NCBI GenBank assembly: GCA_038496445.1 | Contig: JALMLS010000508.1 | Coordinates: forward strand, 1-64,000 | From: Trichosphaerium sp. ATCC 40318 | Lineage: Eukaryota > Protista > Tubulinea | Reading direction: 5' to 3' | Length of the DNA stretch: 64,000 nucleotides | Shown here: positions 1-64,000 of the stretch, piece after piece | Position numbering within the stretch: the first letter of the stretch is position 1 | Layout: each line of letters begins with the position of its first letter | Program-made: the position numbers and the translations under genes | The notes under the pieces: generated by a model | Told to the model about the DNA's origin: nothing | Database searches by the model: none | Seen by the model: only the letters and a program-made list of their open reading frames with translations

Positions 1-1740
1 TACGAACCTGATAGCAATTACTTTTATAATCAACAAGATTTCATTCTTTTTTTTTTTTTGGTCACGTGACAGTCCAAAAACCGACTTTAAATGTTTGATC
101 AAGCTGACCTTTTTCAAAGAAAACTTGTTGTCGACATAAAAGAAGGAAAAATCCATCCATCAATAAACATACCTATGAAAACACGTAATTTATTAGAGCG
201 TGGACTATGGAGAGACCCAAAACGTGCAAAGGAGTTGGCTGCTGCCTTCTCTAAAGGTTTCAAGGGTACTTGTTTCAGCAATCAATCAATTTGTTGTCAT
301 TTAATCTGGTTGTTGACTTACGTGTTAAGGAATTGTGAGGAGGATATGGCCAAACCTGATGTGTGCGCTATGTTGTGACACTGGCAGTAATGCTTTGTAT
401 GGTGATAAATTAAGATCACGATACTTTGCAAGCTCTGAAGGTTGTTCAAGTATAGAAATATATTCTCCTATCTATGGTGCCACAGAGGTACATGCAGTGG
501 AAGTATCAAATACTGTTTTTGTAAGTTTTTTAGGGTTTGGTAGGCGTGTGTATTGATCCAAAAGTGAAGGCATATTGTTTCTGTCCTCGATCAATGTAAG
601 TGCTTTAATTTTTTTTCAAAACTGTTTGTAAAAAAGGGAGTTTCCTTTGTTTTCTTCACTGTGTTCTATCATACAGGATTCTTTCTTATTCATCAACCTC
701 TCAGTTCAGTTTTGAGTATAAACTGTATTATCTGAGAGCGTTGCATCTGTTCAAAAACACTGAATGCTTATTTGTTTATTAAATTATTGCTTAGGTATTT
801 GGAGTTCATCCCTGCTGATGAAATTGACTCAGGTACAGTATGCCGTTTCTGTTATAAACAATATCAATTAATGTAAATAGAAAATCCTACAGTACTGGAT
901 ATGACACAAATTAAACAAGGGAAATCTTACGAGCTTGTAATAACAACATACTCGGGTAAGTTTGTTTTTGTTTTCTTGCACTTGTTTTTCCTGTGCTTAC
1001 GTTTTTAACTTATTATTAAGGTCTCTTGCGCTATAGATTCGGAGATGTTGTAAAAATACATAGCTATCATAATGAGTGTCCAGTATTTTCTTTTGAATAC
1101 CGCACAGGACAGTTACTTGATTTAAAAGGAGAAAAAACAACTGAAATGCAACTTTGGCGTGCTATTACAAAGTTTGTGGATGGTTTAGGATCCAGACTTG
1201 TAGACTATACTGCTTTCCATTATACAAATATAGATCCGTTAGGATGGCCTCAATGTACATTTCATTCAAGTGGTTTTTTTTTTTCTCATTTTTTTTTACA
1301 AACGGCTAACCTTGATCCCCTTGTTTAAGACTTTATTGGTGTTGAATTACAAGATTTTGAACGTGAATTAACAGAAGATGAAACGAACGAATTTGACAGA
1401 ATTTTATGTGAAAGGTATCAGCTACTGACTAAAAAGGAAGGATAAAGATTCTTTCTGCTTTTTTTCTTATTTTTTTCTTCCTGTTGTCAAACTTTGTTCT
1501 TTTATACGACTGACACTGGTTACTAGCAACCATGGATATAGATATCATAGAGAACTAGCGACTATACTACCAGCTCAAGTGATTATTTTTAAAAAAGGAT
1601 CTTTTGAAGATTTATTGGCTTACATACGCAAGACCTCTAAGGCAATCAACCAAATTAAGCTCCCTCGTTTAATGAAGAATCAAGAGTATGTTGATCTATT
1701 AATCCGACGTGCTACAAATTTCTCAAAAAGAGAACAATGA
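1..1740 (+). CDS. GH3-family acyl-adenylate/amido synthetase (GHDC-like), multi-exon, 5' end outside the window
   Basis: Exons give 'YSPIYGATE', 'YFEFIP', 'YELVITTYSGLLRYRFGDVVKIHSYHNECPVFSFEYRTGQLLDLKGEKTTE' and C-terminal 'NQIKLPRL', all GH3-family motifs. GT-AG introns; stop TGA at 1738-1740. Confidence 0.85.
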
Positions 1741-2126
1741 GACTCAACAAAATATAGCCAACTGTGCATAAAAATTATACATGTAGAACATTGCAACAAG
1801 CATAAAAATTAATGTTAGTATGCGAATTTGCAAGTGCACCTTTAAGATAACGTAACCTAATACATGTGAATTGAGAAGCTCAGCGAGTCAAGTTATTTTA
1901 AAGTTCCTTTTGAAATGCCCAAAACGACGATTTAAAACAATTGCTTCTTTACATGTAATGCATTCCACCGTTTTATCGAAACACTTCGGTTTAATATCCT
2001 ACAGAAGCATAGATTGTCATGAGAGAAGTGTTCATTTCAACGAAAATGAAAGAGAGAAAGGTTTCATCACGTGGTTTAAACATTATTTTTTATTAGAGTG
2101 CACTGTTTTGTGGTTACATTTATTAT

Positions 2127-3292
2127 CTATTCTCTGCTAAACTCTGTTTCTCCATCAGTTTGTCTATCAGAAGACACTGGAGCTTTGGTTACAGAACCAG
2201 GAGCAGGTGTGGCAGGGTCACAATCGCAACAGCAAGAGCATTCAGCCGTTGTTTTAGTGATAATACCACTGTCGCAACAACCAAGATCCATCTCAGTTAC
2301 AGATGTTACATGACAGCCACCATAGTCAGCAACAACAGGAAATCCCAAGGCAACACATTGACTAGTAAAACATGAGTAAAAAATCAAAAAAAAAATAATA
2401 CAAAAGGAAGCAAAACAAAAGCGTACGCTGCACAATCGTCTTTGGCGTTTTGAAGCGGGTCTTCAGCATTAGGGTCATTTCTACAATTCACAGAGCTACC
2501 AGTACCAATAAGAGCTTTACGGCAAGGTTTTGGTTCACATGTGGAGCAGTTGGTGTAAGCAAGCATGAAGCCATTTACAAGCTTTGTGTTTCTCAAGTCA
2601 ACAACAAGAGTGTTTACGCCTGGTGCCAAAGTCAAGGTGAAAGTGGTTGCAGCGTTAAAGCCAGTTGAATGGTAGGCGCAAGGCAAAGTGATCAGTTGAC
2701 CGTTCAAAGTAGCTGTAGCAATGTAGTTGTCAGCCCAACATTTTGCAGTAACTGAAGCGCCTTCACATTCTGGAGCTGTAAGTTCAACGTTGTATACGAA
2801 GTTCGTGAAGGTTAGGTCATTGTAACTTGGAGCGCTAACCCATCCTGCCTGTTAAAACGAAGTTAGAACGGCAGGGCCTTATTGTTTGGCTTTAAAACGT
2901 ACTGGAACTGGGAAACTGGCTGGGTTAACCCAACTATTGTCGTTTAGTACTCGTGAATTGCAACATTGGTTTGGCGCTACATTGTCGTCCCAACAGTTGT
3001 TGAATCCAGGATGTGGACTACCACAAATGCCCCAATGAGAATCTCTTGAAGAGAGACCGGAAGGTAGTAATGAGAAATCGTTTGCGACACCTACAAAAGA
3101 GGGTTAGTCTTTGGCAAAAAAGGAACGTTGACAACAGTGGTCATTTTTAGAGAATTCACGTGAATTCTTAGAAATCGTACCTGTTGGGTAAGCACCGAGA
3201 GAAGTCAAGCATTCTTGTACGCCAGGTTCATAGGCAGCAAAGGCGAGAGTAGCAGCACAGACTAAGAGAAGGACAAGAGATGAGGTGTTCAT
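2127..3292 (-). CDS. Secreted Cys-rich protein with a jelly-roll/galactose-binding-like domain; apparent 1-nt frameshift near 3031
   Basis: Signal peptide MNTSSLVLLLVCAATLAFA; spliced exons give 'TGV...DSHW', 'WADNYIATATLNGQ...LAPGVNTLVVDLRN' and a Cys-rich tail. The reading frame shifts at a short G run (3030-3032), so this is a pseudogene or a sequencing error. Confidence 0.6.
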
Positions 3293-4739
3293 GAGGATTG
3301 ATGTTGTGAATAATGACAATAAAGGTTGCAACGTGGGCTAAGTCACTGCAACTTAAGCACTTCCGAAAGCTATGCCCCAAAGTGACTACAGTGCTATCTA
3401 CAGCTATTAATACTTCAAAGTGATTTTTTTCAAATATTGTTCAAAGAAATGTATCCTCGTTCAGGTTTTTGCCCACTGTTGAGCACAATCGGTAACCAAA
3501 ACCGAATACTGCATGAACTTTCCTAGCAGTCACGTAATTGAGTCTAACAACACTGCTCGGAGTGTCATAATATGGAAAAAAGTGAGTTGTTCTAGCGCAG
3601 TCAGATGCGTCTTTTATGTAGTCTTCGAGACATGTAGAAAAATGCACCAAAAAGTTATTGCCAAACAGGCCTGCGCCGCAGCCCCTTTTCTCAACGTGGC
3701 AAGAAAATAACGTTGTAACTTTCCCATTACATTCTGAGCACCATCGCTTTAAACAAAAGGGAAGTGCAAATGCCGTTATGTAAAAGTTAATTACGCGAAG
3801 AAGCGCTTTTTGTGTTGTCTGAGTTTTGATCCTACTGGCAGACAGTTATACTATGGAATCGCCTGTGATCCCTTAGATACTGGACTCATAAAAACCGATT
3901 TAGATTAAAACCCAAATAACTTTTCTTTATTTTTTTTTTATCAGCACGTGTTTGAAAGGTTTCTATTTTAGATGTACAATTAGTTCTACACCAGCCACCA
4001 TGGTTGCTACGATAACTACCATTCCCTGAAACTAACAATGATGGGGATACAGCATACGTGGTGTGGTCCAACAAGCAAAGCGTTGTTCAAAACTATTCGT
4101 TTACTTTCGATACTTCTGTTCACACAGCTACATAGGTGGAGCTCGCAGCTAAAGAACCAAACGGAAAAGAAACTCTTCTTACGGTAAGCCAAAAGTACGT
4201 TGATGGGAATGGTTGTTTGCTACAAATACTCTTTTGCCAACAAAAAATCCAAAAGAATTGTTTTCGTCTCTAGTTCCTTTCCAGTTTTTGCTTTGGTCAA
4301 TGATCTAACTATTAATACAGCACCGTACAATTGACTATTACAGAGACGCCCTTGATCATTCTAACACAATAAATGCCTCAGTCATAACAACTTTATCCAT
4401 CTTTGAACGTTTGTTTCACTTTTTATTGTGCAAGTGTTTAAACACGTTTGCAATTTTCTACAAATTAATTGGGGGCAACCATCCTATAGGCGATAGTTAA
4501 ATGTAAATAACTACAATCATTCATGCTATTACAAGCATGCACTATGGCTATCAAGCGAAATTGTGAACTACAAATTATGCTAAAAAAAGCCTGTTTCTTT
4601 TAAGGCACTTGATTTGTACGTGTAATTATTTTATTTTGTACTGTTTATGTTACAGAGCTCAATGTATCATCTATGAACCTAAGAAGCTAGTTGTTTTCTG
4701 AGATGTCCAGTATCCAGCTTAAGTTTAAGGAATGTTCCT

Positions 4740-5189
4740 CTAGTTGACACCATTACTGTTCCAATACTTGAACCCTCCATGTCGCTTATTACCACTCTTT
4801 GTACTCTCTTTCTTGTCTACCATTGACAGCCCATTACTATGCCAATATTTGCACTCTCCTTGCAGTATATCATTGATATAATTGGACTGCGTCATTAATT
4901 GGCCATTACTATACCAATACTTGTACTCTCCATCCCTTTTGCCGTGTTTCCAATGCACTTGACAAACAAGGTTGCTATATCTGTTCCTTCGTTTCCATTT
5001 TCCATGCTTTTTCAGCTCGCTATCAAACCTTGTTGTCATTGCTGTTTGTTTCGAGAGAAGCGGATACTTATAGTACACTGATACGTCTAAATCAATAATA
5101 TCAAGCTGAAGCTCAACTGGAAGGCACAGTAGAAGGCATTTATCCGATTCTGCACTAAAACTATCTTTGTTGGCTTTTAGCCGCTTCAT
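4740..5189 (-). pseudogene. Truncated F-box-like/MORN2-repeat gene
   Basis: 'LLCLPVELQLDIIDLD' followed by 'G.YKYWYSNGQL' repeats that degrade by frameshift; paralog of the genes at 6745, 11187 and 17017. Confidence 0.7.
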
Positions 5190-5744
5190 TTATGATTGAA
5201 TGCTTAGGTGATTATCACGTGGAAAGTTAGTCATTTTATTTCAATTAGCGTTTTTTTTTTGCCCCAATTTGCTTCGTATTAAACTCTCAAAGGAATCCAC
5301 CAAACATCTCTTGGACAATACGAATACCAAGATACTCTGTTCCATAAAATGCTGGTCACAACAAGTGTTGTTTTTAGAACTATATTAAGTATAACAGAAT
5401 GTGTACTTATCATTGTGTTTATTGTAACTATGACGCCTATTGAAAAGAGGAGTACAAGCGAACAATATAGTCAATCATCGAAGACATACTGTTGTGCAAT
5501 ATTATTCTTTCGATTAAAGTAGTTTTTTAAGTGTTGTCAGTAGGAACTGATACATATGGTAGTTATGTCTACATGTGTAGGGCCAGTTTTGGTTTACTAA
5601 GCTCCTTTGTTGTAGAAACTACAAAAGTTAAAAGGTCATACCCACGTGGAATATCTACAAGCTTATCAAATTGCGTTAGACATTCATACTACGTAATACT
5701 AACAATGGCAGAAACAATTGTAATGGCAGGGTGAGCAATTATGT

Positions 5745-5970
5745 CAAGTGGAACTGAACTGAGTGGCAAATTTAAAAAAGGCGTAGTGCAAAGAACTAAT
5801 ATTAGCTGAAGGAACTAGATATACTGGCGGAAGTAAAGATGGCGAACCCCATGGTAACGGCATGTTGATACAAAAAAATGGCACAAACATGGGTTGCCTT
5901 CACGGCAAAGGAAAAGTACAATACTCAGATCGAACTAGAATTATTGGTGAATTTGACAATGGTCTAGGCA
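5745..5970 (+). pseudogene. Degenerate classical MORN-repeat fragment
   Basis: 'EGTRYTGGSKDGEPHGNGML', 'HGKGKVQYSDRTRIIGEFDNG'; the upstream frame is broken by stops. Confidence 0.55.
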
Positions 5971-6744
5971 CTGAATGTAAAGTTCTTTACAAATACAAAA
6001 GAGAAAATAACATTGTGGTTGTAACATCTTCTATAGCACCATGGGCTTTTCAAGTACGAAACAAACAGCAATTCATAAAAGGTCCGTGTATAATACATGG
6101 TAGGTCCATGAAGGGCTTTGGCTTCAAATATACTCAGTGTTTGTCTAATACCAAGTCATAAGCTGAGCTAGCAGCTCCTTAAGTAAGAAAATAATGAGAA
6201 TTTTGTGGTGTTTTCTCAAGTGCTAGTGAAGTTATAGAGATGTGTTCATGACTTGGATGAAGTACAGTAGCCATTCAGGTATTTGTACAATGTAATTTTC
6301 ACAAAAGATATGGGCGCATCCAGGACAGATTTTGGGCATTGAGATCAGTTCAGAATTTTTACATGATAAGTGCCCTTGATTCTACCTAAAAAAATTAATA
6401 AATAAGGCGATTTCTCAGAATGTAGTAGCTCCGCTACACCCCACAATTTGTATACACTTTTTTAAATATGGCGGGTGTATACACGTTGTTTCAAGGCAAA
6501 AAGTTAAGGTGCAGGACATTTTTGCTGTTTGATAATTAAAGTGTACCTTTCGCCGTTTTGAGGCCCGCTTGTTGTCTATAGGTAGATTGCGCCCTATTTT
6601 ACGTTCCTCAACATAAATAGTGTTGTATCGCACTGATAAATTCGCGAATTTCTGGACCACATTTGACCTTATTCTGGAACCTGTATAAAAATGAACTAGC
6701 AGGATCTTACAACGTTTCAAGCTTTCAAAGAAAACTGGTGTAAA

Positions 6745-7702
6745 ATGGCAACAACAAAGGTAAAGATGTACTGTAAGACTCCTCACAAACACAATTTAGA
6801 TTAACAAACAAGAATCGACTCCTTGTCGTTTACTACAACTTCCATTAGAGCTACAACTTGATATTATGGATTTAAGCATGGAAACATACACGTTGTGGCC
6901 TTTATTATCAAAACAAGCAGCTGTGAGCACTCGGTTCAACACTAAATTAAAAAAACACGGAGAGCACAAAAAATGGCATCATGGACGTGTAAGGAAGACG
7001 TGTATGTATGAGAATGGTAAACGAGAAGGTATATTTAAGAGGTACAAGAAGAGACGTTTGATAGAAACCTGTTGGTACAAAGATGGTAAAAAAGAAGGAA
7101 AGCAGATGATCTGGCAGAATGGAAAATTAATTGTGGAAGCATACTACCACAACGGTTTGTATGAAGGAGAATACAAGTCATGGTATGAAAATGGTAAAAT
7201 GAAAAAAAAAATATGTTATATCAAAGGTAAACGTGATGGATGTCATGAGGAGTGGTATGACAATGGGCAATTGAAACTCAAACTGTTTTGTGTCAAAGGC
7301 ATGCTTCATGGAGAGAACAAGTCATGGCATAGAAATGGTACTTTAGAGAGGTTAAGCAACTACTGTAAAGGCAAGCGAGAAGGAGATTATGAAAAGTGGG
7401 ATAGCGCAGGTGTGTTGATTGAGAAATGCCGTTATGTGAAGGGCAAGGTACAAGGAGCTTATTTGAAATGGCACAGTAATGGGCAATTGTATTGCAGATT
7501 CTTTTATAACAAAAATAGAAGAGAGGGAGAGTTTAAGACATTTTTTGACAATGGACAATTAGAAAAGAAATGCACGTATAAGAATGATCTCAAAGAAGGA
7601 GAGGAAGAGTGCTGGACAAGAAATGGCACATTGAAAGAACGCTACTTTTATACAATGGGCATCAGAAGACTAGGTTTTGGCTTAATACCCGAACACCCTT
7701 AA
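6745..7702 (+). CDS. F-box-like + MORN2 (YwqK-like) repeat protein
   Basis: ATG 6745 with a phase-0 intron 6760-6799 joining in frame to 'LLQLPLELQLDIMDL'; then about 9-10 ~24-aa 'G.YKxWY.NGxL' repeats. Confidence 0.85.
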
Positions 7703-8052
7703 GTCAAATCCCACTTGTTTGAGAATATGCACTATTAATTCAATGGTAGTGCTTCAAGCTCTGATATGTCCTCATATGTATTGTTTGTGTCTTTTTCTTC
7801 CATTGTATTTCAATAATTGCTATGTAAGAGTTTTATGGTTAGAGGTGGTTAAGGCGAATTTGGTGCTTACAACTGTCAACTTTAACAATACCAACTTGAT
7901 AATTTCTCACTTGCTCATGGATGAACTTGACATATATTTCTAGCCCGATGTTTCTGATGCTCTTCAAACTCACTTTGATACTATTGGTGATTATGAAGAA
8001 GAAGGTGAATACTATGACGAATAAATTTAATGTTTGACATATGTAAAAATGA

Positions 8053-9652
8053 TCACTGACGTGTATTAGAAAAACTGATTGTATTCCTTCTTTCTACTTT
8101 TTTTTTATCTTTTTTACCAAGGACTTTATTGAACACTTTGAGAAGCTTTGATTTATTTTGCCTCTCCCTAACACAAATATATGAGGATTGTGCGACATAA
8201 GTTGTGACAAAGACGTACTTGCATATTGGTTCTATAACCACACGTTGGTAGTGTTCGATAATTAGAGAAAATAGATTTTCTATATTCTTTCCTGTTTTGC
8301 AACTCACACTTATGAATGGTACATCCCATGCCTTTGCACGTGACATTCCTTCTTCATCAGATACTTGTCTATCAACTTCCAGATCGCATTTATTTGCAAC
8401 CTAGATACACAACAATGTGAGTAATGTAATGTCTGTGTGAACAAAAGCTGTAGCATACTAATATGATTGGCATTGAATATCTATTACAACGGAAGATTTG
8501 GTCTCTGAATTTTACGGTATCATCAAAGCTTGTTCTATTTTGTATAGAATATACAATGACAAAAATTTTGCAGACACGCATATATAGATCGCGCATTGCG
8601 CAAAATCTTAAAATGAAAAGTCAATAATTAATACTGCAAACAGTATTTCGTACACTTCTTGCCCAGCAGTGTCTAGCACTTCCAAAATAGTATATTGCTT
8701 TCCTTTATTTAGAGACATCACAATTGTATCCTCTGATTGCGAAAAATGTGAGCGAAACCAGAGAAAGGGAGGATGGATGTTGGATGTGTTAAATTAGAGT
8801 ATTCTTACAAAAAAGTGGGTTTTTTGGCGTAATTTTTATACCAATAGTTGGATCGTATTCATCCATGAACCAATCGGTTAGAAATTTAACAATAATCGAA
8901 GTCTAATCCAAAGATAGAGTGAGCTAAACAGCTCACAAGGAACAAAAAACAAGACGAGAAAAGAATGTTTTTACTTACACATCCAACAGCTCCATCGCCC
9001 AAAAAGCAGCATTTGATCTAAAAAGGACGTGCGTCAAATACCATTTTTTTGCAATAAACAAAATTAAATCACGTGGCAGTACCGTTTCGCTAGATTTCAA
9101 CTTTTTGGCATGTTTTTCTGATATTTTTAGACTTGGTAGCCGGTCTTTAACGTTTTGTCTGTATGTAGAACTAGAAATAACGGTTTAGAGGTACACAACG
9201 TCTCCACAACATTTTGAGTTAATCACCTGTTGATTTTGAGCAGATTCAGCTGTAAACAAAGCGGTTTATGAGTGTTTAAGACCATTTGGTAAGAATTTGA
9301 AGAAAATACACAAAATGAAGCTCAGAAGGCTTGGTTTTCTGTGCTTTCGCGGCTATTATTAAACTAGTACCTTATGTGTCCATTCGTGGATAAACGCTTT
9401 CTTGATATTGTCACCTTATCGAATTTAAACGTAAATAAGGCTTAAAACGCCTAGAATGGTACCTTTAGGTTCTAATATAAAGCGTTGGGCGTAAAGCCGT
9501 TGCCATAAAATGTTATCAGCTGAAAACAATTTAAACGCCTTAGAGGTGGCGCCAAGAGCTACGATATGTTGAAAATCAAGGTTGTAGCATATTAATACGA
9601 GAATCTCGTGTGGGAATGACACAAAAGGCAATAATCCTTCTTTTCTTTCCAT
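8053..9652 (-). CDS. F-box + Ras-family GTPase-fold fusion protein (multi-exon), P-loop Lys replaced by Cys
   Basis: N-terminal F-box 'FPHEILVLICYNLDFQHIVALGATSK...DNILWQRLY'; spliced G1 GDGAVGCT, G2 YDPTIED, G3 DTAGQE, G4 NKCD, G5 SCK. Confidence 0.85.
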
Positions 9653-9786
9653 GTCTTAATGAGTACGACCAAACATACAAGCGTACGGTGAAAGTAGTAT
9701 GGTGCCGGAAAACTCGAGTATTTTTAGAAAAGGAAAGGCGTCAAAGAGTCCCAGCAGTAAAACAAAGTCAAAAATTCGAGAGCACA

Positions 9787-10330
9787 ATGGAATACAGAAG
9801 CGTAGATCAGTGCTTCTTCAATATTGTTGCTCTGCCAATCGAAATAATAGTGCATTCACAAACAATGGAACAGGGACATCTACACTCCATTCTGCCCAAA
9901 CACGTCACTTTTTGCGAGGTTTTTTGGATGTTTTTCTATATTAGAACCGAAACTGAAGTGGAGATGCTCTCTGGTAGTCCATTGCTCCAGAATACGCCAG
10001 TTGACATGTGATAATGTGATACAATAATGCGGCATGAAGGCATACACACTATCAGCTTGTACTCATTACAATAACAAGATTCAGGTGTTAAGGTGTACAT
10101 AAGATTAATTTACAGTGTACAAATGTAACAGATGAAGATTTAGAGGCATGGGCAGGTGAAAATGAGACACACTTATTAGGTTGTACATCATCAACAGATG
10201 AGGATAGAAAGGCGTTGGCAGGTATACATGAGATTGGCTTGTTGTCTTGTAAAATGATCACAGCGGTAGGTTAAAAGCAAGCTCGAGCGTACATACTATA
10301 CTTGTCCAAGGGCTGAATTCAAAACAAAAT
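9787..10330 (+). pseudogene. F-box/LRR pseudogene, paralog of 61980-62660
   Basis: 'NIVALPIEIIVH', 'SAQTRHFLR', 'EMLSGSPLLQNT' and 'VTDEDLEAWAG' fragments lie in different frames with stops. Confidence 0.75.
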
Positions 10331-11186
10331 GTCAAGTCACTCAAGGTTGTTGAGATTGGTGAGTATTGTCAATTAATTGTTGCTTTTGAGATTAGTTTTT
10401 ATAAAAACACTCCCTGAACATGATTGTCTTGACTTGTTGAAGGAAATTCAGGAGCTTGGCTCACTCAACAAAGAAGGTTGTAGATGATGTTGCGTATGGT
10501 CCAATCTCTATCTTCCATGTTCCAGGTATTGGTCTTCGAATGCCATCCCTATCATCAACGTTATTGCTATGATCAAGTATTTACCAAACAAGAGACACCC
10601 GGTCAGCCAAAATGAGATCAGTTTCACGAAGAGGAACAACAACAGTTCTCGACTTGGTTGGTTTCACATCATACCTCAATATTATAACTACCTTCTCAAG
10701 GTAAATTTACACTGCACTAATATGTCTACATACACGAAATTGTCCACAAATACATTGGATATGGTGCATTAGAATCTGCTTCATATGTGAATTATCATTG
10801 CTGGTTGTGGTGTGAATACAATCTGTTTAAAAAATTGTAGCTAGAAAAAGCTTACCAAAGCTGTCTATTCATAAACACATCACCGATAGAGAAGCCACTA
10901 TTGCTATAAAAAATCACGGCAAAAGCCTAAAATACCTGCTTTATCTTGCCTTATCTGTATTACCTATGTAATTACTATTATCTGAAAGCGAGAGTGGTCG
11001 GTTGCGCTCAAATACCATGCACATAGCGGTAAAAGGGTCAGCATCTTAGTCTTTGCTCCACCAGTGTGGCGCCATGTATTGTAAGGTATAAATAACAAAA
11101 AATACAATTAGTTCTATACAGTAAAATCTAACCTTTTTACCAAACGTTTTATTTCGCTTAAAATTAGGTGGGTGAAACAGCGTGAG

Positions 11187-12032
11187 TCAAGAATTTCGAC
11201 GCCATGGTGGTGTCCATGTTGTTTGTTTACCATCTACAAAAGTGTCACAAAACACGTGAGCACTCCAAGTCAAATATGTCTTCCGTTCTCCATGAAGCAC
11301 ATCATTCACATACTGGGATTGAGTATTTAGTTGCCCATTGTCAAACCATATCTTGAAGTCTCCTTCAAGTTTGCCATTGACATAGTTACATTTCTTTCGG
11401 AGCTGGCCATTTGGAAACCAAGATTTATACTCACCTTCAAACTTGCCATCAACAAAATAGCAATGATCACATACTTGGCTGTTTTTGTGCCATTTCATGT
11501 ACTCTCCTTCGCGTTTATCTTGTTTGAAACAACCGTCCTCACATAATTCTCCATTGCTATGCCATGTTTTATGTCGTCCTTCACGTTTATTGTTGATGTA
11601 CTGTCCTTGTTCTCTTAGTTTACCATATGCATGCCATTTAGTGTAATCTCCTTCGAGGTTACCATTTACATAATTCATTTGTTCCTTTAGTTGTTGATTG
11701 TAATACCATGCCTTATACTCCCCCTCGAGTTTATCATTGACGTAAAAGCCGATGGAGTTCAGTCGACCATTACCATACCAAGTTTTACTTTCTCCTTCAA
11801 GTTTGCCATGGTTCCAGTGCGTTCGTTGTACTACTTGTACTTGCAATGAAGCATCAGCTTTTCGTTTTTCCCATTTCCCATGCTTTTCAAAATCACAATC
11901 AAATCTTGATGTCAAGGCTGCTTTTTTTGATAACAATGGCCACTGTAAGTATAAATTAATGTCTAAATCAATAATATCGAGTTGTAGCTCAATAGGAAGT
12001 CCCAATAACTCATCTGAGTTTGTAATGTTCAT
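11187..12032 (-). CDS. F-box-like + MORN2 repeat protein
   Basis: Intact 281-aa ORF: 'LLGLPIELQLDIIDLD' plus about eight 24-aa repeats 'GKLEGEYKxWYxNGQL'. Confidence 0.9.
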   Translation of the reverse strand: MNITNSDELLGLPIELQLDIIDLDINLYLQWPLLSKKAALTSRFDCDFEKHGKWEKRKADASLQVQVVQRTHWNHGKLEGESKTWYGNGRLNSIGFYVNDKLEGEYKAWYYNQQLKEQMNYVNGNLEGDYTKWHAYGKLREQGQYINNKREGRHKTWHSNGELCEDGCFKQDKREGEYMKWHKNSQVCDHCYFVDGKFEGEYKSWFPNGQLRKKCNYVNGKLEGDFKIWFDNGQLNTQSQYVNDVLHGERKTYLTWSAHVFCDTFVDGKQTTWTPPWRRNS

Positions 12033-13035
12033 CTAGTTACGACTTAGTGGAAGGGGAGGATAATTATAATAGTTATCCCGGGATCTGCTTTACCACGTGT
12101 ATGGGGTAGTAACTTAAGTTAAAAGTACAAGACGAAAATCTAGCAAACTAACAGTACACAAAACCAACGGTTTTTGACTTTTATTTCTGTCGCTGCTTGT
12201 TTAAAGAAGTTAAGATTAAATAAACTGATCCATTGCGCATACCTCTAGGTACGTGAAACGATTTTCCTTTGAGACAACTGTTGTGGGATAATTATACAAC
12301 GAACGCTTTATTTAAGAAAAAAATGAGTTTGATCGAAAAGCCGTAGTTGCACCACTCTGACCCAAAGCGTCCTAAAATTGATCTAAAATCAGTTACCAAG
12401 TTTATTACAAAGAGTTTTTATCACAGCCTGAATGGTGGAACCTTGGCAATGAGTTAACAAGATAAAAGCTTGCTAGTACTTTTTTTTGTTGTTTTTTTTC
12501 AAAACACAGTTTTAGCTGTGCTTGATTTTAACGACAGTATTAACTTACAGTAGTGAGGATGAAGCCAATGCATTTGTTAAAACTTGTATAGTAATACATC
12601 AAGATGTAGAGGGGTTTAAACACCGTTTGTCTGCCATAGCTGAGGTATATTTGTTTCTGGCATAGATGCTCGTACTGTTTCTTCAGATGGAAAAAGACTT
12701 AAAATTTGTGTGTGACCGTAGTATTCGAGGGTGTTTTGTGAATAACAAGAAAGCAAGAAACCAGGTATGTTGTGGATGTTCTTTTTTCGTTTTTGAATTA
12801 ATGGTTCTTTTTCAAAGCTATTATTGGCCGTGTCAAAGACTTTGGTCAGGTGAGAGAATTTGCTGCACTGGTATGTTCGCAAATGCCCAAAATGTACACA
12901 GGGAATCCTGAAACGTCATTAAAAGCGATATGTTCTAAAAATTGACAAAGAAGTAGCTCAAAGAATTTTTACTGAGTTCAAAAAACCTGATCACGTGGCA
13001 CAACTAAGTAAACAAAGCGTAACGGATTTCAATTT

Positions 13036-13139
13036 AGATGCTTCATCGAAACTACAAGTTGTAGAACGAACACACTGGAACCATGGTAAACGTGAAGGAG
13101 AAAGTAAAGCTTGGTATGGTAATGGTCGACTGAGCTCCA
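13036..13139 (+). repeat. Internal ~100-bp fragment of the MORN2 gene family in inverted orientation
   Basis: Near-identical to the reverse complement of ~17409-17512 (DASSKLQVVERTHWNHGKREGESKAWYGNGRL). Confidence 0.85.
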
Positions 13140-13908
13140 ACCGCCAAAGACAAATGAACAAAACTCTTTTTACTTGAGAAACTGCAACCTCTGTCAAAGA
13201 TTTTCCCAACATTTTATGTTACCCGCCCCACAGTTTTGTCTATCGATTTCACTGCGTTCTGTGGTTTAGTGCTGACGTGGATTGTTTGTGTTACACCAAA
13301 GTGCGATTATGTAAGTTCTAGAAGGCATTATACCTTGTACAAAGGACTTACACTTGTAACAAGAATAGGGCTAACATTTGGAAAAATATTAACATCACGT
13401 GATACATTTTAACTTTCGTTAACGTTCTGCAGATTAGAACGTACGAGCAAATATTTTATAGTGAGTCAGAAGGTTTATTCATACAAAACTAACTATTATT
13501 TGTGTGATCTTTTGTGAGCTACAATATTGTCTTCCATCAGCTGTATCGAGACAGTCGGTAAAAGCAACCTGGCATTTGTCAACACTTGGCAAGTCACTAG
13601 AGAACAACAGCAATGATGGCGATTGCGAAAAGGGCTAGAGTTGCTGTAGTAGAAGCTTTTATCTTGGTTGGTTATAAAGTCAATTTAAGTGAATGGTTCA
13701 GTCTTGAATAGTGATCGACATTACAAGACAGCTACTATTACGCAACGCAAAAAAATACATAGAAGTATTCTATAGTGCGTTCGATGATGTTTTGTGATGG
13801 CAGTCTTTATTCTAGTGTAACCTTCAGGGAAGCTCTCGGATGTAGTCACTTTCCTTTCTTAGTGGCCTAAATTGTCATTCGCAAGTTTTCAACAAGATAA
13901 ACGCAACA

Positions 13909-14532
13909 ATGGACCTCATCTTCAACGTAGACGGCATGGAATTCATAACAAAGCAATTTGTACCTGAAAATGCTGTTCGCATAGTATCTTCAAAGTACAC
14001 CCTAGACTTGATGAAAGATGCCAACATATCCAAAATATCCAATGGAACAATACCTACACTTGGATTCCTTCTGGGTGAGCTTATGGAAATAGTGTTTAAC
14101 CTTAAACCTGCTGATTTGTTTTCTATTTAGCGCAGCTGAAGAAGGGCTCTAACAAAGTACTTTTTTTTTTGGTTTTCGGACTTTTTGTCTTGCATCACAT
14201 TCAAACACTCTTAGTTAAATAATCTGGTTACTTTTGAGATTGCTTCAGTTAACGCTAAGAAACTGACTTTACGAGTGAACAGAAAAGACTGTGATCCAGT
14301 GGACTTGGTTCTCTCTGCTGACTTGCTAAGATTTAGTACAAAGAACAAGCACAAGGTATGACCAAACATTAGCTTTCTATTCACGTGATATGTATAATTT
14401 TTTTTAAGGCTTGGAGTTTGAATGCGTTAGGTAACAATGCAACTGTGAAGGGCGGGGATAATTGTAAGTACACTTTTTTGTTGTTGTGCTATCTAACATA
14501 CATCGTGTTAAGCTGTTGCTTTACTTAAACCT
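13909..14532 (+). pseudogene. Multi-exon unknown gene truncated by a duplicated MORN2 5' segment
   Basis: ATG 13909 and several GT-AG introns with open exons; the sequence switches abruptly to the duplicated segment at 14533. Confidence 0.45.
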
Positions 14533-14830
14533 TCACAATCAAATCTTGATGTCAAGGCTGCTTTTTTTGATAACAATGGCCATTGTAAGTATAAATTAAT
14601 GTCTAAATCAATAATATCGAGTTGTAGCTCAATAGGAAGTCCCAATAACTCATCTGAGTTTGTAATGTTCATCTAGTTATGCTGTTAATTGAGGTCTGTT
14701 TACAAACGCTCGCACTTACGAAGAAGAAATTAACCAAATAAATACAGTTTTTCGTGTGCTTGGAAGGGGAGGGATAGTTATAATAGTTATCCCGGGATCT
14801 GCTTTACCACGTGTATGGGTAGTAACTTAA
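14533..14830 (-). repeat. Duplicated 5' part and upstream region of an F-box/MORN2 gene
   Basis: 14533-14679 is near-identical to 11893-12039; 14681-14740 matches ~17698-17758; 14762-14830 matches ~12049-12117. Confidence 0.9.
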
Positions 14831-14985
14831 CACATTGAGCTAAGTCAATAGTACACGAGACATGAAAATCTTTAACCTCGCAATAACTTTACACCTCAGT
14901 CTATCTAATATAGCTTGTTTCCGAGAAGAAACAGGTACCGTATTATCAACTCTAGTTTATAAACTCACTATATGTACTTTAAGCA

Positions 14986-15246
14986 GGGGCCATAGTTTTT
15001 TCCGAATTTTCCGAAAACAAAAATTCGAAAAAATAGAATTCGTAGAAAGATGCATAGCTAGGGCAGTCCACTAAACTAGAAAGCGCCTGGTTCACTTACG
15101 GTCGGGTCCTCGGTGTGCTCGGAACTAGAACCCGACCTTCGCTCACATATAGTGATCCATTGGTGGGTATAGGCATTCGGTTTTTGTATCGAATTCTATT
15201 TTTTCGAATTTTTTCTTTTGAAAAATTCAGAAAAAACGTGGGTCCG
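14986..15246. mobile_element. MITE (non-autonomous DNA transposon) with long imperfect TIRs and an 8-9 bp TSD
   Basis: About 60-bp imperfect inverted repeats (ttttttccgaatttt...aaaattcgaaaaaatagaattcg / cgaattctattttttcgaattt...aaaattcagaaaaaa), flanked by the direct repeat CTTTAAGCA at 14977-14985 and 15247-15255. Confidence 0.75.
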
Positions 15247-15363
15247 CTTTAAGCATAAAACAGCAAAATTAAAACATTCTAGCAAGCACTAGGCTGTTTG
15301 CATATTCCTTCATAAGTTCGTTAAAATTGCTTAAGTGAACTTTATACAGTAAGGCAAATACAA

Positions 15364-16010
15364 ATGACATCTGATATCCCAGTGTTATAAGCGTTGTGGG
15401 TTGTGGTGACCATGGTGTAGGTAACACGTAATATACACGAAAACTATGCTATACTATCAAACTAAAGGCAAAACGAATCTAATATGGTATATTAATAGCG
15501 AATTTAATCATGAAGAACCTTTTGGAGATATTTTACCTTCAGTTTGTGATCCAATTACGATTTGCAAAGACCCGTTTACTTTAGGTGCCTATGCGGAGTG
15601 TATTTTTAGATTTCCGGGTTTGTGTTTGCACGTGGTCGTAGATGTGGTTTTTTTTTTTCAATTAAAAATGATTAATGTATTGTAGGAATATGGGATACAC
15701 ATGGTAACCGTATGATCGGTTGAGCCTCTTACTTATAGCACGGTAATTTTCTTTGCCCGTTTACTTTTTGTTTTGTTTGTTGTACAAGCTTAAAACGCTC
15801 TGTTTGGATGACGGTTGTAAGCATGGATGTTTTCTTAGTTTGCTTCTCCCTTGATGACTATGAATTATATGAGAGTATTACATCTCGAGTGCGTACAATA
15901 CTCTATATATTGGTTTCTTTTTGTTTATGTGCTTATTTAATTGGGTAGTGGATACCAGAGTTAAACCATCACGGACTTCTTGTGCCACGTATTCTTGTTG
16001 ACTTAGTACA
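15364..16010 (+). pseudogene. Rho/Rac-like small GTPase pseudogene
   Basis: Spliced fragments 'VGCGDHGVGKT', 'IWDTHG', 'DVFLVCFSL', 'WIPELNHHG...PRILV', with frameshifts. Confidence 0.65.
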
Positions 16011-17016
16011 TATTTAAATCACTTTGGTATGCAACTCGACAGCCTTTATGGTTTTGGTGTAGCAGCTATTAAAGTTATCTCAATTTTTCACCTTTTTGAC
16101 TTGGCTTTATAGTTGTTGATGAGTTTGCAATATATATTCATGGTACTTACCATACACGACCAACGATTCAGAAGTATGGTTACTGATCCTAAGCGATGTA
16201 CAATACAATAAAAAAAGTGTTTTGATATCTCATATTTTTCGTACTTCTTGAGGTCCCAAGTTGATGTGAACCAGGTTCTGAGTTTTAACTGACTCTTTAT
16301 TGTTGCAAATAGACTATATATTATAATATCAAATAATTATGTACAGTAAGGAATAGAGTGAGAAGCTGTATTCAGCAAATGAACAAGTTTTTTGTTGTGA
16401 CTTATATTTATTATTTGATCAACAGCAGGATAGAATAAACAGCTTAACCGACTTCTTATCGGCTATGATTCAGTGAAATTTGTCTGGCAACAGACACCAA
16501 CAAGGCAACGGTTTTTGAACGAAAAGATGTAAGGAGGATAGAAATTCCCATTGTACAACCACAACCGATTGCATTGCTGTAAAGGAATCAGTCACGGTTG
16601 TTTTGGTTAGCACTAATATAGACAATAAGACAGCCAAATAAAGGAGGTGCGACGCTTTCTTCAAGGCGTTTTAAAGCTGCTACTTAACCAAGTTTGATAA
16701 TTGAAAATGCAGTTTACAGTTGTTGTTGTAGACTACAACATTGTTGAACAAATCACTTACTTCATAACGATGTATTCTTTATCAATAGGAATAATCGATC
16801 AACAGCTGTGATCAACAAAGCGAGTACACAAGCGAAAACGTCATGCACCAAAAAAATGAAGTGCAAACTTTTAGTTCCTGTTTGTTAACCCTATGAAGTT
16901 TGATGGGAGTTTTGTAAACTTGAATGATACAAGCTGGCCTTTTTTAAAATTTTATTTTGCTTACAATCAGGTGGGAAAAAAAGTGTGAGTCAAGAATTTC
17001 GACACCATGGTGATGC

Positions 17017-17688
17017 TCACGCTGTTTGTTTACCATCTGCAAAAGTTTCACAAAACACACGATCACTACCAGTCGAATATGTCTTTCGTTCATGTAAAAC
17101 ATCATTCACATAGTAGGATTGAATTTTTAGTAGCCCATCGTCATACCATATGTAAAAGTCTCCTTCAAGTTTACCGTTGACATAGTTACATTTCTTTTGA
17201 TAATATTCATCTGGAAACCAAGATGTGTACTCACCTTCAAACTTACCATCAACAAAATAGCAATGCTCACGCAAGTTACCGTTTTTGTGCCATTTCATGT
17301 GCTCTCCGTCAAGGTTACCATTTAAATAATTCATTTGTTCCTTTAATTGTCGATTGTAATACCATGCCTTATACTCTCCCTCAAGTTTATCATTGACGTA
17401 AAAGCAGCTGGAGTTCAGTCGACCATTATCATACCAAGTTTTACTTTCTCCTTCACGTTTACCATGGTTCCAGTGTGTTCGTTCTACAACTTGTAGTTTC
17501 GATGAAGCATCAGCTTTTCGTTTTTCCCATTTCCCATGCTTTTCAAAATCACAATCAAATCTTGATGTCAAGGCTGCTTTTTTTGATAACAACGGCCATT
17601 GTAAGTATAAATTAATGTCCAAATCAATAATATCAAGTTGTAGCTCAACAGGAAGTCCCAATAACGGATTTGAGTTTGTAATGTTCAT
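17017..17688 (-). CDS. F-box-like + MORN2 repeat protein (shorter paralog of 11187-12032)
   Basis: 223-aa ORF highly similar to 11187-12032 but two repeats shorter; a probable 5'UTR intron (gtaagt...ctag) abuts the ATG. Confidence 0.88.
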   Translation of the reverse strand: MNITNSNPLLGLPVELQLDIIDLDINLYLQWPLLSKKAALTSRFDCDFEKHGKWEKRKADASSKLQVVERTHWNHGKREGESKTWYDNGRLNSSCFYVNDKLEGEYKAWYYNRQLKEQMNYLNGNLDGEHMKWHKNGNLREHCYFVDGKFEGEYTSWFPDEYYQKKCNYVNGKLEGDFYIWYDDGLLKIQSYYVNDVLHERKTYSTGSDRVFCETFADGKQTA

Positions 17689-18879
17689 CTAGTTGTGCTG
17701 TTAACTGAGGTCTGTTTACAAACGCTCGCACTTACGTAAGAAGAAATTAACCAAATAGAGTTTCTCGTAAGTGTAGTTTGGAAGGGGGATAATAACACTA
17801 GGTATCCCAGGATATGCTTTACCACGTGTATGGGTATCTAAAATATAGCTTGTTACTCATTAAGCGAAACTAAACAGGTTTTAAATCACTGTTTACAGTA
17901 AAAACAGTTTAAGGCATGCCGTTAACGGAAAGTGATCACGTGAATTATTCGTTAAGCCAACAAATATCTAGGAATAGCTAATACTATTTCTAGTGTAATA
18001 CGTTATAAGAAAAGGTGTACAAGCCAATTAACTCCTTCTTTCTCAGTTGAGTAGGTTTGTTTATTATTAAATAGGTCATGTTAGCGGTTTACTTTTCTTA
18101 GTGTGAGACTTAGAAACCACCCTTGACAGAGCTGTTACTCCTAGTACATATGTACCACATACTGTTTGTTAATGGTGTGGCATCAATCGGATGAATAGCA
18201 TTTCTGTACAAGTAAAAAAAAGAAAGGTACAAGACTGGTGCTGGGGTTCTTTGAGAAGTAAAAACTGGGCGTAAACTAACATGTTTTGACAATAGTTGCT
18301 ATGAGTTTGAAGGATTGGTTTGTGAAAAAGTTAAGGGAGGAAAACAGGTTCTCTCAGCTGTTAGAGTTCTGATACTAACTACTACTCTTCTATCAACTAA
18401 CCAAAGGGACTCAACTTAGACGATGTTTGGGAGGAAGACAAAATGTCTTGTGGCTCTAGCGCAGCGCCAAGCATTTGTTATCTATTATACAAGAAACACT
18501 TGGAAAATAAAAGAAAGTTTTACAGGTTTTTAAAACAAATTGAAAAGGAAATTTTTGGGTGGGATGTGGGTGATTGCCGCTCGCCATGTTCTTGTACACG
18601 TTGTAGGCGTTTGTAGTTGATTTATGAGTCATACCAAGTCTTACCCAAACGTCTGTAACGGAGAAAACACGTGTACAGCCATTAAGTCAAGGTTTGAAAC
18701 TGTATCACATGATTAATGGCAAAGCTCATGAAGAGACTTTGACATACGTTTGGAGATTAAGTCTTATCTACATACGTAAGGAACATGTTTCCAACGTTAG
18801 GGCAATCACTATGTTTACAAAACACTGTTCAGCGCGAACCAATATACTGCTCTGAAAAACGTTTATTTCTGTTTAGTAT

Positions 18880-21800
18880 TTCGTATTTCTAATCTGAAAT
18901 ATGTGATGCCGATATTGTCATAAGTCCTAATGTACTTGATCCCTTTGTTGCTATTTTTCTCTTCTCCTAAACAATTTGTGAGAAAAATAATTGACGTGCT
19001 AAGCAGTGCTATTTATTGCTTCTCTCGCTTACCCGTTGTTGAAATTTCTTGTTCTTGTTAATCTAAAACAGTAGTGCATCAGTAAGAAAACAACAAAGTG
19101 GTAAAATGAGAAGTAATTGTTTGGGAATGCTAGTGGCTGTTCTTCTTTTTGGTTTTTTATTTCTTTGTACCTTTCCAAATGGATCTGTTAGCTGTATTTC
19201 TTTTTTAACTGGTTCTCCTGCGTCTGATTTAAAGTCCCCTGGTTGAAAACATGCTGCACCAATGAACACGTTTTTACCAAACCTGAAAACGGAAAACTTT
19301 AAGCAAAAAACAACTTTTTCTTGATTGAATGTTTAATAGCCTACTACAGCAAATATATCTTTAAGACTGACAAAACATATAAATTACTAGTACGTATTCT
19401 ACAGCAATACTAGTGGACAAGAATTTTTCGAAAAAAGCTGACGACAGAGAGTTGTTAAAAGTTTTTTTCCACTTACCTTGTAAAATCCCAAACTTCCAGT
19501 TGGAAAGGCTCATTGTCCCAACCGAAACTAATAACGATTGTTAATACTTGCTTGCAACAACCTTATTCAAATAAAATGAATAAATGACGTACACCTCCCA
19601 TTCAAGTTTTTTGAAGACAGCTTTTTGTTTTTTCTTGATAACTTTACTTTCGTTGAAATTGTTTGTATTCTTTCCAAACTTTGTCAAAGTAATTTGTGGT
19701 GTAGTTTGTCCTATCTTTCCACTGAGTATATCCTATTAATAATTACTATTACACCTTTATATATATATTGTATTACCTTTACAGATGCAGAGTGAATGGT
19801 AAGCCTGCACCTATTGAAGAAAGATGTGTCAACAGAAAAAGTTTTCAACGAGTTTTTAAAAAAGTTACCTTCCAGAGATATTCCCGTGAAGCCACTCTGT
19901 TGCTGTCTTAATGTCTAGAGTCATCTAGAACGTGTGAATACGATACTCACAAAATATATTCTTTGTACTCTCAACTTGGTTTTGGACATGAAAGGCTTTA
20001 GTTCTCTTAGAGGATCAATATCAGGTGACCATAGTAAAACATCATTTTTTGTTTTACTCAGCAATTTAAGTAATTTATTCACTTTTGACCACATCTCTTC
20101 ATCCTTGAAATACTTTGGATCTAAATCGTCTTTAAAATTTATTCACAGTAAGAAGTACGCACGTATATCCAGTAGAATCTTTACATCACTTGCTCCCTTC
20201 ACTTTAAAAAAGGTTAGGCGTAAAAAAAGACCAGAAATAAATCTGTACCAAAGTTTTTGAAGTCTCCACCAACAACTGTTTGAGCCCATTCCAATGAGTC
20301 TGAAATATTCCGTAAGCTTTTGAGTATTTCATAATGTTATTTCAGGTACCTTTGTAGTCTTCGTCATAGTCAAAATTAGCGTCGTAACGACACACAACTG
20401 AACCTAACAAAGATTACAAAAAAATTTCAGTAGGTAGTGTATTCGCACCATCAGCTTGTATTTCTGATACAACGTCTCTTACTTCATGTTGCGAGTCCCA
20501 CTCACCTTTATAGGTTATGTTAGATAACGTAAAAAATCACGTGACAGTTACCTATCCAAAGTACGGACTCAAATTTTGCAAATCGTTCTACAGCTTTCTA
20601 TTGTAATCTTTAGCGTTTATAACAATATCTTACCAAACTTACAAAGCTTGTAGTTGCAATCACAAAGTACATTCCACTTAGTTCTTCTTCAAAAATAGAA
20701 TGAATCTCTTCACAGTCAGGAGCATAGAGTATAACGGGAACCTATTGGCAAAAAAGTCAAAAAAAAACACAAACATTATCAGGCTCTATCAGACATACTT
20801 TACAATCGTTTTCTTTCATTATTCTCAATGCTTCTTTTATTTCATCAACGTTACCATATTTCTCGTTTGTGTCCTTTTTAAAAGAGGTAAATGACCTTAC
20901 AGAGGTATAAACGAGTAGTTTCTTTAACGTACAACAGTAAAAATAACACGCCAACGCCATACACAATCATCAGTTGCCCACATTAATCGGGATTTTGCAA
21001 TGTCATTGTTGATAACATTCGCCTGCACAAAATGTTATTATATTAATATTACAAACAATACCATACCTTCTCACGCTTTAATATCAAGCGGTAAGGATCT
21101 TCCTAAGCATATCTTTATTAAAACTGTGATTAAATTCTTTTTTGTGTTTTTTTTGCGTTCCCTTTTTTTTTAGCTAAAGAAAAAGGAACGCAAAAACAGA
21201 AAAACAAAAAGACACTTACGTCTTGGTCAAATGGAATTGTCTCCGGTGCGTTAACCCATTCAAGAAGACGTAAATTTGGGAAACAAGATTGGAACCCTAT
21301 TGCAGTTTTGACTAGAAATAAAGTTAATAAAAAATTAAGAAGTTCAACTTGATGGCCTTGATGTACCGAATATATCGTTTATTTCTCTTGAATCTATTTT
21401 CTCAATTACTCTCCAATCAAAATTGCTGCGGGAAAAACCAATGAATCAGCGTTGACAGTCATTAACTTAAAAAAACGTACAACATCTGTTTTATGCTCTT
21501 ATACGTTGGTATTAATGCGTTCAAGATGTCCTACAGTTCGTCACTTAGAACTCAGATTGTGTATACCCGTTAAACGCACAATTGGTCCAGTCATGTATGA
21601 TTGTACAGTAACTTCTTCTGAAATGACCTATTCGCTATTTTAATCACGTGATTTTTATAATGTTGAACTTTTCACGTACCGGAAGCTCGCTTTGTGCTAA
21701 CCGTGCAGTATGGGCTTGTATTTCGCCAGTTACAACCAAGAGATCCTTTAACGGCGTCAGAAGGGTTCGGAAGCTGTTTCAGTACTTTTAAGAGAGAAAT

Positions 21801-21953
21801 GAGTTTCTGTTCTTCTTCGGGCGACTCAACCTTCTTAACGATAGCGAAGTCATCATAATCGTCTGTTTCACACAGTCCGACGTCAATTTGGTCGAAATAT
21901 GCCAAAACGCGTTGCGTAAGCGGTAGCTAAAACTATTACAACCCACGTGGCAT
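18880..21953 (-). CDS. Multi-exon protein (possibly two genes) with a C-terminal C2-like domain
   Basis: Chain of short open exons between GT-AG introns; 3' exons 'FQLEVWDFTR...NVFIGAACFQPGDF...KKEIQLTDP' resemble C2 strands. The model is not fully resolved. Confidence 0.45.
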
Positions 21954-22976
21954 ACATTGGAAAAACGAAACAGTAAAAAACGCTTTTTTCACGTTAACTA
22001 ACCATTTCTTTGTGGTGGAAATCCTTTACTGATTTCTGAACGCCATTATGAAAAGTCTGTAATAACGAAGGAAGTGTTTCTTCAGCCATTGTGTAAGTAA
22101 TTGTTTAGCGTCGTTCTTTGGCACTACCTGTACTTAACTTAAATTTACGGTAATTGGACGTACGGTATCTGCCTGCTTAGCTAAAAATAAATGGCAACTT
22201 GGCTTGATAAAGAATATTCAATGAAAGGCACAGAACGGTGCACACCATGGAACGTGAGAAAGGAACTGGCGTGAGAAAAACCAAGCGTCTCGTTGGTACA
22301 TTAAAACTACAACGCGACGCGTCATAGTTGAACACACTGATTTTACACCAAATCTCAAGTGCTGATACTTACAGCTAATACTGCAGCAGGCGCTGATGGA
22401 TGCTTGAACACAGAGTTAGAAAACTATAAGTTGACACTATTTTTGTGTTAGCGCTAAAACTAGTTTTTCGAGATGGTTAGGTTTGTGAGCACAGGTAACC
22501 CCGCAGAGTATGCAAGCTGTATTCGCGCAATGAAGGAATGATTAAGGTTAATACTATCACTGCAACAACAAGTATTCGTGGGAAGGTAGAACCTCTCATA
22601 GTCGGATTCGTTGAGTATGTGGTAACATTTGGTTGCTAAACAATTAAGAAATAAGAACAGAATCACGTGCTTTGAGCTACAAACAATTTGTGCTTGCGTC
22701 TGCGTGATTGACCCAAATACAGCCTATGTGTCCAATAACAACTAGGGCGAACCAAACGCTCAACTTGGTTTGTTGGCATTTATCCAGTTTTGAGTTAACA
22801 AAGCGTATAGCAAGCAGAAAAGTTCAACACTGTATTTAAATACCAATAGGTTTATATCCGGTCAACTGTCCCAAACACAGCTCGTATCTTAATGTGATTC
22901 GTACGCTCGTCGGTCATTAGCAAAGGACAAACAAATCACTTAAGCAGAGTTAACCTTTCAGAGCACTTGCTCAAAG

Positions 22977-23786
22977 ATGGAAACGGATAACATAACGCCT
23001 AGAGTGATTGAACAGGCTCAAGTTCTTTGGGACTATCATTGCTTGAACCATGAGCTTAAAAAGAGGGACTGCATTCTTGTACTAGCGACACTTGTTTTTT
23101 TTCATTTTTCGCTAAGAAATTAGGTGCTTGGAAGCAATGACACACGTGTAGCGCATAGAGCGGCTGAACTTTTTCTAAAAGGCTTTGCACCTTATATTTT
23201 ATTCTCAGGAGGTAAAGGCAATCTAACGCTGGCACGTGAGCTTCATTTAATGTAAATAACGGCGAACAGCATTGGGAGCAGTCAGAAGCCGATACTTTCG
23301 CTGCCATTGCGTTAGAGATGGGCGTACCACGTGATAGAATTCTTATAGAAAACAAGTCAAGCAATACAGGCGAAAACATAGCATTCTGCAAACAGGTGTT
23401 GAAAGAACACAACAAAGATCCTCACGTGCGTCTTAAACAACAACAGTGGTTTAGAATTGTGTTTTTTTGTTGAGTTGTTCATTTAGAAGTTCATTGTGGT
23501 TCAAAAACCGTACATGGAGCGTAGAGCATATGCTGCATTGTGTAAACAATGGCCTGAGAATGAGTACATCGTTACATCACCTCAGATTAAGAGCATCAAG
23601 GAGTATATCTCAAAAGATGTAGATATGACTCTCGAGGATTTGATTAATGTTGTGGTTGGAGATATGCAACGTATTATGGTTTACCCTTCTCGTGGATTTC
23701 AAACGACGCAAGATATACCAAAGCATGTCATAGATGCATACAATGGATTGGTTTCGAAGGGCTTTGTTAACCACATGCTAAAATAA
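22977..23786 (+). CDS. DUF218/YdcF family protein
   Basis: 'LWDYH', 'VLGSNDTRVA', 'SGGKG', 'ENKSSNTGENI', 'VQKPYMERRAYA'; 3 introns including a GC-AG intron at 23232-23269. Confidence 0.85.
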
Positions 23787-23933
23787 AACTAATTTTGCTT
23801 AGTTATTCATTTCTACTGTAGCAGGCCATGACAGCAAAGAATTGTCGAGTCACCAGCTTTGCAATAATGTTAGAAAATGTCACATCACTTTCTTCATACG
23901 TATGAGTGTATTGGCTTCTTCCAATAGTTTTTG

Positions 23934-24987
23934 TAAAAAATGCAAGAAACAACAGAATGTAATCCTTAATCACTATGCTGTTCAAGAATTACGTGCAAAA
24001 CATGGTGGTGTTAGAGGAGAAGAATGTGATCCCAGGCAGGAAAAACTCGTTTTTGGATTCAATGAAATAGTTGATTGAAGTACACTATTAATTACCAGCA
24101 AGTTCTGGTTCCACTAAATTATAGACACAGGTATACAAGTTGGACATACTTGTGGTTCAAGAGTCCGCCAAATAATTTTTAAATGCCAAGAACATTGTCG
24201 CTTCCTTGATTAGTTTTTTGAAAACAACCGTCATAAACTTGTAGCCGAAGTGCTCACCCAATAGTAAAGCGACAATCAACCTCATTGTCATGATTGCAGT
24301 CTCTGATTTTGGTTTGAGTATCGAGTCGTCCATTTGCTTTGTCAACCTTGTCACAAAGATCATCAATACAGTGTTCTGTAATGTCAGTTACAGTAGGTTA
24401 CATTGCTGTCAAAGACTTGAAATAAAAAACGGGCAAACAAAAATAAAACATGTGCGTTTTTGTAAATAATCGATTTAGTGACTTTTCCGTGAATGAGAGG
24501 TTGTTTCGCATAAATTGGACCGGATACGGTAGCAAGTTTTTGATGTTAGAGCACTGTCATAAATGGCGTAACATTACACCTGCAGGTGTTCAGGTACCTT
24601 AAGTTAGAGCTCTTTGAAAACCGACTTTCGACTTAATTCGGTTCTGCGAGTTAGTCTCCGGTAATTGTAATATCACGTACTAATTGTCATTAGGGACGAT
24701 TTTTGGAAGCAGTTCACACTTTCAAAAAAAGTCTAGCACACCTCAAAAACGTTATTTTTGGCCAAATTTTGGGTATGCTTCAGAGTACATTTGTGTCTAT
24801 AATTTAGTGGAACCAGAACTTGCTGGTAATTAATAGTGTACTTCAATCAACTATTTCATTGAATCCAAAAACGAGTTTTTCCTGCCTGGGATCACATTCT
24901 TCTCCTCTAACACCACCATGTTTTGCACGTAATTCTTGAACAGCATAGTGATTAAGGATTACATTCTGTTGTTTCTTGCATTTTTTA
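23934..24987. repeat. 196-bp inverted repeat (23934-24129 / 24792-24987) with a 662-bp spacer
   Basis: No mismatch found by eye; the same peptide appears in ORFs 23842+ and 24843-. Confidence 0.92.
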
Positions 24988-26074
24988 TCACTTTCAGTGT
25001 TCCACATAAAGCTATCATCACCCGTCTCTATACCTGATTGCTGTAAATTGGTCAGTATTTTGAACAATCATTCTAACCCACAGATACCTTTTTCAAACCT
25101 TTCCTTTTGGTGGCAGGTGCTCAATAAACCATTGTCTACCTGTAAGCAGTTATAGAGTATTTGATAATTTAGGTATCAAAACACGGAGGTTACTTTTTCA
25201 TAGAAGTTGATGAACATAATATTTAAATGAAAATGTCAAAATACTCACTCTTGCTTGGTACTTTATTGAATCAAAGGTCTATACAGCTTGCTGTAGTTAT
25301 GTTTTACCACTACAGAAGTTTTAGAGACAGAACTTACTTTTTACATGGAGACACTTCAGTACTTACCAAAAACAGTTTCTATGAAACTATGCTGCTACAA
25401 TTGTTTAACTATTGCTGAAATTTATGCTGTATCATATACAGTGTATGGACTATACTTTCAAAGAGTAAGAGACCTTCAATAACTCATGGTATTTCATAAA
25501 ATGTAAAATTGCTTATGGTAAATGGAGTACAGAATATTGGAATTTACAGATTACGCAAGGCTGTACAGACTTGAAACCCTTCTTAACATATGTCAAATAG
25601 CTATTAAATGTATGTACACCATTTAAACGCTTGTACACGCTTGCCCTACATCGGTATTGGGGAACTCGATTTGACTACAATATTAACACAGCAAACCAAC
25701 GGTTTAAGCGTTTTCCGAGCGATAAACGTCGTTTAAAGGTACATTGTACATACACGTTCATATTGTGGTACCATAAGCTTTATTTTAGCCCATAACGCAT
25801 ATCTTTATTTGCAAGAGCCGTTTATGATGATTACAGGCTCCAATCATTTGTTTATTCTCAATGAAGCTCGATTGAAGCTTTTTTAGCTATGTATTAAAAA
25901 AATACGCCAAAAAACATGTAAAAAAGTAAATAATTTATTTCACACTTAGAACATAACAATAGAGCCATTCGTTCTAGAGATACATTAACACATGCTAAAG
26001 CATTGATATAAGAGGTGTGAACCGCGTACAAAAATAGTCCCTATAGTCTTACAACTTTAAACAAAGGCGATATT

Positions 26075-26962
26075 ATGCTTTCTACCACAATAATCAACAG
26101 TACCACCTGTACAAGTTTACTGGAGCTACCGGCAGAGATAATAGCGCTCATCCTGCGCCAAACAACCAATTCGCGTTTTTCAGCTTGTCAAACCTGTCGT
26201 TTACTTGCTTCTATTGTCCATGACATTATTGGATACCATGCTATTATGATTAAAACGTTAGCTCAAGCAAAATCAGCTGTAATACATGCTGGTATTCTGA
26301 AATACACAAAAATCACACTAGGATGGAATGTTGATGACAACATTACCAGGCAATTTGCTGGAGCTCACACTATTGACCTTAGCTACACCAAAGTAACTGA
26401 TGAAGGTGTCAAAGCTCTTGCTGGAGTACATGTGATTAATCTGTTAGCTTGTAAACATATTACAGATGAAAGTGTCAAAGCACTTGCTGGAGTTCACACT
26501 ATTGGCCTTAGTTTCACTTCAGTAACTGATGAAGGTGTTAAAGCACTTACTGGCGTTCATACTATTAAGCTTCGTAAAACTAAAGTAACTGATGAAGGTA
26601 TCAAAGCACTTGCTGGAGCTCATACAGTTAGCCTCTATGATACTTCAGTAACTGATGAAGGTGTTAAAGCGCTTGCTGGAGTGCATACTATTTCCCTTTC
26701 CGGCACTTCAGTAACTGATGAAGGTGTTAAAGCACTTGCTGGAGTCCATACTATTTACCTCACTGACACTTCAGTAACTGATGAAGGTGTTAAAGCGCTT
26801 GCTGGAGTCCATACTATTTACCTTTCTGGCACTTCAGTGACTGATGAAGGTGTTAAAGCACTTGCTGGCGCTCACACTATTAGTCTTAGTAACACTAAAG
26901 TAACAGATGAGGGTGTCAAAGTACTTGCTGGAACTCGTATTATATGGAACTTCAGAATCTGA
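26075..26962 (+). CDS. F-box + leucine-rich repeat protein (intronless)
   Basis: 'LLELPAEIIALIL' F-box-like motif and about nine 22-23-aa repeats 'GVHTIxLxxTSVTDEGVKALA'. Confidence 0.92.
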   Translation: MLSTTIINSTTCTSLLELPAEIIALILRQTTNSRFSACQTCRLLASIVHDIIGYHAIMIKTLAQAKSAVIHAGILKYTKITLGWNVDDNITRQFAGAHTIDLSYTKVTDEGVKALAGVHVINLLACKHITDESVKALAGVHTIGLSFTSVTDEGVKALTGVHTIKLRKTKVTDEGIKALAGAHTVSLYDTSVTDEGVKALAGVHTISLSGTSVTDEGVKALAGVHTIYLTDTSVTDEGVKALAGVHTIYLSGTSVTDEGVKALAGAHTISLSNTKVTDEGVKVLAGTRIIWNFRI

Positions 26963-28089
26963 ATCCCTTGCTGGTATTGAAGAGGTTAGGAGGTTAATGG
27001 ACTAAAGTGGAAAATGTAACTGGCGAAATAAAGACAACATGATTTAGTAGCTATAGCGTTTGAAGTATGTTAATAGAACCTTCCTGGTATTGTAGTAAGG
27101 CAGAAAAGAAACAATACAAACATCATCATTGCCACTATCCTTCACTATAGAACTACAAAGCATTCCTTTTACAGTTCAAGTACAATTGCAACATCAGAAC
27201 TACTAAAAAACACGATAATTATCTATTATTATTCTTCCTGTTTAACTCAGTTACTTTTGCTATGCAATGGATTTCAATTGTAAGTAGCTTCTTTCCATGT
27301 ATTTTTCTCTAACACTTTCTAAATCATGCAGGTAACACAATGGTAACATGTATGAAGCATAGTACTAGTCGCATTAAGCAGTCGACTGGCTTTATTAAGT
27401 CGACTAAAAATTTTTGGCATCGACCCTGTTTTAGGACACTTTTCATGTTTGACTAAGTCACAAACAGCAAAAAGTTGCAAAGACTAGCAAACGTGAATGA
27501 TACAAATAATAGAATTTTAGTTAAAGTTTCTGGCGGCAACTGTTGGATAAGATCAGTTGTATGTTCAGAAGTATTGTGCTCATATGTTATTATTCAACAC
27601 GGGTTCGAACTAAATAAAATCGTTTATACTCTACCGAAAAGTCAATTGTTCTTTGTGTTTAATAATGTACAGGTCTTGATTATAGCAAGTGGAGGTGTCA
27701 CTTTGCGGAGACTAAATTGCATGATGAGAAGCGTCACCCTATATCAGACTGTGACTACCACTATCCCCTCTAAGTCGTAACACAAGGTGTAGAGTCGAAC
27801 CATCTTCCACTGTAATGCGCTACAGTCTTGTAATCCTCTAGTCTCTTCCCAGCAACGATAAGTCTCTGTTGGTCACTTGGAATACGTTACTTTACTTGTA
27901 TACAGCGTTTAATCTTGTTTTTGCACCTTCTTGGTCTTCAATTTTTACTTTTACGTTTTCAATAGTATCCTTGGCAACGACAACCAAAAAAAAAACCAAG
28001 AAACAAAACTAATTCCTTCATCTCCATGTTTGTTAACGGCTTCGCTTTGGGTCTAAACTGTTTACACACCAAAAGTCATTACAAGCTGA

Positions 28090-28385
28090 GGACTTGCACT
28101 TTTTCTTTTATTTTTCACGCGGATTTTTGCATTTTTTTCCGCAGTTTTGACTTGTTGATTACAAATGCCAATTGGCCACTTGTTTGAGTCAGAAATATAG
28201 TACTTGAAAAAAATACCCCTTCCAAACATCCTCATATTTCAATATGAAGGTGGTGAATGCAATACAAAACAGCCGTTCATTAGGTGTCACAAGCTCCTTA
28301 TATTTCGCAGAAATTTGACAATTGCAAAACATGTGGAAAAAATTGTTAAAATCCACGTGAAAAATAAAAGAAAAAGTGCAAGTCC
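28090..28385. mobile_element. MITE-like foldback element
   Basis: About 38-bp near-perfect TIR ggacttgcactttttcttttatttttcacg(c/t)ggatttt at both ends, extending imperfectly inward; no clear TSD. Confidence 0.65.
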
Positions 28386-29362
28386 ATTAAACCGCTTCAT
28401 TAACATCTCTAGCAGTAACATCAAACAGTATTAATTGTGTGGTTGTTTTCTAGATCAAAAAGAAGGCACGTGTATTACATCCTATTGGTCATTTTGTAGT
28501 GGATAAGTCACGTCACTTGAACTATTAGGAGAGTCTGTATGATATTTTCCTAACACAAAGGTTGTTGTACTACCAAAATTAGAAGAGGTTGATACTGAAG
28601 ACAATATTAAGGTCATTTAAAACAGTTGATATCGGTACAAGGAGTTATTTTCTTTTTTTGTACAAAAGAAGTAGTTTGGTACCAAAAACACTGCGAGAGA
28701 AGTGGCCAAAAACCAAAAAGCTAAGTGTAAAAAACCCCATAGTGCAAAAAAACAAATAAAGTAGCTTTATGTACACTTTGCTGAAGTAAAACAATGTACT
28801 TCTATTGAACGTCAACAGAGTTTAATAGCTACCATCGTCAGGATGTACAAACGTTTGTGGACTTTGTCACTTCACACTTCTCTAATACTCAAAAACAGAT
28901 ACTGCATATTTAAGCATACTCACACAGGTCGGTGGTAGCCATTTACTTGCATGGAAACCTTAACGGTGAAGTTGTTCACCAAACGCGCAACTAAATGACA
29001 ACTTCTTTTTTTCTAGTTGTATTATCGACACACTTCACTGATATGGCTATCGAAACTTGGACTCCTTTAGCTGGATCAAGCCATTGAACATCTGAGCTCT
29101 GTTTTACCATAGTATAGTATAAAATGAACCACCTCGATATGACATGTGATTAAATATTCCACACGATTTGCAAGGCTATTTTGTATTGCTGTGGACATAG
29201 GAGTACTAATATTCCAAAGAAATGAACATAAAATCTGACAGTGAAGCACGTGATGCACATAGTATAGCAAACGGGGCTGTATTAATTTTACAAAGTTTAA
29301 TAATTATTGATGTGAACAACAGTCACAAAGTACAGTGCTTTACTGCATGCAATAGCCTTTTC

Positions 29363-30319
29363 CTATTTTTTCTTTTCAGTTTCACGGCTATCTTGTAAGT
29401 CTCCGAAATCCCTAGTAGTTGCTTCAAACATCTTATAATACTTGTGCGGAGGCTTAACATCTTTGAAAGGGAATTGTCCGTTTACTTCATAATCAGCATA
29501 GGCAATCTTACCAACAAGTTTGTATCCACGTTTTTCACAAGCGGCGCCGCTAAACTTGCTTGAACATACAACTAATGCGCCCTACGATAGTAATTAGTTG
29601 ATTGATACTTACTGGTAGGTATGTACCTTATATCCTAAGCCTGTGATATGCTCAAAATTAGTTTTGTAAAGCATCGTGGCAATACCGCGTCTTGAGTGAT
29701 TTATATCTACAGAAATCCCAGCCCATTTGACCCAAACTCCTTTAATACTTGCTTCTAACTTGTGTGTTGATATCCATCGATTATACATTGTTTTGTACAA
29801 CGAAGAGTATTCTTTTGCCATTTTTATACTAAAGAAAAATAAGTCACGTGTCTACTTTTTAGCAAAGTGAACGGGTACCATTCAAATTTTGAGGGTGCCT
29901 CTAATGCCATATCTAAAGCTAAACGAGCGCCAACGACCTGTTCAAAACAGTTAGTAAATTGAGTTTTTTGTAGTTTATTTTCAACTTCAGCGTTATCAAT
30001 CAACGTAAGAAGGACTTCGAACCCATATAGAGTTACGCGGTCAAAGGCGCTGAATTGGGCGCTGTCTTCTTCTAACGTTGACAGGCAACTCTCTACTACA
30101 TCGTACCTTTCCTGAGGACCGTTCTATAGCCACAGTTGATAATCCTTGAGAAGTGATGACTGACAACAACTTAGTGAAATAACCTTCAATTGCGTCCCTC
30201 GACGCTCCGACTGTTACACACTCAGTTTCTCCACGGTAAAAGCCATCTGTCATTACATTTATAGCTTCTGATTTATGTTTAGCTGTTAAGACAGTGAAAG
30301 AGTAGTTGTTGAGGTGCAT
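29363..30319 (-). CDS. GNAT acetyltransferase (arylalkylamine N-acetyltransferase-like), multi-exon
   Basis: 'VMTDGFYRGETEC', 'LSTVAIERSSGKVVGARL', acetyl-CoA motif 'ISVDINHSRRGIATML', 'CSSKFSGAACEKRGY'. Confidence 0.75.
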
Positions 30320-30765
30320 CTGGTGTGTTTGTATTTAATTTATGGCGCTTTTTAGGGAAAAACGGATATCCAGAAACTAAATAAAAACTGCCAAAAAAAA
30401 AAGAGGAAATCTGGTTTTTAGTGTACGTATGGTGAACAGTTACCAATTTTAATGTTGAATGCAGTGCGTTGTTCTTAGATTATTTAAATAAATAAAGTGA
30501 ATGTTCACGTGATACTTTTTCACACCAAGTCTTTCAGTATGTTGCGACGTCTGAAATATCGGAATTTTCCAACATAGCTATCAATGAAAAAATCTGCCCT
30601 TCCGTAGGCCATGATAGCGTGATAACAATATCGCGTTGCGAACAATACGAGCGTTTTTTAAAGCTGTATCAACTGACGTATTGAACTTGAATTCTCGTTT
30701 AGGTAATAACAGCTGATAGCTATTAGGGTTGAGGATAAAGTGCGTTTATTAGTTACTTTTCAAGA

Positions 30766-33037
30766 TCAACTGCAAGCTTTTTAGCGTGTTGAACTATTGC
30801 GTCTAAATCATCTCCGACTAGAAGAGGTGTTTCATCGTCTACAGACAATAGGTAATCTCTAAGAAGTGGCCTAAAATCACTTTGTAAACTTTCATAAAAA
30901 AAACCTTGTTTAATTTTTACTCACCTAATACACTCGCTGTATTCAAGTTGAGTTAATGATTCAAGCTTATCTTTTAGATCTAAACCTGTAGCTGATTCCA
31001 GAGATTGTATGAACTCAAGTTGAAGATCATTAAGAGGGTGGTTCTGCTCTCTTTGTAGATCAGCCTGAGGCAAGCGTGAGTTAGATTTAACCTTTCACAA
31101 TCAAAAAACGGAGCACCTTAGTCAGTGTTGGAGCGTTTGGAAGCTTCATAGGGCAATCTGTACGAGGTGTCTTACGTTGGAGCAGAGTCCAGTCGAAAGG
31201 TGCTAGCATAAATCAGCAAACCAGCAAAAAACAGCATAAAGTTTTCAAAGTTATTTTGTACTTACCTGCCCAAGCGTCACGTTTAGTGAGATGGTTTGGC
31301 AAGTTGAAAATATTTTTTAATGTAGCAGGAATAGAAGCGAGTTCATATTGGGAATCAGGTGTTGGTCCATTTTCAGGAGTATGAATAAGAAGACCCTTGT
31401 TGATCCACGGAGAAATCTAAGAGAAGAAGATTCATTAGAATAAAACCTGTTGAAGTTCAGAAACACGTACCAATAGTGTTGGAATACGCACTCCTAACAT
31501 TGTGTAGTTAAATGATTCGTTTCCTACAACACCATCTGGACTTGGTACATTCTTTGAAGGAGGTGGCACGTGATCAAAATAACCGCCATGTTCATCGTAA
31601 GTGATAACAAACAAGATTTCATTCCATTTTGGACTTGCCTGAAAGTAAGGCGCGGTTAAACAGTATTCAAAGAGAGTAACGTGTACGTACACGAATAGAT
31701 TCATATAATTTTTTCATGAGGACTTCACCAGCTGCGACATTGTGATCTGGATGTTGGTCTAGTGAAATTTGTCAGTAAATTTTTTTTTTGGCAATAAGTC
31801 TAAGATGCTGATGTTGGCTTACCTGTTGCGAAGTGGGTTGCATTAGGTGCGGATTGTGGGAACAAAAAGGTGTAGTTAGCAACGTTTCCTTTTGCTACAT
31901 CATCGTAGAATTGCTCAATTGGGAACTGAAAGGGAACAGTTATTTATCGAAAAAAGTAGTATGCTTCACTAACAATGTTTTTTTTAGCTTCAGCTGTTTG
32001 AAGGTATGCGAAATTCAATGCGCAATATGTAGAATCAATATAGTACATACGCCAAGTAAGTCCAGCTGAAAAAAAACGTAAGCAGGAGAAGTAACATCAG
32101 ACTTTCTCACCTTCAGTTAGACTTTGATAAATAGTCTTTGATGGAATACCTCCCGTTACAGGATTGTTGTTTGTCTGACCGTGAGCAGTTGCAGCATGTG
32201 CAAAGTACCTATTAGGGCACGTGCATGAAGGCACAGAACAGAAGAACTTTGAAAAAAGTAAATCAACTGAAAACACGTGAGCACGTACCATATCAAACAT
32301 AGCGAATTCTTCTGAAAGTGCGCTACAAAAAAAACTAGCGTTAGACTTTTTGGGCTTACAGGTAAACATACGTCATGATTGGAAGTCTGTCTGTTGTAAA
32401 CATGTTCACAGCATTGTCTGGGTGGTTTGTAGATCCATGATGAGCGATATTCGTTTGAATAAAACCAAGCATAGTTTCGTTGCTTGTATGTTGGTATCCG
32501 TACGATGAACCAAAAATACCTTGCGTAGTACCTGTTGTTTCTTAGTTTTTACAAAAAACGCAATCAAGATTTTTTACCACCAAGGGAATGATCAGGGTCC
32601 CAAGGACCAACGTAAGGAGCTGTGTCACCGACGTAGATTTTCTTGCTATGAAGTACAATCAACAGTCATTTTCTCGCCGTTTTTGAAATAAAAAAATTGT
32701 CACGTGCCTTTTTGGATCGCTCACCGATTCTGGGTTATATTCTTTACCAGTTAACCCATTAATGTCAGGATTAGAACGCTACGCAAATAATTAATATTAC
32801 CAATCGCTTGACGGTTTTTTTTTCTAGGCACCTTCATCCATCCTTGCATGTGATCAAACGAACGATTCTCTAAAATACAAATTAAAAAACGAAAAAGTTT
32901 TCGTAGTTATCTACGACGTTGTCACTTTTTTCGAGTCACGTGCCTTCCATTAGTACAATTACATGTTCAACAGGATATTTTGCTGCTAACAGGACCTGCA
33001 CTACAACTAACACAAAAAGGAATACAGAACAACGCAT
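30766..33037 (-). CDS. Phosphoesterase family / non-specific phospholipase C (NPC-like), secreted, multi-exon
   Basis: Signal peptide; 'HVIVLMEENRSFDH', 'DPDHS', '[15 protein letters not shown]', 'DQHPDH', '[16 protein letters not shown]', 'LGVRIPTLL', 'TKRDAWA'. Confidence 0.92.
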
Positions 33038-33416
33038 TTTGATTCCAGTAGTTTTATTTGTTGGTCTTCAGGTCTCGTATTCGTTGTGTTGTGAATTAAT
33101 CAGACTCCGCTTAAGGGCACCTGAAACTAAAACGCGTTGGTTGAAAGCTAAGTACCATTAATTGGACACAAGAGTTCACTGATCTCGGGTTGTGGCTATT
33201 TCGTATCATATTACTGTTAACGGAATAGTAATTATCAAAAATAATTGTTTAAAATTGATAAAAGTAAGCGACCTTAAATATCACGCCTAAGGGAAAAGTA
33301 TGACGTGACTTGACATTGCTCAAACAATAATTCTCTCAATAACATACTATGAGCTTGATAAGGCGTTTGACAAGATATGTAATACGTTTTACAAGTCAAA
33401 GTCAGAGCGAGCATTA

Positions 33417-35744
33417 TTATTTGTTTATTTCCCAAATGAAGTCGTCATACATACCTTGTGTACATATTTGTTTTCTCTTTTTTCTTGCTGCTTTATAGTA
33501 TTCAGAAAACGCTTCTTCTTTACTATGATTATAGAATATCCTTCTACCATCCACATACCGTACTTGGAGAATGGAACGCAAGGTTGGCTGGTCTCTTATA
33601 AACTTAACCAAACTGTTGCTCTTGTCGTACATGTCGTCTTCTTTTACTAAGTAGTGTCTTACAGAACTTGCGACTCTATAGGTTATGATTATACCACCTA
33701 TTTGATCCTGTGATAACCTGATCAAGAAGGTACCAGCTGCAGCTTTTACAACCAGCTTTTCGGCATCTGCACGTGATATAAACGCACAAAAGTATCTGTA
33801 AATAAGAAAATAATCAGAACAAGTAATATAAAAAAGACTCTTGGCTGTACCCTTCGGTAAATAACTCCTTGATGTGCTTTTTGAAACGCAGTTTATGTAA
33901 AAATGGTCCGCACCAATCCCAAAATTGCTGAAATTCGTTTTTTGTTATCGTTGTTTTGTCTGTAACAAAGAATCAATAAAAAAAACACTAGAATAAAACG
34001 GAGGAAAGCTATCGTACTTGATTCACCGAATACAGTTTTTAGCATAAAATAGAAATCTGATATAAGCAATGGTCGTCGGTTTAAACAATCTTGTGGTTGC
34101 TGTGTGTTTACACAATGCTGTCCTGTGTACTTTAGGAAGTGCTTATGGAAGTTATTCCAAAATTGCTGCACATTAATCTCACTAACACCTCCAGAAACAA
34201 TAAGTACAAAGGTTGATGTAGTAAGTACGTACTTTTGAAAGCATCTTTTATAAGACATTCACCTGCAGCTTCTTCCCATTGCGAGTTATTGGATATAGAT
34301 ACATAATGATTTGATTGATTACTTTCTACTGCAATCGTACTCTCAACACCATCGACTGTTACCTTTGTTGAGTAAGCAAATAGTTTATTTAATAGTAGGA
34401 ACGGTTGCTGAAAAAAAACTGTTCACGTTTGGCATCACAACAAACTCTACTGTTAAAAATACTTGCCACGTATAAATTTAAACTAAATTTACAAAGCTAT
34501 GTTAAAGAATAAAAGGTAGGGTAAGGTACCTTCGCTTTAACGACACATTTGATATTGATAAGTGTTTGTCCTGATCCTGTTTTAAACTTAAGGTCGTCAA
34601 TTATTGCTGTGCCAGCATCATCCAGACATGTTTTTGAATAACTGAGTATATCAGCCTTCTTTTTAATACGATTTGGAAGATCACAAACTTGTGGTGTAAT
34701 ATCCGCCTGAATGTACAAAGTTAGTTTACAGTTTTTAGCCATGTTTTCGAAAAAACTCTCGTACAGTGGCGATTGCCGAGGCTTTTGCTGAAGATAATAG
34801 TCTGAGACTTATCTTCCCAATGCTTTTATTTCGCTGTATAGGTCCACTGTCCCATTGTGTCATGTATAGTAGAAGAGGAGGGTGTTTGCTACAAAAATAT
34901 TCAATTTCCATCCCAAAATAAGCCCAACAGATACATACCGCTTGGAGTTTATTGCACGTATATCGTCTTCAAATATCTTCTTTTGAGGTAATATACACGA
35001 TTCTAACATATGTCTAGTATTTTGTAGAGTATGAAATACAAAGGGTTCAAGGAACTCATCACTTTCAAGTGCCTTTCATAACAAAAATTAGCATAAAAAT
35101 TTACGGTAAAAAATCAAAAGACATACATTGAGTTCACTAACAAGGGCGCCAACAGCTGTAGTTAATTCTATGATGTTCTCTCTAGCAATGCCATGATATC
35201 CTTGCTTTATATTTTGTCTTATAACTACCAGTGCGTCTTCAAAAGATGCTATAGCAACAGCATACCTAAATACCTTATTACATCGCAATTCACACTACCG
35301 TCATCATCACATACTTTAGAGGTATATCAATTACATCCTCTTGAATAGCTACGGTATCACTACTACTCATTATAACATCTGGTGGTTCGGACTACAGTTG
35401 TAGGCATAAGAAGTCGAATTTTTTCTAAAAAAAAACCCAAAGAAAAGTTGGGTAAAGTTAACCATGTACCTCTAACCGCTGTCTCTTTCGATCCAGCTCT
35501 ACATCATCGCTTAAAATTATTTCATCGGCCGGCCTCTTTCTAGCGTTAAATACTGGCTCTTGTAGTATTGGTTCATCAAAAGGCGCAAAATCTTGATTTA
35601 GTGGCACTCCATCGTGTAAAGAAAAGTTTAAGCTAACACCCTTTAGATCTGTTGAACCAGCGATAGTATTAGCTAGAGTTTAATTACTTACAAACCGCTA
35701 GAGTTGAGGAAAAATGTATCCGTAGATGTTCCAGCATTATCCAT
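33417..35744 (-). CDS. Dictyostelium-type STAT transcription factor (DNA-binding, linker and SH2 domains), multi-exon
   Basis: 'SNNSQWEEAAGECLIKDAF', 'QQFWNNFHKHFLKYT...RRPL', SH2 'FISRADAEKLV...GTFLIRLSQ...VRHYLV' and C-terminal 'GMYDDF', matching the recalled Dd-STATa layout. The 5' end is approximate. Confidence 0.8.
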
Positions 35745-36299
35745 AGTATATATAGAAGTGTTTGAGTGTAACCAATGCGTTTTGAGTACGTATGGTAGTA
35801 CAAAAATAAAAGGCAAAACCCGAAATATTTACTAGTTACTAATTGTGTTCAGTGAAAATATTCGCTAGCTCGAGAACCTTTACAAAAAATCTTGATAAGG
35901 TGAGTTTGACAGCAAGAATTACGCTTATGTGACATCACCTTCTCTTTGCGTAGTAGTTCTCCGGAATTTCCGAGATTTCTGAAGTTACAGTAAACACTGT
36001 TTGTTCATGAACCTGCTATTTAGCTAATATTTTGACCTATGTTTAGTAACATGTAAATGAAATCAATCTTCAAGCTTGTCTTCTTTGCTTAGCCTACAAT
36101 ATAAAAAAAATACCTTTTGCAACACGTGTACCTTAGTGCCTGCAATCGGAATTCTTGCGCATTTTACCAAAAATCTGATGAAAACGCAACAACTGTTTGA
36201 TAAGGGTTAAAAAAAAATAGCAGCATTTATTACATATTCCTTAACCTCGTCACAGTTTAACACATCAAATATTGAATTTCAGTGGTGTATCAGTAGATG

Positions 36300-36620
36300 G
36301 CACTCACGTACCTTCATGAAACATGCAGATGCTTTAACAAGACTGCCGAAACAAAACGTGTTTCAAATGCATCAAATACATCCCAAACAAATCAACAGGG
36401 CAGTACAGAAATATACAAAAAGCGGCTCTAACACCACATTCACGCCAACCAATAAAACAATATGTACTTTAGAGATGGTATGGATAACGGAGATTATTGT
36501 TTTGGTACTCCACGCTCCTTGCAGAGCAACAATAAAGTCAATCCCCGAAAATTTGTACCTAAAGGTATTCATACAATCCATCTTTCCCTTCAGTAGGATT
36601 ACAAGGCGTACCTAACTTCA
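36300..36620 (+). mobile_element. Possible degenerate Ty3/Gypsy pol relic (RNase H end to integrase start)
   Basis: 'MKHADALTRLP' resembles the gypsy ADALSR motif; downstream 'PCRATIKS...IFPFSRI' loosely resembles an integrase start. No LTRs were seen. Confidence 0.3.
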
Positions 36621-37015
36621 TTCTCGATGATTGTTCTGTAACAGGTTAAAGGTCCCCGAAAATAATTTACAGAACTTATTTGTCAACACCTTACACAGCG
36701 ACCAAATATACTTTTGTTGTAGGCTATCAATTGTTGAAGCATTCTACGGAGATAAACCTTATGTTGTTTCAAGAAACAGCATTTAGTACACGTGCACCAA
36801 AATTGAGAAACTTATTACCCTTTTTTCCTTTCTAACGTGAATATAAATAGATAGGATAGGATTGCATAGAGACTATATTTAATCTATACAACAAATGGGT
36901 ACTTTACCATTTTGTTGTACTAGTTAAAGACTACCACTGAAATCTGTGAAAAGAATGTCAAAAAAAAAAAGTGCTACATTTCATTACGAAGGAAAATCAA
37001 CAAAGAACGCCACCA

Positions 37016-37309
37016 ATGCAAATAAAAATTAAAACACTAACAGGAAATGATAAAATGATTGAACTGGAGCCAAGTGACACTATTGAAAACGTAAAAGTAA
37101 AAATTGAAGACCAAGAAGGTGCAAAAACAAGATTAAACGCTGTATACAAGTAAAGTAACATATTCATAGGTATTCCAAGTGACCAACAGAGACTTATCTT
37201 TGCTGGGAAGAGACTAGAGGATTACAAGACTTTAGCGCATTACAGAGTGGAAGATGGTTCGACTCTACACCTTGTGTTACGACTTAGAGGGGATGGTGGT
37301 AGTCAATAG
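37016..37309 (+). CDS. Divergent ubiquitin variant ending [10 protein letters not shown]
   Basis: Two exons (intron 37119-37169): [80 protein letters not shown]. Confidence 0.9.
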
Positions 37310-37510
37310 TGGTAGTCACTGTCCGGTCTAGGGTGACGCTTCACGTCATGCAATTTAGTGTCCGCAAAGTGACATCTCCACTTGCTATAATCAAGACCTG
37401 TACATTATTAAATAAACACAAAGAAACCCCAACAAAATTGACTTTTCGGTAGAGTTTTGTCACGTGGTCAACGATTTTATTTAGTTCGAACACGTGTTGA
37501 ATTATAACGG

Positions 37511-38341
37511 ATGGCCGCAATACTCCTGAAAGATAACACTGATCCTATCCAACAGTTACCACCAGAAACTTTAACTAATATTCTATGTTTTTTAAACCGA
37601 AGGCAGCGTATTTCAGCAACAACAGTATCTCAATTATTTAATAACATAATTCGAACAAACATTGGGTTCAATAGCATCATATTAGAGGCATCATCGGATT
37701 GTCGTGTTCTAAAGGCATCTCCGTTGCTTAAAAACACACGAATACTATCAAGAAATGTTGGAGTAATATCAGTGAGCGACTTGGGTTGCCTTTGTGGTGT
37801 TCGCACTGTAATTCTTGAATCTTCAAAAATCACTGATGAAGGTATCACAACACTGCTAAACGGAGGAAACCATGCGATACATTACATCGACTTGTCATAT
37901 ACAGCTATCACTGATAAGTCGGTAAAGGCTCTTCAAGGTGTACACACCATTAGGATCGATTGCCAAGCTGTTACTATTGAAGGTATTAAGGCATTAAGAG
38001 ATTCACATGATGTTTCTCTTGGTTGTGCTAAAGATAGTTGGCTTAAATATCTTGGCAATGTTGAAAGGATTAAAATTACCAATGCTAGAGACTTAACAGA
38101 TGATGGAATACAATCAATAGTAAATGTCAAGCGCTTAAAACTATCATATGCCTTTAAGTTGACAGACTCAGGTTTGAAACACTTGGTCAATGTTACACAT
38201 TTATCTCTTTTTAATTGTTTCCAGATAACTGATGGTTGTTTCAAACACTGGAAGTCTCTTGAAAGTATTTATTCTCTCGGAAACCCTCTTATCACGACAA
38301 AGTTGAATCATACAGTAAAAAGGCTAGTGTATTTTATTTAG
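37511..38341 (+). CDS. F-box + LRR protein (intronless)
   Basis: 'IQQLPPETLTNILCFLN...TVSQLFN' F-box; 'IDLSYTAITDKSVKAL' LRRs. Confidence 0.9.
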   Translation: MAAILLKDNTDPIQQLPPETLTNILCFLNRRQRISATTVSQLFNNIIRTNIGFNSIILEASSDCRVLKASPLLKNTRILSRNVGVISVSDLGCLCGVRTVILESSKITDEGITTLLNGGNHAIHYIDLSYTAITDKSVKALQGVHTIRIDCQAVTIEGIKALRDSHDVSLGCAKDSWLKYLGNVERIKITNARDLTDDGIQSIVNVKRLKLSYAFKLTDSGLKHLVNVTHLSLFNCFQITDGCFKHWKSLESIYSLGNPLITTKLNHTVKRLVYFI

Positions 38342-38907
38342 AGTAAAAACAATGCCAAAGGGTTGCTACACAGATTGTATTCAAGTGCTTTTATAAGTTT
38401 GGAAACTGTTTAAAGGCCCTTCAGACAATTTGTCATTCTAATACATAAAATAAATTTTCTGTACATTTAGAACCTATCTTTCAATCCTACTCATTCGCAA
38501 TTCACTTAACTAGACAAGGTTTGGAAGGCAATACATCAATGTATAGTGACTCTAGTGTGACACTAGATGTTGTTTTTACACTAGTAGCCATGTTAGATGT
38601 CGTCTAACCACGGCAGTTGACCTCTCCTTACTAACGTCTGCAATCCCAATAGATAAGTGTTGGGTGTTTTGGTTAAATGGAATACAGAGGCACACTCTGT
38701 GTTTTAAACATTAGCACAATACTGTCCAGCACCATAACACTGATGAATGACGTAGAGTGCCACTAATACCACATTACAGCTTTCAGTACTCTATGTTAGT
38801 TGATGAAAGTGACAATAGTGATAACAGTGATCAGTCCCCAAAATACAGTTAAAGTCAAGAATTGAACAAGAGCATGTATGATAACACAATTTTATTGCCA
38901 TACTACA

Positions 38908-40140
38908 TCAAAAAAATGTATTTTCACAAATTCTTGAACTGTTGAGGTGGACAGAGGCATCTTGTAGTGACTTTATAGCTTTATCCGTTAAAGATGTACC
39001 ATGGTAGTAAAGGGTGTGAACACTTTTCAAAACTTCAAGGCTTTCATCTGTCACACGCTCACAATAGCTTATGCTAATGGAATGAGCACCTGCCAGTGAT
39101 TTAATGCTTTCATCTGTTATTTTGCACGTTGAAAGATTAATTTTGTGCACACCTTTTAGTGCTTTGACACCTTCATCTGTTACTTCAGTGCCTAGTAAAC
39201 CAATGGTGTGAACACCTGCCAGTGATTTAACACCATCATCTGTTACATGCATACAATCTGTAAGACTGATTTTATGGACACCTTTTAGTGCTTTAAGACC
39301 TTCATCAGTTACAACAGTGGAATCTAATTGAATGGTATGAACGCCTGCCAACTCTTTGATACCATCGTCTGTTATATAATAACAATACCCAAGGTTAATA
39401 GAATGAACACCCCTGAGTGCTTTGATACCCACATCTGTAACTACAGTACCACTAAGGTTAATAGCATGAACACCAGCAAGATATTTCACGCCTCTATCAG
39501 TCACTGATCTGCACAAAGAAAGATCCATGGACCAAACATCTCCTAGTTCTTTCAGATCACAATCGTTAATATTATTTGAGCTGGCTTTGATATTATGGCA
39601 GCCTCTAAGAAATGAATGTGATGTCATATCTTTATTGCAACAGTTGATGATAATACTATTGATCATGATACCTCTGTACTGCCTAATCTTTAAGACATCA
39701 TAAGCGGTTTTAAGATACACCCTTTCGTATCCAACAATGTGGTGTATGATATCAGCCATCAAGTGACATGACTGAGCAACAGAGAATCTACTTTTCGCAT
39801 CTGTGTACTGTAGAATATTCGAAATAACCTCTGGTGGAAAAAATACAATATTGTTTTCACTGTGTATTGTCACGTTTATTCTTTTGTCGTTATTATGCGC
39901 AATATCCTTAGAACGTGTTAAAAAGGTATTGGTTACATCAGTGGTAACAGGAAGAGGTTGCTTAGAAATAAGCTGATCGAGATGATTTACAAAGGTAGTC
40001 TTGGTGGTATATACAATGCTTTCAAGCTGATTTATGAACGCAGTTTTGTACTCTTCTACCATTAATGCGTCTAACGCCTTTGTATGGGTTTGACGATAAT
40101 AAGCGAATGCTTGCTCTAATAAAACACCAGAGAAGTCCAT
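38908..40140 (-). CDS. F-box + LRR protein with an N-terminal helical extension
   Basis: ATG 40140 (MDFSG...), 'FFPPEVISNILQY' and about 9 LRRs. Confidence 0.9.
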   Translation of the reverse strand: MDFSGVLLEQAFAYYRQTHTKALDALMVEEYKTAFINQLESIVYTTKTTFVNHLDQLISKQPLPVTTDVTNTFLTRSKDIAHNNDKRINVTIHSENNIVFFPPEVISNILQYTDAKSRFSVAQSCHLMADIIHHIVGYERVYLKTAYDVLKIRQYRGIMINSIIINCCNKDMTSHSFLRGCHNIKASSNNINDCDLKELGDVWSMDLSLCRSVTDRGVKYLAGVHAINLSGTVVTDVGIKALRGVHSINLGYCYYITDDGIKELAGVHTIQLDSTVVTDEGLKALKGVHKISLTDCMHVTDDGVKSLAGVHTIGLLGTEVTDEGVKALKGVHKINLSTCKITDESIKSLAGAHSISISYCERVTDESLEVLKSVHTLYYHGTSLTDKAIKSLQDASVHLNSSRICENTFF

Positions 40141-42003
40141 GATTTGATGATCTTGAGCTATAGATTGTTTGTTTACCAAGTACGACTTTTTTTGCTTGTT
40201 TTGTGCCAAAACTTATTGGATGATGTACAAACACTCACACTCACACCCCACACCTACTCGTCCTATCAAAACACATGGCGCTTTCTATCTCTTTGTATAG
40301 GTTTTCATGTAAGCAATCACACAAGGTGGTATGAAGTTTATTAGAATTAGAAGCACCAAATTGCTGAAGCTTTCAAGCCAAGCTTGATTTCAAATTTACG
40401 GGGGTAAGAGCAACAACATCACCAATTTCCATCTCTCAAGGTATTCTATCTAACAGTCTACGATCAGTAAACTTGATGAAACTTAAATTAATTTATTGTG
40501 GCACACTAATCTCAGGCTTTGTAAGAACAATAGAAGTTACATAGCTGAACGTAAGTGTACTTTAGTTCAGTAACCTAAGTTGGCTATGCTTATTGAACTT
40601 AATAATGGTCATCACTATCACCTTGGAACAGTTCTCCGACTATTTTTAAGAACATTGTGGAAAGTACAACTTAAGTAGTGAAATTTTAGAGTTTTGAGCC
40701 ATGATAGAGGCAGACGTTGAATATCAATTTGTTTATTTCATGTAGGTTACATTTACAAAAAATTATCTTTACATTGATGGCAAGTCTCTTTGTACGTTAT
40801 CACTGTAAGAAAGAACTTTAGCCCTACGGGTACTAAACAAAGCTTGTTCATGGTCAGACCATATTGTAGGAGTACTCCATGTTGATTTCTTTACCATCAG
40901 CGAATGCAGCTTCGCCAATTTTCTTTGACAGATATGGCTTAGATGTTTAACATAAAGCTGTCTCAGCCTGATGATGGCGACCACAGTATCTATTGTCAAT
41001 ACTATAAAGACATTAGTTGATAGGTATTCCATGTAGATATAACATACAGCACAAAACCACAATATTATTTTCTATTATGTACTCTTTCCATTGAGCTGAT
41101 ACAAGGTAAGGAGTAATTGCGGTAATGAGGAACAAGGAGATGAAGATATGTTGTTGCATCTGTTTGAGTTTGAAAATAATGATTGTTTTCACGTTGATAG
41201 ATATTTGATTGATTTTTGGATCACTCAAAGTATGAATTCGTTTTAACAATGATTCGTGTGTGAAAGAAACGCACATTTTTATTGAGGTTACAATTATAAG
41301 CATACAGAAACAGGATTCAGTATTACACACAAGACAAGAGTATATCACTCAAGGAAAACAGTTCAAAGAATCCATTTGTCAAATCAATCAACAATGATTG
41401 AAATTCGCCAAAATAGTTCTTTTTCGCTCTACGTCACTGACATATATGACAAGCTCAATTTCACTCAAGATCTTGTTACAATGCTTCTACACATTAGTAC
41501 TCTGGGTGTACGATAAATGAAATGCTTGTTTGAGTACTACACTATCAATTTATTTCAATCTTACGTTTATTGTAGGCTCAACATGCAAAGACGTTGTTTG
41601 CTACAATAATTTCACCAAGTACCTATGCATCTAATACCCCTTCAACACATATCGCTACCACAGATCAAGATTCTTTTCAATAAATACAACGTGTAAGTAC
41701 TGATCAAGAGGTTAGAAAGGTTACTTTGGTTTAGTCCAATTTATTACTTCAACACGTGATTGCAACAAGCTCTTACAATGACAGACGAAAAAGCTCGTCA
41801 CTCTTTACATTAATACAACAACATGTTTGTTGACAATCTCGTGCAGTAAACGGCACGTTTGGGCTGTATGCATCCCACATTTAAGAATATGAACTATTAT
41901 TTTTGTAGAGAAGACAGATGTTGTTCCAAGGTTTAAAATGAGCATTTATGAATTAAAAGCAAAGGCAGGTTAACTGAATTAATCACGTGCACAACTATTG
42001 TTT

Positions 42004-42855
42004 TTATCCAGAGGCATACAAGGTGACACCTCTTGAACGTATGTCTTCTATTTGCTTCTCTGTAAATATATCATCACAAGCACATATGGTTTCGCATCCA
42101 CCTTCAACAAGTGCCATTATCCCTTCGTATGTTACATGTATACAAGCATAAACATCAACGTATTTAATAGCTCCTCCTTTTGCCAACGTCTTAAGACCTT
42201 CGTCAGTAACATTGCAACACTGCATCTCAACAGTATGGGCAGTTGCTAAAGCCTTAAGACCTTCGTCAGTGATACCACAACTATACAAGTTTATACTATG
42301 AACACCAGAAAGTGCTCGAAGTGTATCATCGTTAGCCATAGTATAAACAAGACTAATAGTATGAACTCCAGCTAGAGCATTGAACGCCTCACTGTTTGCT
42401 CTACAATGATGAAGATGAACTTCATGAACACCTTTAAGTGACTTTACAGCTTCATCTGTAAGATCACAATGAGCAAGAGTTATTTTGTGTACAGGTAGGA
42501 TAGCTTTGATGTCTTCTGGTGTAAGTTTCATTCCCGAAAGATCAATTTCGTGAACACCAGATAGTGCCTTAAAGTGCTCACGTTTTATTTTGCTGTGCGT
42601 CAAATTTATTGGCGTGTTCCTCAATACGCCTTTGTATTTCGATACCGTTTCAACGTCTTTGGCCCTTATACGGATAGGAGGGTACCCTACTATGTCGTGT
42701 ATGATATCAGACAGTTTTCTACACGTTTGAGCGATGATAAAGCGCATTGTGTCTGTTTTTTCTAAAATTGAAGCTAGAATTTCCGTTGGTAGGTTCAAGA
42801 GCATCTGGCTATCGTTTCCGAGCGTTGTATCGCCCTTTTCTGCACTTTCATCCAT
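42004..42855 (-). CDS. F-box + LRR protein (intronless)
   Basis: Likely start MDESAEKG; 'LLNLPTEILASILE...AQTCRKL'; LRRs 'GVHxIxL...TDEGLKAL'. Confidence 0.9.
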   Translation of the reverse strand: MDESAEKGDTTLGNDSQMLLNLPTEILASILEKTDTMRFIIAQTCRKLSDIIHDIVGYPPIRIRAKDVETVSKYKGVLRNTPINLTHSKIKREHFKALSGVHEIDLSGMKLTPEDIKAILPVHKITLAHCDLTDEAVKSLKGVHEVHLHHCRANSEAFNALAGVHTISLVYTMANDDTLRALSGVHSINLYSCGITDEGLKALATAHTVEMQCCNVTDEGLKTLAKGGAIKYVDVYACIHVTYEGIMALVEGGCETICACDDIFTEKQIEDIRSRGVTLYASG

Positions 42856-43823
42856 ATTACTAACAATAGCTTTAGTTTGGAGCTCTAATACTACAAACGG
42901 AGTCGTACTGATTACTAGATGCCATTTTTGTATTTTACGTTCTGTTTGTGAACATTTGTTTAAGTAAGGGTAACAGTCTTTTTTTGGCACAATCAAAACG
43001 TTGGTACAGTTGATGTTATTCTGCCACCACCAAGCAGGTTTGTACAACACTATCATTAGTTGTACGCTAGCGGCAGTGGTGGAAAGCCAATAATACTTAA
43101 GGCATACTTGTCATTAATTGACGTCCACGTGTTTTGACCAAAACTGACACTGTACTTGTCGATCAGAAGGAATTTTACAGCGAAAAGTCGACAGTTTCCA
43201 GTGTTTATCGCAGTTGGTGACGCGAGAGGTTCAGCAAACAAGAATACTGTATTTACAACAATACAATGGTGAAGGATTAATTCAAAGACTCAAAAAGTAG
43301 TGATTGGTGCTTTACCGGCTCTTTCAGAGTTTTTGATATTTATGCACTGTTTTTTCTTATTAAAAGTTGTATTTAGAGATAGAGCACCTTATGTAACTAA
43401 CTTCAGAGTTAGAACTAACTAGACATCATCTTATGCAAAGAGCTCAAAGTGTGTTCGCAAAAACGTTTATTTTCTTTTTTTTGAAATTATTTCGAATGAA
43501 TTTTGTTTTTCTCTGTTTTGGAACTCAACGTCTGTTTTTCCGCTTCCTTCCACGTGTCTCATCCTTGTACTTTTGTTTTAACTTGTCCTAAGAATTGTAG
43601 TGAGTTTAAAAATTACAATATATAAGCAAGGTTCGCTATCAATGATAAAACTTAAAACAAAGACTAAACGAAGAAAAAAAAAAATAATGTTCACTAATTT
43701 TGTGTGAACAAAATCCTATCAACTACAGAATATTTGTGTCAAATAAACACGTGTTTATGTAAAGAAACAAAACAGAATTCTTGCATTGAAAAAAAAAGGA
43801 TGGTAGCGAGCTGCGCAAGTTGT

Positions 43824-43895
43824 TTTTTTAACCCGGAATCGAACCGGGAGAAATTCATTGACAGTGAAGTATGTTAACCGTTACATTATTAAAAG
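43824..43895 (-). tRNA. tRNA-Asp(GTC)-like gene with an atypical acceptor stem (possibly a pseudogene)
   Basis: 72-nt cloverleaf: D stem ATGT/ACAT, anticodon loop CT-GTC-AA, T arm CCCGG-TTCGATT-CCGGG, acceptor CTTTTAA/TTAAAAA; a T run about 25-35 nt downstream could be a Pol III terminator. Confidence 0.7.
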
Positions 43896-44097
43896 GAGGA
43901 AGCACTAACTCTTTAAATTGCATCCTGGTAACTCAAGGAAAGACTACTTGTTTTTGAATTGAACAAAACAAACGAAAATAAAAATTGTGGTTTTCTTTCT
44001 GATAATTTTCTCAACTTTTCCGAACAAAAATACGCCCGTAAAAGACAAGCTGCTTAACGTTTATGGACGCCATACAGTGTTATAATCATCACTCACG

Positions 44098-47000
44098 TTA
44101 TTTTGTTTCATAAAAAGCAGCAATACTCGAGAAATAACATAATTCTTGATTTTTCAATAAAATACGAAAACGAAAAATGAAAGGATTCTTGCGTTGTTTT
44201 AAAATAATATGTCGTACCTCCATAGTTGTAGGAAGAGTGAACATAACACTTCCAGTTGGTAAAACCTTCTTTTCTCCGAACTTTCTTCCTTTCTTTAATT
44301 TTTCAACACGTTGGTTGAAAGTGACCTTGTTCATGTCTACTTTGTTTACGCTTGACGCCTCATTCTCCTCAAGTTCTTCACGTGTAGGCATTGGGTTGTC
44401 CATATCCTATAAAATCTCGTTAATGTACTTGGCTATGACAAATAGAGAAACAGAACAAAGCAAAGGTTGAGCTGTACCTCAGCGTCAAAGAAGTGAAGTC
44501 TAGAGCGCTTAGAACTACGCTTTGTGCGGATTCCTTGCTCCATACCAAGAGCACGTCTTTCTTCTGCATCTTGTTGGTCTTTGACTAGATAGGGAGTAAG
44601 AAAAGGTTTAACAGCCGACTTATTGCAAACGTACATTGTTTATCAAGTTGTTGTTCAAACTCTGTTTTGTTGTCTTCATCTGAACTGTAGTAATCTGGTT
44701 TATTAACATCCTCAACAAAGCTATCCTCTTCTGATGAATCAGATAATTCACTATCATCAGAAACACCAAGCTCAGCAACATCCTCTCCTTCATAATTATC
44801 CAAGTCGAACTGAAAAGAAAAAAGGTAAGCCAAACGAAATAAAAAAATTAAAAGAAAACCTCACCTCAGCGTCCAACTCAGCAAGATCTGTTTCATGAGG
44901 ATCAAGTTTGAAAGCTGCATCACTAAGCTTACCAAATCTTGGATCTTGCTTGATATCCTTCGACTAAACAAAGAGTTAGCGCTCACAATATTATTTTTCC
45001 TGAAAAGGGTATACCAATCTTGTTGGCACAGTTCCTGAGAGAGTAGCAGGTTTAGATAACTGTTGTAACCGTTTTTGATCGATAAGACGAGACTCTCTTT
45101 TCTCTTGTAGTTTTTTATTTAGTCTATCTTCAAGCTCACTTGATTTCGCCTGTTGTTTAGATATACGACGCAACTAAGAAGAAAAAAAAATATCAGAATA
45201 AGAAACAACTGTTTTTAGGCTTACCCTATTGTACAAACTGCTGTTTATGAAAAAGCCGTGAATGTGTGCGCGTAAGTAAGGTGTTCCAATGAGTTTTTGA
45301 ATGCCTAGTCTATTGATATCATCCATACTCAAGAACTTATAATCTGTGTATATTTGAGGCTCCTTAGCCTTGTCAAGTTCTTCCTGTAGAAAAAAATAGT
45401 AAGAAAAAAAACTCTTCAGATGTTTTCTATGAGGTGTTCATGACGTACAGTTAATTTATCTAAAAATGAGCACCATTCTGGTGCTGGTCCCATAGAAGGA
45501 ATATAATATGCTTCCAGTTTAGGTTGCTCAAGTGCAACAAGAAGTAATCCTGAAGGAAAATGTCAAAATCAAAGAGTTCTTGATTTGTTCATTTTTTTGA
45601 ATTTCTTTTTTACTTACCAGTGTCTTCGATCATAAATGAATCATTCATGTTGTGCATACCACCTTCTATTGTAGCAAAAGTTTCAAGTGTTTCAGCATCC
45701 CATATCTTAACACTACACAATGATTAAGACCAACAACTAATAAGAAGGAAAAAAATACAGAATGCTCAAAAACTACGCGTACCATCGCCTACAGGTGGAT
45801 ACAATATTTCCTGTTTTAGTATGAAATCTTATATCTGTTATTGGTGTATCATAATTATGATCTTTTAAGCCCATAGGTTTTCTACATAATGTTAAAAAAA
45901 ATAACAAAGTTTTGCTTATAAATTTACCGAGATCTGATATCATATTTTACAATTTGACCACTTTCGCTACCAAGAGCTAATGTGAGTCCATTATCAGAGA
46001 ATCTCAATGATGTAACCTCTGGAACATCTTCAAGAAGACTACAATTGAACAAACATTAGGATTGAAGAGGTACAGACGGGGTTTTAAAATGTTCTTACTC
46101 ATCAGCAACCATTTGATAAATATCATTTCCAACAGGAAGTGTTGAAACAGCACGCTTATCACGTGGATCCCAGCACTCTAATAAACCTTCTTCACCAGCA
46201 AAAGCAAATAAAGAGTACGTAGGACTAATACCAATACACTAAAGTTGAAAATTAGAGAAAAGAGAACAAGCGGTTGCCTTTTGTGTTGGGTTTTTTTTGA
46301 ATAAAAAAAAAAACTTCAAGCAAAAATATCGTACGTTGACACCAGGTAGGTTCGTTTCAAATGGCTTCATGAAACGTCCAATATCAAGATTAAGCCTCCA
46401 TACAGAATTACCTTGTCCACCAACTAGTACATCACAAGTAGAATAGTGATAAGCCAAATCTCGTCCACACTGAAAACAAAGTCAGATTCTTGAACCAAAA
46501 AAAAACTTTGCATTTTCTCGTTGTCATTGTACCTTTGGTACACGCGTTGCGTAATAAGAACCGAACTTAGCATGAAACTCAATAAATCTGTCTTCACGTA
46601 AAAATACAAGTTTTGAAAAATCGTCAGAAAGAATCTAAATAGCGTTTTAGAAGATACTGGAGTGTCTGTGGCACCATGCAAGTGTTTTTAAGTTACCTGA
46701 AATTGAATTGCTTCGGCGTGTAAGACTCTATTAAATTTCTCTGACAGTTCTTCAACGTCAAAACACTTGAGTACAGGCGGGTATCCACCTACAGGTTTTT
46801 TGAATTAGTTTTTAATTTAAAAACTTATGGAACTTCTAAACGTTGTTTAAATTGCGTAATTCGTGCTCTCACCTGTAGCTATTATATGTTTGCCGTCTTT
46901 AGACACCTTCACTTTTGAAACAAACGTAGGAAACTGTAAATCTTGAACCAGGTCTATATTATTGCCTCTTACGCTGCCTAGTTGTATTTTTTAATATAAA

Positions 47001-47174
47001 CAATGCATAGTACGCAAAAATTCTCAAATTCAGAATAGGCGTAAACGTACTTGCTGCTAGTTTCCTTTTCTTTGCCTTACGCGCATTTTTACTCAACCAA
47101 TCAGGTATGGACATGCCATTAGAAACATTGTAAATAGTAACACCATTAGGGGCAATGCTATCTAAACTAGTCAT
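44098..47174 (-). CDS. NOL10: Nucleolar protein 10 / Enp2 (WD40 + NUC153), multi-exon
   Basis: 'NGVTIYNVS...IPDWL', 'IDLVQDLQFP', 'GYPPVLKCFDV', 'RLNLDIGRFM', 'YIPSMGPAPEWCSFLD', 'LRAHIHGFFI', 'DPRFGKL...FKLD'. The 3' end is approximate. Confidence 0.92.
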
Positions 47175-47276
47175 TGAAGGTGTATTCTGTCTATTTAGCA
47201 CATCGCAAACTACAGAATTTGGGCAGAAACGCTTTTTGCCAGCAAATCCAATAATTGTTGTGAAACACTTCGTACA

Positions 47277-48967
47277 ATGCATACAGGTATCTTCCTCACG
47301 CTAGTAGCGTGTTTGGCTGTAATTAATGCAGCGTATTCCGAATCTGAACTACACGAGAAGTTTACGCAATTTACGATACAGTACAACAAGGTTTATGAAA
47401 ATGCAGCTATAACGGCAGAGCGTTACGAGATATTCAAGCAAAACGTTTTCCAAATTGAACAATGGAAAAAAGAGAGCAAAGAACGAGGTCTAAATGGTGT
47501 ACCTGGCATCAACAAATTTGCTGATATGACACGCGAGGAGTTTAGAAGTAAAATGCTTCTTCCTGGCTTTTCAGGCGTAAAATTACCATGTTTGGGTCAC
47601 CCAGGATCCTCTGACGCTGTGGAAAGCACAGACAGCGATATTTTTATTGGTAAACAACGCGAAACCACTTCGGTCCAAGATGTCCCTGATTCATTCGACT
47701 GGAGAGACCACGGTACATACAATAAACGTTGAAACGCCAACGAACTAAAACGATACAAAAGGAGCTGTAACGCCGGCTAAAGATCAAGGTACCGCTGGTA
47801 CATGCTGGGCTTTTGGTACAGTTGGTAACATTGAAGGTAAATACAACAAAGCGAATACTTACGTTTGAAGCATGTCTATCGCTTACCGCGCGTATAGGCC
47901 AATGGTTTTTGAAGCACAAAGAACTCATATCTTTGTCTGAAGGTAAGAAAACTGCGCAGCTGTGTGGAATGTTACTTTTACGTTTAAACAACTAATTCGA
48001 TACACAGAACAATTGGTTGATTGTGATCCATTTGATTGCGGTGTTTTTGGAGGTATTTCTCCGACTTTTTTCTTCTTTGTTAAGCTGGCACTCACGTGTT
48101 ACCTAGGGTGGCCTTGTCGCGCTTATGAGTATATTATCAACGTTGGCGGACTTGTAACTGAGGAACAATATCCTTACTGTGTAGGAACAGGTACAATCCT
48201 CAAACAGCTGAAAATCACCGTCTAATGAGTCTAAAAGGTACATGCTATCCTTGTAATGCTCCAGGATGGAATAAAACATTCTGTGGACCAGGTACTTGCA
48301 ATAAACGTTTATTCTCTACGTGTTAATAATGAGGTAGGTCCATTGTACTGCAACAGCACAAAGTATCCTTGCAAGGCCAAGAAAGGTGATAAATTCGATG
48401 CTACCATTTCCGATTGGAAGTTGTTCTCTTCTGATGAAGACGAATTAAAGGCTGCGCTTTATACCAATGGTAAGTAACCTAAGATCAAAACTGCCTAGAG
48501 CAACTTATTGGAATTTCTTTTAGTTCCAATTTCTCATGTTCTACCTTATTGTTATGTTGTGTAATTCTATCAGTTTACCTCTTGTATAGGACCAATATCT
48601 GTTTTAATGGATGCTGATGGATTTCCTTCTCTTCAAAGCCACTCATATGGTATTTACGATCCATGGACTTGTGATAACACCGACTTAAATCACGCGGTAT
48701 TATTGGTTGGATATGGTCAAGATGGAAGTGATCCATACTGGATTGTACGTTAGATACTAGACTGTATTAAGGTAACTGTTTATTTCAAAAGGTTAAGAAT
48801 TCTTGGGGCAAAAAATGGGCTAACGACAACGGTTTCTTTAAACTCAAACGAGGTACATTTCTTTAACGGAAAAAAAAAAAAAAGAAATTGAACGAGAATT
48901 GATTTGTATTTTTCTAGGTAAGGGTACTTGTGGTATCAATGTTATACCTACATCAGCTATTGTATAA
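47277..48967 (+). CDS. Papain-family (C1A) cysteine protease with an I29 propeptide, multi-exon
   Basis: Signal peptide, ERFNIN-like 'ERYEIFKQN', 'NKFADMT', 'DWRDHG', '[10 protein letters not shown]', '[11 protein letters not shown]', 'YWIVKNSWG'. Confidence 0.93.
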
Positions 48968-49499
48968 TTATTAATACAAAATTGATTTACAACTCTTTCT
49001 GAGTACGTAAGTAAGATAAACAAACCAAAACCAATACATTTTTTTTCGAATTTTTTGATTGGCTTCAATGACAGTTGACACATTGCATTTTTCACATGAT
49101 CTTCCAAAAAACCATTGCAAATCACTTCAACATATTCTACATCGTTATGACACATATGTTGGATCGCTTTAAGACATCGCAATGCTTTATTCACTGGCCA
49201 TTTTTTTTTCCCTTCTGTAGTCACTTCACAAGGTACCTGCATATTCTTTCGCGTCGTTAGGAGCCTAAGATACTATTTCACGCCGATTGCATTGTTTTTC
49301 GTCAAAGTTATCGTTTTCCAAACATCTCCGGCGTTTTGTTGTACCCGACAAAGAAGAAAACTACTTGATCAAGTATTCACGTCATTAGTGCATTGTGTTG
49401 GCGCTGTTTGAAGTGTTTTGAAGCACTTTACAAAGTTCTCGTGAACTTCTTTTTTTAGTCATAATTCGTTGTAATCAACTCAAACTAAAGCCCAACGTT

Positions 49500-50744
49500 A
49501 TGAGGTTACTAGCTATTGCGCTAATAGCCCTTCTTGGCGTTGTGTACACACAAACATTCTCTATAATGACGTCGCAATCACTGCGAGCATGCGCAGGATG
49601 TCGTAAGTCCATGTACGATGGCAAATTCAAGTATTGCACTGGTTACTTTCCTTCTGCGACTATGAAAGGCTGTAGATGGACAGGAGGTAATGGAGAATGC
49701 GTATTTCCGCCTCAAAAGGTTGTAACACAGCCTGAATGTCAAGAACTTTGCAGAAAAGACCAAAGATGTCGTTTCTACAAATCATACGCAAATGCTATTT
49801 GCAACCTTCATTACATGGAAGAGTGCAACCTAGTTGAAGGTTTTGGTATTGGAGATACATACAGAAAGAATGTTGCACCTCCACCTGTACAAAGGTTTTC
49901 GGTCGTTAAAATGGACGGTACACTCCTTACTCTGTCAGCTGGAAGATTTCTATGGGGAACAAATAAGGGAAATAACATCTACGTTCGAACAGATAGCTCA
50001 TGGAGAAGTGTCGGTGCTGGTATGAAACTGGTTTCTTCCTCACCTACTGGGCTTGTTCTTGCTCTTACGACAACTGGTTTTGTCGCGCAACGTACTGGTA
50101 TTACTGTACGTCCAGAATTCAGTTCTTGCTTTTTTTTTTTTTTTGGGTTGACATTTTTTTTTACTTCTTTTAGGCTTTTGCACCTCAAGGCACAAAGTGG
50201 CTGTTTCAAGGTATGACTAATGTAGTTCATCTATCTGCTTGTGCTTTCAATACAGTATGGGCAACGCAGTCAACAGGCGTTGTGATGTATCGTAACTCTA
50301 TCCAAAAATGGGTCAAGGTACTATGTGTTTCGCGAAATTGTGACTCTTCTCTTCTCTACCAACTACTGAATGTAGTAATCTAATACACTTTAGGTACCAG
50401 GAACTACAATGTTCGAGGTATCTTGTACCCCAGAAGGACATGTATACGCCATAAACCGGGGTAGAAGGCTCATGATGCGTCAAGGAACAACAATTACAAA
50501 TCGCATGGGAACTGGTTGGGTTCTAGATCCAAATGCTAGTTTCAGTGCTTTGTCACATGCTGTTTGTGTGCATGGTGTTTACTACGTTGACACAGCTGGA
50601 CGTCTATGGAGGAAGGCTCCAGGTAAAGATGTTTACCAGTTTATTTCTGGTGTAAGCCTTTTGAGAAAAGTAACTTGTGGATACCCATTTCAACTTTATG
50701 TTGTTAATAGTTCAGGTTCTATCTTCAAGCTCAACTTTGTGTAA
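49500..50744 (+). CDS. Secreted lectin-like protein: Cys-rich PAN/apple-like region + tectonin-type beta-propeller repeats
   Basis: Signal peptide; 'CQELCRKDQRCRFY...CNLH'; repeats 'LWGTNKGNNIYVR', 'QRTGITAFAPQGTKW', 'VYAINRG...RQGTTITNRMGTGW'; two introns. Confidence 0.75.
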
Positions 50745-51092
50745 TAAACGAGAGGACACATTTATTGCATTTATCTCACTTGGTTTTTTATTCTGTTTAC
50801 TCTTTGTGAACTTATTGCTGTTTATTTTTATTGTCCCATCCTAAAAACTCTAATGTTGAGCACGTGCTGTTGAGTACGCATTCATAGAAAAAGCAAAGAA
50901 AAACAGCTTCTGGCTGTATGTTTGAGCAATAAAGATACTTGTAATTTAGTCGGCTGAGACGGTAAAAGTGGATTAATTGCACCTTTTTTTAGATTCTGAC
51001 TTTTGGCTAGCCTGAATTAAAATATTGGTCTAGAAATCCGCGGCTTCACGTGATTGCACTGCTATTTTGAACAATTACAAGTGAGCCTAGAA

Positions 51093-52203
51093 TATGCCAA
51101 GAAAGTTGTGAAGAGAAAGATGGTATTTTAATTGTTTTGACTAGTCAACTGGGTATAGAGCTACTGTGGTGCGATTCAGTTCATTTATATCGCGTTTTCA
51201 GCAATAGTATGGCTAGCGAATGTATTCTGACAAGAGATACACCAAATTCGCTGTTGAGTGTATTTACAGTTAAAAAACCTTTGGAATGGCTTACAGAGGT
51301 AGATATTGTTGTCTTGTTACTATGCATGCTTGCTTACGTGGTACAAAAACAAAAAACGCGTCCAAACATTCTAATTACGCTAGATATCGCTCTCCCTATA
51401 CGTCCAGATGGTATTTTTTTGTCTTTTAGCGATTTTATTCTATTGTAAACTGAGTACAGTCTACGAAGGTACGGAATGCGCTCTTTTTATCACTGTTAGC
51501 TATGTCAACGTATCAATGGCTACTTTATTCATTTATTCTTTATAATTGATTTATTGACGCTATCGTTAAGAGTCAGTAACTATTGCCACTGCTGTTGGGG
51601 TGTATATACAATCAAAAACGATTTTAAGCAAGACATCAACGTTTGTGCCAAAAAATGAAATTTCAGCCGTTATTTTAAACGAAGGTACTTATTGACTACC
51701 AACACTAGCGAATTAATTATCCAAACATCTTAGTAGTATTTTTGATTTAGACATGTCACGTGTCATGTTTTTTTTTTGGCAGTATTTTGTTTTTTGCTTC
51801 AATTAATTAAGTTTGTTACGTTACAGTCATCAACACTCATTGGAGTATCGGAACCTGAATTGCTGTTTCATTTGGCTGTTTTTTGGCACACCTACAAACT
51901 TTTCTTGTATTTTGAAAAGAATACTATTTTTTGATTTAGACAAAGTATCCTTCTATGCAATTGAGTTTGCTAATTAATACAAGGTATACGTCTATTTAAT
52001 ATTGTATATTACATTGCTATTATAAAGAAGGATTGTGAGACAATGGCTGTCGTGTTCGAGGTGCAATATGGAAACTTACACTTTTCTCTTTTTTTTCTGG
52101 ATAGTTTTTCTGATTGTTTATTTAGACAATTCTGCCCAGGCTCGATACATTATTACCTGTTTATAGTAAGTAATACAACATATATGTATGGTAAATATTC
52201 TAA
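51093..52203 (+). CDS. PIG-H/Gpi15-like GPI-GlcNAc transferase subunit (multi-exon; ends uncertain)
   Basis: A hydrophobic segment followed by 'SVTIATAVGVYIQSKTILSKTSTFVPKNEISAVILNE...YKLFLY...VVFE', resembling the PIG-H core. Confidence 0.5.
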
Positions 52204-52399
52204 TATTCGTTTCAAGAGAAGATGGCGGAGGAATTTCCACCCACGTCTAAAAAATTGTAGCATAAAAACCATGGGTCAGAGTCCAAACTAGTATCATACG
52301 CTTAAAAACAAAGTTCGACAAAGTTGAGTGAAAGTTTGCTGCTCCATTAGTTTACCATCAAGTGAGATACTCTTTACGAGTATCGTACTACTGTTCTTT

Positions 52400-54316
52400 T
52401 AAGTGTCCTTAATTTTTTTAACAATTGGAGCTGCCTTCCAGGACACACAAGTTAAAACAAGGTAATCTGTGGAATAAAGTTTTTTTGTAATAGTGCAAGC
52501 GAAGCAGAGTTCAAAAGAGGTGTAGTTATAAAAGTATGTGAATTTTATTTAAGGCTTTTAATCATTTAGAGAGCTTTCTGTGATTAATTCTTATAACTCA
52601 CATGTACAGCTTACACCTCTGTACGATACATGTAAAACTTTAGGTCTTCTTCTGAAAAAAACACAGTACCATGCGCTAAAAGCAAACGTCAAACTCTTTG
52701 TTCATTGTAAAGAAACAAGAAAACTTACCTTGATTCACACTGATAATCACGTGTACCTTCTATCTTTTGGCATTCGAAAGTCATACACCTATGGCGAAAT
52801 TTAAGAAATACGAGCGCAATCCTATTTGTAAGACAAGAGTTTTTTTTCAAACGAACAAAGGACTTGTCAATTTTCACTGTCCAAAGGAACGTACGAGCAA
52901 GTGCCCTTTTGATAGTCTATTACAGGAGTAATACAAACTCTTCCTGGTCCGGGTGAAGGCGTAGGCTCAATAGTTGCAGGAGCACATGTTGGTGGATCTA
53001 TGGAAAACTGTTAAGAAACCAAAAAGGACTCAAAAAAAATACAAGTTTGTCTACCTGTTGGTGGAGGTGTTGGTTTAAAGTGGCGCCAAAAGTCGGTATT
53101 AATATCTCCGTTTCCTCGGACTGGGAGAGTATCATCAAAAGGTGCTTGTGTAACTCTCCAGTTAACCCTATTAAGAAATTAATAAGAAAGCACAAACTTT
53201 CTTTCTTTCTTTTTTGAAATGCTTTTTAACACGTTAAACTTACCATGTGCCCATAGACAACGCTCTACTTTTACCGCTTGCTCCAAATCCGAACTAAAAA
53301 AAATTTTGTCAGATTCCCACTTGGCAGTTTTTTGAGCTGCTATTTATCCCAGCTGCGTTTTTACAAGGGTAGCGTACCTGTGCACATTTATCAGGGGCTT
53401 GGACAATGTCTATAATGGCAGGATACCAAGGATTATCAGTAGCCGATCTTCCGTGAGGTCTGATTGCTGTAAGTGTACCTGTAAAGAAATCAAGTGAGAA
53501 AAAGCAAATCGACTTCGCTGAAAAAAACACGTGCCACTGAAATCACAAGAACATAACCAACCTAAATACCTGTTTAAACTATTTACTGTATTGTGGCTAT
53601 AAAACTTCTACACGTACAATCAGAATTGACTTGCGGAGTAAGGTCATTATCGTAGCCTAAAGGGAGGTAAAAAATGAGAGGAAAAAAAAGCAAAGGCAGA
53701 AGTGCTTTAACTTACATTCATTGCGAAGCTGTTTGACCACGGAGTATGGGCTATTTAGATCACTACAATCACCAATATCGTTGAAGGTAATATCGACATC
53801 GAAGACAATATCAGTATCGAACAAACTACATCACAACGTTAGAACCAAAAAATGAAAAGCGTGAAAAAAACATGAATATCACGAGAAAAAAAGAAGAATT
53901 CTAGTTTGGTTTGTTTTACCTCACAATCCTTCCAGTTAATTGAGCTGAGCGTTTACCACCTTCACTTTCTAATGAAAGTGTAGGTTCAGGAGCATAAGGA
54001 GGGTTTGAGAACACAAGGTAGCGGCTTATTCCTGGGAGCCTAGAATCTTTTTTAGTTCTTCTCTAGCACTGTACAAAACGTACCAGAAGCTATGTTGTTC
54101 ATCACAATGTCTCTCTTGACAGCATGCATCCGAAGAGTAGTTAGAAGAGAGCCTAAATGTTAGTTTAGTCTTAGCACAAACAAGTAATGCGTACACATAT
54201 TCGTAGTCGCCTTGAGGCCAGTCTAGTACTGTATCACACGCATCTTTATTCTCATAACACAAGGCTAATGTAATAAGTGCTGCAGCGGAGAAGAAGAGAA
54301 TATTTGAGTAAGACAT
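52400..54316 (-). CDS. Secreted protein of unknown function with a Pro/Thr linker, multi-exon
   Basis: Signal peptide MSYSNILFFSAAALITLALC; exons 'SAQLTGRIV', 'FDVDITF', 'GTLTAI', 'GDINTDF', 'PTPPPTDPPTCAPAT'. The 3' end is approximate. Confidence 0.6.
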
Positions 54317-54728
54317 CAAGAGAAGAGGTGTGAAGCTTGTAGTTGTATGAAACGTATGTAATTATCTCCAGCACGTGAATTTTCAAAACGTGTACTACAC
54401 GGAGGTTCCAGAAAACTACAAATAATACGTAGTCACGTGTTTCGTGCAATTGTTTGAAGTCTTGAGGAAATAGGTAGCAAAATATGGTAAAAACCAAAAA
54501 AAGTCATTGAAAGCAACTCCTCGAGTTTATTTCACGTTCCACTGTTATTGTTTAGATAATATTATGGCTCAAGGTTTTACATGGTCCGAATTGCATGATT
54601 TTTTTTCAGGATGCAATCAAAGTGACTTAAAGCAAATCGCTTTAAATTGTAGTACAATTATGTGGGTGTTATTCTGAGCGTCTCTCGTCGCTGTTACTGA
54701 TGTATTGGGGTAACGCTTTTGATTCTGA

Positions 54729-57700
54729 ATGTCATCGCGTGCCAGTGTGTTAGCGCGGTCAGCCAAGTATCGCAAGAAGTATATCTCAGCGTCTAAACGC
54801 ACAGCCAGAAAGATAGGACATGTTGACTCAGCAAAACTGGTTAACTTGCCGGCAGAGTATTGGAAAAGCAAAGACAATCAATTACACTTCATTATTGACG
54901 TAAGCAAGCCTCAAATTCGTTAAATTGGCCAAAAACGCACAATACCGCGTAAAAACGCCCTAAAATGCGCAAAAACGCAAAAAAACCCATCAAACGTTGT
55001 ATACAACCACTTATTAAATTTACACAATACAGATTGAAGCGATTCTATCAGTTGAGACTGTAAAAGACTGGTACAACGTCCGTTGGCAAGATGTAATAAA
55101 GATTGGTGGAAAGAAGTTCCTTCAGTAAGTGTCAGCAATGTTTTTTTGATACGCTCAAAATTTTCTACAACAAAAAAGTTTATTAAGTTCACACCTTTGT
55201 ACCATTATACTATTCTTGAAATAACTATTGACACAACGTATAGGGAGTTTAACTATTGTTTGACAACAGTACTTGAACGATTCTACCCAGAGGAAGAGTG
55301 GTTTCCTTTTTTTTTTAGTACGCTTTAACCTCTTTTGAAGTTTTTTGTTTGAATGTCAACGAAATCGCTCTCAGTCTAATTTTATTATAGAACATGCTGA
55401 GCCTGGATACTGGGATTCTAAAGAGAATCATAAGATGTTTATATCCTATGTACGTTTGCATGAAAACGAAGTAATTCGGTGACAAACACGTGCAAAAAAA
55501 AAAAAGTGTTGCATCAACAAGTCGTTCAATAGTATTTTCTTCCCTGATGTACTGTCACCCATACTCTGCTCTGATTTTCTTAAATCGATGACTAACATGC
55601 TTAGATAACCAAAGAACTTGATATTGAGAAGCTAGATGATTGGCATAACGTAACAAATGAAGATATTGTAAATCATGGTGGATATTCGTTTATGCAGTAC
55701 TTACCTTTGTTTTTTGCTTGCTACACGCAAATTCTTTAATGTTGGTTCTAGAAACTATAATTTTACAATGTATAATATGCTTCGTGATCAATTTCCGAAA
55801 CACTCATGGCAGCCATGGAGAATGGGTGAGCCTTTTTTACCAATCCATTTTTTTTTTCAACTTTTTTTACTATTCATAAAGGACGTGTTCCACGAAACTT
55901 CTGGGCATCAGTTTCTAAGCAGAAAACATGGATTAAGTCAGTGAGTAATTGGGAATATATATAAACGCATGATTGACATAGTCTGACCATGTACAGGTTG
56001 AGGAAAAACTAGGTATCAAAAAGTTAGAAGATTGGTACTCTGTTCACCTTAAAGATATCTCAAATTGTGACGATTTTGCAGGCCAATTCTTTGCAACTGC
56101 GTATGTCTAAACCCTCACCTAGCTTTGTTACTTTATTTTTTGTATATTTGATCTATTTGTGAATTGTCACGTGATATTTTAAACGAGCACTACAACATTT
56201 TTTGTTTTTTCTAAACGTTGTTTGTAGATATTGTGGTTCTGTTTATAAAATGGTGCAATACGTGTACCCAGATACGAAATGGTTCCCTTGGCGTTTCAGT
56301 ACGATTTTATAATAGCCCATAGAACCTTTTTTTATCAACCTTGTGTATAGACCATACACCTCAAAAGCATTGGAAAGATAAACAAAACAGAGACGAGTTT
56401 GTTTCGTTTTTGGAAAAAAAATTAGACATAGTAGACATGGACGATTGGTATCGTGTCACTGCAAACATGATAATCGAGCAAGGTGGAAGTGGGTTTATTC
56501 ATCATTACGATAACTCAGTGTACAACTTTGTGTCGTTCCAGTTTCCAATGCACAAATGGGTTCCTTGGAAATTTCGTACGTCGAATACTTGGATTAAAAT
56601 TGTCGCAAGTTTTCTGTTGTTGACATCTTGCCATCAACCTATGGTGGTACTAAAATGCAGTTTAAACCACCTGTAATTGTAATTTTGTATTATTACATTG
56701 AGCTCCATTGACATTTGTCGCTGGTAGCTGATGTCAAAGATGAAAACAAGAACCTTCTCAATTTTTTGTTTCTGCCCGCTGTTCTGTTTTTTTATCTTTT
56801 ACATTGCCTAAATTTGTTAGATTGTGTTCCTAGAGGACATTGGAATAAGTTATCAAACGTAAGGAGACTAATTAGACACGTGAGTTTTTGTTATTCCCAT
56901 TTTATTCTTAAAAAAACTAACTAGCGTTTATATAGCTTGAAGACTCGCTTAATATCGAAGAAATAACGGATTGGTATGCGATAACAAATGATGATATCAT
57001 CCGTGTTGGTGGTGCAAATATTTTAAGGTACTGACTAACCCAACAACAAACCCTTTCACTCATTTTCAAAAAAAAAAAGAAGGTTTGAACGGTATTGTCA
57101 CTTTTATCTTTTCATTACATATTTTGGTAATTAGAACGCGTAAGGTTATACCTTAGTTATTTTTTAATCACTAGAACAAAACAATTTAAATGCAGATTTA
57201 TTTTTAGCGCTGTACTGTTGGATTAAATTAATCGCTAAAAATAGTTACTATAATTTTTCTCTGAAAGAAATCTTATATGATGTCTATCCAACGTTTGATT
57301 GGGATATTCACAAGTTCAGTAAGTAATAATATTACTGGAAATATATTCATTCAATTCTCTAATCCTACCTGCACAGCAAACCTCCCACTTAGATTTTGGA
57401 AGCAACCAAAGAATATCCGTAAATTTTTGGAAAGTGTCGCTCCAAAGCTGTTGATAAAGACACCCAAGGATTGGCTTAATGTATCAGTAAAACAGCTTGT
57501 ATTAGTAGGTGGTAAAGGTCTATCATTTTACTGGCCTAAGGCTGTATTTTTGGCTTATACCGAGCTTGGAAAATCAGAAGACACCGAAAAAGTCGAAATT
57601 AAGGCACAACAAGGGTACATTCGATATTTCTCTTCTCTTTATTTTCTTGATCTTTCACTTGTCTAATTTGATGCCTAGGATACTTTTTCGGTCGATTAGA

Positions 57701-58388
57701 GCCATATTCCCTGGTATGGCTGTTTTTGAAGAGTACAAGCCTGATTTACAGAGAAATCTATCTATTGCTTTGGATATTTTTGTTCCTGATTTGAACTTGG
57801 GTTTTGAGTATCAGGGCGAACACCATTTCTATGATGTCTCCGCGTTTGGATATACACATGTTCAAGAGGCTAGAGACACTGAAAAATCTCGTATTTGTGA
57901 AGAGAACGGTATGTTAGGAATCCAAAGAAACCTAAATCTCGTTTTTATTGTTGCGGCACCTCATTCCTTTGTTTGCTTGCCCTATTCTTAATGTCTACTT
58001 CAGGTATAACAATTGTCCCTATTCCCTATTGGTGGGATACTCATGACTTAGATAGTCTGAAAGCAACAATCATGTATTATAGGTACAAACGCCAATTCCA
58101 AGACTTTTATGTGTTGGATTTTTTTTGTAAACAGTAACACGTGTTGTACTTACCGCTCTTGTCTTACATAGATCAGATATTGTATTTAAAATTCCTGAAG
58201 ACGTTGACCCATTATGCCCTCTTCCTGACCAAATTGGCAATGATTCAACAACAGCTTCACAGAGAGAAGGTACGAGCATGTTTTTGAAGCAGATACAAAA
58301 TAGTTTTGTAACAAATTAACTAACCTGTCTTTTAGCCAAGCACCTAATGCATGCTACAACTAAAAAATACAAAATGTGTACCGCATAA
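54729..58388 (+). CDS. Tandem ~75-aa Trp-rich repeat protein (x6) with a C-terminal PD-(D/E)XK / RAP-like nuclease domain, about 18 exons
   Basis: Manual GT-AG splicing gives one open frame with repeats 'P..(F/H/Y)W...N...F...L...L.I....DWY.V....I...GG..F...Y..S.Y......(Y/F)P...W.PW.F', then 'LDIFVPDLNLGFEYQGEHHF...RDTEKSRICEENGITIVPIPYWWD'. Confidence 0.85.
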
Positions 58389-58527
58389 AATAATAAAAAG
58401 GTGGACTCTTCAGGACGAAACTGTTTGTGCTTGTATTGCACGTGAATACTAAAAAATTGACATAACTTCTGAGTTCGCTTAATCGCTACAACTTAACGAT
58501 CATAATCTCATTCAGAACTTGCAAATT

Positions 58528-60184
58528 ATGAACTTCTCCGGTATTTCAATTGATCAAGCATTCAATCATTACCGTAGTAACCATCCGGAAGAATTCAAAC
58601 AGGTTATGGCGGAGCAAAGCGAACTATTTACAAAACAACTTGAAACAATGCTAAATATGACAAATAAGAGCATTATAAAACAACTAGATGATATCCTGTT
58701 GAAACAAACGCATACATTTTCAAAACAAGCGAACAAACGCCACCTGCAAAATCAAAAACAGCTGCTACAAAAGTAAGTGTCTTTTTTTTTTTCCCCGACT
58801 AAACTTCTATTTTTTGTGCCTATATTTTGGGCTAACAATAACCGGTAGTACACAATTGACATCGAAAAACATAGAACTAAGCATAATGGACTTTCCACCA
58901 GAGGTTATCACGAATATTCTACATCATACAGAAGTAAAAGCAAGGTATTCTGCCGCCCAATCATGTCATTTGATGGCTGATATCATTCACCACATTGTTG
59001 GATACGGAAAAGTGTGTCTCTCGACAATCTCAGATATTTTAAAGATTAGAGAGTACAAGGGTATCATGAACAACTCTTTAATTTCCTTCTATATGTACCT
59101 AGCTGGAAAGAACACTTTATATTCATTACTAAATGGTTGCAAACACATTACTGCACATCAGAGTAGTATATCAGATTATGATCTTGAAGACCTTAGAGGA
59201 GTTCATACGATTGATCTTAGTGAATGTAATTCAGTAACAGATGAAGGTGTGAAGGCACTGAAAGGTGTCCATACAATCAACCTTAGTAACACAGATATTT
59301 ATTACGGTATAAAGGAATTGCAAGGAGTATATGATATTAACCTTGCCAACACTCAAGTTACAGATGACGATATAAAGGCATTGGTAGGTGTACATAGAAT
59401 TAACCTTAATGATTGTGAGTATATTTCAGATGAAGGGATTAAGGAGTTGAAGGGTGTTCATACTATTGAGCTAAAAGGAACGGAAGTTACAAATGAAGGC
59501 ATAAAGGCATTGAAAGGCGTTCATACCATCAACCTAGATGAAACTAAAGTTTCAGATGAAGGCGTCAAGGCTCTCAAAGGTGTTCATTCAATTAATCTTC
59601 ATTATTGTGTGTATGTTACAGATGAAGCCATCAAGGAGTTGAAGGGCGTTCATACTATTGACCTTCAAGGAACATCAGTTACGGATGAAGGCATAAAGGC
59701 TTTGGTAGGCGTACACACAATTGGCCTTGCCTCTCTTAATGTTACAGATGAAGCTATCAAATCACTCAAAGGTGTTCACACAATTAATCTTGCCGGTTGT
59801 AAGTATGTAACACATGAAGGCGTCAAGTCACTTAAAGATATTTATGACATTACACTTGATTCCACTTCAGTAACAGATGAATGGCTCAAATCACTTGTAG
59901 GCGTTCACAGAATTAGCCTTAATAATTGTGAGCATATTACAGATGAAGGGATCAAGAAGTTGAAGGGTGTTCATACTATTGAGCTTGAAAGAACATCAGT
60001 TACAGATGAAGGTATTAAAGAGTTGAAGGGTGTTTATTCGATTAATCTTGCTCATACATCAGTAACAGATGAGGGTATCAAGGAGTTACTTGCTGATTTT
60101 ATTGATCTTACAGGTTCTGCAAATGTGACTCACGAAGGTTTAGCTGCACTCAACAATGCCTCAGTAACAGTAAAACTATACTAG
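58528..60184 (+). CDS. F-box + LRR protein with an N-terminal helical extension (1 intron, 58773-58848)
   Basis: The intron joins ORFs 58519 and 58814 in frame; 'DFPPEVITNILH' and about 15 LRRs. Confidence 0.9.
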
Positions 60185-60662
60185 CACTTTTGATCTCGTG
60201 TAAAACATATTGGAACTGTCAGCTAATGAACGCTACAGTACAAAAAAACCAAATTACTTGTGTTTACTTTGACTATATATATTGTTGGGATGTTGTATTT
60301 GGTTTTTTAAAAATCAGTTGCAACAACATACATATACTATACAATGTGCGCTTATTAGTTCTTTATTGGCAGCTGGAAATCTTTGAGATTTATCAGTTTT
60401 CAAATAGACTTTTCCTTTGAATTTATTAACTTCTTGCTGGCGGTATTGCTAACACTATTCGTACATGTCAGTGGCAAAGTGCCCAATACAACCGAAATAG
60501 ATACCATTCGTTACAACTGAGTTGTGGAGCAATATCTTTGACCATCTATACACGAAAGGAGATCGAAAGCAACTACTATGGCATAATCCAGATGTCTGTG
60601 TTTAAGCGAAGTCACCAGGTTCGTTTTACGAACAGTTATTGTAATTATTCACATCAAGCCTC

Positions 60663-60830
60663 ATGAACACCTCATCTTGTTTTTCTCTTTGTCTGTGTTG
60701 CTACTCCGCTTTTCGTGCATATGAACCTGGTGTATAGGAATGTCTGACTTCGCTTGGGGCTTACCCAACAGGTGCGAATAAACACCTTGCGACCGCTATC
60801 GTGTACACGTGACTGTTGTCAACGTTTCCT
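60663..60830 (+). pseudogene. Decayed copy of exon 1 and part of intron 1 of the gene at 2127-3292
   Basis: atgaacacctcatct...tatgaacctggtgtataggaatgtctgacttcgcttggggcttacccaacaggt aligns with the reverse complement of 3180-3292, with indels and a stop. Confidence 0.8.
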
Positions 60831-61083
60831 TTTTTACACCCAAAAATAAGGTGTCTTTGGGCTAAATAAACTATCCTTGCATGCTGAGTTCACGCAGTTT
60901 TCGAGTTTTTATTTACATTATACCACCGATTTCTCATCTTAACAAGCCTACAGAGCTTACGCAAAACATGCTCAAGAAGTATTCTACTGTTCGCTGGAAG
61001 TAACATATAGCACACTGCTGATAGTGTGTATACAAGGTTTTACTTCTGTACTATCTAACTTGCTAAGAAGAATGGAAATGAAC

Positions 61084-61223
61084 AAGCATTGGCAATGGCA
61101 CATGAAAATGAAGAGCCCAGTATTGATGCCGACACTCCTTATGCTTAAGCAGAAAGCATTGGCAATGGCACATGAAAATGAAGAGCCCAGTATTGATGCC
61201 GACACTCCTTATGCTTAAGCAGA
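61084..61223. repeat. Perfect 70-bp tandem duplication
   Basis: 61084-61153 is identical to 61154-61223. Confidence 0.92.
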
Positions 61224-61979
61224 GCTATAAGGCCTCTATTTAGTATTGACAATAACAACAAAACTGTTTAGAGACAAAGGGAAGGGTAGCCTCCTATTGT
61301 AATCCTGACATCAAAAAAAGACAAAAAGCAAAATACATTGATTTGTACCATACTCAGTGCTCAAGCCTGAAACAGGACTACCATTACAGTATAAATGAGT
61401 ATTTTGGTGACGTTTGAAGTGAGAGGTAGTTGTTTAAGTACACTAGTATTGTAAAACAACATCGGCTAGTAGCAGTTCTATACAATGGCACATTACAATT
61501 CAAAAAAGTTAACAAGTCCTGAGAAATTTGATCGATAGTGCTACAATTATCCTCAGCTGTTAATCGCAACAGTGTGGATGCGGCGTTTTCCCAATATCGG
61601 ATGTAAGAGGTTGTACAACACGTTCAATGAGAAGAGCGAACTACTTTTTTGCCACACATATCAATACTGATCTTTTCCAGAATGGGAACATTTTTTTGTG
61701 TAGACACCAACAGGATACCTAACTTTGATGATAAAGTCTTGGTTCCCGTGATAAATCAAAGTAAATATGACTCAGATGGCAAACATATAGTTGGAAGAGA
61801 TAGAACTGTAGTACCCTTCTTGAACGTTTACAATCTTCATTGGCTCCATACTTTAACATGTGAAACTTATCACATAACTAATGATAAGAATCTTGTAGTT
61901 AGTAATGAACCATTCCAAGGCAAAGTAGAAATTTTTGTTGGAACTTTATTGAACGACGGCCAAAACAGTTTTTTGCTTA

Positions 61980-62660
61980 CTAATAGATTATACCTAAGTC
62001 AAGCACACCAAACTCAGATCGTCTGTCGTTTTCCATGTAGATGGTATGTACACCTAGAAGTGCCTTTAACCCTACTTCTGTTATTGATTTACAATGCATC
62101 AAGGAGATAGTATGTACACCTGCCAAAGCCACAATGCCTTCATCTGTTACACTTGTAAATGACAAAGAAATCTCATGTACACCTGCCAACGCCACAATGC
62201 CATTGTCTGTTATTGATTTACAAGCATACAAGTCGATAGAGTGTACACCTGCCAATGCCTTCAAACCTTCATCTGTTACATTGGTAAAAGATATATCAAT
62301 CTTATGCACACCTGCCAATGCCCTGATGCCATTATCTGTTATTGTTTTACAATTAGATATGTAGATAGTATGTACACCTGCCAACAATCTGATTGCTTTA
62401 TCTGTTAGTATTGATCCTTGAACGTTGATTATTGTATTTTGGAGTAATGGACTACCAGAGAGCATCTGAATCTCTGTTACATTTTTTATTCTGATATGAC
62501 CATATCCAACGTGGTTGTGAACAATATCCCGCAATAAATGACTTGTTTGGGCTGCACGGAGTGTATGTGGCCCTTGTTTGAGAATATGGACTATTATTTC
62601 AATTGGTAGCCCAACAAGGTCGAATACTTGGTCTGTGTGTTGTTGTATTTTCTTTTTCAT
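61980..62660 (-). CDS. F-box + LRR protein (intronless)
   Basis: 'LVGLPIEIIVHILK...AAQTSHLL'; about 5-6 LRRs 'AGVHxIxxS...TDxGIxAL'. Confidence 0.9.
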   Translation of the reverse strand: MKKKIQQHTDQVFDLVGLPIEIIVHILKQGPHTLRAAQTSHLLRDIVHNHVGYGHIRIKNVTEIQMLSGSPLLQNTIINVQGSILTDKAIRLLAGVHTIYISNCKTITDNGIRALAGVHKIDISFTNVTDEGLKALAGVHSIDLYACKSITDNGIVALAGVHEISLSFTSVTDEGIVALAGVHTISLMHCKSITEVGLKALLGVHTIYMENDRRSEFGVLDLGIIY

Positions 62661-63420
62661 TTTATGGTCAGAGTGTTGGTTAATTCGTCTAACAATGGCA
62701 GCGTTAGTTTTAGACGTCTAAGAAATGTGATAAATTGATTACAAACGAGTAGTATATTGCCGGAGAAAGGTAATTTATAAAGCTAACAAGGGTGCCTTAA
62801 TGACTTGGTCATCGTCCTTAGTATCGTGTTTGAAAATTCATTAGTTCTCAGACACCTAAAAGTGCTCCCAACGATTACAGTCAGTGACCTTAATTTATGA
62901 TCCTACAATAGTGTGCTGTTAATGATAGAACTGTTGTCAGTTGCCTTTTTGTAGTTGTGTTTGACGTTATCTTCGCTGTCCTTTAATAGATGTTTGTAGC
63001 CACCCTCTGAGAAATGGAAATCTAGCTCACTTGTTTATGGTTTTTTATTGCTATGCTGGCAGTAACTGTGTCGGTTTTCATTAAAACTGAGACATTTTCA
63101 ATTGAACGAGACTTGTTTTTGCTGAATGCGACTGGTGGTACAAAATATACTTATGCAATATCATCCGCAAGCTTCCTTGCTAAGAAAACCATTGTGAAGT
63201 CAATCTCATAGATGTATTGTTGTTTTACGCTGACAACATTACTCGGTACATATTCCTTCATAGCCAAGCAAAAGTGTGCTGAAAGTTATAAAATGGTTTG
63301 GAGGGAGGCAGAATGGACATTCGAATTAAAGTAGCTTTGGCCTTTGTAACTCCATCCAAATATTTGATGAGTACATTGTCAACATATTTTGGTTTGATGT
63401 ACACGTGTTTCTTTGAGAGA

Positions 63421-63738
63421 TCAAGAACGCTTTGTGCACTTTTTTCTCACATGCTTTAATACACAAGTTATCAATTGTGTGGATTGGTTGACAACGGTGT
63501 TTCGGTCTTCTACATACACACAGCTTCTTGATACCACACCCATCGGTGTTGTATCATGTGATAAAACGACATAGTGAGGAAGGAACTTTTTGTTTTGGTG
63601 TTGCTGGTCTGACATGATACAACTTGGATTACCTTTGATGGATACAAGAAGTGTTCCTATTGGAGGTATTCGCCTCTCATACCGATATAGTAAAGTATTT
63701 GAAGAGTGAACTTCAAAAGCGCTGACATAATAAACACC
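63421..63738 (-). CDS. Possible terminal exon of an unknown gene
   Basis: About 105 open codons downstream of a gtatgt...tttag intron; no recognisable motif. Confidence 0.25.
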   Translation of the reverse strand, partial: GVYYVSAFEVHSSNTLLYRYERRIPPIGTLLVSIKGNPSCIMSDQQHQNKKFLPHYVVLSHDTTPMGVVSRSCVYVEDRNTVVNQSTQLITCVLKHVRKKCTKRS

Positions 63739-64000
63739 TAAACAATAGAAAATTAGTCTCAGTTCTTAGCTGCATAAAAAGAAACGTTGATCTCGATTAC
63801 ATACCTTTATTATTATCGTTTTTCGCTATCTCGAATTACACCTTCCTCAACTTTGACTGAGTTACTGTCACCACCAGGTTGAGGCCATACGAGTGTAAAC
63901 TTTGTCTCTTTGCAGATTGAAAATTGGAGCTAACAAGTAAACTGAGGTACTGAACACTCACATAGTGTTGAATGCTTTGTACCGTACCTTATGTTCGCAC

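Follow-up and report, generated by a model that had tools for sequence, protein, structure and literature searches.

A 75-residue repeat array joined to a predicted Vsr-type nuclease in Trichosphaerium: a candidate domesticated endonuclease of mitochondrial DNA

The question raised by this locus is what kind of protein is encoded between positions 54,729 and 58,388 of the window, that is, of the whole 64,000-nt stretch of Trichosphaerium DNA analysed here. The initial annotation had proposed a cryptic 18-exon gene, in which six tandem repeats of about 75 residues are fused to a PD-(D/E)XK or RAP-like nuclease and serve as a coded reader of nucleic acid. Our analysis confirms the gene, and tentatively, with a probability of about 0.42, we read its product as a domesticated repeat-guided nicking endonuclease predicted to act on mitochondrial DNA. 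Manual splicing from the ATG at 54729 to the TAA at 58388 (forward strand) joins 18 exons across 17 GT-AG introns of 52-245 nt into a stop-free ORF of 647 aa, and the peptides formerly quoted for repeats 3 and 4 and for the nuclease are all present in it. The features are as follows.

54372..54439, no strand: pair of CACGTG hexamers, some 300-360 nt before the ATG, which may be promoter elements
54729-54899, 55033-55124, 55244-55317, 55391-55449, 55605-55696, 55752-55825, forward strand: exons 1-6 (splice model and homologue alignment)
55882-55940, 55997-56100, 56228-56298, 56351-56575, 56821-56879, 56936-57027, forward strand: exons 7-12 (same basis)
57245-57318, 57377-57614, 57679-57908, 58004-58082, 58172-58269, 58336-58388, forward strand: exons 13-18 (same basis)
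54729..54839, forward strand: N-terminal extension of 37 aa, rich in Arg, Lys, Ser and Ala, presequence-like
54840..55316, forward strand: repeat 1 (aa 38-112), introns at offsets 60 and 152
55317..55824, forward strand: repeat 2 (aa 113-187), from repeat comparison, profile and intron phase
55825..56297, forward strand: repeat 3 (aa 188-265, with a 3-aa insert), from repeat comparison, profile and intron phase
56298..56574, forward strand: repeat 4 (aa 266-340), nearly all in exon 10, with an AF2 model
56575..57317, forward strand: repeat 5 (aa 341-415), from repeat comparison, profile and intron phase
57318..57543, forward strand: repeat 6, truncated (aa 416-471), from repeat comparison and profile
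57589..58184, forward strand: Vsr/DUF559/DUF2726-type PD-(D/E)XK domain (aa 487-602, exons 14-17), from PHROG, DUF2726, AF2/Foldseek of a homologue and alignment
57767, forward strand: codon of the atypical A525, where the family has Glu or Gln
57773..57886, forward strand: predicted active-site codons D527 (57773), E538 (57806), Q540 (57812), H544 (57824), D561 (57875) and K564 (57884)

Introns recur in repeats 1, 2, 3 and 5 at nucleotide offsets 60 (phase 0), 152 (phase 2) and 226 (phase 1), the middle one of repeat 3, which carries the insert, being at 164 instead of 152, and repeat 4 is a single 225-nt exon. Chance splicing would not yield such a periodic pattern. In addition, the spliced product matches transcript-derived homologues over about 600 aa with 30-33% identity (E ~1e-94). 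The objection that manual splicing produced a spurious gene, or that the gene is a pseudogene, might rest on the missing Pfam matches of single exons and on evidence for the locus from DNA alone; against the periodic phases, canonical splice sites, 647 codons free of stops and an alignment with transcript-derived proteins along the full length, this reading is hardly credible. The gene and its splice model are therefore real, with the 18 exons and short introns as annotated, and exons 17-18, the C-terminal tail, are the part with least support. The gene is not cryptic, but an ordinary intron-rich one. The hexamer CACGTG is 6-fold enriched across the whole window.

The array comprises five full 75-aa repeats and a truncated sixth, in which 55 of the 75 profile columns are matched; the annotated period stands, and the count of six repeats becomes five and a partial one. 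The query repeats share 18-39% pairwise identity and are not uniformly basic, their net charges being -4, -4, +6, -1, -3 and +9 from first to last. An AF2 model of repeat 4 (pLDDT 94) consists of six short helices and, together with the 75-aa length, bears out the view that the unit is not PPR, OPR or TALE. Foldseek with one repeat against the PDB gave no match, a word-based homologue search with one repeat gave no candidate, neither the repeat, the nuclease nor either of two alignments gave a significant match in PDB sequence searches, and single exons matched nothing in Pfam and NCBIfam, DUF4046, NUMOD and RAP included. We found no Pfam family, solved structure or publication for the 75-aa repeat, and nothing relevant in the literature on it or on DUF4046. 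The suggested resemblance to DUF4046 (PF13255) is nevertheless real, though distant: hhalign gives a probability of 92% (E 5e-7) with a period of 75 aa for both, and tblastn with a bacterial member reaches E 2e-13, while the Pfam model itself matches 3 of 54 members below its cut-off (best E 0.056) and none of the query exons.

A repeat code set by variable residues near PxxxW and GG, as had been suggested, finds no support in 1,246 repeats: the most variable columns by entropy are scattered along the whole unit, and the strongest covariation links positions that seem to pack together or to make polar contacts inside a repeat, which does not resemble a two-residue code. No specificity pair of the PPR/TALE style stands out in either measure, and there is as yet no evidence for a programmable one-repeat-one-base code. 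Comparison repeat by repeat with the nearest homologues shows no clear diagonal of orthology.

The C-terminal domain matches PHROG profiles of Vsr/DUF559-branch nucleases. DUF2726 is matched by 23 of 50 family members and the RAP Pfam model by one of 50, at E 0.03; homologue P0027 scores 13 bits against RAP (PF08373; cut-off 24.2 bits), and the query exon has no match. An AF2 model of P0027 (pLDDT 90) has the elements H475-487, E494-499, E511-517, E522-527, H541-557 and E561-566, namely helix, three strands, helix and strand, the order of the PD-(D/E)XK core, and Foldseek of this model against viral structures retrieves Vsr, homing and restriction-type nucleases (E 2e-4 to 1e-2, probability 1.0). 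From the proposed Vsr/DUF559/RAP signature, the first two names hence survive and RAP falls below its Pfam cut-off. Profiles and the modelled homologue support placing the domain in the Vsr/DUF559/DUF2726 branch of PD-(D/E)XK, with predicted nuclease activity. Across 84 homologues of about 35% identity, D527, E538, G541, H544, D561 and K564 are conserved at 98-100%, which implies selection for chemistry. The candidate catalytic D, E and H (D527, E538, H544) are intact as annotated, but the query has Ala at 525, a position occupied in the family by Glu (81%) or Gln (15%). Residues E25/D51/H64/H69/D97 of Vsr correspond to E170/D196/N208/H213/D222 of I-Bth0305I (PMC3239194); the D, polar residue, H and D are kept in the query as D527, Q540, H544 and D561, and the position of E25/E170 is Gln494, with Gln in 90% of the family.

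On the whole, this is a very large family, judged by profile searches, for which databases hold no model. Among the 8,559 protein clusters that the repeat profile matches, 101 of the best 150 carry the same nuclease; members have 5 to 25 repeats. Transcript homologues come from Cavostelium (at least eight distinct transcripts), Physarum and the heterolobosean BB2, four paralogues lie elsewhere within 22 kb, and further members occur in bacteria and one phage. The earlier reader had missed the family size, the bacterial and phage members, the DNA-ligase fusions and the presequence-like N-termini. The repeat is also fused to a second Vsr-type nuclease subtype, and a repeat with two partners would behave like an exchangeable DNA-binding module; proteins made of the repeat alone are found in Planctomycetes and in the form of DUF4046. 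Searches of GenBank phages with the repeat matched no record, and homologue P0164 found nothing in viral contigs. The phage copy is the immediate upstream neighbour of DnaB. A Chloroflexi copy (GC 0.37, against 0.53-0.56) looks like recent lateral cargo. Its association with a UvrD/PD-(D/E)XK operon was rejected because none of 80 related loci has the gene and their slot holds, by inspection, unrelated cargo (lipoproteins, IS200-like, toxin-antitoxin-like, SIR2-like). A quick nuclease tree, with 125 columns, unrooted, with most forks open and four 'Cavostelium' labels assumed, gives no direction of transfer. The C-terminus of some paralogues presumably resembles a PARP-type zinc finger, a candidate dropped with no Pfam support.

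An ATP-dependent ligase domain, complete or partial, is present in seven homologues and matches minimal DNA ligases of solved structure (6gdr, 4d05 and 8u6x; E 4e-25); it is of DNA-ligase type with an OB domain, and neither the query nor the rest of the window has one. Two domain orders are seen, repeats-nuclease-ligase in Cavostelium and nuclease-ligase-repeats in Physarum, and motif I is altered in three of the six full fusions. Lig E is reported in Amoebozoa, with a DNA repair role in other eukaryotes, in the accessible part of PMC10665377, and that part makes no mention of a ligase fused to a repeat-nuclease.

The query N-terminus has its first acidic residue not before position 33, and from its composition the extension is presequence-like, though, being Lys-rich, it may instead be an NLS. 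The share of proteins lacking D and E in residues 2-21 is 46% among 103 putative protist members and 17% among 35 control genes nearby (Fisher p 0.003), and no such N-terminus occurs among 19 prokaryote/virus-like members; the composition test is crude, and its gene calls are partly redundant and partly truncated. An R-3-like motif occurs in 12% of N-termini against 1.8% of internal windows, and several members have clear cleavage-site motifs of the R-x-F/Y-S-S type. About half of the protist members fail the composition test.

According to our favoured reading, the gene would be a nucleus-encoded, domesticated descendant of a prokaryotic or phage-type modular endonuclease. The basic extension would direct import into mitochondria, where the array may bind double-stranded DNA over an extended length and position the C-terminal domain, and this domain, like Vsr and I-Bth0305I, would nick one strand, D527/D561 binding Mg2+ and H544 serving as general base. 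Such a nick could serve mitochondrial genome maintenance, such as recombination, replication initiation, repair or selective degradation; paralogues with different repeat content might cover different sites, and the ligase-fused ones might cut and reseal in one chain. The correspondence of the active site to Vsr/I-Bth0305I and the nearest folds and profiles, from homing and restriction-type nucleases of phages and giant viruses, suggest this reading, and the ligase fusions, the phage copy next to DnaB, the laterally acquired Chloroflexi copy, the second nuclease partner of the repeat and the excess of N-termini lacking D and E in protist members speak for it too. DNA is the more likely substrate than RNA, the clues being the ligase fusions, the phage copy beside DnaB and the phage and giant-virus homing-type nearest nucleases. 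Against the favoured reading stand the query's lack of a ligase, repeats not consistently basic, Ala525, the family Gln at Vsr E25, a Lys-rich N-terminus that may be an NLS, the action on RNA of organelle proteins that join helical repeats to Vsr-like RAP domains, FASTKD4 among them being catalytically inactive (PMC11879112), the crudeness of the presequence test and the altered motif I in half of the six full fusions.

Among other explanations, the main rival is a factor that processes or stabilises mitochondrial RNA and has converged on FASTK/OPR-RAP/HPR proteins, its repeats binding a transcript and its Vsr-like domain cleaving or only binding it; this is unlikely yet deserves serious weight. 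It would account for the presequence-like N-termini and for the lineage-specific expansion in Cavostelium and in the 22-kb cluster, and the top PDB Foldseek matches come from chains of the Toxoplasma mitoribosome and from the RAP module of FASTKD4, RAP being itself Vsr-like (PMC11879112); these matches are not significant, however (E >=0.02, TM 0.14), DUF2726 far outnumbers RAP among members, and both the OB-bearing fused DNA ligases and the settings of the family in prokaryotes and phage favour DNA. We consider rather improbable a DNA nuclease of the nucleus or cytosol that takes part in repair or in conflict, say with the DNA of giant viruses or endosymbionts, in a family whose expansion and variable repeat number would reflect diversifying targets. 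The NLS-like Lys/Arg clusters of the query, the members failing the presequence test, the range of 5-25 repeats and the repair role of Lig E (PMC10665377, accessible part) agree with it, whereas no PADLOC model matches, no defence-island context was found around the bacterial copies and the cleavage-site motifs of several members are clear.

A catalytically weak or dead scaffold, binding nucleic acid or protein through its repeats with a nuclease fold that only binds, draws on A525, the family-wide Q494, the catalytically inactive FASTKD4 (PMC11879112) and the repeat-only proteins, and is clearly improbable in view of six active-site positions conserved at 98-100% in 84 homologues. Very improbable is a homing endonuclease or mobile element that has stayed selfish: despite the EDxHD-like layout of N-terminal repeats and C-terminal Vsr domain and the apparent lateral cargo in a bacterium, the 17 spliceosomal introns lie at repeat-symmetric positions, no mobile-element ends, terminal repeats or host intron surround the gene, its GC equals that of the window, and no second copy exists in the 64,000 nt. 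We also regard as improbable, slightly above the dead scaffold, the bolder idea that each 75-aa unit reads a base or short subsite and that hundreds of protist paralogues, some with a ligase of their own, perform sequence-programmed cutting and sealing on mitochondrial genomes or transcripts. Physarum and BB2 belong to lineages with unexplained mitochondrial insertional editing. A co-transcriptional mechanism is favoured for this editing (PMC5421314), which argues against a link with the family.

Few helical-repeat families, namely PPR, OPR/HPR, mTERF and FASTK-RAP, now account for how protists express organelle genes and maintain organelle genomes. To these would be added a family of thousands of clusters, with no Pfam model or structural match for its repeat, a conserved nuclease active site and in some members a ligase. 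If they act on mitochondrial DNA, these proteins are candidates for unidentified amoebozoan mitochondrial activities, such as the nuclease selectively digesting mtDNA in Physarum zygotes (PMC8864008, accessible part), and would represent a second, RAP-independent route of domesticating a repeat-bearing Vsr-type nuclease. If modular, the repeats would offer a new programmable scaffold. DUF4046 gains its first functional lead from the kinship.

Among known systems, PPR, TALE and PPR-SMR proteins also have helical repeats in tandem, some of them with a nuclease attached, but the query unit has 75 aa and about six helices instead of 34-38 aa and two, and repeats within a protein of the family are about 31-36% identical with no code positions detected. 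Organelle FASTK/OPR-RAP and apicomplexan RAP proteins, which act on RNA (PMC11879112), similarly join helical repeats to a C-terminal Vsr-like domain, with presequence-like N-termini and lineage-specific expansion in protists; however, their repeats are unrelated in length and sequence (38-40 aa in OPR/HPR), FAST1/FAST2 matched none of the members searched, the query-family nuclease scores to DUF2726 and phage families and not to RAP, and full-length prokaryotic and phage members and DNA-ligase fusions belong to the query family. DUF4046 of Bacillus plasmids has the P-x-x-F-W start and S..YP..W.F end in register, with a different middle (no D-W-Y, no GG) and no nuclease in three proteins examined. 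DNA ligase E resembles the ligase of the paralogues, a domain absent from the query. Free-standing DUF559/DUF2726-type endonucleases of phages and giant viruses share E-Y-Q/D-G-x-Q-H ... R-D-x-x-K and 30-44% domain identity, but mostly have other N-terminal modules, and none of three GenBank phage proteins examined has the 75-aa repeat. Unlike homing endonucleases, the query gene is nuclear with spliceosomal introns, not intron-encoded. Vsr and the EDxHD enzyme I-Bth0305I differ in the first Glu, replaced by Gln in the query, whose Q-G-x-x-H is also one residue shorter than H-G-x-x-x-H of Vsr, and EDxHD enzymes have NUMODs (no Pfam match in query exons or members searched) instead of 75-aa helical units; with them the query shares putative repeated binding modules N-terminal to a Vsr-type nuclease, the D, polar residue, H and D positions, and a D-to-H spacing of 17 residues (PMC3239194).

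The repeat-nuclease gene lies at 54729-58388 on the forward strand, and its spliced structure, predicted in the initial annotation, is borne out by the window sequence: 18 exons joined through 17 GT-AG introns of 52-245 nt each give a 647-aa ORF without internal stop, with a branch-site-like motif 11-24 nt 5' of the acceptor in most introns. A phase-1 intron is located at each repeat boundary, and intron offsets 60, 152 and 226 recur with identical phases in repeats 1, 2, 3 and 5 (164 and 235 in repeat 3, where three residues are inserted), while repeat 4 is one 225-nt exon. Such periodicity is what duplicating an exon triplet in tandem would give, and not a product of chance. Six repeats had been claimed; five are complete and the sixth is truncated (pairwise identity 18-39%). 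Splicing was done by script, while searches and folds used exons and homologues. The model aligns with transcript-derived proteins over ~600 residues (30-33% identity, E ~1e-94), and a homologue-only nuclease profile scores it at E 8e-31; exons 17-18, the C-terminal tail, are placed by splice signals alone. An artefact is extremely improbable. The gene is unbroken, and is no toxin, effector or virus gene.

The single exons have no match in Pfam or NCBIfam. The window-repeat profile detects 8,559 clusters at E <=0.001 and 4,719 at 1e-10 among 1.84 billion representatives, and the same nuclease follows 5-25 repeats in 101 of the best 150 of the 8,559; many nuclease-less members among these 150 are probably truncated gene calls. 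Named transcript sources are Cavostelium apophysatum (at least eight distinct), heterolobosean BB2, an MMETSP sample and Physarum, and further members are found on metagenome contigs with eukaryotic neighbours, one 22-kb stretch holding four paralogues. A Chloroflexi member has 8 repeats and the nuclease, a phage-contig member 4 repeats and the nuclease, and Planctomycete members repeats only; on a marine contig, possibly from a giant virus, the 75-aa repeat is joined to a second Vsr subtype. The Planctomycete proteins (loci L009:5884-7176, L011:6082-7134 and L012:5971-6780) carry a C-terminal second helical unit, W-A-D-x-Y/H...G-x-W-P, without Pfam match. In the open-access literature searched, neither the 75-aa repeat nor its nuclease fusion is described.

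AlphaFold2 folds repeat 4 into six short helices (pLDDT 94) and the homologue P0027 into six such helical units plus an alpha/beta domain (pLDDT 90, pTM 0.63), and Foldseek finds no PDB match for a single repeat. Bacillus plasmid DUF4046 proteins share the 75-aa period with matching ends (hhalign probability 92%, E 5e-7), and the DUF4046 Pfam model itself is not reached by family members; judged by profile comparison, the likeness to DUF4046 noted in the initial annotation holds as a remote kinship. Such proteins are located on Bacillus cereus-group plasmids (L098-L100), with IS elements and integrases close by; some of the proteins contain identical repeats in a row, and 104 plasmid records match. 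The initial annotation also proposed a programmable code with sites near PxxxW and GGxxF. Among 1,332 repeats, conservation lies in columns with a structural role (W, D-W, GG, Y-P and W-x-x-x-x-F), while the most variable columns (38, 58, 42, 51, 39) are scattered across the unit and not confined to the proposed sites; the pairs that covary most strongly are either hydrophobic or resemble an intra-repeat polar contact (14/63: Q-S, R-D). No code is detected in column variability or covariation, and we consider one quite unlikely. The family is basic (median pI 9.1, +1.5 per repeat) and the query mixed (pI 7.9).

The C-terminal domain belongs to the Vsr/DUF559/DUF2726 nuclease branch. Exon 15 matches 30 phage records and, at E 3e-9 to 9e-7, PHROG families, some named as homing or HNH endonucleases and others unnamed. 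Among 50 family nuclease domains, Pfam assigns DUF2726 to 23, PvuRts1I to 5, and DUF559 and RAP to one each. The viral matches from Foldseek comprise phage and giant-virus endonucleases of the Vsr, DUF559, homing and restriction types, and PDB matches are weak (E >=0.02; Toxoplasma mitoribosome chains, FASTKD4, PvuRts1I). Residues D527, E538, G541, H544, D561 and K564 are conserved at 98-100% in 84 homologues, and D527/Q540/H544/D561 map, by motif and spacing and not superposition, to D51/H64/H69/D97 of Vsr and D196/N208/H213/D222 of I-Bth0305I (PMC3239194). The position of Vsr E25 is however Gln in the family, and the residue corresponding to query Ala525 is Glu or Gln in 96% of homologues. 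For a domain with the conserved set D527, E538, G541, H544, D561 and K564, an inactive scaffold is distinctly improbable.

Putative protist members have N-terminal extensions, absent from prokaryote-like members. Residues 2-21 lack Asp/Glu in 46% of 103 putative protist proteins; the figure is 7% for internal windows, 17% for 35 neighbouring genes (p 0.003, redundancy uncorrected) and 0 of 19 for prokaryote/virus-like members, a label partly assigned by judgement. The protist N-termini have doubled Arg and a six-fold enriched R-3-like motif. The query extension fits a presequence. Its Lys/Arg clusters could also be an NLS, and a nuclear or cytosolic conflict/repair nuclease is an unlikely reading. 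In a quick, unrooted and poorly resolved nuclease tree, the partner of the query is the MMETSP protein (SH-aLRT 90), and one cluster (SH-aLRT 97) takes in most of the domains from prokaryotes and phages. Since the gene has 17 introns and window-typical GC (34-41% throughout), and no terminal repeats were found around it, this copy is a resident gene; the same features make a selfish element very improbable.

The window has short GT-AG introns, genes for tectonin-like and cathepsin proteins, and expansions of F-box genes that lack introns; we take it for nuclear DNA of a protist, probably an amoeboid one, and it is not human. Features along it include:
4740-5189, 6866-7702, 11187-12032, 17017-17688: intronless MORN-variant repeat genes, F-box-like N-terminus by eye
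26075-26962, 37511-38341, 38908-40209, 42004-43056, 58814-60184, 61980-62660: apparently intronless F-box + LRR genes
43824-43895: tRNA-Asp
47277: cathepsin with I29 propeptide
49500-50744: secreted-looking protein with tectonin-like domain pieces
The F-box + LRR genes form an expansion within an intron-rich genome, and their architecture is reminiscent of giant-virus and amoebozoan F-box expansions. MORN_2 is confirmed in two MORN-variant genes; the F-box-like + MORN layout is common in giant viruses, and these genes are possibly an old viral acquisition or a retroposed family. Just downstream of the repeat-nuclease gene, an 85-aa exon (58519-58776), probably the first exon of the gene at 58814, looks similar by eye to the N-terminal portion of the 433-aa F-box-LRR ORF at 38908-40209. 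CACGTG occurs 63 times at 63-63407 (9.8 expected; maximum of 100 shuffles 17), also upstream of the repeat-nuclease gene and of the next gene, and is a possible genome-wide E-box/G-box-like promoter element; its 90-95 nt spacing at 23143-23428 suggests a short tandem repeat array.

Four observations favour DNA as the substrate. An ATP-dependent ligase domain, full or partial, is present in seven homologues and matches solved minimal DNA ligases (E 4e-25), being of the Lig E type (PMC10665377); the domains are not arranged in the same order in Cavostelium as in Physarum, and 3 of 6 full ligase copies have a canonical motif I. The nearest nucleases are DNA-type phage enzymes, the phage copy lies directly upstream of DnaB, and the Chloroflexi copy is low-GC lateral cargo found in 0 of 80 related loci, as a mobile endonuclease would be expected to be. 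For this reason the UvrD genes next to it are uninformative, and a functional link to them was rejected. In Chloroflexi-like loci (L004:7920-15241, L015-L094), two UvrD-like genes flank a cargo slot of variable length (44 to 4,877 nt), a candidate insertion hotspot; the genes it holds are unrelated, and on inspection some of them look toxin-antitoxin-, SIR2- or IS200-like. A weak HMG-box match (E 0.004) at residues 10-34 of homologue P0166, before ten repeats, may be another faint pointer to DNA. In the Physarum transcript 01262 (P0207) the order is reversed, with nuclease, ligase (motif I intact) and seven repeats, which offers a tractable test case in a laboratory organism. In four Cavostelium paralogues (P0014, P0074, P0125, P0211) the nuclease or ligase is followed by a common C-terminal CxxC...CxxxxC module, without Pfam match and probably a zinc finger.

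We tentatively prefer, with a probability of about 0.42, a joint reading in which the protein would be imported into mitochondria, the repeat array would bind DNA over an extended site, and nicking of one strand by the Vsr-type domain would serve mtDNA in recombination, replication, repair or selective degradation. The gene, the fold and the residues are established from the data, and we infer where the protein acts, on what substrate and with what activity. An RNA target is possible because organelle repeat proteins with a Vsr-like RAP domain act on RNA, FASTKD4 doing so without cleaving (PMC11879112), and mitochondrial RNA processing, the main rival reading, is somewhat unlikely. Among known systems, the EDxHD homing endonucleases resemble the query in layout and chemistry, and the FASTK/OPR-RAP proteins in apparent cellular setting, yet the query is a member of neither.
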